A stretch of DNA of 63,543 nt, the filler included, from Reclinomonas americana ATCC 50394 (Eukaryota), in assembly GCA_048213135.1 (NCBI GenBank). It is 4 parts of 2 records of this genome, joined end to end, with 100 filler letters (N's around TTAATTAATTAA, not from the genome) between each part and the next. Parts side by side here need not be neighbours in the genome. Positions count along the whole stretch, not along the records: positions 21,928 to 49,855 come from PS015012.1; 3 more parts are not named here. One strand, 5' to 3'. The notes beneath the pieces were generated by a model that ran no database searches, was not told the DNA's origin, and saw only the letters and a program-made list of their open reading frames with translations. Of the stretch, positions 1 through 63,543 are shown piece by piece (the first letter of the stretch is position 1; every line of letters begins with the position of its first letter). The translations under genes and the position numbers were made by a program.

Positions 1-36
<36 letters not shown>
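1..36. repeat. (GA)n microsatellite
   Basis: Perfect GA dinucleotide run at the window start. Confidence 0.95.
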
Positions 37-40
<4 letters not shown>

Positions 41-330
41 CATCATGCCAACCACGCTCTGCATACGCACCCATGATGATCGAATGTGAATGTGAAATCG
101 ACCGTTACGATTTCCCGCCAATTGCAAGAAGCACACCGCGTGCGACACTGCAGGCACGGCTGCACACTCGTCCACCTCTCTCTCCACAGCTCCCATGCAT
201 ACAAACCGGTGCATTGTAAATAGAGGACATGGCAAACCGGCATAAGATGCATCAGCAAATCCACCGTCCATTCCGTTGTTCCACACACTTTGCTCTGTTT
301 GCGCGCGAAGACCAAACACACACGCACATC

Positions 331-1210
331 ATGTCCATCGTCCGTCTCTCTGCACTCGCCGTCCTGGCTCTCTTGCTGGTGACTGCTCTGGTGGTGTCGG
401 CGAATGACCAGTCAGTGGGTGCGTGAGAGAGAGTGTTTGCCGTTTTTTTGTGGTTCAACATTTCGCGCGCGCACACACTCTCGCACATCTTTTTGACGCC
501 TCGCGCGCGCCCTCTCTCCTTTCTCTCACTGTGTGTGTGCGTGCCTGCGGTGGGTGGTGTGCGAGAGAGTGTGCACAGCGCGTGCGGTGTGCGGTGGGAG
601 ACGCGTTATATGCGCCTCCGGTTCTAACGGTTCAATTTTGTGTGTGGGTTTTCCGCAGCTGGTGAGGCCGAGGTTGCATGCGTCAGCGCATACACGGAGG
701 CTGCCGCCGAGTGCGAGCGCCAAAACACTGCCCGCAGCGGCCTGCGCCACGCCTGCCTGGAGCGCGCTGAGTTGTCGTACAGCTCGTGCGCCACCAAGCC
801 CATTTCCCTGCAGTCGTGAGTCAAAAGAGAAACGCGTGGTTTGGTTTCCGTGCCCGCAACTCACCTCTTGCTCTTGCTCCACCACAGGTTCACCACCCAC
901 GCCATCAACGAGGAGCACGCCGCTCTCCTGTGCGAGGATGCTTGCGTCGAGGTCGCCTCCACTCACAAGTACGCCTGCGAGGCTCGCCGTGCCCGCGACT
1001 GGGACTACTGCCACGCCACCAACGACCCGGAGCCGACCAACTACATGCCGACCAAGGGCTGCCTGCGCCGCTCGGAGGCCATTGAGTCGCTCTGCGCCAA
1101 GCGCATCGACAACACTCGTGGCTCGTGAGTTTGTGTTGCTTTTCGCGCCACGCACACCCGCACAAAACAGAAATGAGGTCATGGGGAACTCACTGTTGCC
1201 TCAGGTGCAT
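331..1210 (+). CDS. Secreted Cys-rich protein with repeated CX10C spacing (multi-exon, 3' end lost in gap)
   Basis: Signal peptide MSIVRLSALAVLALLLVTALVVSA. GT-AG splicing joins exons into NDQSVAGEAEVACVSAYTEAAAECERQNTARSGLRHACLERAELSYSSC...CEDACVEVASTHKYACEARRARDWDYC...CLRRSEAIESLCAKRIDNTRGSC. Runs into the N-gap at 1211. Confidence 0.75.
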
Positions 1211-2055
1211 NNNNNNNNNNNNNNNNNNNNNNNNNNNNNNNNNNNNNNNNNNNNNNNNNNNNNNNNNNNNNNNNNNNNNNNNNNNNNNNNNNNNNNNNNN
1301 NNNNNNNNNNNNNNNNNNNNNNNNNNNNNNNNNNNNNNNNNNNNNNNNNNNNNNNNNNNNNNNNNNNNNNNNNNNNNNNNNNNNNNNNNNNNNNNNNNNN
1401 NNNNNNNNNNNNNNNNNNNNNNNNNNNNNNNNNNNNNNNNNNNNNNNNNNNNNNNNNNNNNNNNNNNNNNNNNNNNNNNNNNNNNNNNNNNNNNNNNNNN
1501 NNNNNNNNNNNNNNNNNNNNNNNNNNNNNNNNNNNNNNNNNNNNNNNNNNNNNNNNNNNNNNNNNNNNNNNNNNNNNNNNNNNNNNNNNNNNNNNNNNNN
1601 NNNNNNNNNNNNNNNNNNNNNNNNNNNNNNNNNNNNNNNNNNNNNNNNNNNNNNNNNNNNNNNNNNNNNNNNNNNNNNNNNNNNNNNNNNNNNNNNNNNN
1701 NNNNNNNNNNNNNNNNNNNNNNNNNNNNNNNNNNNNNNNNNNNNNNNNNNNNNNNNNNNNNNNNNNNNNNNNNNNNNNNNNNNNNNNNNNNNNNNNNNNN
1801 NNNNNNNNNNNNNNNNNNACGTGCAGACCTCCAAGAACACAGCATGCAAAAATCGTAACGGTCTCTCGCGCTCCATTGTTTGCTTTTCGTGCAAGAGGTG
1901 AGACAAGACAACTTTGCTCCTGTTTTTTTCAGTAGTTGTTGTCCCTTTTGCATGTCTCCCTCTCCCTCTCCCTCTCTCCTCCCTCCCCTCATACTGTGTG
2001 GGTGCTCCTCGCTGACTCTTTTCCGTTTGTGTTGGTTTTCTTTTGTTGCAGTCAA

Positions 2056-4957
2056 ATGTCGCTTGCCCGTGTCAACGTCACCGCCAAGGTGGTGGCAGTC
2101 GCCCTCGCTGTGGCGCTGCTGATCGCCACAGCTCATGCTGGTGAGTGTGTGTGTGTGTGTGCACGCAATGAGAAGAAAACGCATCTCGCTCTTCCTTCTC
2201 TCTCGTTCGACACACTCGCACACGACCTCTCGCTGAATGGGCTTCGTTGATGCACTTCACCACCGTCGCATGTGTGCACCTCTCTTTCCCCGCCACGAAA
2301 ATCTTCTTGTTTGCGTGTGTGTGTGGGTGCGTGCATGTGCGACGACGGTTACATTTTGTCGTCTTACACAGTTTTTCGCGCGCGCTGCAAACATTAACTT
2401 GAATATTTTCCCCCGTGTGATGCAGCTTCCCCAAGCACCGTCTACCTGCGTGCCGGTAACACCAAGACCACCCAGGAGGCCATCACCTTCACCGGCATTT
2501 CCCCGGCTGTGACCGCCTCTTCGGTGTTCACCATCCGCAGCGCCGCCGACTGCAGCGGTGCCGACTCAACCACCACCACTCTCGGTGCCGTCACTCTGAC
2601 GGCCGGCGCCTCGCAGGCCCTGACCATCATCTCCACTGGTGAGACCGGTGCGGCGATTCGCTACGTGTGCCACGATCCCGATGGCGCCGGTGCTGCCATC
2701 AACCAGTCCATTGCCAAGATCCAGATCTGTTGCGTCACCAACTTCCCGCTTTTGTTTACTCTTCTCGCCCACGTGCCTCTAACGCGACACCCACCGCCAC
2801 AGTCTCGGCAACCTCGGCCTCGCCGTCGTCGCTGCCCTCGGGCTCTGCCTCGCTCACCCTTACGATCCTGGGCTCCAACCTGGCGGCTCCGTCGTCTGCC
2901 TTCTTTTACCTGACTGCCACCGATCCGGGAGCCAGCAACGTGTGCAGCAACACTGCCGCGACGGGCACTTCTGTGACCTTTGCTCGCGCCTCGGCCACCA
3001 CCATTGTGTTCACGGTGGCCACGGCGACCGGCTTCGCGGGGTCCAGTGCGCAGGCTGTGACCACGCCGACTGCCACCCAGTTCTGCACTGCTCCGGCTGC
3101 CGCAACCTACTTCCTCTGCGGCTCGTTGCGTTTGTCTTGCTCACGCGACTGTGCAAAGAGAGCGCTTTTCCCACTCTTCTCAACGCTGCTTCTTTGCCTG
3201 CGCAGGTTCCAGAACTCTGGCAGCAACAACCTCATCGGCTCTGTGGGCATTGTCGATCCGTCGGCCATGCAGATCGCCTTCACCAACCCGAGCGTGCTCA
3301 GCTACAACGCCGCCAACACCATCACCATCTCCGATGCTGCCAAGTCGCTGAACAGCTGCACTCGCTTCAAGATCATTCGCCCCGACCAGACTTGCGCCGA
3401 CGATGTCAGTTTCGTTCGCGCGCACAATCTCAGATTGATGCATATGCCACTGTACAACTCTGTGAATCTCATTCGTGTTTCTCTGCCCCTGCACAGCCGC
3501 CTCGTCGGCCACGGCCAACACGAACAACGCGGCTGGCTCGCTCGGCACCGTCAACACCTACACGGCTGGCAGCTTTGACGCCGCGAGCTGCTTTGACTCG
3601 TCGACTGGCTGCAACTTCTTCAAGATCTCGTTCACCCCGCAGCAGCCGGGCGCCTTCCGTCTGTGCGCCAGCCGCAACAACTCGGCATTTGCACTCATTC
3701 CAGGCGAGCAGTTTGTGTCCGGCATGCAACAGGCTTCGGGCACTCCGACACCCATCACGACTGTTGCGTCATTTTTGCCAGCAGACATGTTGACCTATAG
3801 GAATCGATCGCGAGAGTGCTCACATGAATTTGTTATCTCCTGCATGTCAGTTTGGTACCGCCGGCACTGTGCGCACTGCCACCGTCTCCGCCACTTTCCC
3901 GGTCGCCTTCCCCGCGATTCCGCGTATCCTTGTTGGCATCACCAACTACGCTGCTGCTTCCACGGCGGTGGACACTGGTGTGTCGTGCGGCGCCCCGGCA
4001 GTGACTGCCACTGGCTTCAGCACCTCTTGCACCGCCCTCCGTAACGCTAGTGTGGGATTGATGCAGCTGTGTGCGTACCCATGTGCCCACTCGCCGCATG
4101 CGACCCAATTTTAGTGGCCTCACATACTTTTTCAATTGTCTCTCCCACCAGCGTACTTTGCCTTCTACGCGCACACGTCCAAGGCGTTCTCGCTGGACGG
4201 ACAGCGCACCCTCAGCAACGGCGCCGCCTGGAACAGCATTGCCACCTCCAAGTCGTCGACCATTGTTGCGTGAATGAGAACAGCTGTGCATGTGTGGATG
4301 TCATACGATGAAACCTAACCTATTTGCACCGCGCAGAACGTCAGCTTGTCGAATGTGTACGCGTTCGGCGCTGCACCCTCTGTGGCAATTGCTTGGATGG
4401 GCGCTGCCACTCGCCGCTTCGGTACCACCACTCTGGACTTCCGCAACGACATCTTCTACAGCTCGATTGCTTCTGCCTCTCCGTCGAACTTCACCCTGCG
4501 CGGTGTGGTCTCTGGCAACACGCGTGTGGACTCGTTCAGCACGCGCTACGTTGCTGGTCCGTCGGCTGCGGACTCCAAGAACACGAGCGGCTTCATTGTG
4601 CTCGCTGGCGGTGAGTGTCGGTCTGCTGCTGCTTTCTGATTGCCTTGTCGCATGATGAACTGAAGTTGGCTGCTCTCCATGTGTGCAGAGGGCGAGGCCA
4701 CCGCCGCTGGCCCGGTGAACCTGACATTCGGCAACAACCGCCGCCTGCTGCAGACCGGCTTTGTTGCGATGGCTTTCATCCGTGGAATGGACAATGCTGG
4801 TGCCGCTGGCGCCTCTGTGAACGTTGTTGTCCCGGCTGTATCCGGCTACGACACCAACGGCAGCGCCACCGACTGGGAGGGTGTGACGATCATTGCTGCT
4901 TCTCTGAGCAACAAGGTGCAAGTGTCGTACATTGCACTCGGCACCCCGGCTCCGTAA
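2056..4957 (+). CDS. Secreted S/T/A-rich protein with IPT/TIG-like domain and three C-terminal H-type-lectin-like domains (paralogue A)
   Basis: Signal peptide MSLARVNVTAKVVAVALAVALLIATAHA; 9 coding exons splice in frame. IPT-like SASPSSLPSGSASLTLTILGSNL. H-lectin-like TFPVAFPAIPRILVGITNY...VTATGFSTSC...LSYFAF plus two further similar units ending RYVAG and VSYIALG. Stop TAA at 4955-4957. Confidence 0.75.
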
Positions 4958-5058
4958 GCGAAAATGACCATGTGGGCTTGTTGCCTGCCTGCCTGCCTGC
5001 CTGCCTTCAGTCTTGTCTGTTTAGCTGCGCCCTCACTTCTTGCTTCAAGCTTTCGTCT

Positions 5059-5063
<5 letters not shown>

Positions 5064-5113
<50 letters not shown>

Positions 5114-5903
5114 GTCGTCGTACGTACGTACCGTACGTACGTACGTACGGTACGGTACGTACGTACGTACGTACGTACGTACGTACGTCGTACNNNNNNN
5201 NNNNNNNNNNNNNNNNNNNNNNNNNNNNNNNNNNNNNNNNNNNNNNNNNNNNNNNNNNNNNNNNNNNNNNNNNNNNNNNNNNNNNNNNNNNNNNNNNNNN
5301 NNNNNNNNNNNNNNNNNNNNNNNNNNNNNNNNNNNNNNNNNNNNNNNNNNNNNNNNNNNNNNNNNNNNNNNNNNNNNNNNNNNNNNNNNNNNNNNNNNNN
5401 NNNNNNNNNNNNNNNNNNNNNNNNNNNNNNNNNNNNNNNNNNNNNNNNNNNNNNNNNNNNNNNNNNNNNNNNNNNNNNNNNNNNNNNNNNNNNNNNNNNN
5501 NNNNNNNNNNNNNNNNNNNNNNNNNNNNNNNNNNNNNNNNNNNNNNNNNNNNNNNNNNNNNNNNNNNNNNNNNNNNNNNNNNNNNNNNNNNNNNNNNNNN
5601 NNNNNNNNNNNNNNNNNNNNNNNNNNNNNNNNNNNNNNNNNNNNNNNNNNNNNNNNNNNNNNNNNNNNNNNNNNNNNNNNNNNNNNNNNNNNNNNNNNNN
5701 NNNNNNNNNNNNNNNNNNNNNNNNNNNNNNNNNNNNNNNNNNNNNNNNNNNNNNNNNNNNNNNNNNNNNGTAACGTAACGTACGTACGTCGGTCGTCGTC
5801 GTCGTCCGTCCGTCCGTCCGTCCGTCCGTCCGTCCGTTCCGTCCGTTCGTTCGTTCGTTCGTTCGTTCGTTCGTTCGTCGTCCTCTCTCTCTCTCTCTCT
5901 CTT

Positions 5904-5965
<62 letters not shown>
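5064..5965. repeat. (CT)n microsatellites flanking a gap, with TACG/GTCC/GTTC noise
   Basis: CT runs at about 5064-5110 and 5883-5965; the adjacent (TACG)n-like tracts abut the N-gap. Confidence 0.85.
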
Positions 5966-5967
<2 letters not shown>

Positions 5968-6237
5968 CTACAGCAGTTTCTCTGCGTGCACAATGAACTG
6001 TGACGCTTGCAGGTAATTCTGTGATATCGACGAAAACAATTTCTTCCCGTTACAGTAGTTCCGTGATTTTCTTTTCTGCAGAAGGTGAGAGCGCGAAGTG
6101 AGAGTGTTGTGGTGCACTTTAATACGCTTCACTTGCATGCAATGCAATTTTCGTGTTGTCCGTTGCCACCGGTTTTAAACACAAAATCGCAAGGTGAGAG
6201 AGCGCGGGAACATCGTGTCTCCTCTTGCCTCCCCCCT

Positions 6238-6269
<32 letters not shown>

Positions 6270-6405
6270 ATCACTTCTCTGTCTTGTGATCGGGCGGGAG
6301 ACAAGAGAGAGAGTTCCGCGCTGCGTGTGTGTGAGACATTTCCGCACTCACTTTGAGCCTCTCCCGCTGCAGCTCTCCCTCCCTTCTCACTCTCAACAGG
6401 AACAA

Positions 6406-9124
6406 ATGGTGCGTCACACCTCCACCGCTCTGGCAGCGGTCGCCACGATTGTCGTCGTGGCGCTGCTGATGGCCACGGCCCACGCCACCGTCAGTGGTGA
6501 GTGCTTGCTGTTTCTCTTTCGCATTTCGAACATGCATGTGTGGCGCGCACGCTGCACTTTCCCCTCCCTCCCTCCCTCTCCACTTCTTCCTCATTCTCAC
6601 TCTGTCACGAGAATGTGTGTACTTTGTGCGCAATGTGCTGTTTGTTTTCGCGCCCAATTTTCTGATTGCTGTTTCACTCGACAGCCACTCCGGCCACAGT
6701 CTCCCTGGTCGCCGGCAAGACTGTTGCCACCACGGAAACCGTTGCCTTCACCAACATCTCGCCTGCCGTCATTGCCGCCTCCACATTTGCCATTTTCGAC
6801 ACGGCCAGCTGCACTGGCACCACGGGTCTCACCACTCTCGGCGCCATCACCATCACTGCCGGCACCAGCCAGAGTATCCCATTTGTCACCACCAATGAGA
6901 CTGGCTCCGCCACCCACTACCTGTGCTACGACGCCGACGGCGTGGGAGCCACGTACTCGTACGAAATGCTGGCCAAGATCTACGTTTGTTGCGTCCACGC
7001 CCTCTTCGCAGCGTGCACATTGTCAGAGGAGTTGGTGCGCTGGTTTCTCATTCTCTCCCTCTCTCCTGTGTGCAGACTCGGTGACCGCCATTTCGCCTTC
7101 GGCACTGCCAATCGGCGCGGCGTCGCTGTCGCTGTCGGTGTTGGGCAACAACTTTACCGCGCCGACCTCGCCATCGTTCTTCATCGCCGCCGCAAACACG
7201 TGCGCGTCAGCCCTGAGTGGCACGTCGGTGTCTTATACCCGCGTGTCGGCGACGACGGCGGTGTTCACCGTGGCGACAGCCACTGGGTTTTTGCTGCCCA
7301 GTGTGCAGAGTCAGACGGGCTCGCCCGCGTCGTGCACTGCTCCGTCCGCCGCCACTGTCTACCTCTGCGGCTCGTTGCGTTTACTCGCCCAAGGAAGGGG
7401 ATGAGGGTATATGTTGGTACTGATGCTCGCCTGTGTGTTGTCGCTGGTTGCAGATTCCAGAACTCGGCAGCCTTGGTCCTCATCAGCTCTGTTGGCTTGG
7501 TGTCGCCTTCGGCTCTCCAGATCAGCTTTGCCAACCCGAGTGTGCTGAACTTCAACACCGCCAACACAATCACGATTTCTGACGCGGCCAAGTCGCTCAA
7601 CAGCTGCACTCGCTTCAAGGTCGTCCGTTCGGATCAGGCGTGCACCGTCGACGCCAGTTACGACGCTGCGCTCCACCCACTTGTCGCACACCGTGTTCAC
7701 TCACCACGGCACATTAGGCGCGGTGGCCACGGTGAATTCGTACACGGCAAGCAGCTTTGATGCCTCGAATTGCTTCGACTCCTCCAGCGGCTGCAGCTTT
7801 TACAAGATTTCCGTCACGCCGTTGCAAGCTGGCGCCTTGGTGCTATGCGTCAGTCGCAACAACGGTGCGTTCGCGGTTGTTCCTGGCGAGCAGTTCGTCT
7901 CCGGCCTGCAAGTCAACAGTGGCAGTCCCACGGCCAGCACTGCTGTTGCGTTTTCACTCACTGGCTGCTTGCACTTTCTCTCTCTCTCTCGCCAATGGAA
8001 AACTTATCGGGAAACGTGTGCACCACTTCTATTAGTTTGCCGGCAACGCCGGTACCTTGCGCACCGCCAGCATCACCGGCACCTTTGCTATTCCGTTCCA
8101 GAGCAACGTCATTCCTCGCCTTCTGGTTGGTCTGAGCTCGTACAGCGCATCCACGGCCGTGGACACTGGCCTCTCCTGCGGCTCGCCGTCCATCACCGCC
8201 ACCAGTTTCACCACGCGGTGCACTGCTCTGCGCGCTGCCGACATTACCTCTTTCCAACTGTGTACGTCACCACTGCACACGACATCCTCACTGAGCTGTG
8301 TGAATTCACTCTGCGTGCTTGGTATGTGGCAGCGTACGTGGCGTTCTACGTCCACCTGTCCAAGGCTCCGACCTCTGATGGTTCGCGCACACTGAGCAAC
8401 GGTGCTGCGTGGAACAGCACCTCCACTACCAAGTCGTCTACAGTTGTTGCGTTTTCGATCGCCCCTGCTGGTTCATTCGCCCTCTATTGCCGCCTCACCG
8501 TCTCACTGCAGCGAGTGACACTGCCGACAGTGTACTCCTTCTCCACTACGCCGTCGATTGCTGTGGCCTGCGTCGGTATCGCCACTCGCCGTCTGGGAAC
8601 CACCAGCACGGACTATCGCGACGACACGTTCTACGCGTCGATTGCCTCTGCGTCGCAGGCCAACTTTTCTCTCAGCGGCGTCGTCACCGGCAACAGCCGT
8701 GTCGACTCGATCAATAACCGCTACGTTATCGGCCCCGCTGCCAGCGATGCCAAGAACATCAGCGGCTTTGTTGTGCTGACTGGCGGTGAGTGCTCTCCTC
8801 CCTGACACGCGTACGCCTATCGCGCGCGATGCTAAATCGGTGTACGTGCGCGCAGAGGGCGAGTTCTCGTCGGCGACCTCCTCGAACTTTACGTTCGCCA
8901 ACAGCCGTCGCCTGTTGCAGACTGGGCTTGTCGCCTCCGCGTTCATTCGCGGAATGGATAATGTGGGTGCTGCCGGTGGTTCCGCTGCGGCCACGATCAC
9001 CACAGTTGTCGGATACTCGAGCACCTCCAGTGGAACCGACTTTGACGGCGTGACCATCACCGTCACGGCAGTCGGCCGCAAGGTGCAAGTCTCCTTCATC
9101 GCCATCGGTGTCCCGTCTCCGTAA
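6406..9124 (+). CDS. Secreted IPT plus triple H-type-lectin-like protein (paralogue B, tandem duplicate)
   Basis: Signal peptide MVRHTSTALAAVATIVVVALLMATAHA. Same intron positions as 2056-4957 and near-identical blocks (NPSVL..N.ANTITISDAAKSLNSCTRFK, PGEQFVSG, SGF.VL.GEGE, RRLLQTG, FIRGMDN, KVQVS.IA.G). Stop at 9122-9124. Confidence 0.75.
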
Positions 9125-9444
9125 GAGGGACGACGGTCGACGCACAAGAAAGCAATTGTGCCTGTCCTTCCTCCCCCTACTCTCTCCCTTTCGAATTCCC
9201 CTTCATCCCCGACGCTGTCTACATCTTCGTGTGCATACTCTCGTGCCTTGATTTCTATCGGAAGATGCAACCACGAATAGTAAACGCGGCTTGCCTGGGT
9301 GTGTGTTGAATGTGCGTCATTAATAAGAACGCAGTGATGCACATAAATGCAAACGCGATACAAGGAAAAAGAAAGCCATCAAAAAAGCTTTGTCGACCGT
9401 TGTCAAGCATTGCACGAGAGATTGCAAGTTTTTTTTTTGCACGC

Positions 9445-10951
9445 ATGGGTTGCGTGGTGTGTTGCCGTGATTTGAAGGTCCTGGAGGAGACCGTGCGCGC
9501 TGTCGAGGAGGAGAGTTGTGTGCTGCTCTCGCGAAAACACGACGGCGCAGCCACTCACTTTCACGTGTCTGACTTGTCTCCGTCGCAGCGGCATCAATCA
9601 CGGCCAGCCAGCGCGCAACACTTGCCGTCTCGTATGGATCGGTCGCCGACGTGAAGGCACCGCTGTGCACGACAGCAGCTGACGCTCCAGCACCACCACT
9701 GTTACCGGAAGACAAGGCACCAATGATGATGCCACCACCTTCGCGGCCGTACCTGTCGCCATCGGCATCGTCGAGCTCGCTGAGCACAGAGCACGCAGTG
9801 CTGCTCGACAACGCGCAGGTGTGCATGCTCGTCAGCGGCTATGATTGTCACTCATGTGCTGTATCTCACTCGCTGACTGACGTTCGCAGTCACCGTCACC
9901 TGCCACTGCTCTCGTGTCACCTGTCGACATTGTCGTGCACGTGCAAGAGGCAAAGAAGGAGGAAGAAGCGGAGAGCAAGGAAGCAGAGGAAGTGAGTGAA
10001 GAAGACAAGCACGAAGAAGGTACGGGCGCACGTAAGACTTGAGAATCATCAGGCCTGCACTGTCGTTGACTCTTGTGGGTTGTGCAGTGTGTTCCCCACA
10101 CGCGCCGTCGGCATCCGACACGTCGGCGTCGAGTGACGGCGATCGCAGTCTGGACTCCATGCTGTCGCCATCGGTGGAAGTGCTGCGCAACAAGTCCGAC
10201 TCGCCACCGTCTCCTCCGGCGGTCCGGTCACTGTTTTCGGCTGCAGTGGTGCCCGTTCCGCGACCCATGCCCATTTTCTCCGGTGGTCTACTGTCGTCGT
10301 TGCAACGAGTAGGACCCCTGCGGGCCAGTGGAGCGGCCAGTACTGCAGGTGGGAGGAATGACCAACTCTTGCACTATACTCCTTCAGTCTCTCACTGATA
10401 TTGTCGCCAAGCAGTGTTGTTGGACGTCAGTGTTGACGACGACACCGATTCTATCGCCTCACATGGTATGCATTGTCGGATGCTTGTCTCTCCGGCACAC
10501 TTTGATCCCCACATTACGCAGGCGGTGTATCGCAAGCTGCCGACATGTCGCCCCGTTGAGTAATGGACCGAGACGTGCACTGCACGGTGTACGTGTGGTG
10601 AAGACACTCATTCACTGATCTACAGGATCGCAAGGATCCACCATGAGTGTCGACTCTTTCTCCCCCGTGATTCAGTTGCCGTGGGCCAACAACTCGAGCG
10701 TGGAGCACGGCGGTGTCATGTCTGCACTGCTCAGCCAGTCCATGCACGGTGAGCCATGCGCACACGCACACATCCATGGACGCAACAGCACTAACACGAG
10801 TGTCTTGCGACCAGGAACACGCGTCAACTCGACCATGTGCAGCGCCATTGACGACAGTCTCGTGTCCACGGACGGCAGCGAGGTGGACTCGCACAATGGC
10901 ACGCCGCCTCCCGTCCGCCTGTCATTACGCTTCCCCGACCACGACGAGTGA
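9445..10951 (+). CDS. Hypothetical Ser/Pro-rich low-complexity protein (multi-exon, end uncertain)
   Basis: ATGG|GTTGCG...CAG|CG gives MAASITASQRATLAVSYGSVADVKAP. Further exons (SDTSASSDGDRSLDSMLSPS, MSVDSFSPVIQLPW) are bounded by GT/AG. No recognisable domain. Confidence 0.45.
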
Positions 10952-11101
10952 TTGTGTGTGCTGTTTGTTGTTGTTGTTTGTTGTTGTTGCTGTTGTTGTT
11001 GTGTTTTCCTGCTGTCAGTCGTCGCCGGCTGACACAGTGGCCAGTGCGCGTTCGAATTTAGCCCCTGTGTGCGTTGAGTGGGTGTGTCACATGTGAGTGG
11101 G

Positions 11102-11103
<2 letters not shown>

Positions 11104-11147
<44 letters not shown>
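11104..11147. repeat. (GA)n microsatellite
   Basis: Perfect GA run. Confidence 0.9.
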
Positions 11148-11150
<3 letters not shown>

Positions 11151-11783
11151 TCAAACAACGCAACGTGCACCGCCACTCGTATCCACACTGCCGGCCACAT
11201 CTCTCTTGCAGTCCACGTACATGGGCTCGACGGTGGCCCACGAATCCAAGAACTGACGCACCTCATCACCCTCGTACCAGTCCACCAACTGCCACAGCTG
11301 GCGACGCCAGAAGAACGTTTTTTCGCAGCAGTCAAGGAACAATGACAGCATCACGAGCAGAGCGGCACAAGCAACAAAATAAGGATATTCCTCCTCGAGA
11401 CGGTTCCGGAAGCACTCCGTGGCCTCGACCCACGCAGCAGCCGCGGCCGCAGTGGTCCCGACATCGCCACTGGTGGCGACCAACGACGACGAGCGATAGT
11501 AGAACGCCTGCACATCGAGATGCGCTCGATCGACATCGACCCACGCCTGCACCAGCAGCGCACAGGCACCAGTCACCACACGCACCGCAGCCTCCACACG
11601 CTCCACTGCCACACCACGCGTGAGCATCGCCGACGACACACAGTCCTCCAGCAGCGACAGCTGACTGCACAGCGCAATGGTGGCACGAGCAATGGCCTCG
11701 CATGTTGCCGCAAAGCCACCGGCTGCACTCTCCACGCGCAACAGAGCGTGTTTCAATCGTCGCTTTGTCTCACGGTCACTCAT
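11151..11783 (-). CDS. Hypothetical helical protein, possibly C1orf109/AIRIM-like
   Basis: ORF MSDRETKRRLKHALLRVESAAGGFAATCEAIARA...FFWRRQLWQLVDWYEGDEVRQFLDSWATVEPMYVD, probably containing introns. The family resemblance is a weak impression only. Confidence 0.45.
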   Translation of the reverse strand: MSDRETKRRLKHALLRVESAAGGFAATCEAIARATIALCSQLSLLEDCVSSAMLTRGVAVERVEAAVRVVTGACALLVQAWVDVDRAHLDVQAFYYRSSSLVATSGDVGTTAAAAAAWVEATECFRNRLEEEYPYFVACAALLVMLSLFLDCCEKTFFWRRQLWQLVDWYEGDEVRQFLDSWATVEPMYVDCKRDVAGSVDTSGGARCVV

Positions 11784-11922
11784 TGTTGGTAATGGGACGA
11801 ACACCTGTGTGCAGGACCTCAACCCTTTGCTTTTCATGCAAAAGAGAGCCAACGTTATCGCCGGTCAACTCAGTCCCACTCGCCGCTCTGCCTCATCGCC
11901 CTCCTCGTCTGCCTCCAACGCA

Positions 11923-13933
<2,011 letters not shown>

Positions 13934-14232
13934 AGTCAGTGAGAGAAGGAACAGGAGGGGGGAAAACGAGAGAGCAGCCGCTAGCGTTCTCAGCGCACTC
14001 CGGGTGTGGTGTGTTTGGTTGGTATGGGATGAAAAAACAACGATGCAGTAAACCTGACAGAGAAAACGTGCACGCGATTAGAGAGAGAGTGTTGTCCATG
14101 TGTGTGTGCATCATCATCATCGTACACTAAAGCGAAAGCCGCCACAACCGGGTCGGAAACAAAGAGAGAGAAAAGTGAATGAAGAAGAGTCGAGCGTCGC
14201 CGCGCTCTTGCTGCTGGTCGTCTGCTTGCCGC

Positions 14233-15585
14233 TCAGGTGCTGATGATTCTCAGACCCTCCTTCAGGTCGCGGACCACCTCGTTCATGGTTCGCACAATCT
14301 CCTCCTCGGCGGCCTCACGTTCCTGCATGACACACCGGTGAGTACGCTGTCCGCATCACATCTCTTTCCTCTCTCCTTCCGGACGACTCACATTGTGCTC
14401 TGCCCTGAGCTCCGAGCGCAGCAGTGCAATCTGATCATTGATGTGCGTCTCAAGCAGGCGCTCACGGTCCTCACGGACGCGGGCCTCTCGCTGCACATCC
14501 GACGCAATGCTCTCAATGTGCGTCAACCGGCCCGTCTCCTCGTTGCGCAGCGCCTCCTGGATCTGACCCACGACCGAACCCAGTCGCTGCAACGAATTAT
14601 CCAGCTCCTGCCGACTCGACGCCTCAAACTCCAACAGCGTCTGCAGCTTCGACACGCGCTCCTCAAACAGCGTCGCCGTGTCGGCAATCGAGTGCTGCCG
14701 AATCGTCCGCTCATCACGCAGCTCATTCTGCAACACACAAGACCGCAGTCAGCGACGGAGGCGGAAGAGCAGCAGTACAGTGACGCGAAGCAGCAGCAAA
14801 CCTCGAGCACACCGACGCGATGCGTCAACACATCGACAGCAGCGCGCAGACTCGACAGATTGCCTGCGCATGCATCAGTTCCAACAGCGTCCTCTTACGC
14901 AAGCACATTGCACAGTGCGCGAAGTGTTACCTTCTGTGCGATCAATGGCCTCCAGGAACATCTGCTTGAGCGTCTTGTCGGACTCGGCACGCCGCTCAAT
15001 CTCCAGCGCGAGGTTGCGATCGTTTTTCTGACCACCACACAGCCGTGAGCAACAACGGGAAAGCGATAAGGGAGGAGACGCGCGCGCGCGCTCACCAAGC
15101 ACATCTCTCGCAGCAGACTGCTCTCTGTGGTGCTGATCGACTCCTTGTTCTCGTGCTCATACCTGCGCAGGGAAGTGAGAAAAGAAGCGCTCAAACCGCG
15201 CGCGGAAAATCGAGCAACGCACCGCAGCTGCGACGTGAGCGACGACACCGACGTCTTGATGCGATCCAGACGCTCTTGTGTCGGCGAGCCTGAGCGTGTG
15301 TGTGTGTGTAAGAGAGTGAGAAAGAGAGTGGACCCAAATGCAATCGACATCGGACCGCGGTACCGTAAAAGCGACCACCGCTGCCTTCGCCGCCGCCACC
15401 GCCACCGCCACCACGCTGAGGAGCTGTGCAACATAAAAGAGCAGAGACAGAGGAGAGAGAGAGAGAGTGAGCGCGTGCCATGGCGTCAACACCGCGCACG
15501 AGTGATCACACTCGCGCACACGCGCATTCTCTTCACGCACGCGCGCGAACGCATGCGTACATGGTCAAGAGACGCAACAGTACAT
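14233..15585 (-). CDS. SF-assemblin / beta-giardin family striated-fibre coiled-coil protein
   Basis: Spliced MYSPQRGGG...FYGSPTQERLDRIKTSVSSL...LALEIERRAESDKTLKQMF...LRDERTIR...EREAAEEEIVRTMNEVVRDLKEGLRIIST*. The short head, E..RR.ES.K motif and C-terminal RE..EE.IV...L..GL.I match this family. Confidence 0.85.
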
Positions 15586-15697
15586 TGGCACGAGGAGAAG
15601 AACGACGCACGCGCACGCTGATGACACACAAGAAAGCAAACTCCACAATCGAAGCCAATGAACGGGTCACTCGCGCGGCTCTCACTCTCTGTGCGTC

Positions 15698-16118
15698 ATG
15701 AGCAGCGCCGCCGACGATGGTGGCGCGCGCTCTCCACGCAAACACCGCCACCACCACCACTCTCACAGACACAGTCAACGACGAAGACAACACGCACACG
15801 AGCATGCCACAGAAGAAGACGAGCACACATCATCGCAACCCATCTCGCCACTGCAGCTGTCGAGCATCCGAAGCACTGCTGCGGGGCAGTTGCCACGACG
15901 CATGCATGAGAATGGCAGTGCAAGTGGAGGAGGAAAGGCGTTGTTGGCCATGGCAGCAGCGTCGTTCTCCGAGGCCGAGACGAGCATGCTGACGCACTTT
16001 CTGCAGTACGGCTTCGAGTGTGATGTGGTGCTCGTGGAGCTGTGTGTGGCCACGGAGGTGGAGAGCTTTGTGTTGCGCGGAGGGTGCGTTCTTGTGTCTG
16101 ACGCATTGTATTGGCATT
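15698..16118 (+). CDS. Hypothetical protein, 5' part only (cut by linker)
   Basis: ORF MSSAADDGGARSPRKHRHHHHSHRH...MLTHFLQYGFECDVVLVELCVATEVESFVLRG, divergent from SF-assemblin. Confidence 0.45.
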
Positions 16119-16162
16119 NNNNNNNNNNNNNNNNNNNNNNNNNNNNNNNNNNNNNNNNNNNN

Positions 16163-16174
16163 TTAATTAATTAA
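16163..16174. other. Artificial contig linker TTAATTAATTAA within Ns (also 21872-21883 and 49900-49911)
   Basis: The same 12-mer with stops in all six frames, centred in 100-bp N blocks, occurs three times. Confidence 0.95.
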
Positions 16175-17079
16175 NNNNNNNNNNNNNNNNNNNNNNNNNN
16201 NNNNNNNNNNNNNNNNNNGGTCATCGCCCTGCGCCCGCTCGTCACGACAGTCGACGCGCAACAGTCATGTGCATCCATTCACCCACACAGGACAACACAG
16301 AGGAGCACGAGGGGGCGCGGCGGGGCAAGAGATGGCGCGCGTCCGCAACGAACAAGGAGGTCGTGTGTGTGAGCGCGCGATGGCGCGAAGCGATCTCCCC
16401 CCTCCTTTCTCTGCCACACACTCACCGCCGACAAACACTGTCGTCTGTGGATTCTGGGGAGTCGGTGGCACGAGAGAGGGTCCGAGGCCGCCACTGCTGC
16501 CAGGCNNNNNNNNNNNNNNNNNNNNNNNNNNNNNNNNNNNNNNNNNNNNNNNNNNNNNNNNNNNNNNNNNNNNNNNNNNNNNNNNNNNNNNNNNNNNNNN
16601 NNNNNNNNNNNNNNNNNNNNNNNNNNNNNNNNNNNNNNNNNNNNNNNNNNNNNNNNNNNNNNNNNNNNNNNNNNNNNNNNNNNNNNNNNNNNNNNNNNNN
16701 NNNNNNNNNNNNNNNNNNNNNNNNNNNNNNNNNNNNNNNNNNNNNNNNNNNNNNNNNNNNNNNNNNNNNNNNNNNNNNNNNNNNNNNNNNNNNNNNNNNN
16801 NNNNNNNNNNNNNNNNNNNNNNNNNNNNNNNNNNNNNNNNNNNNNNNNNNNNNNNNNNNNNNNNNNNNNNNNNNNNNNNNNNNNNNNNNNNNNNNNNNNN
16901 NNNNNNNNNNNNNNNNNNNNNNNNNNNNNNNNNNNNNNNNNNNNNNNNNNNNNNNNNNNNNNNNNNNNNNNNNNNNNNNNNNNNNNNNNNNNNNNNNNNN
17001 NNNNNNNNNNNNNNNNNNNNNNNNNNNNNNNNNNNNNNNNNNNNNNNNNNNNNNNNNNNNNNNNNNNNNNNNNNNNNNN

Positions 17080-17406
17080 ACGCCCGACATGGAAGAATGC
17101 CCGGCTTTTGACAAGGCTGCAGAGGAGGAGGAAGACGATGACGATGGTGGTGGAGGTTGTGCGGCATAACCATACGATCGGTGCTGTTGTTGTTGTTGTG
17201 GAGGTTGTTGTTGGTGCTGCTGATGCGGTGGTGGTGGTTGTTGTTGTGTTGTGGGTGGCAGCTGATGATGCGGGTGATGATGATGATGATAGTATGGTGT
17301 GAACATGTAACCACTGTCCATCATGGCGGGCGCGGTGGCTACGGAGATGCGCGCGGCGGTGGTGGTGGTGGCGGTGGGTGCGACCGGGGCGGCACCCGGT
17401 TCCATG
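17080..17406 (-). CDS. N-terminal His/Gln/Pro-rich fragment of an unknown, possibly regulatory, protein
   Basis: MEPGAAPVAPTATTTT...YYHHHHHPHHQLPPTTQQQPPPPHQQHQQQ..., running into a gap. Confidence 0.45.
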
Positions 17407-18823
17407 CGCGCGAGAGTGCAAAGAAATCGATTTTCTTGGTTGGTTGCAATGGAGGATGGAGTGCAAATACCGGAGTGATGTGAGGGACGAGGAAGGGGAG
17501 ACGGTGGGGAAGGTGATGCAGAAAGGAGCAATGAAGAGGAGGGGGATGAGAAAAGGCATTGAGGAAAGACGGGGGCGTTGTGTGCACGCGGTTTCGAAAA
17601 AAGGAAAAACGGATGCACTTGCTTTTCGAGGCCAACAACAACAACTTTACTAATCNNNNNNNNNNNNNNNNNNNNNNNNNNNNNNNNNNNNNNNNNNNNN
17701 NNNNNNNNNNNNNNNNNNNNNNNNNNNNNNNNNNNNNNNNNNNNNNNNNNNNNNNNNNNNNNNNNNNNNNNNNNNNNNNNNNNNNNNNNNNNNNNNNNNN
17801 NNNNNNNNNNNNNNNNNNNNNNNNNNNNNNNNNNNNNNNNNNNNNNNNNNNNNNNNNNNNNNNNNNNNNNNNNNNNNNNNNNNNNNNNNNNNNNNNNNNN
17901 NNNNNNNNNNNNNNNNNNNNNNNNNNNNNNNNNNNNNNNNNNNNNNNNNNNNNNNNNNNNNNNNNNNNNNNNNNNNNNNNNNNNNNNNNNNNNNNNNNNN
18001 NNNNNNNNNNNNNNNNNNNNNNNNNNNNNNNNNNNNNNNNNNNNNNNNNNNNNNNNNNNNNNNNNNNNNNNNNNNNNNNNNNNNNNNNNNNNNNNNNNNN
18101 NNNNNNNNNNNNNNNNNNNNNNNNNNNNNNNNNNNNNNNNNNNNNNNNNNNNNNNNNTGTGTAGGACAGCTTTTCCCTTCAGGCAGCTTCCCGATCGCAC
18201 GCGGCACTTTCTGCCTTCATGACTGCTCGTCCTGCATGCACGCCGCTGCGAATGCTCCGCTCGAACCAAAATCGCGATCGAACACTTTTGATATCGGCTC
18301 GATGCCTCGGAACAGCTGGATCAAGACGATGAGGGAAGCTGCAAGAAAACCCGGGCTGGAGCGTCAGGCTTCTAAGCCATGGCCGGCTCAATCCTTGTTC
18401 ATGCATGCATATGCATGCGCGCGCGTTCTCGATCTTGCTGTTGCAAAACGAAGAGTTGCGGCTCCTCATTAGTTAACATCCATCTCCTCAAAACATCCGC
18501 TCGACAGCAGACACCAGCAGCGCGTCAGGGATGTCTGCAACCCTTTCCATCCAATTCGCCGCATGAGATTCTTTTGTCCGAACGTCGAATTTTTTCACGC
18601 GAGAGAGAGGGAAGTAAGAAAAACCTCCACCAACACGAGCACCCGGCGCCTTTCCACCATAGATTAAAAGGTGCGCCCATCATCCACTAGAGGGAGAGAG
18701 TGTGTGTGTGGAGAAGAGAGAGAGAGCGTGGTGGCGTTTGGATTGGTGGAAGTTGACGTTGTGATTTGTGCGCGCGCGCGCTCTCACAGGAACAAGCAGA
18801 GTGGATCACCGTAGAAAAGCAAG

Positions 18824-20933
18824 ATGGGAAACTCGTCATCGTCATCATCATCGTCGTCGTCAGCGGCGCCCACGCTGTCGGCCTCCTCCTCGGCCTCGTC
18901 ACACTCGTGGGCCTCACAGCACCACCACCACAATCATCAGTCGTCGGCGCCTCCACAGCGCGCTCTCCGCCCGACGGCCGAGCACGAGGCGTACCTGTTG
19001 CCAGCAGGCACTCGCTTTGTTGCGTAAAAAAAACACGGGGCGCGATGGGAGAGGGGAGAGGGGAGGGGGGAAAGATCAGTTGCTTCGGGTGATGATGATG
19101 GTGTGGTCGGTTTCTCATATTTACCCGCCATCGCCCCTCAAATCCGCTCATTGTTGAGCTTTCTGCGGGGGTCTCATGGCACTGTTCCGGCACTCACGTA
19201 CACGCATGCGTGCATGCAGATGAAGCTGGCGGTGACGGGCGGGCGAGGTTTGTGTATTTCTGCACTTTTTTGTGGCATGTGGCGAGAGATTGGGTGTTTT
19301 CTGGTCCCGCTCTCTCTCTCTCTCTCTCTGACTGGTGCACTGCCCTGCGTGTTGCAGCGGGAAATTCGGAGGAGCTACTGCGCGTGTTCCTGGACCCGCA
19401 TGCTTCGTCGCGCTCCGAGAACAGGTGAGCTGCTTCTGCTGCTGATCTTTCATTCACGATTCGTTGCTCACCTGCTCTCTGCAGTGATCTGGACTTTGCG
19501 GTGAGCCTTTCCGAGAAGATGGCTGCATATGCTGCTGCTGCTGTTGTTGTATGTATGCTCATCCCCGCCATGTATGCTATGTGCGCAGCTGCAAACAGTT
19601 CATGTGTCGGGCCACTCTTGCCGACTGCAACGTTGCGCACGCCCCTGTTCTCCCGTTCTCCACCCACCCACTCACTCACGCACTCCCTTGTCCTTCCCAC
19701 AATGCAGTGTGGCAGGCGCATGCAGAGGTACCCCACTCTCTCTCCCCACAAAAAACTCAAGCTTGTAGAAGCCCTGACTTGTCCGTCCCATTTCATTGCA
19801 GCACTCGTCGGGCTTCCTGCGAAGCTACTTCCGTGACGCCGTCGGTGTGATGCTCGTCTACTCGGCGTCGGATCGGGAATCTTTTGAGAGTTGCGCGCGC
19901 ACTTGTGCACCCCCTTGCGGCGTTGCTGTGCTAAATTCTCTTTGCGGGGTGTATAGTACTGGAGCTGGCTCTGGCCGCGGCGCGGCGACAGGCGTCGCCC
20001 GATGCCATCTACATGGTGGTGGCTCACCACTGCTCGGCCGTGGACGACGAGGTGAGGGCATGCATGGTGTCGGTCATTTGGCAAGTAGCAGAGAATCAAT
20101 TTTTGAAGACAACTTTTTTCGTGTGGTGTGCGTGTTTGTGCAGTGCGTGGCTGACGAGGAGGGACGGTCGTTTGCGGAACTCCGTTCGCTTCTGTTCACC
20201 TCGGTCAACTCGCGGACGCTTGTGGGAGTGGAGCACGCGTTTTTCTGGCTCACACGGATGGCGCTCGTCGCGGCGGGAGAGACGCTGACGGACGATCCCG
20301 ACATGCGCATCGATCATCGCCAGCCGTCGGCTGCCGCATCGGTGGCCGCTGCCGCTGCCGCTGCAGCGTCGGCCGCAGCCGTGCCACCAATGATGCCGGC
20401 GTTCGGCCAGACGGCGCGCTCGCCGATGGAATCGTCGACGCGAGGCTCCAGCTCCAGCCGCTCGGCAGCGTACGAACACGTGGTGCGACCGACACCAAAC
20501 TGCGATTTCGGGGAGGACAGCGACGAGCTGCTGACGAACGCGCCGGCGGAGATGTTGTGCCCACTGACGCACCAATTGATGCGCGATCCGGTGCGTTCCT
20601 CGTTCGAGCGATCGTGTCGATACGAGGTTCTGACTCTGCCGAGATTCTCTTGTCATTTTGACGATGCAGGTGGTGCTGGTGACGGGTCACGTGTTCGAGA
20701 GGAGTGCGATCGAGGCCTGGTTCAACAAGTGCTCTCGGTGCCGCAGACCTGTCACCGATCCGCTGACGGGCCAGGAGGTGGCGACCACCCTCATCCCCGT
20801 GCACAGCATGCGGTCCCTCATCCAGTCGTTCCGAAATCGCTCACTCGACACAATGCTGCTGTCGTCGTCGGCTGCGTCCACTCCGCGCCCGTCAAGCTCC
20901 GCCAGCACAATGACGCTCGAGGCTGTAGAATAG
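18824..20933 (+). CDS. N-myristoylated degenerate Rab-like domain fused to a U-box E3 ligase domain
   Basis: Starts MGNSSS. Spliced FMKLAVTGGRAGNSEELL...DLDFALQTVHVSGHSCRLQLWQAHAEHSSGFLRSYFRDAVGVMLVYSASDRESFE...YMVVAHHCS...VADEEGRSFA...FTSVNSRTLVGVEHAF. U-box PAEMLCPLTHQLMRDPVVLVTGHVFERSAIEAWF...TDPLTGQ...LIPVHSMRSLI. Confidence 0.85.
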
Positions 20934-21287
20934 CGAGCGACAACCATGGTCTGTCTCTGTATGTACTATGCTGTGAAAATCTGTGTGTTTTTTCCCCTCT
21001 TCCGAGTCGTATGTGAAATATCTGTGCATGTGTGTGTGTGTGTGTGTGTCTGCTATGTTTGCTGAGTGGTGTTTTTAAGAGACTGAGAAAAAAGTGTAGA
21101 GCACCTGTGTATGTGTACCTGTATGTGGGGGAGTGCAAGTAAAACGGTTGCCAGCACCCACTGTTACGATAACGCGCCACCTCTTTTACACTATTGCACT
21201 AAAGAAGAAAAAAAGGATGACCACGCCACCAGCTGTACCAATTACACGAAACACAACTCAACTCTCTCACTCTCCCTTGCCCCACTT

Positions 21288-22139
21288 CTAGACCAACATG
21301 GTTGGCGATGTATGCATGAAAAATTCGACCACCTTCCACTCTGGCACCGCCAGGAACTCTGTGTCGTCGTCGATCACCTGCTGCAGTGCCATCATGTATG
21401 TGTTGGTGCGGAGATCATTCTGCGCGGCGGCAGTCAGCTACGCGTCCTTGACGACGCAAACACAGCAAGCATCACACACACGCACCTCATGACCCTCCAC
21501 AATCTTGCCAGTGCTGTCGCGGAAGCAGTGCACTTGCTGCACCTGGAACGACACCACAATCACCGGCTTGTCCTCCACAAACTTGGCGGCCATCATCTAC
21601 GCGCGGTGTGGTGAGCACACGCCCACAGGCAGAGAGAGAGAGAGAAGTGGCGACATGCTCTCACCGTCAGATCGCCAACGTCCAGTATTCTGGGGTCGGG
21701 TCGCACGCCCTGCACCTCAAGTTGCTTGAGGTACGTGAGGATCGTTTGTCTGGCCTGCAAATACCACGAGCTTCAGCACCACCACTATCGCACGCACTCA
21801 CCTCCCTCCACAGACACACACACGCGTNNNNNNNNNNNNNNNNNNNNNNNNNNNNNNNNNNNNNNNNNNNNTTAATTAATTAANNNNNNNNNNNNNNNNN
21901 NNNNNNNNNNNNNNNNNNNNNNNNNNNGCCTGTTGCGCATCCTTCTCCTTTTGCCACTCCTTCTTCAGGCGATCCATAATGTCGCCAAACACGCTGCCAC
22001 CTGCACCCTTTTGCTCCGCAAAGAGACGCACAGAGGAGCGACCGCCGAGCACCGACCACACAGCTGTTGTTGTTGCTGTCGTTGTTGGTGGCGATGACTG
22101 CACGATCGTCGTGCATCGGCGCACCAGTGAAGACAACAT
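21288..22139 (-). CDS. TIM44: Mitochondrial import protein TIM44 (middle missing at linker)
   Basis: Arg/Ser/Thr-rich presequence MLSSLVRRCTT. C-terminal Tim44 domain DPRILDVGDL...AAKFVEDKPVIVVSFQVQQVHCFRDSTGKIVEGHENDLRTNTYMMALQQ...WKVVEF. Confidence 0.85.
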
Positions 22140-22584
22140 GCTTGTCTGTCATGTGTACATGTGCAGGCATCGCAGTGAGCAGGAGAGGGGAGAGAGAGAG
22201 GGAGAGAGAGTGTGTGCTTGGTGCACATGCACATGGCGGAACTGCAGCTTCCGAGGAACACGCAGACACGCAGACACAGGCACTCATATGCAGGTGCATG
22301 TCGAAGCACACAGTCACGAACAAGCAGCAGTGAGGGAGGAGATGGCGAGAGTGTGCGTGTGTGTGTGTCTGAGCAAGCACGTGGCATCCTCGGATGATTC
22401 CAGCAAAGGAGGAGAAGAAGGAGAAGAGAGGGAGAAGAGAGGGAGAGCACACCCCTGGTGACGCAGACGCAACTGCCACGACGCACAAACGCGCAAGAGT
22501 TCGCTGGTGATCGGAATGGCAGGACTCGGTGATGCGGATCCTTCGACGTCACAAACAGACTTCACTTCGCCTCACTGCACTCAC

Positions 22585-23436
22585 TCACTCGTTGACCAGC
22601 ATCGGTGCAGCCACTCGATCTCGCGTCTCCCGATCGTACAACTGCTCGACCAGTGCCAAGGCATACTCGATTGCCGTTCCTGGCGCTCGGCTGGTGGTGA
22701 GCAGTCCATCGACCACCACTCGTGCATCCTGCCGCATGTGCCACATGAGTACAAAGTGAGACCAAAAGCTTGCACGCGAGGAGAAGCTTTCCCAGGCACA
22801 CAACTGGATTCTCCATCGCCTTGCCGGGTCGGAAGTCGGCGGCAAACGACGGGTGACAAGTGGCCGCCCGCTCGCCAATGAGTCCGTGCGTCTGCAGTAC
22901 AGTGTACGGGCTGGCGCACATGGCCGCGTACAGCTTCCCGCTCTCCATCTGCGCTCGCAGCAGCTCAATGAGCAGCGCGCAGTCGCGCATGTTGTCGGCG
23001 CCCTTGAGACCGCCCGGCAGCGCAATCAGATCGTACGCTTCTCCGACACAGTCGCTCAGCAGTGCATCGGCCACCAGCACAACACCTTAACATAGTATAC
23101 GTGTGAGGATGAGATCGACAATGAACACTGGGAGTGTGCGCGACGGACCACGCGAGGCAGTAATCTGTGTGTGCGTCGGTGAGTGTGCGTGTGTGAGAGA
23201 CATGCAGGCTAGCAGTGGGGCAAGACACGCAACTGTGGGTGTGTCGTGCACCGAGGCCACAGTGACCGTGGCACCTGCGCGTCGCAGCACGTCGATGATC
23301 GCCACAGTCTCCATCTCTGCATGCAGCATCAATCACAAGCACACACACGCACGAGTGTCTCTCTCTGTGGCATACCCTCTGATCCATTGGCAATGGGCAC
23401 AAGTACCCGCTTCGGTGCGGCAGCAGCACTCGCCAT
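22585..23436 (-). CDS. DJ-1/PfpI (ThiJ/YajL-like) glyoxalase/deglycase
   Basis: [68 protein letters not shown] (catalytic Cys), ATCHPSF, RVVVDGLLTTSRAPGTAIEYALALVEQL. Confidence 0.93.
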
Positions 23437-23504
23437 GGTGGCCACAATCGCGCGTTTGAGCATCGTTTTGCCCTGCCTGCGTCCTGTTCTGTGCGAGTTG
23501 TCTT

Positions 23505-26292
23505 ATGTGGTTGCTGGGCCGACTGGCGGCCTCCTCCTGTCGACTGCCTGCGCCCCCACTGCAGCATCGATGCTTCTCCTTGTCACTGGCAATGCGGACG
23601 ATGGCGACGCGCGGTCGTGTCGCAGTTGCGATCATACACTGAGAGACAGAGACTGAGAAGAGTGGCATGCTCAGTTGTTGGTGCTCGTGCAGCCGGTGAA
23701 CGATGACTATGACGAGGAGGACGATCACGGTGATGGCGATGGCGATGACGACGAGGATGGAGAGTTCTTGGATGATGACGATCTGGAGGTTGACGATTTT
23801 GACGAGGAGGAGGGCAAGCTCGGCAAGGGAGCGGATGCAGGTGTGGCTGGTGGCAAGCCGGGTGCTGCTGCTGGTGCTGCTGGTGTTGATGGGGACGGTG
23901 ATGGTGCTGCTGGCGTGGAGGGTGGTGGCGATGATGGCGGAGCTGGTGGCGACGCTGCGGAGTCGGCTGCCGACGCGACCAAGAGCGACGAAAGCATCTG
24001 GGAGTACTACAAGAAGCTGGTACGTCTTGCGCAGCTCGGTTGGAGTCGGCGAGACTGTTGCTTACCAGGCGCGTGCAGACGAGAGATGTGCAACGAGAGG
24101 AGGGCGAGTTGGTGCAAATCCCGTGGCCGCCACCGCCGCTGGAGCCGAACGAGTTTGAGGAGATGAGAGACCTGCATCAGCGAATGCCGGATGTGTTTAC
24201 CACAGAGCGCCTGGCCAGTTTCGCCACACGTCGTTGTCAAAAACTCCCTCTGTTGTCTTTGCTCTCACCCACACCCACCAGGTATCTACATGACCAAGGA
24301 GGAGCGCGTGGTGGAGATCCTCTCGTGGACCAACGATGAGGTCGCGTGCTGCACTCCCACACACGAGGCTCCTTGTCGCCTCGTCACTGACGCAATCTCT
24401 GCAGATGGACCAGTTGCAAGCCGACTACCATCAGGCGCATGCACAGGAGGAAGAAGAGCAACGGTTCGAGCAAATCAAGGAGCGATACATGGAGGCCGCT
24501 GCCGCCGTGGAAAACATGTGGGAGGTATGGGCGTGCACAGAGCACAGCGCGAGTGTGTCCATCGATGATGGCTGACGGGGAGCGCGACAGGTGGCGTCGA
24601 GTCACTACACGGAGGCGGAACGACTGTATACCATGGGTGTTCTCGACGACGACGGCTTCCTCAAGCCGCTACCGTCACTGCCGGGTACGGTGTCCCCATT
24701 GTCTTTTCGTCGCAGGGAGTTTCTGTCTCATGATCCCACTGCAAGCGCAGAGGGTCACAAGGCGCGCCTGCTCGATTACCCCTCGTATGGTGTGCCGCGC
24801 GAGGTACTGCGCTGGTACGTGAGACCGCACGACGAGGACATTGAGGAGCTGATGCCCGACTGGTGGGAGTCGATGGACGATCTTGGTTACGTGGTGCCGA
24901 TGATGGGCGAGTACGCAGTTTTGTCTCGTCGTTCTCACCAGGCGGTGCAGACGAGGCCGCTCAAGAGGAGCACAATCGCGTGTTTCCACCCGAGCGGTTC
25001 GAGCATGACGACTGGCAGTGGCCACGAGCGGCACTCATTGCTCGCTCCCGCTGGTTGCGTGCGAAAAAGGAGGGAGCGGTGCGTTTTATGCCAGTGAACA
25101 AGTCTGCTATGTTGAGCTCACACGCTTCACGTCACAGTCGGCAGCCGAGCTCGAGAAGATCGCCTCCGACGACGCCATCCGACAGCTGGCCGAAGCCATG
25201 GACGATGACTCGACGCGCATGTCGAGTGTCGAGCTGTTCCGCGAGCCACCGGTGGAGGAGCGACCGTGGCTTGACTCGAATGTACCCAAGTGGCGTGACG
25301 ATCCCACCGCCTCCACTGCCTCGTCGGCGTCGTCGTGGCGCGGTGGCCCCACCACCACCACTGGCGCACAGTCGGCGACGGCGGCTCCGGAGGGCGGTAG
25401 CATCGAGAGCCTGACACTTGGGCAGATTCTGCAAATGCCCCTGAAACACGAAACCGACGGTCTGCCTTGTGGAGTGTACTGCTTTCGGTGTACCTCACTC
25501 ATCGTGTGTGTGTGCAGAGGATCGCGAACACCGACTGCTGTGCGAATATCTGCAGCAGCATCTGGGACGCTCGCCCGCCGAAGCACACTCGCAGTACACC
25601 AGCGAGGAAGGATCACTGTTCTCTGGTTTGTGTGCACGAGCTGGGTTGCTGCTGCTGCTGCTGCTGTGGCTAACACACGGCACGCAGAGTACAACTTCAT
25701 CTCGCCGCAGCAAGTGAAGGAGGACGGTGCTGCCGCCGACGACAACGACAAGACCGACTTGTCGTATGTGCTGCAACAGATTCAGCGGCGCAAAGAGGCT
25801 CGCGACGATCCCACGCGCAGCGCGCTGACTGCAGAGGAGGACGACTGGTTCGTGTCGCCGGCCACGGGCCGTCGCATCCCCAAAACCGCACTCGTGCGCC
25901 TCGGCGAAGAGGCTCTCGACGAGGCCATTGCCGAACTGGTACGCATTACCGCACACACACAAGTCGTCGTCCATTTAGCTCACCACAGTGCACACTCGCA
26001 GGATGAGGCACTGGAGGAGCTCAAGAGCGTTCCACCCGAGAGGCTGCAAGCCGCGACAGCGGACGACGAAGGCGCTGACGAACAGGTCGAATCATCCAGC
26101 AAGTCGCCGCCCTCCACCGCATCCTCAGCAACGACAGAAACAACAACAGCAGCAACATCAGCGCCACCCTCTCGCACTGCAGCAGACAGCGAGGCACTGG
26201 ATCGCGACACAGATCGCCTGTGGAACGAGGCCATACGACGACTCACCGACACCGACAGTGAATCATCAGCATCATCGTCAAGGCGGCGATGA
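23505..26292 (+). CDS. Hypothetical acidic protein with mitochondrial-type presequence (multi-exon)
   Basis: MWLLGRLAASSCRLPAPPLQHRCFSLSLAMRTMATRGRVA, then a GTTGCG intron, then PVNDDYDEEDD.... Many in-frame exons up to ...DRLWNEAIRRLTDTDSESSASSSRRR*. Confidence 0.6.
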
Positions 26293-26627
26293 CAATGAAC
26301 GAAAGGATAAAGCTCTACATAACAATGACCGCACCCATACACAGGAGGAGAGACAGTATATCACAACGCCAGCTGTGCACATGCACTGGTCTGTGGAGGA
26401 CAAGAAANNNNNNNNNNNNNNNNNNNNGAGAGAGAGAGAGTGAGTCAACATGTCCATGCCTCGCAGGCAAACACGCGCACACAAGCACGCGCGCTTCTTG
26501 CTGGCTCCTGCTGCAGCTGCTCAATGACAACACACGCATGAGACGCACCTGTTGCTCTTCGCACGACTGTTGACGACGAGTTATCAATCGGTTTGATGGC
26601 TTGTGAACAACACCGCAACTCTCTGCG

Positions 26628-28623
26628 ATGAGTGGGGGGAAGCTGCAGGTGCTGCTCTCTCGCTACCACTCACTGCCCTCTCTCGCTCACTGTTGCATCT
26701 TGCTGCAGATCACATTCAAAAGACCAGCCACAGGTGCGCACAGTGTTGTCTCTCTCTCCCGCTCTCACCTCTTTACACACACACACACGCCGTGAGCGCA
26801 GGCGACGCAGCAGGAGGAGCACGCACAAAGCGCCGGTCAGTGCCACCCTCTCCTTATCTCTCTCTCTCTCTCACATGCTCTCACTTCACATGCACACGCG
26901 CAGTCGCGTTCTCGAGGACGACGACGACGACGACAACAATGGCGACAGTGAAGACGAGGTGATTGCGCGCAAGCCCGCTGCCAAGCCGGCCGCCAGCAAG
27001 TCCAAGAAGGCGGCACCGGTCAAGGCAGCCGCCAGCAAGGCGAATCGCAAGCAGGCGGCGGCACCACAGCCGGCCAGCGATGACGATGGTGAGGTTACAG
27101 ATGAGACGCTGGAGAGCTCGTCGGACCTCGAGGCACCACCGCTGCCACGAGTGGTGCCGCCACGTCCACCGCCACCACCACCGCCTCCACCGCCACCGCC
27201 TCCGCCTCCTCCACCGCCTCCACCGCATGATGAGGACTCGTTGAGCGAGGTGAGTGTTGTTGCATGCAGGTGATGCGGTTCGTTCGAGTTGCTGATGGCT
27301 GGCGGTGCCAGGATGAGGATGTCAAGCTGCCGAGTCGGCGGAAACCGACGCCTGCTGTTGCTTTGGCTCCTGCTCCGGCCGCGCGGGGAGCGAAAGGGGC
27401 GGAGAAGAGCGGCGGCAAGAAGGCCGGTCGAAAGCGTGCGACCGAGTCGCCGACGACGGTGACGCTGGCGAATCCGCCGCGGCCAAAGCACACACAGTCG
27501 CCGACGGCGTCTGGCGCTGCGGCTGCGACGACGGGGCGACGGAAACCGCCTGCGGCGTCTGTGCTGGTTCTCCCGAAACCGCCGCCGCCGCCGCCGCCGC
27601 CACCACCTCCGCCGCCGCCACCTCCACCGCCGCCACCGCGGTCGTCGGGACGCAAGGTGCTGGTGGACGAGGATGAAATGGAGGTGGAAGAGGAGGAGGA
27701 GGCGGAGGCGGAGGATGAGGAGGACGGCACGGAGGATGAGTACGACAACGCCGAGGACGACGATGCCGGCGGGGATGAGGAGGCGGAAAACGATGACGAC
27801 GGCGAGGATGACAGTGGTGGCGATGATGCGGCGGGTGCAGACGACTATGGTGGCGATGCGCCGCGTGGCGGCACTCGTGTGTCTACACGGTCGTCGGCGG
27901 GTGGCGGCGGCGGTGGCGAGCAGGAATGGGTGGACGTGAGCAAGATGACGCGACGACAGCGTGCCAAGTACGAGGCCGAAGTCGGACCGGCGGTGGCCGC
28001 CGATGCCTCCGGTTTCCCTGCCGCGGCCACGTCGCCCACTGCCGTCGTGCGTGGAGTGGTCAAGAAGAAAGTGCATGCTCGTTGCGTTTTTGCCGCGCGT
28101 GCTCACTCAGTCGTTTTCTCTTCTGTGTGCTCACCAATCACATCGTGCAGGCACTGCGTTCTCGTCGGACATTAGTGCCGAGGCGGCAGCAGCTGCGGCC
28201 ATTGCCGAATCCGAAATCGCTCGCCGGCGTCGACAGACGCAGGAGAAGAAAGCCGAGCGACTGAAGGAGGAGGTCATGCACAAGATCTTGCATCGATCGC
28301 GAGTCAAGCGTGGCGAAGGCCGCCAAGCCAAGCCCGCGCCGCAGCAGCAGCAGTCGGCGGGCGGAGACGACGCCGAAGCCATGGACGAAGACGACGGTGG
28401 CGACTCGCAGAGCGGCACCGCCACGCCAGCACCGGGTGGCGAAGACACTCCCACGACTGCAACAGCAGCAGCAGGAGCAGGAACGTCGGCCAGTCGCTTG
28501 CGTCGGCCGACAGCTGCCGATCGCGGACCATGCGTGCGCTTCATTGACCACATCGACCGTGGCAAGGTGCTGCTGTTGCCAGTCGGCGTCGAGGATGTAC
28601 GAGGGTTCCTCTTTGGTTCATGA
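26628..28623 (+). CDS. INO80B: INO80 complex subunit B / Ies2 (PAPA-1 domain); start uncertain
   Basis: Long acidic/poly-Pro N-terminus, then DVSKMTRRQRAK, ESEIARRRRQTQEKKAERLKEEVMHKIL and GPCVRFIDHIDRGKVLLLP, the typical Ies2 motif order. Confidence 0.8.
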
Positions 28624-28695
28624 TGCGCGATAAACTTTGAGGAAAGATTGCATGAGTTGTCCTCCGCGCAAAGAACAGAGTTGTCGCGTGGGCGA

Positions 28696-30058
28696 ATGGT
28701 GTGTGTGTGTGTGTGCACTCCTCTCTATGCATGCATGTGTTGATGTGCACACGCGCTCATTCTCTGCACACAGTCGTCGCAGCCTCCATCGTCGCTGGCC
28801 GCTGCCGCCTCTGCTGCACATTCACAGGTGCGCACACATGCACACGCATGCACACACTCTCGCTCTCACTCACACACATACACACATGCAACGCCGCCCA
28901 CACAGCAAACAGCCAGCAATGCATTTGCCGCCGTTTCGTCAACACACACACTCTCCACTCTCACATCTCTCACACTCACACGCTCACACTCACACACAGA
29001 TCAACGCCCCTGGCATGGCCGCTGCAGTGGCTGCTGCACTTGCCTCCGCCAGTGCGCGAGGACCTCAGCAACAACAACAGCAACAGCAACAACAACAACA
29101 ACAGCAACCACAGACGCAACAGCAGCAGCAGCATCAGGCCTTGATGCAGGCACACCAGCTGCAACTGCAGATGCAGCTGGCATACGCACAGCACCTGCAG
29201 CACCTCAACCAGCTGGTGCCGCCCATCTTGCCCGCTCGCATGCAGTGGGATGAGGCGTTTGTGCGCGATGTGGCGCGAACAGTGGCCGCCCGCGATCGCC
29301 CTCACCACGACACAGAGGCACCCTCATTACCGCCTCCGCCCCCGTCGCTGCGGTGGACACATGGTGCGCACTCTGCGTCTTCTTCTGCTCCTTTCTCTCG
29401 CTTGCCACTCATGTTTTGTGGCGATTCGAGATATGATGGAGGCACGCGATCGGTATGTGGCGGGAGTGGATCTGGTGAGCGACCTGTTCAGCTCGGGCGA
29501 GATGCCGGCGGCGGCGGATGTGTCGCCGATGGCCGAGGCTGCTGAGATGCGGCAGTACTTTGAGAGGCGACTGGTCTGCGCGTGTACTCTTGGCGATGGT
29601 GTTGTTGTCGTCGTCGTGCGTGCTGAAAAAAACAGCGACAGATGGACCTGGATGAGGCGTACGAGGCTGCGAGGGGCCAGTACGCGGCGGAGGCACAGCG
29701 CGATCGAGACGATGAGGTCGAGTTTCAACGTGTGTGGGCTCGCGTGAGTGCGGAGGCGGTGACCATGGAGGTTTGTTTGTGTGGTGTCGATTGTGTGGAG
29801 TCTGGCTGCACGCTGACGCTGTGTGTGAATGCAGGAGCTGGAGGCCATGGTGGTGGACCCTGAAGTGCGCAAGTTTCTGCCTCCTGGTGTGCAATCGCTG
29901 CAGGATGTCATGGCGGTATGTGGGACTTTGTTTGTCTCTTGCTCTGATCTGGCAGATGGCATTATCCCTCAATCTCTGCCGTCGCACAGCTGCCGAGCAT
30001 GCTCGACGAGGAGCCGATTGTGGTGCGCCAGATTGGCGGCCAGGGAACAGGAGAGTAA
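28696..30058 (+). CDS. Gln-rich hypothetical protein with C-terminal coiled coil
   Basis: ATG-only first exon; spliced MSSQPPSS...polyQ...ARDRYVAGVDLVSDLFS...YFERRLMDLDEAYEAARGQY...EFQRVWARV...LPSMLDEEPIVVRQIGGQGTGE*. Confidence 0.6.
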
Positions 30059-30090
30059 AATGACACAATGGAGACAGCAGAGAGATGCAA

Positions 30091-31642
30091 CTACACTGGT
30101 GGTGGTTCTTGCACGGCGGGAGGAAGTTCAGGCTCAGAGAGCTGCGGTTCTGGCTCGAGAAGCTCTGCTTGTGGCATGGATAACTCTGGTTCCTGCGCCG
30201 CAAGTTGCGGTTCCTGTGCAGCAGGCGGCGGTTCCGGCACTGCAAGTTGTGGTTCCTGCGCCACAAGGTGCGGTTCTGGCTCAGCAAGTTCTGGTTCCTG
30301 CGCAGCAGGTGGAGGTTCGGGCACAGAATACTGTGGTTCTGGTGCAGCAGGTGGAGGTTCCGGCACTGCAAGTTGTGGCTCCTGAGCAGCAGGGGGAGGT
30401 TCGAGCACAGAATACTGTGGTTCTGGTGCAGCAGGTGGAGGTTGGGGCACTGCGTGCTGTGGTGGTGGCACAAAAAGTTGCGGTTCCGGCTCCATTGACT
30501 CGGGCACAGACGGTGGTGGCAGTGGCTCTTGCGCAACAGGCGCCTCCACCCCCTGCATCGGCTCGGGCTGGGACAGCTGCATTGCTCGACAGTGTGCGTC
30601 ATGCAGCGCACGCTCGATTGCCTCGTTCTGCATGGCGCGCGCCTCCACCTCGAAGCTCGCCTCTCGCAACGCCAGAGCGCGACTGCGGTACATCTGCTCT
30701 CGCCCCGACATTAGCTGTGCGCGCACACACATGCACATATGCACACACACGCGCTGCTCCACTCACCTGCACTTCCGGGTGATAGTAGCCGAGGCGCAGC
30801 CGTCTCTCAAACTTGTCGAGCGGATTGCCAAAGAAGAAGTTCTCTCCCGACAGCAAGCTGTCCACCGCCGCCGCCCTATCCTTGGCCGACAACTCCTCCG
30901 GCAGCAGCTCCTGCCACTACCGCGTGAGAGAAGAAGGCGGGCGACCCTCGGCATTGTGCCCTCCCCGCTCACTCACCATCAGTGCCTCGCGCTCATCGCT
31001 AGACAAGCGCGACCACGCCTGCGCATTCAACACCTCCGCTAGTCTCGGCAGTGCCAGTGCCTCCACCGGCAGACCCATGCACCGCCCCTCCGTGTCCACC
31101 ACTGGCTCGCACACGACTCCACGAAGCACAAGCTGCGAGAGGCAGCATGAGCCAACAGAGCGAGACACAAGTTGCAGAGAGGACTGACGCACGTGAGTCG
31201 GCGGCACTTGCAGGTCTCCTTCAGCAGCACGCTTGTGACTCTGCGCAAAGCTCTGCATGCACATACACACGCACACATGAGCACGCATGCAGCAAGAGAT
31301 GCATGCACACACACACTCACCACTGGAGGCACCAATTCACCGTCGTCTGCCACTCCCGCACTGCCCTCTGGCACCATGGCCAGCTCATTGATGTGCAGCA
31401 CGTTGTCTACGCAACAGTGTGAGTGCGAGTGAGCGTGCGTGTGTGCGTGTGTGTGTGTCTGTGTGCTTGTGAGTGAGACCTTTCAGCTGTGGTGGAATTG
31501 GTATGGCTTCTACATAGTGTGGCTGCGAATGCCGGTCAGAGTGCTGCATGAGTGAATGAGTGAGTGTGTGTGTGAGAGAGGAGGGAGAGACAACATGGGA
31601 ATTCACCAGCACTTTGCGTCGTTTTTGCGCAGGAGCAGCCAT
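30091..31642 (-). CDS. DEUBAD-domain protein, NFRKB/INO80G-like, with C-terminal Pro/Glu repeats
   Basis: NLS-like PAQKRRK. LAEVLNAQAWSRLSSDEREALMELLP...LLSGENFFFGNPLDKFERRLRLGYYHPE matches the NFRKB-type DEUBAD signature. Confidence 0.8.
30100..30495 (-). repeat. Coding tandem repeat of 21/42 bp (EPPPAA[QP]EPQ[LY][AS]V[PL])
   Basis: Repeated ggttcctgcgcagcagg / ggttccggcactgcaagttgt units on the + strand. Confidence 0.9.
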
Positions 31643-32149
31643 ATTGCAAGTCACACAGTGAACAAAGTGAGTGCGTGGACTACAGCAGCTCACTGGCGGC
31701 AAAGAGACGGAGAGGAGCGTGAGACTCAAATGTCCTGCGCAATGCAATGCATCCTCACTCTCTCTGGAGATTGACAGCTCAGCTGCAGCTTGTGAGGTTC
31801 TTGGTCTTCGCTTCCCATGCTGTGCACTGCTTCTCCTCCCACAGCAAATGCGCGGAGTTTTCGATATTTGCACTCCAACTTCGACGTTCGCTCACTCTTC
31901 TTTGCCCACAACCGAGTCTCGTGAATGCTGCTGCTGCCGCCCCCCACATACGATCTCCAACGGCTGGTTGCTGCTCACAGCACACTCAGCCTCGTCGGCG
32001 TGTTCGTCCCGGTGATTTCCGTACACGTCCCAAGTGATTCTCAAGAGCCGTCAGTTGTTGTTCCGCGAGCGACTCGGCAATCACTCTCTCTCTCTCTCAC
32101 ACACACAACAGAGTGCGTGCGCGTGTGTGCACCGCGAGCCCCGGCACAC

Positions 32150-35100
32150 ATGGCCTCTCTGCACCAGCGCAGAGCATCGGCACCGAGCACCGCCAAACAC
32201 CGCCAACAACTCTCAGATCCGCCTTCGTCCCCCGTGGGTGTGCGATTTGCCGTGCGTGCCGAGTACAAACCACTTCATGGCAGTGGTGGACACAGTGACG
32301 CAACACCGTTGTCACCCTCGCCATCCACACAAAGTTAAGTGTTCGATATGAGGATCATCCATCAATCAATCATCACCACAGGCGCGCATTATTCAATTGT
32401 ATGTTTTGTTTGGTTGTGTGCCGTACGTAGATCGGCAAAGGCGCTCGTCGTCACCGGCAGTCACGCGACCGCAGTCGGCCACTCCGACCCTGCAGCGACT
32501 GGTGCCAGAGTCGACCCCGATCCCACTGCGTCGCCTGCGCGAGGCCGTGACTGCGTCGTCGTCGTCGCTGTCGTCGTCGTCGTTGGAGCAGGTGCCGTGG
32601 TCTCCGTTTTCACCGCAGTCGCAGCCCGTGCAGCGACCGCGTAGTTCGACTCCGTCGGAGCGCGGCAGCGGTTTCATGCGTGGCAGTGGTGGCAGCAGCG
32701 CGAACAGCGGGAGTGCGGTGGCCGGTAGCCCGCTCCTTCGCGTGTCGGTGTCGAGAAGCGGGCAAGACATGCTGACCGATGCTCGTGTGTCACCGATGAA
32801 GAATCGACCGTCGTCGTCGCCAGTGTTGGTGGCGTCGCCATCGCGTTCGGCGCTCGCTGCTCGTCGTCGCGAGGTGCGTCGTGTTTTGTGTTTGCGTTTG
32901 TTCGTGTTGCTCAACAATCACTCTCTGTGCAGAGTGCCGCGAACTCGCAGCTGGCATCTGCTGTCGCGCTGTCCAAGTTGCAGCCGGTCGTCATGTCGCT
33001 GAGCAACATGGCGGTGCGAGCGGCGGCGGCCGCGGCGGCTGGTGACACGAATGGAGGAGTGCCGGCGTCGCGACTGGTGCTCATGAATCAGCAGCGTGTG
33101 ACCGGTTCCACTGCACGCGAACACGCGTCGTTCATCTCGCCGGACGAGCTGGCGCTCATCACCGAGTCGGCCGCGGCGCAGGCGCCGGCAGTCAATGAAC
33201 AACGACTGCACGTGGTCATTCCGTCGGTGTTCGGTGCGCGCCCGACCTCGGCACCGGCGGGCATGCGCTCGTCGGCCGCCCTGGCGTCCCAGTTGCGGGC
33301 AGCCGCGCGCAAGACCACTGAGTTTAGCTCGTTCGACGCAGCGGCCAGCAGCGGTGTCGGCAGCAAGTCGCGCACGAGGGACTCTGTGGATCCAACCAGT
33401 GGCATTCTTGATAGTTCGCGAAAACCCGCCTCGCTGGCCACGCGCATCGGGTGGGAAGTGATCTCCACGTCACCCACGGCGTCCCTGGCAGGCGGCGGCA
33501 ACGAGGATCCACAGGTTGGTGATCGGAGGTGCCCCAGTGCACTGAGTGTTAATTTCTGTACACACCTTCTTTCTCGATTCACACAGGATGCGGCACGAAG
33601 AGTACAACGAGAGAAAAATGCGGAAGCAGAGGCGTGGGCTCGACGGTGAGTGCTACTCTCATTGCCGCTCGATCCCCGTTCCTCACCCGTCTCACACGCG
33701 CTGACGCATCCCAGAGCGCTACCCCGGTGTGTGGTCGATCTGTGCAGACATTCGGCCGATGAGATAAGTGACGAGGGAGCGCAAAATCTGAGCGACATGC
33801 GTTTCTATACACGTGGTGTGGTGCTCGAAGTCGAACTCACTGGTGAGTGGAGCACCGCACGCCAATGTGAGTGTGTGTGTGCACAACTCCAACACGCTAT
33901 TTTCTTGTTTTTTTCGATCACCGCTCAGCGCTCTCATTACGACCCGACTCGGCGGTGGGAGTGGAGACTGTCAGACGGCAACTGGACTCGATGTGTGAAA
34001 TCGCTCTTGAATTCGGCGGTGACTTGTTGTACACGGTCTCTGCCAGGCGTCTGAGTGTGCTTTTTGCCGCCGACCTCGATTCCGACGGCGCCGCCGTGGA
34101 GTGGTTGCAGAGTCGCGGGCTCACCGGCACTGTTCTGCAGTCAACAGACCCAGTGGCACTGCGAGCGTGTTTGTGCAGTTTGTACATGTTGCAGTCGGTG
34201 GAGGCCGCAACTGGTTCGCGAGCTGCACGAATCGGTGAGTGTGTTGCAATGGAGTGGGATGAGGCACCGCAGTCTCACTTCTCGTGTGTTACCACAGTGC
34301 TGAGCAGTGGGACTCTGTGCTGCTCGCTCGTTGGCGGTGTGCACGGTGACTGGCGACCTGAGTTCTCCGGATCCATTTTCGACAACCTCGCCGCGTTGAC
34401 TGCGAGTGTGGCTGCCAGTAGCACGCACCACATCGTGTACGCCGCCGAATCCGGTACGACAGCCGGTGATGCGGCCTTTGTGGCACCAGGGTATGCAAGT
34501 ACGGGGCGCGGGTTCGTGGCGCACGCGCTTACTTGATGATTAACAGTTCGTGGACCCGGTTACTTGGCTTTGCGTGCGTGGAGCCGCAGTGTGTCGGTGA
34601 TGGTCGGGAGCGTTTGCAATGCTACGCCCTCGAACCGCAGGACGACACGCAGTTGCCACCGCGACCATCTTTTCAAGGTCAGCAGTACCTCTGTGTGTTG
34701 ATCACATAGTGCCGTTTCTGACATTCATGTACATTCAGTGGCGCGCATTCCACCACGTCCGCAGTCGCCGTCGCTGTGCGTGGCACCTGTGGTCGACTTC
34801 AAGAAACTGGTCGCCCCAGTTTTCCACCCGAGTCCCGACTGCGCTGCCGTGGAAGAGGTCGAGTCGTCGATTCTGTGCATCATGTTCTCCGACGAGTCGC
34901 AGACTGCTGGTGGAGAGTTGCGTGCGCGTCCTCGGGTCGATGATGCGTGGAGTCGTTGTGCTCACGGATGAGAGTGTGCTCGCAGTGCGATTCGCAGTGC
35001 ATTTGCCGAGGCGCAATCCATCGTGCACTCGTTGAGTGGCGTCGTGGGGTCGCTGTGTACGACGGGGGCCGGTGTGTTTACGTACGCTCTGTTCGGCTTG

Positions 35101-38100
35101 TCGGTCAACTCGGAACCTGGTACACTTTCGTTTGTCGCCACTCGTCTGCATTTTGCACTTTTGCTTGCTCACACATATCGCGTAGCACGACACCAGCGCG
35201 CCATCCTGGCAGCCGCCCGCATCGCCGATATGTTGGTGCATCATGAACTGTGTGCACCATCTGTGGGTGTCAGCTCCGGTCGCACACAGGTCATGCACGT
35301 TGGTCCCAACGAGCGTCGCGTGCTGCTGTTGGTCGGCACAGCAGTCGCCGATTCGCTGCTGCTAGCGCAGGAGCAACAGACGCACGCAACGTCTTACGAT
35401 GCCACCGGACGAGGTTTGTACGCTACCGTGTACCTCTCCTTGCCGCACCGCGTGTACTAATGAGTCTTGCAGCTGCCGAACTTGTGCCGCTGCCGGTATT
35501 GGCAGATGCGGTGAGCTGTCTGTCGTCGCTGGGAGAGCCACGCATCACGGGCACTTCGTACACGCTCACTGGATCGCCGCCACGGTTACTGTCGCTGCTC
35601 GGTGTGCACCCTCTGCTATTTGTACCACCGCTACGCGTCTCTCGCATTCCCTCACCTGCTTACAAACAGAGCGAGCGAATCCACTGACCTGTCATTCGAT
35701 GTGGAGATCCGTCGTGTGGTGGCCTCGCTACATTTCTCCGTCCTCCTCAGGCACACCCTCATTACAACAATTCGGTGCGCTGGATCGGCAGTGTGCTTTT
35801 GTGCGTGCGCTTGCGTTTGTTTGTCGTCTCATCGTGTTCTCTTGTGTACGACAGTCGGACGTGAGGCCGAACTGGATTGCCTGCTCTGTGCATGGCGCGA
35901 GCTGCAATCGTCGCCACAAGCAAGGCGCGCGGTGGTGGCACTATGTGGCGCACCGGGTTGTGGCGCGTCGAGTCTGTTGCAACGATTCGCGCAGTGCGTG
36001 CGGCAAGCGACAAATGCAAATGCATCTGGCGATCCCACGGTATGTTGCTGTACAGACAAATTCTTGTTCGTTCTGCCTCGCGATCTTTACCAAACACATG
36101 TATTTCGTGTGCATGCAGGATGCGGCGGCTGTGGTTCCGCTCCTGTGCTCCTCGCGTGAGCTGGCGCGCACCGACGATCCACAACCGTACGGTGCATGGT
36201 GGCCAGTGTTCACTGAACTGCTTGATGCAGTGCACGCAAGGTTTGTCGACGTCGAGCGAAAGCAGCCGCGTGTGTGAGAATGAGAACTCACCTGCGTGCC
36301 TCCACAAGATCCTTGTCGCTTACCAGACGTGCTAGCCGCCCATCTGACATGGACACAGCGGTCATCTCCGATGTGCTGGACTCTGCAGGCCTGCTGCAGT
36401 GGGCATCGCTCCTCAATCCGGTGTTGGGAACCGAGTACCGCGAACACCCGGCGCTCCCTCTGCTTTCCGACGAGGCGCGTGTCGAGTGGCAGAATGAGTT
36501 GGCGGTGGTGCTTCTGGACTTGTTGGCCAACCGCGCATACGAGAATGTCGGGCAGTATGTCATTCTGTTCCCGCGGGCCCACCTCATGGACGCCTCGTCG
36601 CAACAGCTGTTGCAGAGATTTTTCGCGTTCGAGTGGGCCACCGCGAAGCTCGGTGCGCGGACAACCACCAAACGGATGCGGTTCCTCGCTGTTGTGCACG
36701 TGGGCACAACATGGGAGGACCCAGAGCGGCTGCCGACAATGGTGGCGAGCGAGGTCAGCACATTTCTGGCGCAACCCGCCAAGAATGTCAAGGTGTGGAC
36801 TTGTCGTTGCGCACAGAGTAGCAAGTTCGCACGTGTGGCTCACATGGTGCGCGTTGCCGTAAGCAGTTGCTTCATGTCGGCGCACTCGACATGTCGTCCA
36901 CCGCCGACTACATATGCCGCGTTACTGGTGCCGAAGTGGTGGCCGAAGATGTGAGTCTTGTTATTCGGAGAGATGCACGAGTTGAGCTGTGCTGTGGCCA
37001 CGGTCTGACTGTTGAGATGTGCGCATGTGTGTGTGTGTGTCAGGCTCTCGATTTCGTGTGGCTGCACTCGCGACGGGGATGGCCTGTGCGACTGGTGGAG
37101 ACTGTTAGGTTTCTGCAACTCAATGGGCGAATCGCCGTCGAAGAGGGCGTGTGCAAGGTGCTGCTTTCTCTCGCACATACATCCCTGCTGCTTGTCTCAT
37201 CACGGGAATGCGCGCAGTTTACGCCCTCACATGTGGCAAGCGAGGTCCCTGACGAGTTCATCACTGGTCCCGTGGAGGAAGGATTTCGCGGTCGCTTCGA
37301 CGCTCTGCCGGCGTTTACACAGCAAGTCCTTTGCGATGGTTTGCAAAGTGGCGTGTGCATTCATGTTATTTTGCCAAGCAGTGTGCTCATCGGCACAACC
37401 GCAGCGAGTGTGTTTGCCGACGCGTTCCGCATCTCGTCGTTGTGTACGCTCCTGGTACGCGTGCCGCTCGCGGAGGGGCAGGTGGTGACCAACGATGCCG
37501 GCCTGCGTGAGCGCACTCGTCGCGCACTGGAAGAGGGTGTCAACAGTGGCGTTCTTGTGGCTGTGTCGCGTCGCGCTTCTGTTGAGTCGCAGTTTTATTG
37601 TGCAGCACCACATACTCCGTCGGCACTCACGCTTACGCATAGGATGCCGAGTACATTGTGCGCAGCTCGTGGATACGGAGCGCACTCAATCGCCTGTCGT
37701 CTCCCCTTCGCGTGTTCCAGTTGCACGTCACGGCCGTGAAGTCAGCACTGCGCGCACTCGCCACACCACACGCCGGTGCCGACATGGTGCTGTTGGCAAG
37801 TGCGGCTCATCACGCATACGCCGCCCTCGAGCTGCGCTTGACCGAAATCGTAGACGGTGCGGCAGTCCCCTTGCTGTATTACGCTGTCGGATACAGTCGC
37901 TTACGCCTCGACGAAATAGATGCGCAACTCGCCAGTGTGTTTCTGCAGGTATTTCCACACGTGGCCACTCTCGGCCGATTGCTTCTCGCCAGCGACGACG
38001 CATCATCGGCTCGTCTGTTGTGCACGCGTGGCCTCGAGTCTCTGTTGCATTTCCGCGCGCGTACCAATGGTGAGTGTGTGGCGGCGTGGCGACGTACTGC

Positions 38101-40112
38101 GCTGCAAGATACGCCTTTCTGACTGCTCTTTGGCGTGCAGAGACGGCCACACGTATCGTCGATGCCAGTGTGCGGTTACGCTGTGTACAAGCGGCGTGTG
38201 TGGCACACATGGGCGCACTGAAGGCCCGTCAGGTGTCTCCATCTGCACTGTTGGGCGAGTGCTGGATGATGCTCGACGAGGCTACGGTGCGGATCGTACC
38301 ACTTCTTGTTTGTCGCTTTCTTTGGCACCACTGACGAATCGGGTGACGCACGCACAGGAGGACATGCCGGAACTATGGCTGGCCGTCATGACCACGTTGT
38401 GGTACTGTCAGGCGCACTCGGACGACGAAAATGAACGCAGAGCGGCAACTGGTGCGTGGATCGAGTTGCAGCAGGTGCGCCCACGCCCACGACGCGGTCG
38501 AAAAGGCGATGTGGAAGACGAGGAGGCGTCACTGCCGCTGCCATTTTTGTGGATCACCATGGAGCAGGCGTCGATACGCGGATCGCTGCAAGAGGCTGCC
38601 GTCGCCTTTGGCAGCATCCTCGATCTCTCGTCAGCAGGCCGACTCACGGTGTCGTCTGAGGTGCCGTTGCTTCGCGAACCGTGGCTCACGTCACGTGCCC
38701 TGGCCTCTGTCACCTTTGTGCACCTCGGAAACTTTACGGCCGCACGGGAACTCGCCACTCGCTGGTGGGTAACGAGTGAGCGTCTTATCTCCGTAAGCAG
38801 CAGCTTCTCACCTCTTCGTGGTGTATCGTGTCATGCACAGTCAACAAGAGATGCACGGCAGTGCATCGCAGCCGCCGTCGATCCAGAGCGCGCACTCACC
38901 CACTGTGATGCACGCAACACTGTTGGTGGCCTACACACTGGCTTCACTCGGCGAGTGGTCCGCTGTTCGGCAGTGCGCGGTGGCCGGCATTGTCGCCTCG
39001 CGAAGGCACCACTGGCACACGTGGCGTCGTGCCTTTCTGCATTTCGGTCTCCTCACCGAGTACCTTCGTCGCCTCTCTGGAGGTGCGTGCATTGAGGGTG
39101 GTGCGCCGTGTGACTCGCCGTTTCGTTGACTGCTCACTGCGCATTCGCAGACGTGGCGAGTGCAGCCGTGGAGAGTGGCGTGGCGTCGGAGCTGTTTGTG
39201 GAAGATGGCGACGACCGGCGCGCCGTTCTCCGTCGCATGTTGGACAACGTGTCGCTGTTGAAGGGCACGCAGGTGCACATCCTTCCTTCCACGATTGCAG
39301 TGCGCTGCCTATTATATCTGACACCACATGCGCAGCTTTCCTTGTGGCTGGCCCCAAGCATGGCGGACGTGCTGGTTCGCGAGGACTTTTTGAGTACGGC
39401 ACAGGATTTGCTGCTGGAGAACATGGCGATCGCCACTCGCTGCGAATGCTCGCACCTTCCGCGGGCCATTTTCATGATGCGCCTCAGTCACGCCTCAGCG
39501 GTGCGACTGTTGCACGCCATTGACGATTCGTATGACGCCACTCTGGTAGACACTGGCGACTGGAGCACGTGTGTTTTCTCGGCCTCGGAATGGTACGACA
39601 CGTATCGCGTGCTGCGCGACGGCCTGCAGCAGTGCGACAGTGAGGTGCAGTCGCCGCTCACTACCAGTGTGCGGTTTGTGTTGACGGTGTGCGTTCTGGT
39701 GTGGTGGTGTGCCTATCGATGCGCCACTGAGCAAGACGTGCTGGCCAAGTCCACCACTGGCAGCAAGGTCTGTGTGTTCTCCAGTCGTTGTTGTTTTTCA
39801 GCTTGCGTGCCTCCCCATTCACACTCTTCTCGTGGTGGCGGCACACAGAAACGACGACGTCGCCATGTGCCGTCCATGGAGATGGACGACTCGATGATTG
39901 AGGATGCATGGGGGTCGCAGCCGGTACCGCTGCAACACTTGCGTGGCGAGTTGATGCGTGACCAGGTTGTCGACTTTGACGACATCAGTGGCCTGCGTCA
40001 CCTCAAGTGGATGCACTTAACGCGATCGCTGTTGTCACAAATGGCCACGCCATTCTCAAGCATCGGCACACGCGCAAACGGTGCTCGTGGAAAACACGGG
40101 GAACAATACTAA
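32150..40112 (+). CDS. Large degenerate soluble adenylyl cyclase-like (ADCY10-type) protein: two class III cyclase-like domains, STAND NTPase and helical repeats
   Basis: LDSMCEIALEFGGDLL, SSGTLCCSLVGG..WRPEFSG, YALFGL, SVGVSSGRTQVMHVGPNERRVLLLVGTAV, VGREAELDCL, VALCGAPGCGASSLL, QPYGAWWPVFTELL, VILFPRAHLMDASS and RFDALPAFTQQVL appear in ADCY10 order. Confidence 0.75.
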
Positions 40113-40252
40113 GTAATAATGAAGATAAGTTTTGTAATCCACATACAAATGACAGACAGTGTGAGAAGGAAAAATGAGTAGAGTAGAATGGTAAGGGAAT
40201 AGTTAACGAGACACCGCTGGTCTTAACAGCGCGCATCCGTCACTGGGCAGAA

Positions 40253-43200
40253 TCATGCTTTCGGGAACGCAGTGCCGGACTTGGGAAGCGCCGGCGCAGC
40301 TGGTGGCTGTGCACGGCGTAACCGAGCTGAGGTGGGAGAAAGAGATTGAAGGTGAGCAAATTGCTTCATCATTTGTTTGTCCAACGCAGCAGAGCGACAC
40401 ACCTTGGCACTTGCCCACCGCCTTCACCAACTGGTCTGGTGCAGCGGACGCACCAAAGTCGCCGCTGTCACAAATGTTGACCAGCTGCTCGTACTTGTAG
40501 ATGAAGAAACGAGCCTGCTGGCACTGCCGAGCCGCAATTGCTGACATTTGTGCGCGTGGGCACACAATTGACTCCATGCGCTTCAGTCCAAACAACCGCC
40601 GTCGCACGCGATGGCAGTCGGGTGTCGGATACTCAGGAATCACGGGTTCCGCTGGCTTGGGTGCCTGCGGCATCGGAGGCGGCGGTGGCGGTGGCATGTA
40701 CGGGAATGGCATTGGCTGGTACGGGAACGGCATCTGCAGAAAGAGAAAGTGAGCAGCCGAGTATATGGCACGCGCAGATGAGAGAGCACAGCAGACTCAC
40801 CTGTGGTGAAGGGTCGTCCATCGGGGGCAGCCGGTCGATCGCTGCGTCGCAAGCACGTGAGACACACATGTTGATCACTGCACGTTTTGGGAAAGGAAAA
40901 AACAACTCACGTGCAATACCGAGACGGCAGCGGCGGTACATGGAACGCAGGCGCTGCACATGCTGTTGGAGGTACACGCATCGGCGGCTCGGCGGGAAGT
41001 CCGAGCACACGAAGCGCGCTCGGCGGCGAGCCTCGGTCAAGTGACCGCGAATCAGACCGCAGGCGGGCACCATACCGCCGTCGGCGTCACCGTCACTGGG
41101 ACCGAAGCGGCTGCGGCTGCGACGGCGGCGCCAGCGACGCTCCTGGTCGTTGTCGAAATCGCCATCATCTCGTCGTGGGCGGCGGCGACGGCGGAGATCG
41201 AGTTCGCCGCGCTCACGTGCACGACGAATCGCACGGCGGACGGCACGACGGGCAATGCGATTCACGACCCGGCGCAGCCATCGCTTGCTCGGTCGCGAGC
41301 GGCAGCGGGGCTTGGGAGCAGCGGGTGCTGGCTCCTCCGGCTCTGATTGCGGCTTTGGCTCCGGTTCCGGCTCAGGCTGCTTGGCGGGCCGAGGCTGACG
41401 TTGGGGTTCCGGCTGTGGCTCCGGCTCATTGTCACGAATGTCAATCACCGCACCACTGTCGCCCAAGGCGTTGCCGTTGTCGTCCGAGAGGCGGGGCATC
41501 CGTCGGCGAATGCGGACTGTGCGTAGGTGCGTCGTCAGACAAACTGCAACGCGAACGGGGAGGAAAAAAAAACTCGGCGACACATACCGAATCCACTGTC
41601 GTCATCGGCGACGGCGCGGAACGATCGAGCACCAAAGCACGCCTGTCGGCGGTGAATCAGTGCACCCGTCAGCATGCCGCGCAGGCGGTGGCACACGCGG
41701 AAAGCGATCGAGGAGCGATCCTTCAGGCTGCAGGCACCGCGGGCCACACGACGGAGGAGGCGAATGCGGACGCTCAGCTTGCGGCACACAGCCGGTGCGC
41801 GACGAGAACGGCGGCGAGAGCGCACGCGCTCGTCCACAATGATCACTGTGTGTGAGAGAGAGGGAGAGATTCACAGTGAGCGCGAGTGGCGTCTGGGGAG
41901 TCGACACCCCAAAAAGGGTACACACCGGGCGAGTCAATGTCGCCTCCGCGACGGCATCGATTGCGGAGGCGGCGATTGGCGGCACGGCATCGGCGCAGCA
42001 ATCGCTTGCACTGAGGTGAGCCACCGGCACCGCGCCGACGGCATGCGCGACCGGCCACACGACGAACTCGTCGCAGGCGACGCGACAGGCGACCGCAACG
42101 GCCACGGGGTTGCTCGATGTCGTCATCCTGGTCCACGTCGTCGCTGTCGCCCGCATCACCACGGAAGCGACGCATGCGGCGAGAGCGACGAGCAAAGCGA
42201 CCGTTGGCGTTGCTGTCGTCGTCATCGTCGCCAAAGTCGCCGTCCACATTGCGGAGGCGACGGCGCATGCGGCGGCTGGAAGCACGGAGGCCGCCACGAC
42301 GAGAATCACCAGCGGCGTCATCGTCGCCGCCATCCATATCACCGTCAATGTCGTCGAGGCGACGGCGCAAGCGTCGAAGCAGTCGGCGCTGGCGACGGCG
42401 ACGCGGAACCTCCACATCGTCTTCATCAGCATCGACCGCGCGGCGTCGAATTCGGCGACGGCGCAGTGGGGCATCGGGATTCGCTCCACTGTTGTCGTTG
42501 TCACCGTTGTCGTTGCTGTTGGCATCGTCGCGCGCAGGTGCAGGTTGTTCTGCCTGCTGCGATTGCTGCGGCCTGTCGCCCTCAGCAGTAGGGGCTGCGA
42601 GGCAAAGAGAGAGAGAGACTCGAGTCAGCAGCAGTGGAACAACAAAATACTGACACAAGGGAGAGACGCGCAACTGTCAGCGGGGCGACCGCGGCACTTG
42701 TTGAGCCGGATCTTGAAGGCGGCAATGTCGGCCTTGAGCTCGTGGCACGCACTGGCCTCTTGCAGAGAGTCGCGCGAGTACGGGCAGTGCAGCCTGGCGC
42801 GCTCGCGGAATCGGCGAATGGCAGCTCGCAGCTTGCGGCACTTGCGGCCGCCGCGAGAACGACGGCGCGCTGCAATGAGCCACATGGGGGGTCAGACACC
42901 GACAACACGAGCGACAACGATAACGGCACACCAACCTCGCTTATTGCGTCGCACACCGCTGCCGGCGTTGTCGTCCTCGTCGTCGTCGCCATCTCGGCGG
43001 CGGCGGCGCTGTCGGCGTCGGCGCTTGGCACCACACTTGGCGTTATCGCCCTCTTCGTCGTCGTTGCTGCGAGAGCGACGGCGACGAGCTCGGCGAGACA
43101 CCTTCTTGCCGCTGTCGTCATCTTCATTGTTCTCGTCGTCGTCGTCGTCGGCACGGCGACGGCTGCGGCGACGGCGTTCGGAAGCGTTCAGCATCTGCTC

Positions 43201-46200
43201 GGCCTGCTTCATCTCCTCCGCCTCCTCCTCCTCTTGCTGTGCGTCTTCGTCCACTGCAAATGTGACCACAGCACGTGAATGATAGGGGGGCTTACACGGC
43301 AGGGAGAATGGTGGAGGGGGAGACGCACCGTCGACTCCGTTCTCCACGGTCTGCGTGTCGACTTGGTCCTGCTCCTGCTGCTGTTGTTGCATAGCAGCAA
43401 ACGGCAGCGGTGCAAGGGTCACTGCGTATGGGCAGACAAGGAGGTCAGTACGCAAGCGTGGTAGCATGCACCGTGCGACTGGTACTCACCAGGCGCCTCT
43501 CCGTCCATTTGTTCATCTGCAATAACACACACCACCAGATCAGTTACAAGACTGCAGCTGCTGCTGGCATTCGAGCGAGGGAGACGCAACAGGCGGCAAC
43601 CAGCGTCAGAGGCATGAGATTCGTGTTGAGGTTGTTGAGCTTCATGGCTGCGGCGGCAAATAAAGGGTCAGTCAGCCATCAAGACGGCGAGGGAAAACCA
43701 TTATTAACACAACAAACCAGTGTGAGCATTGATGAGGTTGAGGCGAGCGTTCTCTGTTGCGTGCAGCGAGTCAGAACAAGTCCGGTATCAGTCACAGAAA
43801 GAGGGATGATGCAGCTCACCAGTTTGAAGACGCAGGTGCTCCGCAAGCGACACTGTATTATTGCACACGGTACACAGTGAGAAACTGGAATACAGGATAC
43901 AAGCAGTGTCCGCCAAATGCGCAACAGAAATTGCGAGTCTCACGGCGGCGAGCAGCGCGGAGGCCGGCCACAGCGGCACGCAAGCGACGGCACTTGGTCT
44001 TGGCGACCTTGGACTGCGGCAACAGACAGCATTTGAGTTACTCATCACGTGAGGGAAAAACATGTCGTCACACTATACGAACCTTGCGCTTGCACGTGCG
44101 CTTCGTCGTCTTGCGAAGCACCTTCAGCGCGCACTTGTAGATCCTGCCGCACGTCTTCTTGCGCGAGCACTTCTTCAGGCGTTTCTGTTGCACGGCAAGC
44201 ACCACGAGTGAGCAGTTGGCGGGGATGCGCACAACAACAACGCATTACGCAACTGAGATGCGAGCAGAGATGGCACGCTTCGGGCTCTTCTTGCGCAGGC
44301 GCTTGGCCACTGCGTGGCGCACAAAAAAAACAGCAAACGTGAATCCTTCGAGTGGGGTTGCACATACACGCGCACGCAAGTCAACGTACCTCGGCGGACG
44401 ACCTTGCGGCACCGCTTGCTTGCTCGCTTCGCCTTTCGGGCTTTCCTTGCCCTCGCTCTCGCCCTCGCCTTGCGCCTCTTCTCGGCTTCGGAGTCACTCT
44501 CGTCCTCGTCGTCGTCTTCGCCACCGCGGCGTCGGCGGCGGCGACGGAGGCCCTTGCTGTCGCCATCCTCGCCGTCGTCTTCACCGTCGCCACCGCGGCG
44601 CTTGCGAGCGGCACCCTTGCCACCTTCCTCGCCGTCGTCTTCACCGTCGCCACCGCGGCGCCTGCGAGCGGCACCCTTGCCGCCCTCCTCGCCGTCGACG
44701 TCGTCACTGCGACTCTTCCCGACACCGCCCTTCTTCTTCTTGTCGGCAGCCTCGTCATCGTCGTCGTCATCATCACCACCGCGACCGGCGGCTCGGCGCT
44801 TGCCGGCGTCGCCTCGGCGTCCGCCGCTCTTCTTCTTGCCGTCCTCGGTATCGTCGTCGTCGTCACCGTACTTGTCGACGGTCTTGCGGAAATCGTCGAG
44901 CAGCTCAGCAGCCTCGCGCTGATCGCGCGGTGAGCCGCGCAACGCCTCCTTCAGGTCCTTCATCAGCGACTTGTCAATGATGCGCTCCGTTGAGTATTGC
45001 ACTGCAAAGGCCATGATGGATAATGTGTGAGACAAACAAATCTACAGTGCATGCAAGGCACTGACGGGGTAGAGGCGACCAACCGTCCTCGTCGCGGAGA
45101 GCCGGAATGTGTCGGCGCAAGTGGGCAGCTGCAAGTGAGGCGGTGCAAAGTGAGCGAGTGGCGAGCAAGTGAGCGATGGCACGGGGGATGGACACACGAA
45201 CCGAAGCGGCGGAACGAGTCCTTGATGCCTGGGAGACATGCATGTGAGTAAACAGCGAGGTGAGGTGGCGATGACTGCAGCAGTAGGCGTACCGCAGCGG
45301 AGGGCAGCCGCTGTTATGCAAACGAAAATAAAGTGAGCACAATCCATTCGAGCACATGCTTGAACTTGTCACACTGCGCTCACCGAGACGATGCATGCGG
45401 ACGCGCAGCAACTGGGTCTGCATCTTGGCCACGCGAGCATTCTTCCGCAGCTCCTTGACGAGCTGACGCGTTCGCTTGGTAATGACCGAAGAGGGCTTCG
45501 GTCCGACAGCTGCTGTTCTCCACGAGTCAGCCACAACACAACCACACATATTGGACGGTGCGTTATTCGCACCTGCACGGGACATTGCCACACGCAAACG
45601 GCGATGGCAAATGGCGGCCTGACGCCGCGTCTGGCGCAGTTGGTCGACCACACGCTGCAGCGCCTGTCGCTGCCGGTCGACCAGACGACGCTCCTGATCG
45701 AACTGGCGAGCAAAGTTCTCCTGCGCCTCCTGGAACCGGCGCTCCAGCATTTGCAGGCGGCGCTGCGACAAGTGGTACGCGCGACGCATCACTTGGTTGG
45801 CACGCTCGAGGCGCTGAGCATTGACGGTGGAGTCCTTATTGTTCCGGTTCACATCGCTCAGCTTGTCTCGCAGCTGCGTAATCCGCTGACGCATCGCCTC
45901 AATCTCTTGCACGCGGGCAGCCAGCTGCACACAGATGAATGAGTGCATCACCTCCACCACGCGGACGACAGATCGTACACGGAGGAGACCTTTTCGCGCA
46001 AGTCTTGCAGCTGACCGGCAAACGCATTTGTGCGCTGCGAGATATCAAGCCCCGAGTTGCGCAGTCGCTGATTCTCCTCCCGCGCTCGCTGCAGATCAGC
46101 ACGCGCCTCCGCCAGTTGCGACTTGACCACATACTGCTGCGTGCTCATCTGGCTCAACTCTCCCTGCGTCTCGCGCAGCCTCTGCTCCAACGAGCGCACA

Positions 46201-46626
46201 CGCCGTGCNNNNNNNNNNNNNNNNNNNNNNNNNNNNNNNNNNNNNNNNNNNNNNNNNNNNNNNNNNNNNNNNNNNNNNNATTGGCCGACAGCACGCCCGC
46301 CCACGGACCATCCGCCTCCGCCAAGTCTACACACACAAGAGACGCGTCAGCCGTGCCACACAGTGCGCGCACACACACAGGGAGAGTGCAGGCAATGCAA
46401 CTCTCAAACGTGGCCGCCGACACATCCGCCTCCTCCAGCAACACCAGCGGATCCACTCGCTCATCGTCTTCCACAAACTACAGCACACACGCACGCACAC
46501 ACAATGAACACACAAACACGCAGAGACTCTCCCTCACACTGAAAACCACCAAACCTCTGTCGCCTGCACACACGCACACAAGAGCAGTGCCAGCAGTGGC
46601 AGCAGCAGCCACTGCTGCGCCCTCAT
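40253..46626 (-). CDS. Giant secreted precursor: signal peptide, acidic pro-segment, coiled coil, Arg/Asp charge blocks and repeated four-Cys modules (about 20 exons, one gap)
   Basis: Signal peptide MRAQQWLLLPLLALLLCACVQA. Exons can be joined through GT-AG introns in one frame via ORFs 45948-46208, 44974-45960, 44175-45035, 42892-43467, 42625-42885, 41843-42673, 41535-41846, 40633-41583 and 40203-40733 to ...KSGTAFPKA*. It could also be two genes. Confidence 0.65.
44540..44700 (-). repeat. 60-bp coding tandem repeat (GEEGGKGAARRRRGGDGEDD, about 2.5 copies)
   Basis: Lines 44581 and 44641 are nearly identical. Confidence 0.9.
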
Positions 46627-46849
46627 CTCTCTCTCACACACACACACGCGCGTGCTCACAAACAAGCTTATGCGCGAGGTTTTGGGGTGGAAGAGCGGCC
46701 TTTCTCGTGCTTTCCCACTGTGGAAAAAAGTGTGAATAGATATCCACGGCTCGCGAGCCGGATATCTCACCTGGCATTGTCCGCCCACTGGATTTCTTTT
46801 CCGTTCAGTCACTCTCTCACACACACAACCCAAACAAACGATCGAGAGC

Positions 46850-48691
46850 ATGCGGAGTGGGTGGCTGCTTGTCACACTCGGCATGCTTGCGCTGCTGCTG
46901 CTGCTGTGCTTGAGCGCAGCACGAGCAGAGGAGGAGGAAGTTGCGCACTCTCTGATATGTGTGTCTCTCTCTGTGTGTGTTTGTGTGACACACTCACACA
47001 CACGTGCGCGCGCAGTTGGAGCAACAAGGAGAGCAGTACGACTTGGAGACACACGACACAGACGACGTTGGCGAGGAATGTACGTGAGCACAAACACACA
47101 CACTCATGTGTACTCTGTCTCTCACAACACACTCTTCTCTCTCACACACACAGCGTTTGTGGAGAGTGGGCGTCGTCGAGTCAACTCGTGGGCGCGCTCT
47201 GTGGTGAACCTGNNNNNNNNNNNNNNNNNNNNNNNNNNNNNNNNNNNNNNNNNNNNNNNNNNNNNNNNNNNNNNNNNNNNNNNNNNNNNNNNNNNNNNNN
47301 NNNNNNNNNNNNNNNNNNNNNNNNNNNNNNNNNNNNNNNNNNNNNNNNNNNNNNNNNNNNNNNNNNNNNNNNNNNNNNNNNNNNNNNNNNNNNNNNNNNN
47401 NNNNNNNNNNNNNNNNNNNCAGATTCAGATGCACCGCGCGGGTCGCGAGTTGAACTCGGAGCGCGAGGGGCGTCTGGCCGCAGAGCGACGAGTGCGCGAG
47501 CTGGAGCAGCAAATGGTGAACCTGCAAATGTCGCAGCAGTCGGGCAGCATGAGGTCGATGCAGATGCAGGAGCAGCTGGCGTCGTGCAGAAAGGAGCTGG
47601 ATGCGGCACGCAGGGTGCGGAATACGGAGGACTCGCGCATTGAGAAGCTGCGCGCGATGGCGCAAAAGTTCCGCGAGATGCTGCTGGCCGATCGCCAGCG
47701 CAAGCTGCAGGCGGCCAAGACCATTGAGCGGCTGCAGGCGCGCATGCGTGCCTATCGCAAGGCGTTCTTGCGGTCCAAGGGCGTTCTCTGTTGCGTCATT
47801 CGCTCCTCTTCTNNNNNNNNNNNNNNNNNNNNNNNNNNNNNNNNNNNNNNNNNNNNNNNNNNNNNNNNNNNNNNNNNNNNNNNNNNNNNNNNNNNNNNNN
47901 NNNNNNNNNNNNNNNNNNNNNNNNNNNNNNNNNNNNNNNNNNNNNNNNNNNNNNNNNNNNNNNNNNNNNNNNNNNNNNNNNNNNNNNNNNNNNNNNNNNN
48001 NNNNNNNNNNNNNNNNNNNNNNNNNNNNNNNNNNNNNNNNNNNNNNNNNNNNNNNNNNNNNNNNNNNNNNNNNNNNNNNNNNNNNNNNNNNNNNNNNNNN
48101 NNNNNNNNNNNNNNNNNNNNNNNNNNNNNNNNNNNNNNNNNNNNNNNNNNNNNNNNNNNNNNNNNNNNNNNNNNNNNNNNNNNNNNNNNNNNNNNNNNNN
48201 NNNNNNNNNNNNNNNNNNNNNNNNNNNNNNNNNNNNNNNNNNNNNNNNNNNNNNNNNNNNNNNNNNNNNNNNNNNNNNNNNNNNNNNNNNNNNNNNNNNN
48301 NNNNNNNNNNNNNNNNNNNNNNNNNNNNNNNNNNNNNNNNNNNNNNNNNNNNNNNNNNNNNNNNNNNNNNNNNNNNNNNNNNNACCCCGCACAGGCAAGG
48401 TGCGCGGTGCGATGCGCACACAAGCCGACACCTTCAGCGACCAGTTCGCCAAGGAGCGTGAGCTGGTGGACAAGGAGCGTCGCATCATTGAGAAGTTGGT
48501 CGGCAGACTGCGCACGCATCGCCACGAGCTCGGCGTCTGCAAGGCCACTCTCAAGTCACACCTCGCTGTCTTGCCCAAATGCGTGGTGAACAACAAGAAG
48601 AAGGAGGACGAGGAGGATGGTGCGTACGTGCCCGTGTCGCTCTCTCTCTCTCCCGTTCGTGCTGCTGACTTGACAGTGCGCAGACGATTGA
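46850..48691 (+). CDS. Secreted coiled-coil protein, paralogue of the N-terminal part of the divergent giant gene (gapped)
   Basis: Signal peptide MRSGWLLVTLGMLALLLLLCLSAARA, acidic segment, heptad-rich exons and FSDQFAKERELVDKERRIIEKLVGRLRTHRHELGVC; ends EEDDD*. Confidence 0.7.
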
Positions 48692-48986
48692 ACTAAGTGG
48701 TTTTTTCCCGCGGCAAGCGAGGGTGGCTTGTTGGTACGTACACGCCGCCACGCTTGCTCGNNNNNNNNNNNNNNNNNNNNNNNNNNNNNNNNNNNNNNNN
48801 NNNNNNNNNNNNNNNNNNNNNNNNNNNNNNNNNNNNNNNNNNNNNNNNNNNNNNNNNNNNNNNNNNNNNNNNNNNNNNNNNNNNNNNNNNNNNNNNNNNN
48901 NNNNNNNNNNNNNNNNNNNNNNNNNNNNNNNNNNTGATCGCATCACATACTCACCACACGCGCGCAAACACAGACGAATTTGTTGA

Positions 48987-49017
<31 letters not shown>

Positions 49018-49024
49018 CGTGTGT
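48987..49024. repeat. (TG)n microsatellite
   Basis: TG run. Confidence 0.85.
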
Positions 49025-49089
49025 GAAGCAAGAAAGAAATGTAACGCCACCAGAACGAGCACTTGTATGCAACCACTCATCATCATCAC

Positions 49090-49524
49090 TCACTTGCTCA
49101 CCGCACCTCCACTCTGCACGCGCATGCATGTCAGCGACACAACAACGACAAGGACACCAGCAACAGCCACACACACACAGACCTCAATGAGCGCAATCTC
49201 CTCCTTGGAGAGCGGTGTGTACTGGAATCGCTGTGGCAGCAACGAGCGCCACGCTGCACTTGCCGCAGGTCGCGATGCCGAAGCACCAGAGGAAGCCGGA
49301 GCAGACGGAGCAGCAGAGGACGAGGCCGGTGCGATCTTGGCATTGGCGTAGAACGAGGCCGGGTCGGTGTTGTACTTCAACTCTGCACACACGAGAGAGA
49401 GTGAGAACAGAGTGTTGTGTATGAGTGCGCGCGTGTGTGTGTGCTCACCAAACGGGCGCTTTCCGTAGCGGAAGGCGATGGAATGTGCGCCGCGCACGGT
49501 GGAGAGCACTGCGCGAGATGACAT
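49090..49524 (-). CDS. KGD4: KGD4/MRPS36 (2-oxoglutarate dehydrogenase E2-E3 adaptor)
   Basis: N-terminal HSIAFRYGKR, Ala/Ser/Pro linker and C-terminal LPQRFQYTPLSKEEIALIE|SGGA hallmark. Confidence 0.85.
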   Translation of the reverse strand: MSSRAVLSTVRGAHSIAFRYGKRPFGEHTHTRALIHNTLFSLSLVCAELKYNTDPASFYANAKIAPASSSAAPSAPASSGASASRPAASAAWRSLLPQRFQYTPLSKEEIALIEVCVCVAVAGVLVVVVSLTCMRVQSGGAVSK

Positions 49525-49620
49525 CGATTGTTAGGTGAGTGGGACAGAATGCGCGCGCGAGCCACTGTCCTGTCCGCGACTGTCCCTTCATTCATTGTGT
49601 TTTTTTGTTTTTTTGTTGCA

Positions 49621-49730
49621 ATGTCAGCGGCGGCCACTGGCGGTGGTTCCTCTGGCGGCAACGCGAATGCCGCCAACAATCCACTTGACTTTATGGGCCG
49701 CTATCGCAAACTGTTTGCCAAGCTCAAAAA
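49621..49730 (+). CDS. First exon of an unknown protein (truncated by linker)
   Basis: MSAAATGGGSSGGNANAANNPLDFMGRYRKLFAKLKK followed by a GTGCGT donor. Confidence 0.5.
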
Positions 49731-49955
49731 GTGCGTAATATTATCAATGCTCACTGTCTGCTGCAACGTTCACATTTTTTGTGTTCTTTATTTTTCTTCA
49801 TTGCTCTCTCTCTCTCTCGCATCACTCACTTTCTCTCTCTCTCTCTCTTTTAGGCNNNNNNNNNNNNNNNNNNNNNNNNNNNNNNNNNNNNNNNNNNNNT
49901 TAATTAATTAANNNNNNNNNNNNNNNNNNNNNNNNNNNNNNNNNNNNNNNNNNNN

Positions 49956-50257
49956 CCAGCTCCTCGTCCAGCGCCTCGGTCTCGCGTCGCATGCGCTCCA
50001 GCTCGGCCGCTGGCACGTGCACGGAGTTGAGCGCGCAGACAATGTGTGTGTGTGTGTGAGTGAGAGAGAGAGAGAGCGCGCGCGTAACTTGCCGCCCACA
50101 AGGCCGTGATCTCATTGTTCAGCGACTGTAACCGCGTGAAGAGCTGGCTGAACTGGTGCCCGTGAAAGTGCTGCGTGAACTGCGACGAGTCCAGCGTCTG
50201 TCGCATGAGATCCTCCAGTTGCCTGACCTTGGCCACGAGCTCGTCTTTCAAACTCAT
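49956..50257 (-). CDS. Coiled-coil protein 5' fragment (possibly MED4-like)
   Basis: MSLKDELVAKVRQLEDLMRQTL...LQSLNNEI...ELERMRRETEALDEEL, truncated by linker. The family guess is weak. Confidence 0.45.
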
Positions 50258-50308
50258 GATTGAAGAAGAGAACGCGAGGTCGATTGATCGAGCACTCACT
50301 CTCTCTTC

Positions 50309-51836
50309 ATGGACCACAGCGCAGAGTGGCTCTCTGAGTTCTTCTCGTGGCTCGGCACACACCGATGCACCACAGACGTTGCGCATCCTTGTCTCTCTCT
50401 CTCTCTCTCTGTCTCCTCGGTGTGTGTGCAACTCACTGTGTGTCAGGCGGTGCGACTTGCCGAGTTTGAGGTCGCCGAGGACGTGCGTGTGCGTGGAGTT
50501 GCAGCTGCGCGACAACTCACGCCCGGAGCGGCGTTTGTGCGAGTACCACGACGCCTGCTCTTGTTCTGTTCGCGACGGAGAATGCGCGAGGTGGCGCCAC
50601 TGTTGGTGCCGGTGATTGACAAGTTGAGTTGCATAACGAGGCAGAAACGTACAGTAGGCGCCATGGACAGTGACGTGTCGTGTGCAGGCATGCAGCAGAG
50701 TTGCGACCGGAGACTGCACTGGCTCTGCTGCTGTTGCATCAGCGATCGTTGGGGGAAGTTGCGCCGTTTCGCATGTATGTGGAGTCGACGCCGGCGACGT
50801 ACACCTCGCTGGCGTACTTTACGCGGGAGGAGATTGTGCGTGGGGGACTGGTGCTGCCGCATGCGGTGCAGCAGGCGTTGCGGTACAAGCGACGAGTGCG
50901 GGAGGTGTGGCGATCGCTGTTGCCGATCATGGCCGAGTATGTGCCGTCGGTGTTTGCCGAGCATGTGTGCTCGCCGCAGTGGGTGCGCTGGGCCTACTGC
51001 ACGGTTATGACGCGCTCGTGTCACATGCGAGTTGGCGCCGACTCGCTGTTTCCGCACGGCAACGACATCTGGTGCCTGGTGCCGATGGGCGACATGGTCA
51101 ATCATGCACCGCACACTGGCGTTGCGTCGTCGTCGTCGGCTGTGCACTGTTTCTCCCTCTCTCACACACACAACCTCACACGTCTGCAGTCGGGTTGCCA
51201 CTACAACGACGTCACGCAAGAGTACGTGTTCTCGGCAGGCCGAGTGTACGAAGAGGGCGAGCAGGTCTACATCACCTACGGCGACTACGACAACCTCAAG
51301 TTGCTGAAGCACTACGGTTTCGTGCTGGACGACAATCCCGACGAGTGCGTCAAGGTGCGACCGCGCGACGTGCTTCCCGACGACGTGAGTGCCGCCACCA
51401 TGCAGACACTGGAGCAAAACGGATGGATGACACCGTTGCGTCGCTGTCGTCGGCAGCTTGTTCGCATCTGCATCCGCCGTTTTGTGACACTCGTTCGTGC
51501 AGCAAGTGGACACTCAGCGCCACCACGTGCGGCGAGGAGATGCTCAAGGCGCTGCGAGTGATCTTTGGCCGCAGCAACGAAGCGCGCGTCTGGCAGCACG
51601 TCCGCCAGGTGGCCGAACGCCACCTGCACCTGCTGGAGAGCAACGAAAGTCCCACCATTGACGGCGATGCCAAGGCAGAGGACGACGACGATGACGACAG
51701 ATCGCTCGACGAGGGACTGGAGCATGCAGCCGACGAGCACGAGATGCGACTCGGAATGCTGCGAGCGTTCCGCCACTCCCAGGCCGCCACCTTGTCGGCG
51801 CTCATCCGCAACATTGACGCCGGCGCGGTCTCATGA
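50309..51836 (+). CDS. SET-domain lysine methyltransferase, Rubisco-LSMT/SETD3-4-6 type
   Basis: EFFSWL, RGVAAARQL, VRVPRRLL, LALLLLHQR, WAYCTVMTRS, LVPMGDMVNH, GEQVYITYGDYDNLKLLKHYGFVLDDNP. Confidence 0.92.
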
Positions 51837-51889
51837 CGCTCACAGAGCGTGTGTAAAATATAGTCTCGGTGGTGTACTCCTGCAACGTC

Positions 51890-52998
51890 TCACAGACTCA
51901 TGGTGGCGAAGAACATGAGCAGCAGGACCACTGGCGCCGCCATCAGTCCGCGCTTGCCGCGAGGTGTGGTCGATACGTGCACGAGTGCAGCGGGTATCAG
52001 CACAGCTGCCGAGCTCCACACCAACGACACGAGCCGCAGCAGGGTGGTGAAGAACGTGGCCACGCCGGTGGGGATTGGCGCCACGAGCAGATTGCAGAGG
52101 GCCAGCGGCAGCAGCGCGTACCCGACCAAGCTGAGTGTCCGCGAGTACACCATGTCCTCACGTCCGAGCAAGCGCAAGACGGCCGACACCACCCAGCATC
52201 CACAGAGCCACACACTAATTGGCCACGATACCGTCTGCGCGGCGCACTGGGCGGTGAGGGAGAAGGGGGGGGGGGGCATCGGAGAATCAACACAGTATTC
52301 ACGACGAACCGCCTTTTGGTTCGACACCAACGAAAAGATGAGGAACAGCACCGAGAAGAGCGGCCCCCAAAAGTCGGCCTCGGCCAGCTTGACGGCACTC
52401 TCCAGATCGGTCTTCAGCGGCACCACCACTCTCATCACCTTGGCCACAATCGCTTGCGGGTCAATGTCCAACTCCTCCCTGCAACCGATGACGAGAAGTC
52501 AGCGCGATCGCCCGGCATCGCTGCGAGTGAGTGGAGATCGCACGCAACAGCAGCGGGCCTTCGCCTGGGGGTGTGCCATTGTCAAAGCTCCCCGTGGGCT
52601 CAGGACTCGTGTCCGACAGCATGTACGAGTAGCCCTTCTCGGGCCAGAAGATGTTCCTGACGCGACCAAACACTGAGGAGGGAAGTCAGACACTGCGCAG
52701 TAGAGGAGAGCACGATCATCATGCACACACACACACACCGCCATCGTTGTTGTCGGAGATCGCATTGCCGTTGCCGAGGCCACCACTGCTGCTGTGACCG
52801 AGCGATCCTCCTCCATTGATCATCGGTGGCGGTCCCGAGTGAGCGTACCCTGACGAGCAAGCAGGCAAGTGAGATCGCCTGTCATCCACACACACTCGCA
52901 CACACACACGCACCTTCCTCGGCCGAGATGAACTCCAGCGATGAGGTCGCAGACAACTGACCACCGCCCACTGCCGACAAGTCGCTGGACGATCCCAT
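51890..52998 (-). CDS. Yip1-domain Golgi membrane protein (YIPF4-like)
   Basis: KGYSYML, GPLLEELDIDP, ADFWGPLFSVL, VSWPISVWLCG, TLSLVGYALLP and several TM helices. Confidence 0.88.
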
Positions 52999-53378
52999 GG
53001 CGGGTGATGGTGATGCCGATGAGTGTGAGTGCATGCCCGTGTTGGGCGATCGGAGCGCTGCACTCATCGCTTCTCGTTGACGAAGAACACGTGCCAAAAT
53101 GGAATGCATTTTCGTCGTCGTCAACAACCTTACACAATATAATAGAAACTTCACTGATCCATACACAACAATGAGCATCTACCAGTGATCGCCAACAAGT
53201 CTTGTGTGCTTTCCTTCTACAACTAAAACTGTTTAAGTGTGTTGTCGATGTTGAGAATAAAGCCCTATTCAGGACACACGGCCTACATTTCTCGTTCTCG
53301 CGTTTTTTACTGATTGGCTGTCGTTCTGAACCAGGTAAACATCTGTGGAACAATAGCAGCAGTACGCAGGGTGAGTTT

Positions 53379-55157
53379 TCACAGTTCCGGGCATTTGCGC
53401 GAATCGCACGCAACGGCTCGTCTCCGAATGTTGACGGCGGCCAGCACGAGGAGGATCTCGGTGAAGAAAAAGACCACCTGGCCGACGGTGACCACCTGCA
53501 CCATGCCGATGCAAAAATCGATCAACACCAGCGCAATGTACAGTGTTAGTAGTCGATGCATGTCGCGGAACACCACATAGCCTGCACATTGTGCGTGTGT
53601 GAGGCGGCATGAAGAAGAGCGAAAAGAGCGTGCGTGGGAGGCACGCAACAGGCGGCTGCCGTGACGCCGACGGCCACGGATACGTAGCCAATGACCCAGG
53701 AGGCCGGCTGTGATTCTGTGCCCACGCGGATGACATGCGGCGCTTGTTTGTCTGCAACCGGTGTGAGATGCATTGTCGCTCAATCGTCTGTGATATTGAA
53801 CGACAAACCGAAGAACAAGTACGCCAACACGCCAATGCACGCCACGGCCAGGCAGTAGAAAGCCACCTTTTGCTGAAAGACTGTCGAGAATTGAATGGCA
53901 TCTGCGGGGAGACGTCAGTGATGACCGAGAAGAGGATGTGAGGTTAAGGCAACGCACCACGAATGGATGGCTGGGAGAATACAACAAAGGGGCGCGACAG
54001 ATTGAGAGCACCGGCACCCGCAGCTGCCCAGGTGATCCACGTCAACATTACAAACACAGACGCATGCGTGAGTGGAAGAGAGAGAAGCACTCCAAACCTT
54101 CCTGCGCCTCGGAATCGGACGAACTCTCATCGTCCGACTGATCCTCGTCGCGTCGATCGTCTCCTGCGGCGCCACCGGCCAGCTTGTTGAGCTGCATACC
54201 CAGGTACAGCTGCGCACCCACCGCTGCATTGAGAAGAGAACGACCAGGGAGTAATGAGAGGCAAACACACAAGACCTTGTTGTTCGGTTCGACAATCTGT
54301 GATGGAATCGCACGGTCGTACGGGCATCGCTTGGCCGCCGCGCCGTGGAACAACATGAATGGTGGTGGTGGTCGTTGCTGCAGCAACATGCAACCTCAGC
54401 ATCAACTGTTCAACAAGCAGCAACGAGGAGAATATACACACCTCGTCATCGTCAGCCTCCTCTGTTCGCGCAGCAGCAGCAGCAGCAGCGCCCGCCACCG
54501 GAGCTCCCGCCACCACTGCCGCCACTCCAGCTACAGCTGCACCTGCTCCCGCTGGCGGTGCGCCGCCCTCGCCCACTCCCGGCAGATTGCCACCAAACAT
54601 GGCCGGCACTTGGAACGAGCGCATCATGTGCGGCGGTGGTCCGTCGCCCGCCACCGACACAGCTGGTAGAGGCGGAGGCGGAGCCGGCACATCCGCAAAG
54701 GTGGGCGACAGCAGCGCACCGGCCGCTGCCGCTGAGCTGCGTGGTGGCGACTGACGGCGTGCACTCACCAGCTCCACGGGTCGATGGGAGAGACCAGTCA
54801 CTGTTGCGCGAGGGAAAGAGAGAGAGATGAGAGGGACGGCACGTGGTCTCTCTGTGAGAGACACACACGCGAACCTGAGCGCGCAGGTCCAACAGGGACG
54901 GACGACAACACACTCGATTCGGGTGGAGAACCGCCAGATGATCTGTGATCAATCACACCCGTCACACTCACGCACATGCCTCCCTCTCTCTCTCTCTCAC
55001 ACACACATGCACACACACACGCACGCACGCAAACACACACACACAACGTTCTCTCTCCCCGCTCACTCACTCTCTCTCTCTCTCACTCTCTCACCCACTC
55101 ACTCTCCTGCCCGCAACACACACGCAACGAGTCACCACTGCTGCCACCTCCAGACAT
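53379..55157 (-). CDS. Hypothetical membrane protein (low-complexity N-terminus, C-terminal TM helices)
   Basis: MSGGGSSGDS followed by a GTTGCG intron. C-terminal hydrophobic segments WVIGYVSVAVGVTAAA, LLTLYIALVLIDFCIGM and VVFFFTEILLVLAAV. Confidence 0.55.
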
Positions 55158-55923
55158 GCCACTGCCACCCACACTGGGATGTCTGAGGAGAGCACTGGTG
55201 GCCTCCTCTGCGGATGGTCGTCGCGGTGGACCACGACTGAGACCGCTCACATGCACCGCAGGTGAACCAGGCGACGAAGTCGCACTGCCGGTGCTGCTGG
55301 CGAGTGACGGGTTGCCACGTGGTGAGCGATCCCCCATCTCACTCTGACTCGACGGCCCTTGACGTCGCGATGATCAACGATGTCACACAGGACTTTGCCG
55401 TGGCAACTGTGCCGTCAGATGTGCGTGTCGCAGTAGTGTTTATGCGGTGCAGCTACGTGTAAGCAAGGCAGCGATCACTTTCTTGCTGCGCGTTGCGGGG
55501 TCTCGCGACGTCGACGCGCGTACGTCGACGTTGCAAATCGAACATCTTCTGTTCCGAGGCCAGACAGCACAGCACGCGGTATGGTATGCGGCTACAGGCG
55601 TATGACTTGAGCAGGCCCGAATGCGCCGAATACGCTGCCTGCACGCAAGCCATTGTCGACGTCGCGATATCAGTTCGAAATTCGAATTCGCGACGCACAT
55701 CACAAGAGCCGGTTCCGCGATCCATGCGCCACCACACACCATCTACAACACACGCACCGGTACCGTGTCTGACGCCAATAAAGCGGACCCCGCTCACTGC
55801 AGTCTCTCGGGTCGCACTCCGAGACATCGACAAATTGCATTGGGTTCGGATTATTTTGTTTCGCAACACTTCTCACAAACAGACAGACAGGCACAAGAGA
55901 GCGGCAACAGTCAGAGAAAGCCA

Positions 55924-58900
55924 ATGTCGTCGCGGTCGCCTCCGCCTTTACTGGTGGGCGACGGACGGTCCACGACTCCCACCTCGGTGACCTCGTCAGT
56001 GCTGCAGTCGCGCTCGTCGCTGCCTCCGCAGGCTCCACACGCTCAATTCGCCGCGCGTGGCAGTCTCGCTCTGGTGGGCTCTGCGGACACAGGCGCAGGC
56101 AGTGGTGGTGGTGAGCGACCCAGCACACCAGTGAGTCAAGGCGCACACTCGGGTGCAGCAGCAGCAGCGCCTCAGCGCAGCGATTCGCTGCGTGGAACCC
56201 TGACGCAGGTTCGTCTCTCTCTCTCACACACACACACGCACTCTCCCATGCACACATGTGTCTCATTCATCTCACAGGAGGAGTTGGAGGGCACCGATCG
56301 CTTTCTCCGCTTTGGCGATCGCATTGTGTTGATGCACGCCGACATGCGTGGCTTTATCACCAGCGAAGGGTGTGTGTGTTGGGGAGAGAGAGCAGCTATG
56401 TGTGTGTGTGTGTGTGTTTGTTGTACTCACATCTAGTCATGTCTCGCAGCACGGTCGACGATCGTGTCGGTCTCACTGCCGGCACTCCTGGCAACCTGCC
56501 GCTCACTCCGTCTGGTGAGCTCCCTCCTCCATCTCCGTCTCCGCCATCTCCTCTTCGCGCTCACTGGGCGTCGCTGTGCAGATGTGGTGTACGAGTTGAC
56601 TCCGATCACCTCGTACAAGGCGCAGTCGGCCTTTACGCGGCGCCTGAAGAAGGCCATTGATGACTTTGCGCCGGATCTCACGGCAGTCGGTCGCGCCGAG
56701 GTGCTGCGCTCGTTTGATGCGCGCAGACCGCCTCCGTTCCTGCGAGTGGTGCGTTCGCTCGTCCATGTCTGTGCCTGATATCTACGCTGCTCACCGCATT
56801 GCGCCCAACAGGATCAACACGAGGAGCGCCGCCTGGAGGAAGTCGGGGACGCCAACGACAAGATCGGTTCGTTCAACCTGGGCCAGATTGTCGGCACGTC
56901 GCTCGAGCTGTACAAGCGGCGTCTCGAGGGCCAGTCGAAGAGTCGCACGCTGGAGGAGTTGATGGAGTTGCAGGTGCGCTGTTGTGCATGAGATTGTGAG
57001 GGAGAGAGAAACAAAGGCGCTCATTCACCTCGTGGGCAGACTCGCGCCGAGTCCGAGCTGGCACAAAACAACGCCGAAGACGAGCGTGCGAACGGTCGAC
57101 CGGTCACCTACGGCACTGTGGTGCAGCTGCGACACGTTCGCTGGGGTCACTACGTGACCGTGCAGAGTGACATTGCGGAGACGGATGCCGCGTGCACTCG
57201 AATTGCGCTGCAGCCGACGGCCAGCTCGCGCTCCTTCTTCGTCATCTCGGCCGGCAGTCGGTTCCGCGCCGAGGGCGAGCGCGTGCAGATTGGCGACCTG
57301 GTGTCGTTCCTCAACCGCAAGTTTCGTCTGTACATTCACGCCAGCCGGGCGGCGATTCGCGACCGCTTCCGTCGTCTCGAGGTCAACGGCTCCTTTGACG
57401 AGACGCACTGGCTGCTGCTGCTGTACTCGCGAGCGCGTGCGGCTGGCGACGAGGACAAGCTGATGGCTGGCGACACGGTACGCATCTTTCATCCGCAGCG
57501 CGATGGCTACGTGGCGCGCGTCGTCGGTGCACCGGAGGATCTGTATGGTTTGTTGCGCGCACACCTATGCTCTGTTGATGATGAAAGAGTCACCTCACCA
57601 CCACCACCACCACCACCACCACAGTCTCCATCAACGAGCAGGAGAAATCGGAACTCTCGCGACCGATCCTGCCCGAGGCCGATTTCGAGATTGAGCGTGA
57701 GCTGCCGGTGGCCGGTGGATTGATGCGCTTCGGGCAGACCTTCCGCCTGCGTCACGTGCTCACCGGTGCGTATCTGCGAGTGGAGCCAAAGGTGGTGGAC
57801 GAGTCGTTGCAGCCGGCGGACTGGTTCGGCGCCGTGGTTCGCGAGCGGCGCTTCACTCGCGCCCACGTGCTGCGCGATCAGAGCGACGACGACGACGACG
57901 ATGACGAATATGCAGGCGGCATGGGTGGCGACGGTGACTTGGACAGCCTCGGCCTTCCGCCGTCGCCGACGTCGCTAATGTCTCCGGGAGCGACTGACGA
58001 TGACGCGGCGCGCATGTTTGACGATGACGATGATGATGAGGGTGGTGGCGGCATGGTGGCCTCGATGAATCCCCTGCAGCGGAATCAGCGACAGAATTCC
58101 GCACGCACCCTTGGCGTCGAGAGGCGCCGATCCATTCGCGCATCGTCCACGTCCATGGAGATTGGCAAAGGTGTGTGTGCCTCGCCAGCGATTATGATGT
58201 ATTGAGTCTTACGCCGTCATTTCCCCGCAGGCTACTTTGCTCGCCGCCGTCCGAGTGCCGTGGAGGCTGCAGAGCCGATCCCAGTCGTCGACGTGTCGGA
58301 TCTGGTGGTACCGGTCAAGGTCCGTTTCTCCGACGACCGAGCGGATCCCAACTGCCTGTTTGCCTTTGCGCCGCTGCAGTTTGCGGTGCGTTTTTCTCGC
58401 GTGGCTGTTCGCCGCGCGTACCAGCGTGATTTCTCACTGGTGTGCATGACGCCGCGTACGATGCAGGCCGACGACGATGGTCGCAGCGTGGTGCGAGCCG
58501 ACGCTCTCGTCAGTCTGCGACACGCCGCTACCGGTCTGTACCTGTCGAATGTCGAGTCACCGATTTGTTTCCGAGGCGTCTCGCGACGCAAGCACACGTC
58601 CGCCCCGGTGAGTCCTTCACCAACTCCATCGGTCCACGCACAATCCTGACTCGCCTTTGTCCTCTCACACAGCTGTGCCTGTCCACCATTCCCGATCCCA
58701 ACACGGCATTCCGCGCGTCGCGAACACTGCAGAGCGATGTGCAGGATCTGTACATTACGACGCTCACCATTGGAGTTGCGGCGACGTGGTGGTGGTGGCA
58801 ATCATCAGCCGTCCTTACCCACTCACGTGCTTGATGACACCCGACAGTACTTGGATCAGCTGCGCTCGGCACTGAACGAGAACGCTCGCGATCGGCTCGT

Positions 58901-61900
58901 GGACTACCGAACTGCGTCGACAGTGCTGCCGCGTTTGATTCGCATGTGTACGGACAGCTCCGAGCTCGACGTCTTCAAACGAGAAGGTGCGCTTGCCTAC
59001 TGCTGTTGTAGGAAAGAGATTGGTGGGTGTTGACTCGGCTGGTCTCAGGTGCCCCAATTCGCTCACGGCAGATTCTGTTTCGCGAGTGTGGAGTTTCGTT
59101 GTCGGTCATCGCTGTGCGCTCTGCTAGTTGGTGCTGACCGATTGCGATAGATGTACGCGTTCCTGGCACAACTGGCCGCGGCCATCACAAACTCGCGTGA
59201 TGTGGAGGCTCGTGGCGAGGCCGGCAGTGTGGTCACGGATACGCTGCGACTTGTCTTCCGGCTCATGAAGCAGATGAGCAAGCAGTACCCGCTCAATCTC
59301 TCGCTATTCCAGCGTGACCTGCCGCTCCTGCTCGAGTTCTTTGGACGCGATGTCGGCGCCGAGGCCGCCATCATGGAGCTGTTGCGTCCCACAAAGCGAA
59401 GCAGCAATCGTATCCGCGTGCAATGTTCTGACACCACCCCGCCCTCTGCTGTTTCACAGTTTCTCGAGCAACAGCCACAGCCTCGTGCGCCAGATCGACT
59501 ACAAGTACATTCAGTTCTTCATCGATTTGCCTCGTCGGCGGGGCTTCACATTTGAGTTTCGTGTATGTGCGTTGCTGGCATCGTCGCCGCTCATGACTAA
59601 CGATGTGAGTCTGTAAAGGCACTTGCCGTTCCTCATCGAGCTGTGCTCCACGGACGAACCAGTTCGCCGAAACCAGGTGCGTACCCGATCATAGACAGCG
59701 AGCAGCGAGGATGGTGGTGGATTGACGCGTTGTTCCTCGTCGTGCAGGAGTACATTCTCGAGCACTTGGTGATGCCGGATCGCCCGTACGTGATCCTGAC
59801 GCAGATGCGCGGCGACACGGTGTATCTGGTGGCCGATCTTGACGGCTCTCATTTCGAGTCACGTATTGTGGATGTGGCGTGGCCTGGTTGGGCGCCGCCA
59901 CCCATGCGACCAGATGCCACTGCGTCGGGTGAAGCTCTGGCGAACTACGAGCAAGCGCGTGCGAGTTTTGAGCGATCCAGACTGCACGCCGAGTTCTACC
60001 TGTTGCAAATCAACTTGTTCTCCGAGCTGTGCGCAGTTACGTACCCTCTCCTCCTGTGAGGTGCATTATGTTCCTCTCTCCCTCTTACTCACTCTCTGGG
60101 CGATGCAGGGCCGCAATCCACGCGCACAGCAGATCATTTCGCGACTGCTGCCAATCAACGTTGCTGTTGTCGGGTGTGTCACTCATCCGTCATGCGGCTG
60201 ACGTAAAGGACATGTTGCTTAACGGTGGCATGTGCGCGCACAGGCTGATGGAACCGGGACTGCCGAGTCTCGTACGCGCCGCGTTTGACCGCTTGCTGTT
60301 GCATCTGTACGTGGATCGCAACCCGTTCAACAAGATCCAGCTCGTCGAAACGCTGCGGGTCTGTGTCCTCACAAGGTGCTCTCGTGCCTCTCCTTCTCGG
60401 ACTCATCGTATTGTCGCTGGCAGGTGTGGGCCGACATTCCCCTGGAGCCGCAGTTCCATCGCAGTGAGACGTACGAACTGCAGCAGATTCGCCATCACGT
60501 GTCTTCCGGTTTCTCGGTGCTGCCCATCATGAACGACATGCTGAACGCCATTATCTCGTTGCTGGTGAGTCTTGTGTTGCCGCCGTTCACGCCACGCGCT
60601 GCCAGATGGTTGTGGTTCTGAACAAAGCCACACAGCGCTGGAAAGGCGCACTGCGAATGCGCTGGCGCGATCCCAACTTTACCAACTTTCATGTCAACAC
60701 CGTTGCGTGCAGTCTCGTCTGTTGCACACCCTCCGAGTACAGCTCTGAACTCCTTTCTGCAGATGCTACAGCTGCTCATGGCGATGTTGGAGGAAGGGTT
60801 CGTGACACACCGCGGCTACTTGGTGCTGCTCAACGAGACGCTGTGGGACCTGGTGGATGGACGCACTGACGACTACCTCGGTTTATTTCATCTTGTTCGT
60901 CATATCGCGGTGGTGCGCGGCCACTGAGAAGCCCTTGTCATGACAGGTCAACCGGATTCCTTCCGGTACAGTGCGAACGAGAACAACTTGATCATCATGG
61001 TTTGTGCGGCGTAGCGGTCAGCCAGTGTTGCTGCCACACGCATCTCACATGTGAGCAGGAGGTCAAGTGGCGCGCGTGCCGCATCTTGGATCTGCTGCTG
61101 GACATTCAGGTGAACCATCGTGTGGCCAAGTTCCTCTCCTATTTCCGTGGTGGCAATCCGGTCGAGATGGAGCGCATGCTCGGTCGCACGTACATTGTGG
61201 AGGTCAACGACCAGACACTGCCCATTCTCTCCGACCTGATGAAGTACGATTCGGCGCCGCTCAACGCCGTCGCGTCGCGTCTGCTGTTCCGCGTCTTCCA
61301 GTGCGTCCACCTTGTCTCTGCCTCCGTTTTCTTGCAACTCAAGCGTTTCTGGCAGACAACGAATGGAAATGTTTTCGACACTGGGACGCACCACGCTGCT
61401 CGTGTCGCACTCCCTTGTCGAAGCATTCGTGCGCCTGCGCACGGTGTGGGACGAGCTGCGTGTGACACTGGTGGAGCATCCCGACTGGCCGTCGCGGACA
61501 AACATTGTGCAGCAGATTGTGCGCCTGCTGCGCACCCTGCGACACGGTGCGCCCATTCTTATCGGGTTGCCGCACTTTATTGTCTCCGCATTCTCACTTC
61601 TAGGCTCGCTGCCGCGCAGAGATGCAAACCTCGAAGCAGTTGCAGGTGCTGGCCCGCTCATTGTCGTTGCATGACACACTGATCAATGTGCTGAAAGCAC
61701 CAATGTTGCGACTGTTCACATCCCTCGCTCCCCTCTCTTTCCACTTTCCTCACTTTGTCGTTCCTCGCAGTCGCAATCAGCGGCCTGTGCCCGGCACACC
61801 GCTCTTTGAGGCATTCGCCCTGATCTACCAGATCCTCCAGCTGGTGTGTCATTCGCTGCAACGAAGAACGCCTGTTGTATTCGCTACTCACTGTGTCGCG

Positions 61901-62896
61901 CCACACACCGCAGTACGTTCTCCGCAATGCAGAGAATCAGCGCGCAGTCTCGCGAAACTGGAGTCTGTTTGTCACGCATTCTGGGTTCGTGATGACTCCC
62001 GTCCGCTTGCTTTCAAAGTCCCTCACTATGCCTTGTTTTTGCAGCGTCGGCATGGGCACAGAGGAGTTGTTGCATACCATATTCGATGGCAATCGCCGTC
62101 TCGTGGAGACTGTCGACCCATCGCTGGTGCGGTGGTGGATTTCGGACATGGCCAGCCGCACACCGAATTACAAGTCACTGGCCTTCCTCAAGGTCCGTTC
62201 CTGCCGATCTTGTTTCTGTCAATTTCTATGCTGATTGCTTGCGCTAGTCATTGGCCGTGGTGAACGACGCACCGATCCAGCACAACCAGATTCTGGTGAT
62301 GGACAACCTGATTGAGTTCCGCAATTCGCTGGTGCTCTTTGAGACTCCAGACGGTCGGCGAAGACGGTGCGCACACCTGGGCCACTGATGCTTCTGCGCC
62401 ACTCACTCACTCACTAATCACCATCGTTGTGGTCGGTGTGCAGTCGCGAGTTGATGCAAGGTGGCGCCGAGGCCGATCCGCGCGCGTCGCTGGCACCAAT
62501 GCTGGAGTATCATGTGGAACTGTTGAGTCTGCTCTCCCTGTGTACGGCTGGACACTTTCACCAGACCGAGGCACAAGCGCAGCAGCTGCTGTCGTTTGCC
62601 ACGTGTGCGGACATGTTGCTGGAGGCACAACAGCTGCCACAAGTGAAGCAAGGCCTCTTGCAGTTCTTCACCGAGGTACGCCACGTGTTGCTGCATCATC
62701 GCGTTACGCCTGATTGCTGACCTTGCCATTGCATGCTACGCAGGTGTACGTCAAGACGGAGCGTTTGGTGCCCGCCGTCAACTTTTCCACCGACATGTGC
62801 AACGTGCTGCGATCCGTATGTGGCGACCTGGCACAGTTCATTCGCCTCTCGCGCTCGTCGCTGGCCTCCACCACTGCAGTGCGCATCAACTCCACT
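55924..62896 (+). CDS. ITPR: Inositol 1,4,5-trisphosphate receptor / RyR-superfamily Ca2+ channel, N-terminal half (truncated)
   Basis: FLRFGDRIVL..GFITSEG, GRPVTYGTVVQLRHVRWGHYVTV, RFRAEGERVQIGDLV, LMAGDTVRIFH, FGQTFRLRHVLTGAYL (MIR domains); RQILFREC (RIH); LFSELCAGRN, LLLHLYVDRNP, VKWRACRIL, NQILVM, EYHVELLSLLSLCTAG, FFTEVYVKTE. Confidence 0.93.
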
Positions 62897-63163
62897 NNNN
62901 NNNNNNNNNNNNNNNNNNNNNNNNNNNNNNNNNNNNNNNNNNNNNNNNNNNNNNNNNNNNNNNNNNNNNNNNNNNNNNNNNNNNNNNNNNNNNNNNNNNN
63001 NNNNNNNNNNNNNNNNNNNNNNNNNNNNNNNNNNNNNNNNNNNNNNNNNNNNNNNNNNNNNNNNNNNNNNNNNNNNNNNNNNNNNNNNNNNNNNNNNNNN
63101 NNNNNNNNNNNNNNNNNNNNNNNNNNNNNNNNNNNNNNNNNNNNNNNNNNNNNNNNNNNNNNN

Positions 63164-63543
63164 CCGCTTTGTCGACCGACGCACGGCGAAAAAGCATTCC
63201 AAGAAGGGCATCACAGCCGTAAAAATGTACACACGGAATGCTTGAGCGTCGTTCGTCACCACGTTACTCGCATCCGCAGACGCGACAGGCTCATCCGCCG
63301 CCACATCGTCGTCTGCTGCCTCTCTTCGCGCGCTTGCAGCCAGCGGAGAGGCACTGATCAACAGAGGCCTGCCGGACGAACTTGTGAGCATTAACATACT
63401 TGGCAACACCGACACAAATCACTGGTAATGAAAACGCACCGATCCTCGGCGGCAGTGGGCGACGATGGCGACACGGGCATGGATGCGGCTTCGTCCACAA
63501 ATGGAGTCTCCAGCTCCGGTCGCACACGACCGAGGCCACTGCG
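63164..63543 (-). CDS. Probable continuation of the IP3R on an inverted contig
   Basis: Minus-strand AFRVYIFTAVMPFLECFF resembles the IP3R helix (Y....V...L..FF) expected just after the last plus-strand exon. Confidence 0.5.

What the first reader, a model, noticed from the sequence alone, without database searches (positions are those of the whole stretch)
40460..42845. Five copies of an unrecognised cationic four-cysteine helical-hairpin module
The C-terminal half of the giant minus-strand gene repeats C-X17-C-X8-12-C-X16-17-C: CRKLRAAIRRFRERARLHC-x12-CHELKADIAAFKIRLNKC; CGRLSRRLRRVRRVAGRAC-x10-CKRLLRRCRAANRRLRNRC; CRKLSVRIRLLRRVARGAC-x12-CHRLRGMLTGALIHRRQAC; CGLIRGHLTEARRRARFVC-x8-CVYLQQHVQRLRSMYRRC; CHRVRRRLFGLKRMESIVC-x12-CQQARFFIYKYEQLVNIC. 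A degenerate Lys-rich sixth copy lies near 43940-44160. Spacing is conserved while sequence diverges, and the X17 segments are amphipathic and Arg-rich. Inference: these are disulphide-stapled helical hairpins that polybasic cleavage could release as membrane-active peptides (prey killing or antimicrobial) or as structural units. I do not recognise this module as a named family.
Basis: partly seen in the sequence, partly recalled or inferred. Interest (0 to 1): 0.8.

Follow-up and report, generated by a model that had tools for sequence, protein, structure and literature searches.

The report
Orphan cysteine-stapled hairpins in secreted proteins
A single-celled eukaryote has a modelled 25-exon gene for a very arginine-rich, probably secreted 1,519-residue protein that carries five copies of an unrecognised four-cysteine module predicted to fold as a two-helix hairpin, a second gene in the same genome carries two more, and the protein likely helps build or glue an outer coat rather than release antibiotics, though this is untested.

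Summary
The five C-X17-C-X(8-12)-C-X(16-17)-C modules lie in frame in a 25-exon, 1,519-aa gene model with a signal peptide. A 97% identical second copy keeps all 48 splice dinucleotides, and the modules differ by 9 silent to 1 replacement codon. The modules also share a coiled-coil hydrophobic pattern and are predicted as antiparallel hairpins whose register fits I-IV/II-III disulphides. The scan noted this gene before on other DNA of this genome (e1-9771491, no relatives found). New here: a second signal-peptide gene (contig C14) has two more modules, one 37% identical to module 1, so this is a small family. No relative was found outside this genome. The peptide-release idea is only partly supported: basic sites are as dense inside modules as outside, bulky residues sit mostly on the hairpin's inner face, and modules are 16% of a chain otherwise made of coiled coils and Arg/Asp blocks. 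Best reading (0.45): a secreted, cationic matrix or glue protein. Earlier notes call the organism a shell-dwelling jakobid; I could not verify that. Expression, disulphides and function are untested.

The parts
40253..46626 (-). Whole gene model: 25 exons, 24 GT-AG introns of 63-91 nt, 1,519 aa, net charge +141, 19% Arg
   Evidence: second copy on G000 contig C7; no transcript seen
46555..46626 (-). Exon 1: predicted signal peptide, the only long hydrophobic segment (no later transmembrane or GPI-type segment)
   Evidence: hydropathy scan; no SignalP-type tool available
44928..46282 (-). Long predicted coiled-coil region (aa 65-352)
   Evidence: weak coiled-coil-type Pfam hit below cut-off; strongly conserved between copies
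44484..44927 (-). First Arg/Lys-Asp block linker (aa 353-500)
   Evidence: charge segregation above 1000 of 1000 shuffles
43945..44483 (-). Lys/Arg-rich helical region with six Cys (aa 501-607, net +52), including the degenerate sixth copy
42841..43176 (-). Second Arg-Asp block linker (aa 716-805)
42694..42840 (-). Module M1, C-X17-C-X12-C-X16-C, net +8; closest to module B of the C14 gene
41954..42097 (-). Module M2, C-X17-C-X10-C-X17-C with a fifth Cys, net +20
41637..41786 (-). Module M3, C-X17-C-X12-C-X17-C, net +13
40927..41061 (-). Module M4, C-X17-C-X8-C-X16-C, net +9
40617..40926 (-). Pro-rich spacer between M4 and M5 (aa 1367-1424)
40470..40616 (-). Module M5, C-X17-C-X12-C-X16-C, net +8, the most hydrophobic (35% bulky residues)

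Best explanation
The gene model encodes a probably secreted, strongly cationic protein whose five four-cysteine modules are predicted to be disulphide-locked two-helix rods, and it likely works intact or in large pieces as a building or gluing component of an extracellular matrix (shell, holdfast, cyst wall or discharged granule content). Shown: gene copy, frame, selection, module signature, second gene. Predicted: signal peptide, hairpin fold, I-IV/II-III staples. Inferred mechanism: the chain enters the ER, the hairpins are oxidised into stiff rods with a basic surface, the alternating Arg and Asp blocks condense the protein in secretory vesicles, and after release the rods bind acidic blocks, anionic glycans or surfaces while coiled coils and the 12 spare cysteines cross-link chains.
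For: Modules are 241 of 1,519 aa; the coiled-coil and Lys-rich parts are as conserved as the modules (pN/pS 0.03 vs 0.04) and even the linkers are constrained (0.25). Four of four Arg/Asp linker stretches are more charge-segregated than 1000 of 1000 shuffles. Bulky residues fill 39 of 56 heptad a/d positions vs 31 of 168 others, i.e. mainly the inner face of the hairpin. Twelve Cys lie outside the staples and the signal peptide. No transmembrane or anchor segment. The C14 gene repeats the design: signal peptide, acidic, Pro-rich and Lys/Arg helical blocks, two modules, one only +3. A module-and-disordered-linker layout builds tintinnid ciliate shells (PMC13408134, passages). If the organism is Reclinomonas-like, it has a substrate-attached lorica (PMC11145212, passages).
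Against: No expression, localisation or assembly data. The organism's identity, and so the lorica, rests on earlier AI notes; my own tests named no lineage. The chain has 37 furin-like sites, 34 of them not inside modules, so it could be cut up. Modules are divergent (18-33% identity) and cationic, as in defence-peptide arrays. Net +141 means the acidic blocks cannot neutralise the chain alone, so an unidentified anionic partner is needed. Signal-peptide proteins can also go to lysosomes (PMC5890168, passages).
Confidence: 0.45

Rival explanations
1. The protein is a multi-peptide precursor: basic-site proteases trim away the disordered linkers and leave protease-resistant cationic hairpins that permeabilise or kill bacteria in food vacuoles or outside the cell.
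For: Modules are +8 to +20 with amphipathic helices. A furin-like site ends within 25 aa upstream of 4 of 5 modules (P 0.03 against the whole chain), and such sites are rarer inside modules (1.2 vs 2.7 per 100 aa). Precedent: naegleriapores and Dictyostelium Apl precursors (PMC5890168, passages); vicilin-buried hairpin peptides (10.1101/2020.05.26.118075, passages).
Against: The upstream enrichment vanishes against the C-terminal half (P 0.25); only 2 of 5 modules are flanked on both sides; M5 has no upstream site within 122 aa. Dibasic sites are as dense inside modules (17 in 241 aa). Bulky residues are 15-35% and mostly on the inner face. Module B of C14 is only +3. 84% of the chain is not module yet is constrained.
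Confidence: 0.25
2. The intact protein is a secreted polyanion trap rather than a load-bearing material: a cationic mucus or vacuole-lumen scaffold that binds bacterial surfaces, DNA or polyphosphate and helps catch or clump prey.
For: Net +141, Lys-rich block +52, M2 +20; five spaced basic rods give multivalent binding; the assembly also holds bacterial contigs, as expected for a culture fed on bacteria (inference).
Against: It does not explain the long conserved coiled coil or the spare cysteines better than the matrix reading; no binding data.
Confidence: 0.2
3. The protein is not secreted, or the cysteines bind metal instead of forming disulphides, or the exons belong to more than one gene.
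For: No transcript links exon 1 to the modules; several small exons around aa 300-330 and 608-670 were chosen by hand.
Against: One open frame over 25 exons with 63-91-nt introns; all 48 splice dinucleotides kept in the second copy; 5 of 5 exon indels are multiples of three while 16 of 21 intron indels are not. The C14 gene independently joins a signal peptide to the modules. No CX2C pairs; the Cys pairs lie five helical turns apart.
Confidence: 0.1

Closest known systems
Twin CX9C (CHCH) proteins, MIA40 substrates (PMC12114033, passages read)
   Same: Two antiparallel helices, each with two Cys, closed by two disulphides around a loop of about 8-12 residues.
   Different: Spacing here is X17/X16-17 (about five turns, not three); the host is a signal-peptide protein of 1,519 aa, not a small mitochondrial intermembrane protein; no Pfam match.
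Vicilin-buried peptides / alpha-hairpinins (10.1101/2020.05.26.118075, passages read)
   Same: Arg-rich helix-loop-helix with ladder-like I-IV/II-III disulphides, several copies in a large secreted precursor.
   Different: Those have paired CXXXC motifs and sit in plant vicilin precursors cut by asparaginyl endopeptidase; here the staples are 17-18 residues apart, with a full coiled-coil core, and release is unshown.
Saposin-like precursors: naegleriapores, Dictyostelium Apl (PMC5890168, passages read)
   Same: Protist signal-peptide precursor with several Cys-stapled helical domains.
   Different: SAPLIPs have six Cys and four or five helices; this module has four Cys and two predicted helices, and the linkers are very long charged blocks.
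Tintinnidorins of tintinnid ciliate shells (PMC13408134, passages read)
   Same: Protist structural proteins made of fixed-length modules alternating with variable disordered linkers, stored in secretory vesicles.
   Different: Their modules are 78-aa beta-sheets rich in Trp and Tyr; these are about 49-aa helical and Arg-rich (4 Trp, 14 Tyr in the chain). An analogy of layout only.

Membership tests
Twin CX9C / CHCH | Two CX9C (or CX3C) motifs | tested here: not met
   Spacing X17 and X16-17 in all seven modules; definition from PMC12114033
Twin CX9C / CHCH | Helical hairpin closed by two disulphides | tested here: inconclusive
   Hairpin predicted, register fits; disulphides not observed
Twin CX9C / CHCH | Match to a Pfam CHCH-type profile | tested here: not met
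   0 families at E <= 5 for 5 of 5 modules
Vicilin-buried peptides | Pair of CXXXC motifs | tested here: not met
   No CX3C spacing among the 34 Cys of the model; definition
Vicilin-buried peptides | Embedded in a vicilin precursor | tested here: not met
   No cupin hit in the six long ORFs of this gene that were scanned; the model is coiled coil and low complexity
Vicilin-buried peptides | Released by proteolysis | not testable with these tools
   Needs peptidomics; site statistics are equivocal
Saposin-like proteins (SAPLIP) | Six conserved Cys, four or five helices | tested here: not met
   Four Cys, two helices; definition
Saposin-like proteins (SAPLIP) | Signal-peptide precursor with several domains | tested here: met
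   (predicted from hydropathy)
Saposin-like proteins (SAPLIP) | Lipid or membrane interaction | not testable with these tools
   Needs a liposome assay
Tintinnidorin | 78-aa beta-sheet modules rich in Trp/Tyr | tested here: not met
   Helical 45-59-aa modules; definition
Tintinnidorin | Forms the shell | not testable with these tools
   Needs shell proteomics
GATA-type zinc finger (the commonest CX17C hit in the paper listing) | CX2C pairs flanking the long spacer | tested here: not met
   No CX2C pair in the model

The most novel reading that the evidence does not exclude
These genes encode the first molecular parts of a jakobid shell or holdfast: an independently evolved biomaterial in which long disulphide-stapled cationic helical rods, coiled coils and Arg/Asp block polymers condense in vesicles and set outside the cell, defining a new 'twin CX17C' domain family.
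Probability: 0.2. Interest if true: 0.75.

Novelty: new variant of a known kind. Interest (0 to 1): 0.45.

Why it matters
It adds a long-armed member (about five helical turns between staples) to the disulphide-laddered helical hairpins known from CX3C and CX9C proteins, and shows that it is a reusable module in at least two probably secreted proteins. If it builds the shell or glue of a deep-branching flagellate, it gives a molecular handle on a structure for which my paper searches found no described component, and a candidate underwater-setting protein. If the modules are released, it would be a new antibacterial scaffold of a bacteria-eating protist. Both are cheap to test with 50-residue peptides and proteomics.

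Tried and rejected
No RNA holder was listed for 40200-45000; no evidence either way. Pfam: nothing for the modules; only weak low-complexity or coiled-coil hits below cut-off for two long ORFs of the gene. PDB sequences: 0 at E <= 10. 1.84 billion representatives with the five-module profile: 2 hits at E <= 0.001, both unrelated tandem-repeat proteins without the motif. Seven-row alignment against proteins of 124-2000 aa: none at E <= 1 among 7,982 scored (weak evidence). ESM Atlas: no usable hit for M1 or the M5 exon. Metagenome contigs: M5 0 of 400 candidates; M1 1 of 596 in a scan stopped at 30 of 64 parts, a chance 10-residue match at the end of a bacterial P-loop-type ORF with one Cys. 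Prokaryote genome contigs: 0 of 600. Fold searches gave only generic helical hairpins: no Foldseek match at E <= 0.001, best Z 8.5 (rmsd 1.8, 57 aligned) with no gap to unrelated rows; no CHCH or hairpinin entry was among the rows shown, which does not exclude them. Own-genome searches with seven module queries and one Lys-rich stretch gave 9 weak hits outside the two genes' own places or between them for the first time: L008, L009, L012, L020, L021, L022, L038, L040, L041; only L009 (C14) was real (L022 checked only by the profile scan). These searches score few candidates and miss intron-split copies, so two genes is a lower bound. M5 homodimer prediction returned no answer (score 0.00). Lineage: HSP90 best single-copy hit 78-79%, unnamed, and it groups only with that record (tree of 100 sequences, hits under 250 aligned aa left out, Tsukubamonas among them; no jakobid among the labelled rows); RPL27 best 70%; the short COX1 contig looks plant-type (recalled). 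Paper searches for CX17C spellings, Reclinomonas or jakobid with lorica, extrusome or secreted cysteine-rich proteins listed no description of this module or of lorica proteins; most subscription papers, including the original ultrastructure papers, are not in the library.

Full report
Setting. The window comes from a 108-Mb assembly of 16,441 contigs that also holds bacterial contigs. The window itself is eukaryotic, about 60% GC, with short spliceosomal introns and neighbours such as an aminotransferase, an IP3 receptor, Yip1 and a weak SF-assemblin hit. A collinear second copy of the region lies on contig C7, 96.7% identical over 11.4 kb; I take it as the other haplotype (inference).

Gene model. 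Reading the three minus-strand frames gave one open model: ATG at 46626, stop at 40255-40253, 25 exons, 24 GT-AG introns of 63-91 nt, 1,519 aa. One short N run in an early exon is absent from the second copy and was left out. The second copy keeps all 48 splice dinucleotides; substitutions are 76 in 4,561 exon bases against 75 in 1,743 intron bases; 5 of 5 exon indels are multiples of three, 16 of 21 intron indels are not (the last 35 bases of the gene did not align). A few small exons were picked by hand and some donors have alternatives. Four donors are of the GTTGC type after a base other than G, the class that earlier notes describe for this genome. No RNA run was listed, so expression is not shown.

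The observation. All five quoted modules are present with the stated spacings, each within one exon. The motif count of 5 was never approached in 100,000 shuffles (maximum 2). The copies share more than cysteines: leave-one-out profile scores exceed Cys-fixed shuffles for all five, weakest for M4 (35 of 2000). Helix 1 reads roughly C-x-[KR]-[LIV]-x3-[LI]-x2-[LVF]-[RK]-x2-A-x2-[VAH]-C, and bulky residues occupy 39 of 56 heptad a/d positions against 31 of 168 others (P 4e-12). Between the two copies the modules differ by 9 silent codons and 1 conservative replacement (pN/pS 0.04, P 4.5e-5 against neutrality); the difference from the linkers (23 silent, 18 replacement) is not significant (P 0.07). 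The Lys-rich 'sixth copy' keeps three cysteines in register and a weak profile signal but lacks the fourth.

Structure. AlphaFold2 models M1 as two helices, 4-26 and 31-54 (pLDDT 86.9). In all seven modules the residue numbers of Cys1+Cys4 equal Cys2+Cys3 within one, as an antiparallel hairpin with I-IV and II-III bonds requires. The bonds themselves are inferred; the tool gives no distances. Fold searches return only generic hairpins.

A second gene. A weak own-genome hit of M1 (E 0.22, 31%) led to contig C14, about 390600-395300, plus strand. Its model (about 1,200 aa, last exons uncertain) begins with a hydrophobic signal segment and has two modules. Module B is C-X17-C-X12-C-X16-C once a 70-nt intron in its last helix is removed; it aligns without gaps to M1 at 37% over 54 aa (two-sequence E 8.8e-7), scores 29.5 bits on a profile of the five window modules against 0 of 2000 shuffles, and its first exon finds M1 as its only non-self hit (E 0.14-0.22). 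Module A has a 22-residue loop, scores 9.3 bits (13 of 2000 shuffles) and is also predicted as two helices (pLDDT 79.4). Two such motifs arose in 1 of 100,000 shuffles of that protein. The rest of the C14 protein is acidic, Pro-rich and Lys/Arg helical blocks, like the window protein in design but with no significant alignment outside the module. An earlier report on what appears to be the other copy of the window gene (e1-9771491) found no relatives; this gene is the addition.

Outside relatives. None: Pfam, PDB sequences, 1.84 billion representatives, the 5.8-billion word search, ESM Atlas, metagenome and prokaryote contigs. The library search needed about 36 bits and module B scores 29.5, so relatives as distant as the C14 gene would have been missed.

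The whole protein. After the signal come an acidic stretch, a coiled coil of about 290 aa, an Arg/Lys-Asp block linker, a Lys-rich helical region with six Cys (+52), a second helical and Gln-rich stretch, and then the modules separated by Arg/Asp block and Pro-rich linkers of 29-172 aa. Net charge is +141. The four linker stretches tested are more charge-segregated than every one of 1000 shuffles; the coiled coil is not. Coiled coil and Lys-rich parts show 20 silent and 2 replacement codons. Twelve cysteines lie outside the staples and signal. There is no membrane anchor.

Peptide release? The chain has 37 R-x-K/R-R sites, 3 inside modules, and 115 dibasic sites, 17 inside (7.1 vs 7.7 per 100 aa). 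Four of five modules have a furin-like site within 25 aa upstream (P 0.03 against the whole chain, 0.25 against the C-terminal half), two of five downstream. The chain could be trimmed, and folded hairpins might survive, but there is no dedicated flanking signal. Precedents exist: saposin-type precursors in amoebae (PMC5890168, passages) and vicilin-buried hairpins (10.1101/2020.05.26.118075, passages). The module fails the defining cysteine patterns of both, and of twin CX9C proteins (PMC12114033, passages).

Mechanism chosen. I favour a secreted matrix or glue (0.45): stiff basic rods and coiled coils joined by charge-block spacers that would condense in vesicles and cross-link outside. Tintinnid shell proteins show that protists build shells from module-and-linker proteins, with unrelated chemistry (PMC13408134, passages). 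That charge-block proteins phase-separate is my general knowledge; one search gave only a search listing. Rivals are released antibacterial hairpins (0.25), a cationic prey or polyanion trap (0.2) and a wrong model or metal binding (0.1).

Organism. Earlier notes call it a shell-dwelling, Reclinomonas-like jakobid. My tests neither confirmed nor contradicted this: HSP90 and RPL27 have no close named relative. Reclinomonas americana feeds from a lorica attached to the substrate (PMC11145212, passages; 10.64898/2026.10.08.757618, passages; PMC4772810, passages), and some jakobid genera have extrusomes (PMC10139444, passages). The lorica reading therefore depends on an unverified lead. No supplements were read for any paper; those of the two bioRxiv preprints are closed and are unlikely to bear on the claims.

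Verdict. A real, conserved, unrecognised module in a small family of probably secreted proteins; its fold is a longer variant of known disulphide-laddered hairpins, and its function is open. Searches named under Tried and rejected found no description in the held papers. Interest 0.45.

Noticed in passing
window 331-1125 (+): Small signal-peptide gene with Cys pairs spaced X10 (C-X10-C-X13-C-X10-C, then X3, X10, X10, X16, X10): likely another kind of stapled helical hairpin in a secreted protein; no Pfam hit for the ORFs scanned.
   Followed up: partly
window about 2070-5020 and 6410-9130 (+): Two tandem, similar signal-peptide genes rich in Ser/Thr/Ala, each with a weak H-type lectin Pfam hit below cut-off.
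   Followed up: no
L013:8612-9013 (G000 C14): The C14 protein has further Lys-rich helical stretches with single Cys pairs (X60, X33, X11), possibly hairpins with one staple; no further copy found.
   Followed up: partly
window 41190-41306 (-): A basic helical stretch after a lone Cys (aa 1241-1278) resembles by eye a stretch of the C14 protein (aa 546-574); blastp did not report it.
   Followed up: partly
window 47420-48693 (+): Divergently oriented neighbour encoding coiled-coil-like exons; no Pfam hit.
   Followed up: no
window gene and C14 gene introns: 4 of 24 and 3 of 15 modelled donors begin GTTGC, mostly after a base other than G, in line with earlier notes on a shifted donor class.
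   Followed up: partly
L034 (G000 C14726): 597-base contig with the start of a COX1 gene that looks plant-mitochondrial (recalled likeness), perhaps carried over from culture medium.
   Followed up: no
window 56992-58202 (+): Exons of an IP3/ryanodine receptor-type gene.
   Followed up: no
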